From the IMG/VR virus record IMGVR_UViG_3300049489_000987: DNA of 20,000 bases. The stretch is one strand, 5' to 3'. Below, one piece after another: positions 1 to 20,000 of the stretch. Under the pieces are notes generated by a model. It searched no databases and was not told the DNA's origin. It saw nothing but the letters and a program-made list of their open reading frames with translations. Both the position numbers and the translations under genes were made by a program. Within the stretch, counting starts at the first letter, position 1. Each line of letters begins with the position of its first letter. Origin of the DNA: an uncultured virus (IMG/VR IMGVR_UViG_3300049489_000987). Taxonomy: Duplodnaviria; Heunggongvirae; Uroviricota; Caudoviricetes.

Positions 1-1146
1 CAGGTATTATTAAGATTACCTGATATTATGTTTGATGATTTTATATCTAATCCTAAGATATCAATAAAAGATTCTGCCACACCAGTAGGCTCATTTACAA
101 TTTCTTCAGCAACTTCTGTTGGAAATGCTGCGGCAGGTCAAGCGTTAAATATATATTCTGGAAATGGCACAACAGGCGGTACAATTTCTATTACTCCAGG
201 AATAGGAAGTGTTGGAAGTGGTCATGGATATGTTGCATTAGGAAGAAATACAAATGCCAATAGCGTATTGTTAGTTAAAAAAGATGGCATGTATTTTACT
301 TACAACCAACCTGCCCCAACAATTGGAGTAGCGGATACTAGTGGCACTTCAGTTACAGAAGTATTATCAATACTAGGACAATCTACAACTGGAACAGTTC
401 AAGGTGGACAAGTAAGAGTTAAATCGGGAACATCTACAGGAAATACAAGTGGAGATGTATTAATTGGTTCTGCTCCACAATCAACTGGTTCTGGTTATTT
501 AAGTCTTACTACTGGAGACGTTACAGATAACAGCGGTGTTACTGGACCTATATTTATTACTTCTGGAAATTCAACTGGAACCACAAGTACATCTGGAGCA
601 ATAACACTTACTACAGGGACAGCAACAGGTACAAGAGGAAAAGTATACTTAAAAGGATTAAATACATCTGTAGAAACAGAATTAAAAGTATATGTTGCTG
701 GTTCAGAGTCTACAAATTATTCTATATTACAAAATAATAAGATTAATTTCTATGCTGATTCAGATACTGAGATAAAATCAGTAGCAACAATGTCAGCAAC
801 AAGGCATTTAACTATCTCATCAAATTTTTCAGCAACAACTGGAATTAATGCAGGTAATTTAAATCTTTATGCAGGAAATGCTTCAGTTGGAAATGCAGAT
901 GGTGGAAATATAAACGTATCAGCTGGAATCAAATCAGGTTCAGGTCAAGATGGAAATATCTATATATCTACAGCAGGTACTTTAAGATATGGTATATTAG
1001 CGACAGGAGAAACGTTAATTTATTCTACTGCATCTACTATAAGTCCAAAATCTACGTTACAAATGTTTAATAAATCTGGTGTATTACAAATAATTAGAGA
1101 TAGCACAACTAATTATTATGTTTCTTTAACAGCAGAAACGATATAA
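1..1146 (+). CDS. Tail fibre / virion structural protein, C-terminal part (probably 5'-truncated by the window)
   Basis: Gly/Ser/Thr-rich with repeated 'GxIxIxxG' beta motifs (GGTISITPG, GDVLIGS, GAITLTTG, GNLNLYAG, GGNINVSAG). The frame is open from base 1 (QVLLRLPDI-M), so the ATG at 28 may be internal. Confidence 0.6.
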   Translation, partial: QVLLRLPDIMFDDFISNPKISIKDSATPVGSFTISSATSVGNAAAGQALNIYSGNGTTGGTISITPGIGSVGSGHGYVALGRNTNANSVLLVKKDGMYFTYNQPAPTIGVADTSGTSVTEVLSILGQSTTGTVQGGQVRVKSGTSTGNTSGDVLIGSAPQSTGSGYLSLTTGDVTDNSGVTGPIFITSGNSTGTTSTSGAITLTTGTATGTRGKVYLKGLNTSVETELKVYVAGSESTNYSILQNNKINFYADSDTEIKSVATMSATRHLTISSNFSATTGINAGNLNLYAGNASVGNADGGNINVSAGIKSGSGQDGNIYISTAGTLRYGILATGETLIYSTASTISPKSTLQMFNKSGVLQIIRDSTTNYYVSLTAETI

Positions 1147-1153
1147 AGTAATT

Positions 1154-1591
1154 ATGGCAACTGCTACAGTAGAGCATATTTATACTTGGAATGGAACTGG
1201 TACAGGTGCAAATGCTACCTATACTAAAGATATAGATATTAATACAATTAATGGAGTTTCATTTTCAGGTTCAAATACAATTTATATGTTAGAAACGACA
1301 ATAGTTGTTCATGGTGGTTCAGCTGCTTTATCAGCAGCTCAATTATATAGAAGATCTTTTGCTGTATTTAAATCAGCAGCAGATGCAGTTTCTATGACAT
1401 TAACAACTGTTGGTGGTTCTTTTGATAATGCAGCTTGTGATAAGCAAGCAATAACACCAGCTGCTACTCCAATAAATTATACAAATCCAAGTACTACAAA
1501 TATAAGAATAACTTTTACTAATAACTATTGGTCAACATCAGCTATTTATTACAGAGCTATTTGTAAAGTAATAGCATATAAGGCAAGCTAA
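1154..1591 (+). CDS. Beta-rich putative tail/receptor-binding protein, paralog 1
   Basis: Starts MATATVEHIYTW and ends ICKVIAYKAS; Thr/Ser/Ala-rich; directly follows the fibre gene. Confidence 0.55.
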   Translation: MATATVEHIYTWNGTGTGANATYTKDIDINTINGVSFSGSNTIYMLETTIVVHGGSAALSAAQLYRRSFAVFKSAADAVSMTLTTVGGSFDNAACDKQAITPAATPINYTNPSTTNIRITFTNNYWSTSAIYYRAICKVIAYKAS

Positions 1592-2013
1592 TGGCAACAG
1601 CAACAGTAGAACATATTTATACTTGGACAGGATCTGGTACATCTGCTACTTATACTAAAAATATAGATTTAAATACAATTAATGGAGTTTCTTTTACAGG
1701 TGCTCATACAATCTATATGTTAGAAACAACAATATCTGCACATGGAGCTGATGTATCAACTATTTCTCAAAGTTATAGAGCAGCAAAAGGGTTTGTAAAA
1801 GACAATACTGATTATTGTTACGATTTTTCTTCTACTGCTCAAGGTGTTTTTTCAGCAGCTGCGGATAATAATGCGCAATCTACAGTTGCTGCAACTCCAA
1901 TAGCATATTCTGTTTCTGGAACAACTGTAACAGTTACATTTACTCCAAATTCAACTGTATATACATTATACTTTAGAGCAATTTGTAAAATAATAGCATA
2001 TAAGGCAAGTTAA
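1591..2013 (+). CDS. Beta-rich putative tail/receptor-binding protein, paralog 2
   Basis: Near-identical termini to paralog 1; TAATG stop/start overlap. Confidence 0.55.
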   Translation: MATATVEHIYTWTGSGTSATYTKNIDLNTINGVSFTGAHTIYMLETTISAHGADVSTISQSYRAAKGFVKDNTDYCYDFSSTAQGVFSAAADNNAQSTVAATPIAYSVSGTTVTVTFTPNSTVYTLYFRAICKIIAYKAS

Positions 2014-2447
2014 TGGCAACACAAACCGTAGAGCATATTTACACTTGGACAGGATCTGGAACAGCTACAACCTATACTAAAAATATAGATATAGGAACTG
2101 TAAATGGCGTTTCATTTGCTGGAGCTAATACTACTTATTTACTAGAAGTAACTTTGCTTGCACATGGAGACAATACAACTTTAGTTAGTTCAAGTCAAGT
2201 TTATAGAAGAACATTTACTATTTATAAAGACACAAGTAATGCTTTAAATATAACAACTATTGTTAAAGCAGGTTCTTTTACACAACAGGCAGATTTTGCT
2301 GCTTTTTCAACAGTAAGCGCTACTCCATTAGCAGTCACTGTTAGTTCAGGAACGACAATTACTATTACATTTACACCTGTATTGTATTCTACAAATCAAC
2401 TTTATTATAGAGCAATAGCTAAAATGATAGCTTATAGAAATGCTTGA
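2013..2447 (+). CDS. Beta-rich putative tail/receptor-binding protein, paralog 3
   Basis: MATQTVEHIYTW...YYRAIAKMIAYRNA; TAATG overlap. Confidence 0.55.
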   Translation: MATQTVEHIYTWTGSGTATTYTKNIDIGTVNGVSFAGANTTYLLEVTLLAHGDNTTLVSSSQVYRRTFTIYKDTSNALNITTIVKAGSFTQQADFAAFSTVSATPLAVTVSSGTTITITFTPVLYSTNQLYYRAIAKMIAYRNA

Positions 2448-2459
2448 TATATATTTAGC

Positions 2460-3272
2460 ATGAAAGCTAAGCAAGTTAATATTATTTGCCCATTCTCAAG
2501 ACCAGACCAAGTAAATAATGTATTAGAAAATTTTAGTAGACAAACATTTAGTAATAAACAATTAATTGTTATTGAAAATGGAAATGCTTTAAATACATTT
2601 CCCAAAGATAAAGCAATAGTATTAACATCAGATAATCATCAGTCATTTGCTAAAAATACAGGGTTAGATTATTTAAAATCTAATGGAGGTGGTTTTTGGA
2701 CAACATTTGATGATGATGATTATTATGGTAAAAATTATTTACAAGAATTAATTGATAATTCAGATAAAGCTAATATTATAGGAAAGAAATCATTTTTCTG
2801 TAAGACATTTGAAAATAAGATGAGGTTGTTTCTTCATGAGGATGAAGGCAAACAATGCTTTGCTGTTCATGGACCTACGATATCTGCTTGGGCAGAAGAT
2901 TCATTATATTTTAATGATACAGGAAGATGGGGAGAAGATGTTGAGTGGGAACAAAGAATGGTATTGAATGGAGCCACGATAGCTTCTACATCTAAATATA
3001 ATTTCATGTTAAATAGAAATAAAGGACAAAATCATACTTGGGTAGTTGATGATACTCAAATAGCAATGTTATTAGGTTTTCATAAGTTTGATATAACAGA
3101 ATTTGATTATGATTTAGATATAGTTGAAGGAAAAGAAATTACTGATTCAGTAAAAGTGATTCCTGAAGATTGGGTTATAGAAAAGGACCCTTCTTATTTG
3201 TATTTAGAAAATACGCAGGGAGATTTCTTTGAAAGAATGAAAGGATTTGATTTTGAATCCATTACACATTGA
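2460..3272 (+). CDS. Glycosyltransferase family 2 (GT-A fold)
   Basis: N-terminal 'VNIICP...RQTFSNKQLIVIEN', 'KNTGL', acidic 'FDDDDYY' DxD-type motif, and 'GED' motif. Confidence 0.8.
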   Translation: MKAKQVNIICPFSRPDQVNNVLENFSRQTFSNKQLIVIENGNALNTFPKDKAIVLTSDNHQSFAKNTGLDYLKSNGGGFWTTFDDDDYYGKNYLQELIDNSDKANIIGKKSFFCKTFENKMRLFLHEDEGKQCFAVHGPTISAWAEDSLYFNDTGRWGEDVEWEQRMVLNGATIASTSKYNFMLNRNKGQNHTWVVDDTQIAMLLGFHKFDITEFDYDLDIVEGKEITDSVKVIPEDWVIEKDPSYLYLENTQGDFFERMKGFDFESITH

Positions 3273-4050
3273 TTGGAAAATTACAAATGTCTGTAATTTT
3301 AAATGTACATATTGTGATCCTATTTTAAATACAGGAAAAACTCAATTATTATCAAGTGAAGATGTATTAGCTTTTTTAAAGCAAATAAAAAGACCTATTA
3401 AGTTAGAGTTAACAGGTGGAGAACCAACTTCATTTAAAGGTATAGAAGATATTTTAAATTATACTTGTAGTAAAAGTATTACTACTAATGGTTCTAAATC
3501 TATTAAATGGTGGGAAGAAAATATAGATAAGCTTGATAGTGTTATTATAAGCTATCATCATAATGTATCTAATTTAGATCATTTGCTTAAGATAGCTAAG
3601 ATCAAAAGAAAAGCTCATTTACACTTTAGCGTGTTAATGAACTTGGAAAATTTCTATGAGATTTATGATATAGCTGTAAATTTACAAGAATTTGCTGATA
3701 CTGTACATTTATTACCTATAAGAAGCCCATTACCTAATCTTAATAAATCTAATTTAATTAGATATTCTAAAGATCAATTAGAACATATGTTAGAACAAGA
3801 AAAACATTTTAAGACTAAATTTAAATCATTAGATTTTTATTTAGATATGATTAAAGGAAATAATTATATAGGAAAGAAATGTGGAATGGGCAAAGATTAT
3901 ATAGTAATTGATGAATGTGGAAATATTAAAAATGCTTGGTGTACACATTCGGTTATTGGTAATATTAAGAATGACTTAGTATTAAGTTCGGAATATTTTA
4001 CATGTGATAAGATTGTTTGTCCCTGTATTCCTGGGCAAATGCCTACATAA
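3247..4050 (+). CDS. Radical SAM protein with Cys-rich (twitch/SPASM-like) C-terminus
   Basis: CNFKCTYC (CxxxCxxC), LTGGEP and TTNG motifs; C-terminal C-G-x-G...C...CxxxxCPC; TTG start. Confidence 0.88.
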   Translation: MILNPLHIDWKITNVCNFKCTYCDPILNTGKTQLLSSEDVLAFLKQIKRPIKLELTGGEPTSFKGIEDILNYTCSKSITTNGSKSIKWWEENIDKLDSVIISYHHNVSNLDHLLKIAKIKRKAHLHFSVLMNLENFYEIYDIAVNLQEFADTVHLLPIRSPLPNLNKSNLIRYSKDQLEHMLEQEKHFKTKFKSLDFYLDMIKGNNYIGKKCGMGKDYIVIDECGNIKNAWCTHSVIGNIKNDLVLSSEYFTCDKIVCPCIPGQMPT

Positions 4051-4054
4051 TTAT

Positions 4055-4528
4055 ATGCCAGTTGTATCTATGCCTATTGTTGATAAGACATTTACTTATG
4101 CTGTAAGTATTCCTGCCACCAGTACTACTGCTGTAAATATTGATATTAGTCAAGTAAAGCTTTTTCAATTATTGCAAAATGCCTATATTAATGAGAATCC
4201 TGCTGCCAGATATTCTTTAACTGCAATTACTGAGTTAGTGGCTATTAAACCAGTAGTTGCTTCTGTTGTAGAATTTCCAGTTTTATATAGGAAATATATT
4301 TCTGTTTTTGTTAAAGATCCAATAGGTGGAATGGTCCATGCAAGAACAATAACAGACAATGATGTTTATGGTAATACTACAATAGGTCAAACTGGATTCC
4401 CAGTAAATCCAATTACATTAACATGGTCTGTTAGTTCTACAACATTAACTATGATTCTTACTCCAACTTCATATTCTGGAATTGTAAATTACACAGTTAA
4501 AACTAACATTATATCTTCCCCATATTAA
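4055..4528 (+). CDS. Distant fourth paralog of the 1154-2447 protein family
   Basis: Aligns by eye: VNIDISQV vs KNIDIGTV, LYRKYISVFVKD vs VYRRTFTIYKD, NPITLTWSVSSTTLTMILTP vs TPLAVTVSSGTTITITFTP. ATG at 4055 or 4070 preferred over GTG at 4004. Confidence 0.5.
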   Translation: MPVVSMPIVDKTFTYAVSIPATSTTAVNIDISQVKLFQLLQNAYINENPAARYSLTAITELVAIKPVVASVVEFPVLYRKYISVFVKDPIGGMVHARTITDNDVYGNTTIGQTGFPVNPITLTWSVSSTTLTMILTPTSYSGIVNYTVKTNIISSPY

Positions 4529-4980
4529 GTTCTCTTATAATAAGCTACCTTTAATGTTTCATCAAGGTCTGAAATATTATCCAGTTTAAACATTAAAGGA
4601 TTTATCCAAGGAAATTTAACATCTCCATTTACTTCATCTGGTATTAAGGTAAGATAAATACCATCTGCATATTTCATTGCTTCTTGATATATTGTCGCTC
4701 CACCAGCAAACCATATATCTCTATCTTCAACTAATGCATCTGATATTGTTTCATAGCTTTTAACACCATCAAAAGAAGCTGTAGATATTACCCTTGTTTC
4801 TCTTCCAGGTAAAGGCTTACCTATACTTAAATAAGTATTATGTCCCATTATTAAAATAGGATCATTACCTTCACTTGTCTTTTTTTTAAAATATTGAAAG
4901 TCAGATTTATAATGCCAAGGAATAGTATTGTTTTTTCCTATAAATCCATCTTTACTTACTGCCGCTATTATATTCTTCAT
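4525..4980 (-). CDS. folA: Dihydrofolate reductase
   Basis: IIAAV..GFIGKNNTIPWH..D, MG..TY.SIGKPLPGR, GGATIY, GDVKFP; coupled to thyA by an ATGA overlap. Confidence 0.95.
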   Translation of the reverse strand: MKNIIAAVSKDGFIGKNNTIPWHYKSDFQYFKKKTSEGNDPILIMGHNTYLSIGKPLPGRETRVISTASFDGVKSYETISDALVEDRDIWFAGGATIYQEAMKYADGIYLTLIPDEVNGDVKFPWINPLMFKLDNISDLDETLKVAYYKRT

Positions 4981-5867
4981 ATAGCCATCTCTGCTTTAAT
5001 AGCTGGATCGTGTTGATAGTTATGAATTGTAAAATCTTCAAATGTTAGTTTTTCTATATCTTCAATTGAACTAACTTGCTTCATGGTCATTGTAGGGGGT
5101 TCATAAGGAACTCTCATTAATTGAGTCTTAACTTGTTCAATATGATTGTTGTAAACATGAGTATCACCACCTGCAAAGATTACTTCTTTGGCTTTTAATC
5201 CTGTAGCTTCTGCTAAGATTCTACACAATATAGAATAACTTATAATATTGAATGGCAATCCTAAGAATGAATCAACAGATCTTTGATACCATTGTAAACT
5301 TAAATTGCCATCATTTACATATAGTTGAAATAATATATGGCATGGAGGCAAAGCCATTTGTGATAATTGAGAAGGATTCCAAGCAGATACAATCATTCTT
5401 CTATCATCAGGATTAGTTTTTAGTGTATTAATTACTTCTCTTAATTGATCTACACCAGGATCTAAATAATCAGATACTTTATCATATAATCCTGATTTTT
5501 GTCCATTAAACTTTCTCCATTGCCAACCATAGCCTAAACCCATATCACCTTCAGGAAGATAAGTTAGACCTCGTTTATCTAAAAATTCCCTTGAAGTATT
5601 GCCTTTCCAGATATTAACATTCTTTTCTTCAAGTAATTTTGTATTAGTTTCTCCTCTAATGAAAAACAATAATTCTTCAATGATACCTTTCATGTACATT
5701 TTCTTGGTTGTAATGATAGGTATTTTATTATCAGTTAAATCAAAACGTAATTGAGTACCAAATATACTTTTAGTACCAATTCCTGTTCTATCAGTTTTGT
5801 TATCACCTGAATATACAATTTGCTTCAATAAATTTAAATAATTCTTTTCGCTCATCTTAAACTCCAT
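4977..5867 (-). CDS. thyA: Thymidylate synthase
   Basis: DRTGIGT, YGWQWR, RRMIVSAWN, catalytic LPPCH, YQRSVDSFLGLPFN (Asn typical of dUMP-specific TS), DTHVYNNH. The start may be the second Met (5855). Confidence 0.97.
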   Translation of the reverse strand: MEFKMSEKNYLNLLKQIVYSGDNKTDRTGIGTKSIFGTQLRFDLTDNKIPIITTKKMYMKGIIEELLFFIRGETNTKLLEEKNVNIWKGNTSREFLDKRGLTYLPEGDMGLGYGWQWRKFNGQKSGLYDKVSDYLDPGVDQLREVINTLKTNPDDRRMIVSAWNPSQLSQMALPPCHILFQLYVNDGNLSLQWYQRSVDSFLGLPFNIISYSILCRILAEATGLKAKEVIFAGGDTHVYNNHIEQVKTQLMRVPYEPPTMTMKQVSSIEDIEKLTFEDFTIHNYQHDPAIKAEMAI

Positions 5868-6031
5868 AAAATAATCTGTTCAACAATGATATATAACAAG
5901 AGATCAGATAATTTGTAAAATTTTTATACAAAGTTGATGAATAAATTATAATAAATGTTAAGATTTTTCTATATTATCTAGTTAATGATATAACACATAA
6001 TAAAAAGTTAATGGCGCAATCAGTTCTTTAC

Positions 6032-7309
6032 CCTAAAGTTGCAAGAAAGTCCTTGCTTTTAAGCAATGGATGAATTGCTGAAAATTTTTTAATAAAACAT
6101 CAACCATCATGATATAGTACTAACTACTACCCCAAGTCTCTTTATGTTAAAGACCTTTAAATACAGATTATATCCTGATAAAAAACAGCAGCAAATGCTT
6201 GCCAAAGCATTTGGCTGTGTTAGATTCGTTTACAATAACTCTTTAGGTCTTAAAAAAGAACTATATGATACTTATGGTATCAATATATCTAGATTTAATC
6301 TAGATAAGCGTCTTGTTTCTTTAAAAGAAAGATTTAAGTTTCTTAAAGATCCTCCTTCTCAAGCTTTACAACAAGCTATCTTACATTTAGATACTGCCTA
6401 TCAAAATTTTTATAATAAAACTGCTAAACCTCCTAAATTTAAGAATAGATATGATAGACAATCTTTCTCTTTACCTCAAAATGTTAAATTAGACTTTAAG
6501 TCTTCCAAAGTATTTATCCCTAAATTAAAGTGGACTTTGGGTATTTTACATCGTAAAATACCTGTTGATGCAGTAATTAAAACTTGTACTGTATCTAAAA
6601 ATCCTTCTGGTAAGTACTTTATTTCTGTATTATTTGAAGATGGGCTGAAACAGCCCATCAAACAATTAGGTAAAGAGATAGGATTAGATTTAGGTATAAA
6701 AGATCTTATAACTTTTTCTGATGGTTATAAAGAGAAGTCAGGTAAATTCTTAGATAAATATCTAAGTAAAGTTAAAATCTTATGTAAAAATATTTCTTTA
6801 AAGAATAAAGGATCTAAAAACAGAATTAAAGCAAGAATTAAATTAGCTAGAGTTTATGAAAAGATTACTAATTGTAGAGACGATCAACTACATAAATTTT
6901 CTAAAAGAATAATAGACGAAAACCAAGTTATTTTTCTTGAAGATCTAAATGTAAAATCTATGATGGAAAAATCTGGAAGTAATCAAGCTAGAAACATCGG
7001 AGATGTTTCATGGAGAAAACTTATAGATATGTTAGTATATAAAGCGGAGCTTTATGGAAAATATGTCTTTAAAGTAGATCCTTATAATACATCTAAAACA
7101 TGTTCAAATTGTCTTAAAATTAAAGAAGATTTAACATTAAGTATAAGAACATGGCAATGTGAACATTGCCAAGCAGAACATGATAGAGATGTAAATGCAG
7201 CTAAAAATATTTTAAGAATAGGGCAGGAACTGCCCGAATATAAAAAATGCCTTGAAAGCAGCGAAGCTGCTTGATAGGAAGCTTCTACTTTTAAGTAGAA
7301 GTAGTTCAC
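6032..7309 (+). mobile_element. IS200/IS605-family (IS1341-like, TnpB-only) insertion sequence
   Basis: Left-end hairpin TCCTTGCTT-TT-AAGCAATGGA (6050-6070) preceded by AAAG (6046-6049), with TTAC at 6028-6031. Right-end hairpin CTTCTACTT-TT-AAGTAGAAG (7282-7301) preceded by GAAG and followed by TCAC (7306-7309). Both fit IS608-type guide/cleavage pairing. No tnpA in the window. Confidence 0.85.
6144..7274 (+). CDS. tnpB: RNA-guided endonuclease TnpB, catalytic residues intact
   Basis: N-terminal KTFKYRLYP/FGCVRFVYN; RuvC-I GLDLG, RuvC-II LEDL, zinc finger CSNC..CEHC, RuvC-III DRDVNAA. Confidence 0.96.
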   Translation: MLKTFKYRLYPDKKQQQMLAKAFGCVRFVYNNSLGLKKELYDTYGINISRFNLDKRLVSLKERFKFLKDPPSQALQQAILHLDTAYQNFYNKTAKPPKFKNRYDRQSFSLPQNVKLDFKSSKVFIPKLKWTLGILHRKIPVDAVIKTCTVSKNPSGKYFISVLFEDGLKQPIKQLGKEIGLDLGIKDLITFSDGYKEKSGKFLDKYLSKVKILCKNISLKNKGSKNRIKARIKLARVYEKITNCRDDQLHKFSKRIIDENQVIFLEDLNVKSMMEKSGSNQARNIGDVSWRKLIDMLVYKAELYGKYVFKVDPYNTSKTCSNCLKIKEDLTLSIRTWQCEHCQAEHDRDVNAAKNILRIGQELPEYKKCLESSEAA

Positions 7310-7329
7310 ATTTAAAGATTGCATTTTGG
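7221..7329 (+). ncRNA. TnpB omega-RNA (reRNA) scaffold plus flank-derived guide (starting at 7310, ATTTAAAGATTGCATTTTGG)
   Basis: Hairpins GGGCAG-GAA-CTGCCC and AAGCAGC-GAA-GCTGCTT, then the right-end hairpin. TGAA (7253-7256) could pseudoknot with the terminal TTCA. Overlaps the tnpB 3' end, as established for TnpB. The 5' boundary is uncertain. Confidence 0.75.
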
Positions 7330-7394
7330 TAAAGAGTATTATTAATTGTATATCGACAATACTCTGAAGCTAAAAACAAAGCTAATATTAACAT
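7310..7394 (-). pseudogene. 5' part of a small gene interrupted by the TnpB element
   Basis: ATG at 7394 with AGGA upstream. Rejoining at TTAC|ATTT gives a 44-aa ORF (...NAIFKCKELIAPLTFYYVLYH*). Confidence 0.4.
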
Positions 7395-7403
7395 AGATTC
7401 CTT

Positions 7404-7466
7404 TTAAAAAAGCAAATCACCAAGCATTAAAACAATTAGAAAAGATATCATTAACCAAATAAACAT
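7404..7466 (-). CDS. 20-aa hydrophobic micro-peptide MFIWLMISFLIVLMLGDLLF
   Basis: AGGTG RBS-like site; a paralogous copy lies at 7798-7842. Confidence 0.4.
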   Translation of the reverse strand: MFIWLMISFLIVLMLGDLLF

Positions 7467-7870
7467 AATCACCTAAAAGAATAAAAGTATAACAAGTATT
7501 GCCGAAAGGATACTAGATCCTATTAACAAACATGCTAAATATAAAAACAAAGCCATAGCAGATAATACTAAGTATGATTTGTTATTATATATATCATATA
7601 AGTTCAAGTAAAACTTACCCAAACCCCTAAGATATAAAGCTGAAGTTAAAAAGAAAACACAAATAATAATATTAAGCATACTTACTTCAAAAATGATAAG
7701 GAGTCATTGTTTTGTGATAATAGCATGAAAAACGTACATTGTATATGACCAGGCAATTGCAATAATAAGCAATAAATTAAAACTCATCTTATTACCTTTA
7801 AGGTATAACAATTAGAAAAGATATCATTAACCAAGCAAACATAATCACCTAAAAAACAAAAGTTTAACGA
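7431..7870. repeat. Direct repeat with 376-bp period (tandem duplication of a membrane gene plus micro-peptide)
   Basis: AACAATTAGAAAAGATATCATTAACCAA..AAACATAATCACCTAAAA at 7431 and 7807, about 48 bp near-identical, with similarity decaying beyond. Confidence 0.85.
7473..7679 (-). CDS. Small two-TM membrane protein (paralog of 7845-8066)
   Basis: Two hydrophobic segments around YNNKSY; ends ILVILLFF. Confidence 0.6.
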   Translation of the reverse strand: MLNIIICVFFLTSALYLRGLGKFYLNLYDIYNNKSYLVLSAMALFLYLACLLIGSSILSAILVILLFF

Positions 7871-8066
7871 GTATCATTCCAAGAACAGAAGTTCCTGCTA
7901 ATAAACAAAATATATATATTATTGCAAATAAACAAGCAACAATTAATAATGGTTTATATTTATCTTTATTGTATTCGTTTAAAAGATATTTAGCCATAAA
8001 GTTAAAGTAATGGGCTGAGGCAAAACATAATAAACACATAATGAAACACATAACAATACTAATCAT
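7845..8066 (-). CDS. Small two-TM membrane protein
   Basis: Two hydrophobic segments around YNKDKY; ends ILVKLLFFR. Confidence 0.6.
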   Translation of the reverse strand: MISIVMCFIMCLLCFASAHYFNFMAKYLLNEYNKDKYKPLLIVACLFAIIYIFCLLAGTSVLGMILVKLLFFR

Positions 8067-8249
8067 ATATATTTTAAAGTAAATTTAATTACCTTAACTC
8101 CATTTAGGGTTATTATAGGAATATCAAGAGCTGTTTTCTTCATCTTATCACCTACTACATTATGAAAGAGTAAATAAGAAATGAAGAAAGTAAAATTACA
8201 CATAGTATACGTAAAGTCATATCTATATGCTTTTCATATAATTCAAACA

Positions 8250-9296
8250 TTATCTTATAACCTTTAAGTCATGAGGTTTAGACTCATGCCAAGAAGCATT
8301 TGAAATTTTAATAAATTCAGGGTTTTCTTTTAGCCAATTTAAATTATTTACTCCCTGATAAGAACAACCTGATTGAATACCATCTATTAATTTTTGCAAT
8401 ATAGATTTATATGATCCTTTAGGATTAACTAAAGCAGATACTCCTTCAACCCTACTTGTTTTATGAGTTGATGAACCTACATATTCTTTATATCGTATTC
8501 CATCAATAGTAATAAATGATCCTGGTGTTTCATCACATCCTGCAAATAAATTGCCTGACATAACTAAATCACCAAAACATAAACTCTTAACTACATCGCC
8601 AGCAGAAGTTACTCCACCATCAGCAATAATATACGTTTGCTGCCCTGTGCTTGCCTTTATAAAGCGTTTTGCTTCAAATACGTCCATCAGTGCAGTTAAT
8701 TGCGGAACCCCTGCTCCTGTTTCAATTCTTGTTGTGCAAGTGCTTCCTGCACCAATATTAACTTTAACAACATCAGCCCCTGCACTATAAAGACAAACAG
8801 CTCCATCATAAGTAGCTACATTACCAGCTATGATTAAAGATTTATCTAATTTAGTTCTTTTATCATCAATAAAAGAAACCATTGATTCACACAATTTAGA
8901 ATGACCATGAGCAACATCAATGCAAAAGATTTTAATACCTAATTCAAGGAATTTAGTAACTAGAACTTTGTCATTACTTTGCACGCCAACTGAAACCCCA
9001 ACAAAATTAAAAATATCTTCACCATATAGTTCCTTTAATTCCTGTATAATCTTAATTTGATCTTCTACAGAATCAAATCTATGTAAAAGACTTAATCCTT
9101 TAGATTCATAGTTTGCCTTAATTAATTCAATTCCAGTAATAGTTTTCATATTAGCAGGAACCATAGGATGATTAAATGTAAATCCCCTTATCGAAACATC
9201 AGTTTTAATTTCACTTCTTGATTTAATATTAGAATATTTAGGAACTAATAATACATCAGAAAAAGTTATTCCGTTTTCAATAAATTTTGCAGTCAT
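8250..9296 (-). CDS. guaB: IMP dehydrogenase / GMP reductase family protein lacking CBS domains
   Basis: TFSDVLLVP, IDVAHGHS, IAGNVAT, catalytic-loop GAGSTCTTR, IIADGG, VEGV. 348 aa. IMPDH versus GMPR activity is unresolved. Confidence 0.85.
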   Translation of the reverse strand: MTAKFIENGITFSDVLLVPKYSNIKSRSEIKTDVSIRGFTFNHPMVPANMKTITGIELIKANYESKGLSLLHRFDSVEDQIKIIQELKELYGEDIFNFVGVSVGVQSNDKVLVTKFLELGIKIFCIDVAHGHSKLCESMVSFIDDKRTKLDKSLIIAGNVATYDGAVCLYSAGADVVKVNIGAGSTCTTRIETGAGVPQLTALMDVFEAKRFIKASTGQQTYIIADGGVTSAGDVVKSLCFGDLVMSGNLFAGCDETPGSFITIDGIRYKEYVGSSTHKTSRVEGVSALVNPKGSYKSILQKLIDGIQSGCSYQGVNNLNWLKENPEFIKISNASWHESKPHDLKVIR

Positions 9297-9340
9297 GTTT
9301 CGTCTCCGATAGCTATATATATCGTATATATGAGGAACTC

Positions 9341-9520
9341 ATGCCCAAAAGCATCATCGCCCTACTATTGATTGGTTGCTCAAGCTGTCTTAAAGAACCT
9401 AATACTGCTTTATGTAAAAATTACAGTAGCACTAAAATCTGCTTAGAAACAAAAGATAAAATAATTAACAATGACAAACCAGATGTAATGTTAAAGATAG
9501 TGGTTAAAGTTAATTATTGA
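9341..9520 (+). CDS. Small putative lipoprotein
   Basis: GAGG RBS, then MPKSIIALLLIG-C (lipobox-like). Confidence 0.5.
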   Translation: MPKSIIALLLIGCSSCLKEPNTALCKNYSSTKICLETKDKIINNDKPDVMLKIVVKVNY

Positions 9521-9528
9521 AAGGAAAT

Positions 9529-9843
9529 ATGTTAAAATATATAATTGTAATGTTATTAATGGGATGTTCAAGTTCATTTACTAATAATGATGTACCACCT
9601 AAACCAACGCCAATAGTAACAGGTACAGATTATTGTGATGAAGCTGAAGCGAACTTAGTTAAGTTATCATGTGAAGATGCTAAACCAAGTCCTGATGGAA
9701 AATCATTTACTGAAGTTTGCAAAGAAACTCAGGCTAATGGTATTGCTTTAGATCCTGAATGTATAAGTAAAATTACTAACTGTGAACAAATTGATTGTTG
9801 TACTAATACTATAGTAGATCTTAAACTGTGTGGTGTAAAATGA
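9529..9843 (+). CDS. Cys-rich putative lipoprotein
   Basis: AGGA RBS, then MLKYIIVMLLMG-C lipobox; 8 further Cys. Confidence 0.65.
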   Translation: MLKYIIVMLLMGCSSSFTNNDVPPKPTPIVTGTDYCDEAEANLVKLSCEDAKPSPDGKSFTEVCKETQANGIALDPECISKITNCEQIDCCTNTIVDLKLCGVK

Positions 9844-10604
9844 AATTTGGATGTAAAGTAGAAGAGCCAAGTATTAATGATAAAGACTTTAGTTTAATTA
9901 AAAGTGATTTAGTTAAATTAGCTAGTACATCATCTGAACATATAATTCCTGAATGGACACCAATATCTAATCAGGGAGGATTATCTAGCTGTGTTGCAAA
10001 TGCTACTTGTGATGCATTAGAGATTTTATTAGGTCTTGAAGATAAGACAGTTCAATTATCTAGATTGTTTGTATATTGGAATGCAAGGGTATACTCAAAA
10101 GACACCGACCAAGACACAGGAACGTTCATTAGAAACGCTTTTGATTCATTAAAGACCTTAGGGGTATGTTCTGAATCAAAATGGTTATACGACGAATCTA
10201 AGGTATTTGCTCAGCCACCATATAGGGCTTATAAGGAAGCTAATTCAAATAAGATAACTTCTTATTATAGAATTAGCACTGAGGATTCAGAAAGGGTATT
10301 AGATATTGAAAGAGCAATAAGAGCTAATCATCCTGTAGTATTTGGAACTCCAGTTAGTCAGGAATTTGTTTCATCATATGGAGTAGATAAAGTATGGTCT
10401 AGACCTGAAAAATCAATTGGCAGACATGCAATGATAATTACAGGAGTAAGAAATGGTTCTTCAGGAAAAGAATTTCTGATAAGAAACAGTTGGGGATTAG
10501 GTTGGGGAGATAATGGACATTGTTGGTTTGATGAATCATATATTACATATGATCAAACATCAGATATTTGGGTCCCAACAAGAATGCCAGATCTAAAAGT
10601 ATAA
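9840..10604 (+). CDS. Papain-like (C1A) cysteine protease
   Basis: QGGLSSCVA (oxyanion Gln and catalytic Cys), QLSRLFVY, GRHAM (His), RNSWGLGWGDNG (Asn); ATGA overlap with the upstream gene. Confidence 0.92.
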   Translation: MKFGCKVEEPSINDKDFSLIKSDLVKLASTSSEHIIPEWTPISNQGGLSSCVANATCDALEILLGLEDKTVQLSRLFVYWNARVYSKDTDQDTGTFIRNAFDSLKTLGVCSESKWLYDESKVFAQPPYRAYKEANSNKITSYYRISTEDSERVLDIERAIRANHPVVFGTPVSQEFVSSYGVDKVWSRPEKSIGRHAMIITGVRNGSSGKEFLIRNSWGLGWGDNGHCWFDESYITYDQTSDIWVPTRMPDLKV

Positions 10605-10608
10605 GTAA

Positions 10609-10650
10609 AATCCCTCCTAAAAATTAATTAGGAGGGATTAATTTATCTTT
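10609..10650. terminator. Probable bidirectional intrinsic terminator
   Basis: Perfect 12-bp stem AATCCCTCCTAA/TTAGGAGGGATT (10609-10639) between convergent genes, with A/T-rich flanks. Confidence 0.8.
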
Positions 10651-10723
10651 TAATATAAAAAGCAAGGTCTGCTAATACATATCCAAATGAAAAACCAATC
10701 ATAACATATAGTATGTAACTCAT
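10643..10723 (-). CDS. 26-aa single-TM peptide MSYILYVMIGFSFGYVLADLAFYIKR
   Basis: ATGA overlap with the infA stop; ends just before the terminator. Confidence 0.45.
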   Translation of the reverse strand: MSYILYVMIGFSFGYVLADLAFYIKR

Positions 10724-10935
10724 TTTATACGCTTAATAATACGACCTTGAGCTAAGTCATATTCTGATACTTCAACAATTACTTTGTCACCAGGAATTAC
10801 TTTAATACTATTCTTTTTAATAGAGCCACTTAAAGTGCAAGTAATAATATGATTTTCAGTTGATTTCACTTTGAACTTACCATGACAATCTTCAGTGACA
10901 ATTCCGTTGTAAGTAATACGATCTCTTTTTGACAT
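10720..10935 (-). CDS. infA: Translation initiation factor IF-1
   Basis: 71 aa; G.V.E...FKV...H.I.C.LSG..K.N.IKVIPGDKV.VEVS.YDL..GRII.R matches the IF-1 consensus. Confidence 0.9.
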   Translation of the reverse strand: MSKRDRITYNGIVTEDCHGKFKVKSTENHIITCTLSGSIKKNSIKVIPGDKVIVEVSEYDLAQGRIIKRIK

Positions 10936-10941
10936 AAATTT

Positions 10942-11526
10942 CTATTTTCTCCAATCTAATAAGTTAACATTTAAATCCTGTATCAGATCATCTGGTATAG
11001 GATTACACGATATCCACGCTTTGCCATTTTCAAATGGAAAATATCCATTATGAGGTTCTAATTTTATAAATGAAATAATATCATTATATTCAATAATATC
11101 TTTTATTGCATCTAACCCTAGCATTAATGAAGGTATTCTTTCCCAAGTATTTTCTTTTATAAAAGTCCTTAATATATTATCTATTCCAAGAAAAGATATT
11201 ATATAAGTATTGTTTAATTCTAAAAAATAAACTATCTCACTAATCCTTGATACTTTTTCTATAGGTAAATGTAGATATTGGTCTTTAGGGTCAGCTGAGA
11301 TATTTATATCATTATAAGTTACCTTGAGCTTCTTTTTAACAACCTCAATCGTATTATTATAATCATCTCGCCAATGATATTGAAAACCATTCTTTTTAAT
11401 AGATGGACGTATATTACAAGCCAAGAACATATCTGTAAGTTTATTAATGCCTGTAAATTTTTCTAAAGAATGATATTTATATTGGTTTTTAGAATAATAC
11501 CTTTTAATCATTATACAATTCTTCAA
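10942..11526 (-). CDS. Hypothetical protein
   Basis: Long ORF in the minus-strand operon; no motif recognised; the start may be the ATG at 11511. Confidence 0.6.
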   Translation of the reverse strand: MKNCIMIKRYYSKNQYKYHSLEKFTGINKLTDMFLACNIRPSIKKNGFQYHWRDDYNNTIEVVKKKLKVTYNDINISADPKDQYLHLPIEKVSRISEIVYFLELNNTYIISFLGIDNILRTFIKENTWERIPSLMLGLDAIKDIIEYNDIISFIKLEPHNGYFPFENGKAWISCNPIPDDLIQDLNVNLLDWRK

Positions 11527-12136
11527 TCAATTGATTATAATCATCTTCAGATACTACAACTGGTTTATGAGGATCATTTTTAATAAAGGGTAAGAAATCA
11601 ATTCCCATTGCTTCTAATTCTTTATATAATAGATAATTGTTCCTTGTATCAAATTTAGCCGAATGAGCTTCTGAGAATTTCTTAATTTTTAATAAGTCAC
11701 AACTAGCATGAAGATTAACGGCAGTTTTAATATTATGTTTTTTCTTATATTCTTTCATAATAGAAAGAGTATCTAAATAAAGATCAGCCGGAAAGAATGA
11801 ACCTACTTCTTCCCAAAGAGCATGTAAAAATTTCTTATCAAAGGTCCAAATATTATGACCTATAATACATCTATGAGAAGGGTCAGTATTATCTAAATTA
11901 AATAGTCTATTACATTTTTCAACTACTTCTTGTTTAGATTTACCATACTTTAAATCATTTAATGTTTTACCTGTAATTTTTAAAGCATCATAAGAAGCTC
12001 TTTCAGGATGAATACAAATTACATTTTCATTAAGTTGCATTTTATCTTTACATCTAATAATAGATATTTCAGATACTTCATTATATTTTGCTTTTAATCC
12101 AGTTGTCTCTAAGTCAAGAACATAGTATTCAAGCAT
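11504..12136 (-). CDS. DEDDh 3'-5' exonuclease (DnaQ-like)
   Basis: ExoI LDLETTG, ExoII GHN..FD, ExoIII HSAKFD. Confidence 0.9.
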   Translation of the reverse strand: MLEYYVLDLETTGLKAKYNEVSEISIIRCKDKMQLNENVICIHPERASYDALKITGKTLNDLKYGKSKQEVVEKCNRLFNLDNTDPSHRCIIGHNIWTFDKKFLHALWEEVGSFFPADLYLDTLSIMKEYKKKHNIKTAVNLHASCDLLKIKKFSEAHSAKFDTRNNYLLYKELEAMGIDFLPFIKNDPHKPVVVSEDDYNQLIEELYND

Positions 12137-12587
12137 TTTCTAATTCCTTAATAATGAATTTAGGGATATATTTATTTTTAAGATAATGATTTAATATGTT
12201 TTGTGGGATCGTCTTATATGATCCTATTACTTTTCTACAATTAAAAGAATTACATTGACACTGGAATTCATTATTAACAATAGTAATAGCAGAGTAGTCA
12301 AAAGTAATTTGAGTATTAGTCATTATGGGGTGGATAGAATAAAGAAAGGCTCTATTATGAATAATTTTAACGTAACAGTTAGGAGAGCATGAATGATTTA
12401 CAAAATCATCAATTAGTCCTGAAGGAGATAGGAATTTATTTTTATCTAAAGGAAGATAAAGATCTAAATTAGATACTTGATCTAAAGAAACGATATCACC
12501 TTTAAATTCTAATACTGGATAATTTTGAGGAATAAGTTCTTTGGTAAAAACACCTTTACCGAAAGATAGGTCTTTAATATAAAGCAT
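12129..12587 (-). CDS. SET-domain protein-lysine methyltransferase with post-SET
   Basis: GKGVF, FVNHSCSPN, QITFDY and post-SET CQCNSFNCR. Confidence 0.92.
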   Translation of the reverse strand: MLYIKDLSFGKGVFTKELIPQNYPVLEFKGDIVSLDQVSNLDLYLPLDKNKFLSPSGLIDDFVNHSCSPNCYVKIIHNRAFLYSIHPIMTNTQITFDYSAITIVNNEFQCQCNSFNCRKVIGSYKTIPQNILNHYLKNKYIPKFIIKELENA

Positions 12588-12590
12588 AGT

Positions 12591-12923
12591 TTAGGATAAT
12601 CTACCGTTTAAAAATCGTTTGGTTAAAAGGATAAGGCAAGACATAGATTCCTTGATAGACATAGTTAAATAAGTTTTCTTAGGAAGAAAGTATTTAATAT
12701 GAATAGGATTAGGTTGTCTTTGTTTAAGAATTTCGTAAGCTTGTTCTGGAGAGTCGGCAAGGATTCTGAATTTAGCTATAGCAGGAACCATGATGTTCAG
12801 CTCGATATCGTAGTTCTTTTGTTGCTTTTCTTTGACTGTGCCACATTTAGAACAAGAGGTTTTCTTGTCTTTTATAGAAGTAACAAATGAATTTTGAGCT
12901 TTACATTTAGTACATACTTGCAT
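12591..12923 (-). CDS. Hypothetical protein with N-terminal zinc ribbon
   Basis: CTKC...CSKC. Confidence 0.6.
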   Translation of the reverse strand: MQVCTKCKAQNSFVTSIKDKKTSCSKCGTVKEKQQKNYDIELNIMVPAIAKFRILADSPEQAYEILKQRQPNPIHIKYFLPKKTYLTMSIKESMSCLILLTKRFLNGRLS

Positions 12924-12942
12924 AATTATCTCGTATTAATAT

Positions 12943-13278
12943 ATGAAACTATTAGGAGCAATTGTATTTGTTAATGAAGATATATCAGAGCAAGTATTAT
13001 CTGCGTTGCAAACTCAATTATTTATTACAGAAACAATAAGTTTAAGTGAATTATTAATTAGAAATACAGGGAATTATATAAGAGATTATAAATTAGCCAA
13101 TAAAAGAATGTTAGTTGTATGCGATTTCTGGTCACCAAGAGAACATTTTGAATTAGCTGATGTAGCTATTTTCATTAAAGCAGGATTGGCTTATATAGAA
13201 AAAGATAATTTTGGACCAACAGAAAAGACGTATAATGTTAGAGATTTACAATTAGCTCAGATTATTCCTTTGATTTAA
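12943..13278 (+). CDS. Hypothetical protein
   Basis: 111-aa ORF, divergent from 12923, with protein-like composition. Confidence 0.55.
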   Translation: MKLLGAIVFVNEDISEQVLSALQTQLFITETISLSELLIRNTGNYIRDYKLANKRMLVVCDFWSPREHFELADVAIFIKAGLAYIEKDNFGPTEKTYNVRDLQLAQIIPLI

Positions 13279-13440
13279 ATAATTTGAGAAAATACTGATA
13301 GAAATTATTATCATTGATAATATTGATGAATAAACTAGATCTTTAAATGAAGCATTTATAATTAATGATAAAATTATTGATAGTATAGGGGTTCCAACAA
13401 ATGTTACAACTGAAACTGCAATTAATTCATTTTTTGTCAT
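13252..13440 (-). CDS. Small two-TM membrane protein (paralog of 13707-13895)
   Basis: MTKNELIAVS...NYLNQRNNLS aligns with MRKKDLIAIS...NYLTIRNYLR; both 62 aa. The start at 13440 is inferred from the paralogy. Confidence 0.65.
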   Translation of the reverse strand: MTKNELIAVSVVTFVGTPILSIILSLIINASFKDLVYSSILSMIIISISIFSNYLNQRNNLS

Positions 13441-13476
13441 ATAAATAAACCTGGCTCCAAAAATACTAATATTTAT

Positions 13477-13710
13477 CCTTATCAACAAGAAGACCCTTGC
13501 TTTTAAGCAAGGGATGAATTGTTAAAAAAGATCAATAAAATTTAAAAACATCTGCATACCCTGATATATAATGTATAAGAAGTTATTACGAAAACCAAGT
13601 ATTAACTTCTATACTAAAAATTGTGGCAGGAACTGTCTTAATTTAAAAAACTCTTTGAAAGAAGCTTCTTCTGATAAGAAGCCCTTACATTAATGTAAGG
13701 GCAAGTTCAC
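13477..13710 (+). mobile_element. Non-autonomous IS200/IS605 mini-element (PATE/MITE-like) retaining an omega-RNA
   Basis: Left end CAAGAAGACCCTTGCTTTTAAGCAAGGGATGAATTG resembles 6042-6077. The 3' part GGCAGGAACTG...TTGAAA...GATAAGAAG-hairpin-AGTTCAC resembles 7222-7309. No ORF. Confidence 0.88.
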
Positions 13711-13895
13711 CTCAGATAATTCCTTATGGTTAAATAATTAACCAAAATACAAATTGAAACTATACCCATTGATAACACCCAAGAAACAACAGCTTGTTTC
13801 TGCGTAGCATTTATAGCTGCTGATACGAGTATTGATAGGCTAGAAGTTACAACAAGCGATAGCATTGATATTGCTATTAAATCTTTTTTTCTCAT
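13707..13895 (-). CDS. Small two-TM membrane protein
   Basis: 62 aa; its stop codon (TGA) is supplied by the mini-element right end. Confidence 0.65.
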   Translation of the reverse strand: MRKKDLIAISMLSLVVTSSLSILVSAAINATQKQAVVSWVLSMGIVSICILVNYLTIRNYLR

Positions 13896-14302
13896 ATTTG
13901 AATTCCCATAGTTTTTAATCTTATTTTAATAGATTTTTCTGGAACATTAAACATAGTAGCAAGAGTTTCTATTGGATTTGATCTTGGATAATAAGCCAAT
14001 ATCATTGCAGGTGGCATTAATAGTTCAGCTGCAAATTTAAATGGTTCTTCAGAAAGAATCTTTCCTAATTCAATAGCTACAGCAAAATTATGATTAGAAC
14101 AAGATTTGTCAATGTAAATTCTTCTATTGTATTTATCAAACCAAGAATCATTGTTTCCAAATTCAGTTTTTTCAAGTATAGCTGAGAAAACTCTAAAACC
14201 AAGTATATCGGCTATAGAAATAGCATTTATTGGCGGCTCTACAACATTTAGTATTAAAAGAATTTCTGATGCAGATTTGCCAATGAGATCTTTATAATTC
14301 AT
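13892..14302 (-). CDS. ImmA/IrrE (DUF955)-like protein with degenerate HExxH
   Basis: PPIN..IA..LG, RRIYI, FAVAIELGK (normally AHELGH), FAAELLMP, and C-terminal LATMFNV..IKIRL. Confidence 0.75.
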   Translation of the reverse strand: MNYKDLIGKSASEILLILNVVEPPINAISIADILGFRVFSAILEKTEFGNNDSWFDKYNRRIYIDKSCSNHNFAVAIELGKILSEEPFKFAAELLMPPAMILAYYPRSNPIETLATMFNVPEKSIKIRLKTMGIQI

Positions 14303-14768
14303 AGCCAACCAATCCTTTTAAACCTGATGACTCTAGTCTAAGCAACATAGCTTCAAAGCTAACATTGAATATTTTAGCTAAATCAGCAACAGGTGTTCTT
14401 GATTTAGGAAAATTTGCAATAATAAAGTCTTTAGGCAATATTAAGTCACAGGCAAATGCATTTGCTTTTATGCAATTAATTGAACAATTATAATTGCTTA
14501 AGACAGTATCTGCAAACAAATGACCAAGCATATGAGCAACGATAAAATTATTATCTTTAGTAGATTTTCTATTAATTATAATTTTAGGATTTAATTCATC
14601 AAAATTAATGCTTGCATCATTATTGTCTGCAAAATCTCCTTCAAATATTTTGATATTAAGTTTGGAAGAAATTAAAAAGGTATTAATTGGAGGATAGATG
14701 ATACCTAGATCAAGTAGAATGTCTACTGCTCCAAGTTTCTCTTTTCTAAATTCTTTCCAATTACTCAT
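14292..14768 (-). CDS. ImmA/IrrE (DUF955)-like protein, HExxH changed to HMLGH
   Basis: PPIN, PKIIINR, FIVAHMLGH, ANAFACDLILP, LAKIFNVS.EAM..RL. Start at MSNWKEFR. Confidence 0.8.
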   Translation of the reverse strand: MSNWKEFRKEKLGAVDILLDLGIIYPPINTFLISSKLNIKIFEGDFADNNDASINFDELNPKIIINRKSTKDNNFIVAHMLGHLFADTVLSNYNCSINCIKANAFACDLILPKDFIIANFPKSRTPVADLAKIFNVSFEAMLLRLESSGLKGLVGYEL

Positions 14769-15243
14769 GACAATAGAAGTTTTCCATACCAAGTGAATTT
14801 AATCTTGCTTTCATAACTGAATATGAAACATAAAACAATCTAGCTAAATCTGAAATTTTAGATACATTACTAAATGTAGCTGCGCTAAGCAAAGGTATTG
14901 GAACCAAAAGATTTACTGCAAATATTATTGATTTATATCGCAGATTTTCATTTTCTTTTTTATCAAAATCTTCAAGAGGAACTAAATGGTTGTAATTAAG
15001 AATATATCCAATAGCCTGGGAAATCCAAAGGCGCTTATCAACTTCTGACAAATTACCATTATATAAAATAATAGGATTATTTTCTTTCCATATAACTTTT
15101 GTTTTAGTTACTTTGTCATCAGAAAATGCTGAAATATCTAATTTGTATAGAATATATTCTATATTAACTGGGTAGTGAAGAATACCTAGCTTTATTAAAA
15201 TAGATTGTGCAGTTAGGTATCTAAATTCTTTCCAATTACTCAT
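14761..15243 (-). CDS. ImmA/IrrE (DUF955)-like protein, HExxH lost
   Basis: YPVNI, PIILYN..LS...KRLWISQAIGY, FAVNLLVP, LARLFYVS.SVMKARL. Confidence 0.72.
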   Translation of the reverse strand: MSNWKEFRYLTAQSILIKLGILHYPVNIEYILYKLDISAFSDDKVTKTKVIWKENNPIILYNGNLSEVDKRLWISQAIGYILNYNHLVPLEDFDKKENENLRYKSIIFAVNLLVPIPLLSAATFSNVSKISDLARLFYVSYSVMKARLNSLGMENFYCHE

Positions 15244-15905
15244 TAAATTTTAACAAATGTAATTTCATATAATTGTTTGGTAGCTTTATGTTTAAAAGAT
15301 AATTTATTATTAACAGTAGTTATGTAGTTGTAGATATATTTAACAGGCAATCGTATTAATTGTCTATTTAGATAGAAAGAACCAATCCTTGGAAAATTTG
15401 TTTCTTTTACTTTCTTTACAGTCATTAAGAATGGAATTTTATTTATTTTAACTTTTAAAGAATCACCTAAAAGGTTATACTTTATTAGTTTATTTATTCT
15501 TGGAGAAAAACATGAATCAAAACTAATTCCATTTTCAGCCATATTTGAAGTAAATTGCTTTAAGAACTCTTCTTTCTTTTTGCTATCAAATTTAGAAATG
15601 TTTTTTATAAAATCGGTATAGTTGCTTGCTTTACAAAAAGGTATCTTTTTTTCAGGATTTAGTTGTGCTAATTCTATAGTAGCCTGCGTTAAATTTAGGT
15701 TATTTTTAATAACCGTTACTTTAGCTTTTTTGCTAAAATCTTTTTTATTTGGATAAATAGTCCTTAAATGTTCATAATTTTTGGATTTACTATAAACCCT
15801 GCGCTTGATTTCATATAGATGCTTTTTAATGTCTTTACCTTTACTTTTAAAGTAAAAACATGAATCATCAACTGCGACTGAGAAAATAAAATATGGATTA
15901 TTCAT
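15243..15905 (-). CDS. Basic hypothetical protein; C-terminal domain paralogous to 15907-16356
   Basis: Shared ENG..D.C.SP..NKLI.Y...KKVKE...PR...LPVK..Y.YI..VNNKLS....ATKQ.YEITF. Confidence 0.65.
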   Translation of the reverse strand: MNNPYFIFSVAVDDSCFYFKSKGKDIKKHLYEIKRRVYSKSKNYEHLRTIYPNKKDFSKKAKVTVIKNNLNLTQATIELAQLNPEKKIPFCKASNYTDFIKNISKFDSKKKEEFLKQFTSNMAENGISFDSCFSPRINKLIKYNLLGDSLKVKINKIPFLMTVKKVKETNFPRIGSFYLNRQLIRLPVKYIYNYITTVNNKLSFKHKATKQLYEITFVKI

Positions 15906-15906
15906 T

Positions 15907-16356
15907 TTAAATTGAAATAAAAGTAATTTCGTACATTTGTTTAGTAGCTGTGTTTCTGTAGCTAAGTTTATTATTTACATTTTTAATGTAATGATAAAAA
16001 ACTTTAACAGGTAATTGATGTAGTTGCTTATTACAATAATAAGAAGTTAATCTTGGAGATGAAGATTCTTTTACTTTTTTAATGCTCAAAACAAATTGCG
16101 TTTTGCTTATTTCCATTTGCAAATTATCTGGCAAGCATTTGTATGATATTAGTTTATTTAAAATTGGAGATAGGCAGCCATCCCAAATAAGTCCATTCTC
16201 AATAATGTATTTAATATATTCTTTAAAATAAGCTTTCTTTTTAGATTTAGAAAATGTTGCTGAACTCTTTAATGCTTGAGAATAGTATTTTGATTTAATG
16301 CCAAACCCATCTATAATTTGATTTGGATTATTTAAAGATAAATTTTTATTAGCCAT
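15907..16356 (-). CDS. Basic hypothetical protein, paralog of 15243-15905
   Basis: About 120-aa shared domain. Confidence 0.65.
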   Translation of the reverse strand: MANKNLSLNNPNQIIDGFGIKSKYYSQALKSSATFSKSKKKAYFKEYIKYIIENGLIWDGCLSPILNKLISYKCLPDNLQMEISKTQFVLSIKKVKESSSPRLTSYYCNKQLHQLPVKVFYHYIKNVNNKLSYRNTATKQMYEITFISI

Positions 16357-16357
16357 A

Positions 16358-16516
16358 TTAATTAAACTTTGAATTAGTTAGAGATTCAGATTGGAGATTT
16401 CTTTCAAATTTAAATTCATTTCCAATATCAATAGATTGGTTTTCATATTCTTCTATGAAAGATCTGTCACCTGTAGTCTGCGATAATAACGAAATTACAA
16501 TAATAAATGTGGTCAT
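16358..16516 (-). CDS. 52-aa small protein MTTFIIVISLLSQTTGDRSF... (not in the ORF track)
   Basis: Strong AGGAGGAG RBS 6 nt upstream of the ATG; stop lies 1 nt before the next start. Confidence 0.6.
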   Translation of the reverse strand: MTTFIIVISLLSQTTGDRSFIEEYENQSIDIGNEFKFERNLQSESLTNSKFN

Positions 16517-16620
16517 ACTGCTCTCCTCCTACCCTCTCACTTAGCATGGATGGATGAGATCATTAACCAGGGCAGTCTCCACGTTACGACTCATGCATAG
16601 CATGGATGGAAGCAGTTCAC
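16517..16620 (-). promoter_or_regulatory. Putative structured RNA leader or ncRNA
   Basis: About 50% GC island in an AT-rich window; 13-nt direct repeat; terminal complementarity that sequesters the RBS. Confidence 0.45.
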
Positions 16621-16624
16621 AAGC

Positions 16625-17572
16625 TCAGTAAAACATTCCAGGATCTGAGATAACTAAAGTATTATCAGATTCCCTTTCCATTACATTATCTCCAAAAATA
16701 TCATACCAATTCATATTATTTTCCTCTAATTCTTCCAAAGCCTTTAATAAGCTTTTAACCTGAGAAGATTCTGACAACTGCTTCGTCAAGTTACGCTTAA
16801 CTATATTGTCTTTACCTGAAGGTTCTTCTTCATCAGATGCTTTAGGGAAAATATGTCCAAAAATAATATCTTTTAATCCTTCAGAAATAGCAAATGATAT
16901 ATCATATACTAAAGGCTTTTTTGACATTATAGTTTTAACAAATTCTACTATCTTACTTTCAAATTTATATAAAGCTGTCTCAGCATCAAATCTTCGCATC
17001 ATTGCTAATGACTTTACAAATGGCAAACATACTGAATATAATTTATCTTTAAACTGCTGATATGGAATGTAGTTTTCAATTTTTTCTTGATAATACTGTA
17101 TTAAAATAATATCAATTGCCTTATCAAATTTAGATTTATCTATTAATTTATCTAGCAAAATATTGCTTAATGTATCATGGTCATCAGATAAGTCATCAAA
17201 GAATAATTGCCTTAAATGAATATTAATTGGTTTTAAATGTTCAGTCAATATTATATATTTTTTATCATTACTAATATCAGGCATATCAATTTTAATTATC
17301 TCATATACATTGGCAAAATGCTTTTGAGCAGATTTAGATAGCTTGTTCTTAATTGATTCTATTTTGGCTACAGAAGTAGCATGTTCATTATTAGCTATCT
17401 TTGCTACAACTCTTTCGCCATTATACAAACAATCATAAACAACAGCCTGAGTGCCTTTACCTATAAATTTTAACAATTTAATATTATATTTTGCTAAAAT
17501 AGCCTCGTCTTCATTTTCATTTAAATCAGAAGCAAGCTTATATAAGGCGTTTATTTTAGATAACAATTCCAT
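16625..17572 (-). CDS. Atypical protein kinase-like protein
   Basis: G-loop IGKGTQAVVY, VVAK, hinge ILTEHL, catalytic YDIFGDN, and DPG (DFG equivalent) 3 residues before the stop. Confidence 0.75.
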   Translation of the reverse strand: MELLSKINALYKLASDLNENEDEAILAKYNIKLLKFIGKGTQAVVYDCLYNGERVVAKIANNEHATSVAKIESIKNKLSKSAQKHFANVYEIIKIDMPDISNDKKYIILTEHLKPINIHLRQLFFDDLSDDHDTLSNILLDKLIDKSKFDKAIDIILIQYYQEKIENYIPYQQFKDKLYSVCLPFVKSLAMMRRFDAETALYKFESKIVEFVKTIMSKKPLVYDISFAISEGLKDIIFGHIFPKASDEEEPSGKDNIVKRNLTKQLSESSQVKSLLKALEELEENNMNWYDIFGDNVMERESDNTLVISDPGMFY

Positions 17573-17630
17573 AGATATATGTATTTTAATTGCTAATGTA
17601 CTAAAAGTTACATATAATTTAGAGGATCAA

Positions 17631-18275
17631 ATGAATAGAAAAATATTAAGCCAAATTGATGTTATGGAAAAATTAGCTAGTTACACTAAAGTAGCTTCCA
17701 TTGAATATTTCCCTACTAAAGAGATTGTTGATAATTTGGCTGTTGTTAAAGGTCAATTAGCTAATTTAAAAGCCGATGAGTCCTATAAGCAAATCATTGA
17801 TCAAATGGTTCATACCATATCTTCTTTTAAATCACCTGCTCCTATAGAAAATTTCTCTAAAGATTCTTTATATAATGAAGGTAAAAATATAATATCTATA
17901 ATTAATGGCATTTCTAAATATTTAGAAAATTCAACATTACCTAATACAGAATCTGTTACTAGTGCTGTAGATAAAACGATAATATCAGTTAATAATGCTT
18001 TAGTTTCTGCTGGTTCAGGAAGAGTAAATCCTGATATAGCTACTCCTGTTGTACAAAAGCAACAGTTAATAGCAGTTGATCCTCATAGAAAAGAAAAGTC
18101 ACTATTTCAACAAGAGCTAGCTAAATTAAGAAAAACCAAGAATGTTTCTGAGCAACTTGATAAACAAACCGATGAATATATTGCTGAATTAGAAAATAAA
18201 GGTTTAGATATAGAAGAAGAATATAATAAACAAGAATTCATGGCAGCTTTGGAAGCTTTGAAAAATCAAAGCTAA
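17631..18275 (+). CDS. Hypothetical helical protein
   Basis: GAGG RBS before the ATG at 17631; the GTG at 17451 would overlap the kinase. Charged helical C-terminus. Confidence 0.65.
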   Translation: MNRKILSQIDVMEKLASYTKVASIEYFPTKEIVDNLAVVKGQLANLKADESYKQIIDQMVHTISSFKSPAPIENFSKDSLYNEGKNIISIINGISKYLENSTLPNTESVTSAVDKTIISVNNALVSAGSGRVNPDIATPVVQKQQLIAVDPHRKEKSLFQQELAKLRKTKNVSEQLDKQTDEYIAELENKGLDIEEEYNKQEFMAALEALKNQS

Positions 18276-18466
18276 GCAAACATAGTATATTTGTCGAAGT
18301 TTTTTAGAAATTTAATTAAAATACAAAGCTCAACATAAGTATGTCTTTGACCTAAGTATTGATGTAAGCATTGGTAATTTAAAGTTTGTAATAAGTCTTT
18401 ATATTTATGAAGATCTAAATACATAACAGTATTATATTTAGGGTTTTTAGTCATAACCTTATACAT
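18272..18466 (-). CDS. Hypothetical protein
   Basis: GGAG RBS; 64 aa. Confidence 0.5.
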   Translation of the reverse strand: MYKVMTKNPKYNTVMYLDLHKYKDLLQTLNYQCLHQYLGQRHTYVELCILIKFLKNFDKYTMFA

Positions 18467-18513
18467 GATATCTCCGCAATTTTTAATCGAAGTATTTTTT
18501 GAAAAAGAATTAG

Positions 18514-18708
18514 TTATTTGAATGGCGACTTGTCAATAACAATTATTGGGAATTTATATAGCATTTTTTCTGGTCCGCACAAAAGATTGTTGTCTCTTTT
18601 TGCGTGAGCTGGAATGACAGCTGTTATAGTATCTAACCAAGAGGCAATGACATCAAGGTCACACTCTTGGTCGTATTTAACTAATGGATATGACAAAAAA
18701 CTAAACAT
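18514..18708 (-). CDS. Hypothetical protein
   Basis: ATG at 18708 avoids overlap with the divergent gene at 18726; 64 aa. Confidence 0.4.
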   Translation of the reverse strand: MFSFLSYPLVKYDQECDLDVIASWLDTITAVIPAHAKRDNNLLCGPEKMLYKFPIIVIDKSPFK

Positions 18709-18725
18709 AAGGCTTATATATCCAC

Positions 18726-19277
18726 ATGAAAACTTTTGAAGACAATTGTTGCCCAGTATGCCAAAACAAATTAACACTTGTTATTTCCGATGCAAATAAT
18801 GGTAAATTTTTTATTGCTCAAGATAATTATCTAGATAATGGTGAGGCAAAGATTCCATTTGAAATCAAAGACAATACATTATACGCAGATTTAGATATAA
18901 AAGATTGTAAAATTACTTATATTTGTAATAAAGAAGCAATAGCTAAAGATAGCAGATTAAAAGTAAAAGCATTTCAGTCTTGTTATTCAAAAAGCTCTAA
19001 TCAAATAAACCTTCCTTGTAACTTACATACTTTAGAGGTAGAAGAAGAAGTTTATTGTATTAGGGATAGGGTTGAAGATAAAGAAACAATTTATGCTTTA
19101 AATATTCATCATGGAAATGAGAAGTTATCTAGTATTAAAAAACTAAATGTTACATATCCTATAGTAACTATACCTGTTCCTGAAAATATAAAAGCTACAT
19201 ATTTAAATTTTGTGAATAAAGAACATTTTCTAAATTCTATTGAAAGAACCATAGAAGGTGCTGCTATATTGACATGA
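18726..19277 (+). CDS. Hypothetical protein with N-terminal CxxC
   Basis: CPVCQNKL. Confidence 0.6.
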   Translation: MKTFEDNCCPVCQNKLTLVISDANNGKFFIAQDNYLDNGEAKIPFEIKDNTLYADLDIKDCKITYICNKEAIAKDSRLKVKAFQSCYSKSSNQINLPCNLHTLEVEEEVYCIRDRVEDKETIYALNIHHGNEKLSSIKKLNVTYPIVTIPVPENIKATYLNFVNKEHFLNSIERTIEGAAILT

Positions 19278-19281
19278 TTAT

Positions 19282-19737
19282 GTGCTAGAAATCTTTAATA
19301 TAAACTGTATTACTTGCAATTGTAAATACACAATTAAGTTTCCAGTTATTAAAGATAATCAAGTACTATTAATTAAGCCTGCTCAATATATAGATGGGTA
19401 TCACAAGATATTTTTGCCTAATAATAATTATTTGATTTTAAGTGAAAATTTAATAGAATTAACAGCTTCAGAAAAGTTTCTAATAGATAATATTTGTTTT
19501 CCTATATTATCTTGCTGTAATAACTCAATCACTTGTTCTCAAATAATTATTAAGGATGGCATTTTGCAGCCAATTAAAAGACTGTATGAGTATTATAAAG
19601 TCAATAATCTTAATATAGATATAAATACAGAGGAAAATAGTACAATTATATTTAATAAGGAATTTAGAGCTGAGTTAAACGTAATACCATCAGAAGCTCA
19701 AATCAAAAATATTGAGGACTATTTGTTATTTTTATGA
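19282..19737 (+). CDS. Hypothetical protein with N-terminal CxxC
   Basis: CITCNCKY; GTG start. Confidence 0.55.
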   Translation: MLEIFNINCITCNCKYTIKFPVIKDNQVLLIKPAQYIDGYHKIFLPNNNYLILSENLIELTASEKFLIDNICFPILSCCNNSITCSQIIIKDGILQPIKRLYEYYKVNNLNIDINTEENSTIIFNKEFRAELNVIPSEAQIKNIEDYLLFL

Positions 19738-20000
19738 AATGTAATTACTGTGGAAATGAACTTAAGCTATCTGTTACTAATAATTTAACGCATTTGCAAG
19801 TTCCTTATACATTGAATCCATTACAAATTCAATTGTCAGAAGAAAAGGCAGATATACCTAATCATTGGAAAAACGATGTAATTACAATAACAGATAAAAT
19901 TACTTCTAAATATAACTCTTTATATTATTTAGATTTAATCTGGGTTTGTGAGCATTCAAATTTCACTAGAGAAAAATTTATATCAATAGCTGATGGCGGA
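19734..20000 (+). CDS. Hypothetical protein with N-terminal CxxC (3'-truncated by the window)
   Basis: ATGA overlap; MKCNYCGNELKL..., open for 89 codons to the window end. Confidence 0.6.
   Translation, partial: MKCNYCGNELKLSVTNNLTHLQVPYTLNPLQIQLSEEKADIPNHWKNDVITITDKITSKYNSLYYLDLIWVCEHSNFTREKFISIADGG

What the first reader, a model, noticed from the sequence alone, without database searches (positions are those of the whole stretch)
6905..6938. Hairpin with invariant GAAAACCAA loop inside tnpB, the only mid-gene piece recognisable in the mini-element
Seen: ACGAAAACCAAGT occurs at 6916-6928 (codons D-E-N-Q-V, just before the RuvC-II Glu) and at 13588-13600. In both, the 9-nt loop GAAAACCAA caps a long stem of different sequence: AAGAATAATAGAC/GTTATTTTTCTT (11 bp) in tnpB, and GTATAAGAAGTTATTAC/GTATTAACTTCTATAC (15 bp, 13573-13614) in the mini-element, each with one T-T mismatch and one bulge. 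In tnpB it lies about 290 nt upstream of the scaffold; in the mini-element it is about 10 nt upstream. Inference: this is a nucleic-acid-level functional module, such as a distal or split omega-RNA domain, a TnpB loading/processing signal, or an ssDNA site for TnpA. The ENQV peptide may then be constrained by RNA structure. I do not know of a description of this element, but cannot check the literature.
Basis: partly seen in the sequence, partly recalled or inferred. Interest (0 to 1): 0.85.

Follow-up and report, generated by a model that had tools for sequence, protein, structure and literature searches.

The report
Hidden mobile hairpin in tnpB genes
The genes for TnpB, the small RNA-guided DNA cutter that is the ancestor of CRISPR-Cas12, very often hide one short hairpin with a fixed nine-letter loop that has moved around the gene during evolution and is kept by many guide-only mini-transposons, which points to an unnoticed RNA signal in how these enzymes are made or controlled.

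Summary
The 13-mer occurs only twice in the window: in tnpB and in an ORF-less mini-element, 10 nt before its omegaRNA. The window's own tnpB stem is weak, but homologs show nucleotide-level selection: Gln codon CAA in 53 of 53 (31.5 expected), closing pairs covary, and stems beat synonymous recoding in 52 of 54. Genes without the ENQ site often carry the loop elsewhere (21 of 35, 6.2 expected), in all three reading frames, almost never twice. IS607-type tnpB genes carry it too (Thr codon ACC 24 of 24, 3.0 expected). In all, 116 of 179 non-redundant tnpB genes have it (16 expected); iscB 0 of 18; nuclease-dead copies 0 of 4. Guide-only elements in bacteria, archaea and a second viral contig keep it, but not all (9 of 26 in unselected genomes). 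No Rfam match; not found in 9 paper searches or in this scan's earlier notes. Best reading (inferred, about 0.5): an RNA tag that active TnpB binds to mature or control its own transcript. Published recoded and trimmed systems work, so it is probably not essential for cutting.

The parts
6042..6084 (+). Left end of the tnpB-only IS605-type element, hairpin 6050-6070
   Evidence: 86% identical to 13486-13528; folds z -2.35
6144..7274 (+). tnpB, 376 aa, intact D-E-D triad
   Evidence: Pfam HTH_OrfB_IS605, OrfB_IS605, Cas12f1-like_TNB; best PDB matches are ISDra2 TnpB and a design based on it; triad
6905..6938 (+). Embedded hairpin, loop GAAAACCAA at 6918-6926 (codons E-N-Q)
   Evidence: weak alone, conserved with covariation in homologs
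6939..6941 (+). Codon of RuvC-II Glu266, directly after the stem
   Evidence: invariant E266 in alignment A1
7221..7309 (+). omegaRNA scaffold and right end (first hairpin 7221-7235, terminal hairpin 7281-7302, ends GTTCAC)
   Evidence: fold z -4.8; member of alignment A2/model R1 (matches by construction)
7310..7329 (+). Predicted guide of the tnpB element (flank after the right end)
   Evidence: inference from known TnpB architecture (PMC10278001)
13486..13528 (+). Left end of the ORF-less mini-element, hairpin 13494-13513
13563..13572 (+). Possible extended -10 box just before the hairpin (by eye only)
   Evidence: sequence; the consensus promoter scan found 0 sites in 13400-13800, so unproven
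13573..13614 (+). Mini-element hairpin, loop GAAAACCAA at 13590-13598
   Evidence: RNA z -4.63, 1 of 200 shuffles as good
13625..13710 (+). Standalone omegaRNA scaffold and right end of the mini-element
   Evidence: 80% identical over 41 nt to 7222-7262; 13565-13710 folds at z -6.1
13711..13730 (+). Predicted guide of the mini-element
   Evidence: inference from known architecture

Best explanation
The hairpin is a position-independent cis-acting RNA tag of tnpB transcripts, one per element, with a structured 9-nt loop on a stem of free sequence. Shown: it is selected at nucleotide level, on the sense strand, in IS605- and IS607-type tnpB, in any frame and at many positions, and is kept 5' of the scaffold in many guide-only elements. 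Inferred: its reader is nuclease-active TnpB itself, which uses the loop to recognise its own precursor RNA and couple RuvC-dependent cutting of the mRNA (guide maturation, shut-off of its own translation, or holding the nuclease in check until maturation). Guide-only elements keep the tag to be served in trans by TnpB made elsewhere. It is a life-cycle signal, not a core part of the cutting RNP.
For: Codon bias at the loop: CAA 53 of 53 (31.5 expected), AAC 48 of 61 (24.0); control codons at the same site unbiased. Stem -11.3 vs -4.9 kcal/mol under synonymous recoding, better in 52 of 54; 35 genes without the peptide: -3.5 vs -3.3, 16 of 35. Closing pairs: 52 of 54 and 51 of 54 standard, five and four pair types, covariation 0.70 vs 0.30 shuffled, 0 of 500. 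G-T oppositions outnumber A-C (10 vs 3; 11 vs 1), so the sense strand folds. Relocation: exact loop elsewhere in 12 of 35 genes lacking the ENQ site (2.7 expected) vs 0 of 58 that have it; Methanobacterium tnpB has it as A-K-T-K-L in another frame on a 14-16 pair stem. IS607-type: ACC 24 of 24 (3.0), stems better than null in 39 of 40; 15 of 15 full-length RAGATH-18/tnpB loci. 116 of 179 genes vs 16.4, only one gene with two. iscB 0 of 18. Two nuclease-dead types (oppF-linked TldR L540, and L546) lack it yet nest in a clade (support 0.96) whose 6 intact members all have it; 22 of 22 KNH-type intact genes have it. Present in bacteria, an archaeon and viral contigs, which favours an element-encoded reader. 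RuvC-dependent self-processing is published (PMC10278001).
Against: ISDra2 TnpB recoded upstream of its last 224 nt still processed its transcript and edited in plants (10.64898/2026.09.09.750255, passages), and 5'-trimmed ISDra2 omegaRNA works (PMC10097598); whether native ISDra2 has the hairpin is untested. 59 of 175 intact genes got no call, including most divergent ones (4 of 20) and 21 of 39 xYD-type. 17 of 26 ORF-less scaffolds in unselected genomes lack it; 4 ORF-less or unclassifiable RAGATH-18 hits showed none. The dead copies are only one or two evolutionary events and also differ in being immobile. Homologs are related, so P values from codon counts overstate independence. The window's own tnpB stem is no better than recoded controls.
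Confidence: 0.5

Rival explanations
1. The hairpin is read by a host RNA factor (antitermination, stability or a host RNase) that lets the 3'-distal omegaRNA be transcribed or survive.
For: Position independence; kept downstream of promoter-like sequences in minis (L026); Bacillaceae minis also carry a boxA-like word upstream (label recalled); dispensable in heterologous systems with strong promoters.
Against: Same loop in Bacillota, Campylobacterota, Aquificota, Enterobacteriaceae, an archaeon and viral contigs; absent from iscB (0 of 18) and from TldR loci, which also need a downstream guide; no Rfam family.
Confidence: 0.2
2. It acts as single-stranded DNA: a self-mark on the element's top strand read by TnpB or repair proteins during homing or excision.
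For: Loss tracks immobile, nuclease-dead copies; the mini hairpin is also stable as DNA (z -2.9); sense strand equals the IS605 top strand.
Against: Frequent G-T pairs; equally conserved in IS607-type elements, which move by serine recombinase on duplex DNA (established knowledge); two promoter-less minis lack it (L307, L392).
Confidence: 0.13
3. It is a distal or split domain of the omegaRNA that stays in the mature RNP.
For: Sits 10-60 nt from the scaffold in minis; some processed omegaRNAs are long, 79-466 nt (PMC10278001).
Against: Usually 300-400 nt or more upstream in genes; no preferred pairing of loop with own scaffold (10 of 21, -5.1 vs -4.9); TldR binds a ~100-nt scaffold (PMC10705468) and its loci lack the hairpin; trimmed guides work.
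Confidence: 0.1
4. It is a binding site for the Y1 transposase TnpA.
For: Kept in non-autonomous elements; TnpA reads ssDNA hairpins (10.1101/2023.03.14.532601).
Against: Present with serine recombinase elements; absent from iscB elements; mini-transposons with only the two ends excise.
Confidence: 0.03
5. ENQ is only a protein motif and the match in the mini-element is a leftover or chance.
For: The window's tnpB stem is weak; minis derive from tnpB elements by deletion.
Against: Synonymous-site bias, compensatory pairs, three frames, mutual exclusion of sites, many independent minis.
Confidence: 0.01

Closest known systems
TnpB omegaRNA (reRNA) of IS200/IS605 and IS607 elements, including RAGATH-18 (RF03064)
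   Same: Same transcript, same elements; the window's 3' scaffolds are ordinary omegaRNAs
   Different: Published models cover about 250 nt at the right end; this hairpin lies 300 nt or more upstream in genes, moves, and matches no Rfam family
Standalone omegaRNAs / PATE-like elements (PMC10691335; 10.1101/2023.03.14.532601)
   Same: The mini-element is one: two ends and a scaffold, no ORF
   Different: The passages read do not mention a retained mid-gene hairpin
Inhibitory region of AmaTnpB mRNA, nt 825-875 (PMC10278001)
   Same: A cis-acting mRNA feature next to the RuvC-II codon that affects TnpB
   Different: Mapped 3' of Glu271 and proposed to pair with the omegaRNA; a loop-like GAAAGCCAA lies at nt 777-785 (read by eye), inside the 825-nt fragment that did not inhibit. 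One gene, no conservation analysis
Picornavirus cis-acting replication element (recalled, no call)
   Same: Hairpin with conserved A-rich loop hidden in a coding region, at different places in different lineages
   Different: Viral RNA replication template; no homology implied
Group II intron domain IVa maturase site; LINE 3' stem-loop kept by SINEs (both recalled, no call)
   Same: A mobile-element protein recognises a hairpin in its own RNA; non-autonomous copies keep the signal
   Different: Fixed position, reverse transcriptase partner

Membership tests
IS605/IS1341-type TnpB element (window 6042-7309) | TnpB with HTH, OrfB and TNB domains and D-E-D triad | tested here: met
IS605/IS1341-type TnpB element (window 6042-7309) | Subterminal hairpins at both ends, omegaRNA over the 3' end | tested here: met
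IS605/IS1341-type TnpB element (window 6042-7309) | RNA-guided cleavage, mobilisation by TnpA in trans | not testable with these tools
   no tnpA-sized homolog sought beyond the window; no genome held
Standalone omegaRNA / PATE-like element (13486-13710) | Both ends plus scaffold, no ORF | tested here: met
Standalone omegaRNA / PATE-like element (13486-13710) | Expressed and used by TnpB in trans | not testable with these tools
   no consensus promoter; no RNA data
Any Rfam RNA family (for the hairpin) | Match to a covariance model | tested here: not met
   window, 20 and 14 mini loci: no match over the hairpin at E up to 5, 0.5, 0.5
omegaRNA core (for the hairpin) | Fixed place in the scaffold and needed by guide-binding proteins | tested here: not met
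   position varies; absent from TldR loci
TnpA (Y1) end hairpin | Subterminal, confined to Y1 elements, shared by iscB and tnpB elements | tested here: not met
   internal; in IS607-type genes; iscB 0 of 18
AmaTnpB inhibitory mRNA region | Lies 3' of the RuvC-II codon and pairs with the omegaRNA | tested here: not met
   mostly 5' of the codon (3 genes at +8, 2 at +27); no cognate pairing

The most novel reading that the evidence does not exclude
TnpB nucleases of both IS605 and IS607 families have a second, so far unrecognised RNA ligand: a portable 9-nt-loop hairpin in their own mRNA that licenses or restrains RuvC activity, has re-evolved at many sites under any reading frame, dictates well-known peptide motifs (ENQ, KNH, KTKP), is kept by guide-only parasites and is dropped on domestication. 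Codon-optimised editors have deleted it unknowingly.
Probability: 0.45. Interest if true: 0.93.

Novelty: new variant of a known kind. Interest (0 to 1): 0.88.

Why it matters
tnpB is among the most abundant genes and the ancestor of Cas12. How TnpB finds, cuts and controls its own mRNA is open; this gives a precise 9-nt target to mutate without touching the protein. It shows that conserved peptide motifs next to the RuvC-II glutamate are partly RNA-driven, gives a search tag for guide-only elements, and may explain differences between native-locus and recoded TnpB editors. A signal that relocates repeatedly inside a coding region across three frames is unusual in itself.

Tried and rejected
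No whole genome for the window. Exact searches for the window's mini or left end in viral contigs: 0. Loose loop-plus-scaffold pattern in viral contigs: 27 hits, 1 real (L026), the rest chance or coding. Genome scan: 49 of 79 hits failed the scaffold filter; at least 3 of these are real minis on inspection (L196, L234, L213). Pairing of the loop with its own omegaRNA: no signal. Promoter scan at the mini: 0 sites. RNA runs for a Methanobacterium mini: no RNA holder listed. Native ISDra2 DNA could not be reached: the element is chromosomal and the supplement seen gives proteins only; its protein has K-A-K-T-K-L where Methanobacterium carries the loop, a lead only. No further TldR lineage found. 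ORF-less IS607-type minis: 4 poor candidates, none with the hairpin. Earlier scan notes: four look-ups, one unrelated note. No structure or complex prediction was run, as RNA cannot be the scored partner.

Full report
Observation. The 13-mer is at 6916-6928 and 13588-13600 and nowhere else at up to one mismatch; chance gives 0.02. The stems are as described. The first copy is in a 376-aa tnpB, ending at the RuvC-II Glu266 codon; the second is in an ORF-less element with a left end 86% like that of the tnpB element and a scaffold 80% like its omegaRNA. Alone, the mini hairpin is strong (z -4.6) and the tnpB hairpin is not (z -1.1; z -0.2 against synonymous recoding). No genome is held for the window; its gene content suggests large phage DNA (inference).

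Selection at the ENQ site. From 158 loci, 145 gave a usable alignment and 93 were non-redundant. The Gln codon was CAA in 53 of 53 (31.5 expected from each gene's own usage), the Asn codon AAC in 48 of 61 (24.0), the Glu codon unbiased (42 of 55, 38.2); Tyr and Asp codons at the same site in other genes were unbiased. With 4 genes of shifted register set aside, 54 xxQ genes fold a loop-spanning stem at -11.3 vs -4.9 kcal/mol for recoded versions (better in 52 of 54, p at most 0.05 in 32), while 35 xxD genes do not (-3.5 vs -3.3; 16 of 35; 1 of 35). The closing pair is standard in 52 of 54 (C-G 36, T-A 11, G-C 3, T-G 1, A-T 1), the next in 51 of 54, the third in only 29 of 54 because bulges vary; covariation 0.70 vs 0.30 shuffled, 0 of 500, and far above slid registers. 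The flanking residues therefore covary as D/V, S/A, R/T, Q/L. Relatedness inflates these counts.

The hairpin moves. Methanobacterium tnpB has REFD at the usual site but the same loop about 30 codons earlier, read as A-K-T-K-L in another frame, on a long stem. The exact loop occurs elsewhere in 12 of 35 genes lacking the usual site (permutation mean 2.7, maximum 7) and in 0 of 58 that have it; a looser form in 21 of 35 (6.2) vs 3 of 58 (3.5); many of these sites have stems at z below -2.5, some do not. KNH-type genes (ISEfa4, IS609-like) carry AAAAACCAC one codon earlier. IS607-type genes, found from L548 beside an IS607 transposase, carry it as V-K-T-K-P or R-K-P: of 96 loci, 50 non-redundant; serine recombinase neighbour seen in 16; 40 site calls (one is an ENQ-type gene), 39 better than recoded; Thr codon ACC 24 of 24 (3.0), preceding G 23 of 24 (3.6); 10 lack it at that site. 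Pooled: 377 ORFs, 179 representatives below 75% identity; a strict call was met by 116 (16.4 expected), one gene twice; frames 72, 9 and 36; nine sites recur in two or more genes, singletons may be false; loop ends G..A 85, A..C 26, A..A 6, G..C 0, as for a non-standard closing pair (isostericity recalled). By class: KNH 22 of 22, IS607-like 32 of 41, ENQ-like 40 of 53, xYD 18 of 39, divergent 4 of 20.

Guide-only elements. A loop-plus-scaffold pattern gave 1 real hit of 27 in viral contigs, L026, with an 18-pair perfect stem behind a TTGACA/TATTAT pair, and 79 hits in genomes, none with a TnpB match within 1.2 kb. Thirty passed a scaffold filter blind to the hairpin (Sulfurovum, Sulfurimonas, Bacillaceae and relatives, Aquificaceae, Syntrophomonadaceae, Methanobacterium); 12 of 14 distinct ones have two closing pairs vs 4 of 40 distinct others, two of which are real minis. 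A scaffold-only model in five of these genomes: 47 of 52 hits examined, 34 ORF-less, 30 with the loop within 70 nt, several families new; these genomes were chosen by a loop hit. In genomes not so chosen, 73 of 75 hits examined, 26 ORF-less: 9 (four families; one read by eye) have the hairpin, 17 do not, 7 of them one family with another leader. So it is common, not obligatory.

What it goes with. iscB: 0 of 18 distinct coding regions and upstream 450 nt (22 of 30 loci taken, 4 duplicates dropped). RAGATH-18-linked tnpB: 15 of 15 full-length loci, 5 more cut by contig ends. Non-D-E-D representatives: 0 of 4. Six oppF-type TldR loci (oppF neighbour checked for 3) and a separate dead copy beside uvrA keep a scaffold of the same class but have no loop, and both types nest among KNH-type intact genes that all have it. 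This is one or two events only.

Mechanism. Shown: a sense-strand hairpin, one per element, tied to tnpB and not to the transposase class. Inferred: RNA rather than DNA (G-T pairs, IS607 presence), TnpB rather than host as reader (range across bacteria, an archaeon and viruses; loss in dead copies), and a role in maturation or control rather than in the cutting RNP. Against an essential role: recoded ISDra2 single transcripts still process and edit in plants and trimmed guides work, though ISDra2's own DNA was not checked.

Literature seen. PMC10278001: parts 1-3 of 5 of the text and supplement searches. Passages only: 10.1101/2023.03.14.532601 (23), PMC10691335, PMC11219805, PMC10705468, PMC10097598, PMC11061315, PMC13521648, PMC13639567, PMC13622181, 10.64898/2026.09.09.750255 (supplements closed, its recoded sequence unseen). 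PMC8612924: supplement search and part 1 of 2 of file 1 (62, 74). Nine searches showed no description; those with the loop sequence gave 0 papers (21, 129). Most subscription papers are outside the library, so a prior description is not excluded. No Rfam match.

Verdict. Real, widespread and apparently undescribed component of a known system; function inferred. Interest 0.88.

Noticed in passing
L194, L206, L252, L254, L259 and related Bacillota minis, about 60-100 nt before the loop: A word like CTCTTTGAAAACTG (resembles rRNA boxA; label recalled) and a further hairpin precede the loop hairpin, as if these guide-only RNAs need antitermination
   Followed up: no
L368, L383, L384, L389, L393, L398, L400, 100 nt before the scaffold: A multi-copy guide-only family with a different conserved leader; five hold GAACACCAA, one letter off the loop, not predicted as this hairpin
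   Followed up: partly
L546:1568-2710: Nuclease-dead TnpB (E-K-G) next to uvrA with an intact-looking scaffold, a possible further TldR
   Followed up: partly
L267, L277, L282, L286: Methanobacterium TnpB lacks the usual RuvC-II Glu (Y-V-G-N-V) yet keeps the hairpin; may be a rearranged active site
   Followed up: no
L026:1541-1661; L540-L545 3' ends: Rfam Ref70 (Enterococcus sRNA 70) weakly matches this scaffold class (E 0.12) and is probably a TnpB/TldR guide RNA
   Followed up: no
L014:2967-2975: The TnpA catalytic motif Y-I-E-N-Q also spells the same nine letters; there it is likely protein-driven
   Followed up: no
PMC10278001 supplement file 2, ortholog 35: A Mycobacterium tnpB sequence has the loop with G-C/G-C flanks in its zinc-finger region
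   Followed up: no
window 1154-2447: Three tandem paralogous ORFs of 140-145 aa
   Followed up: no
window 4525-5867, 8250-9296, 13892-15243: thyA (Pfam) with a dihydrofolate-reductase-like neighbour (by eye), an IMPDH/GMP reductase gene, and a run of three similar ORFs, the first IrrE/M78-like
   Followed up: no
window 7428-7485 and 7804-7861: 58-nt direct repeat, 90% identical, just downstream of the tnpB element
   Followed up: no
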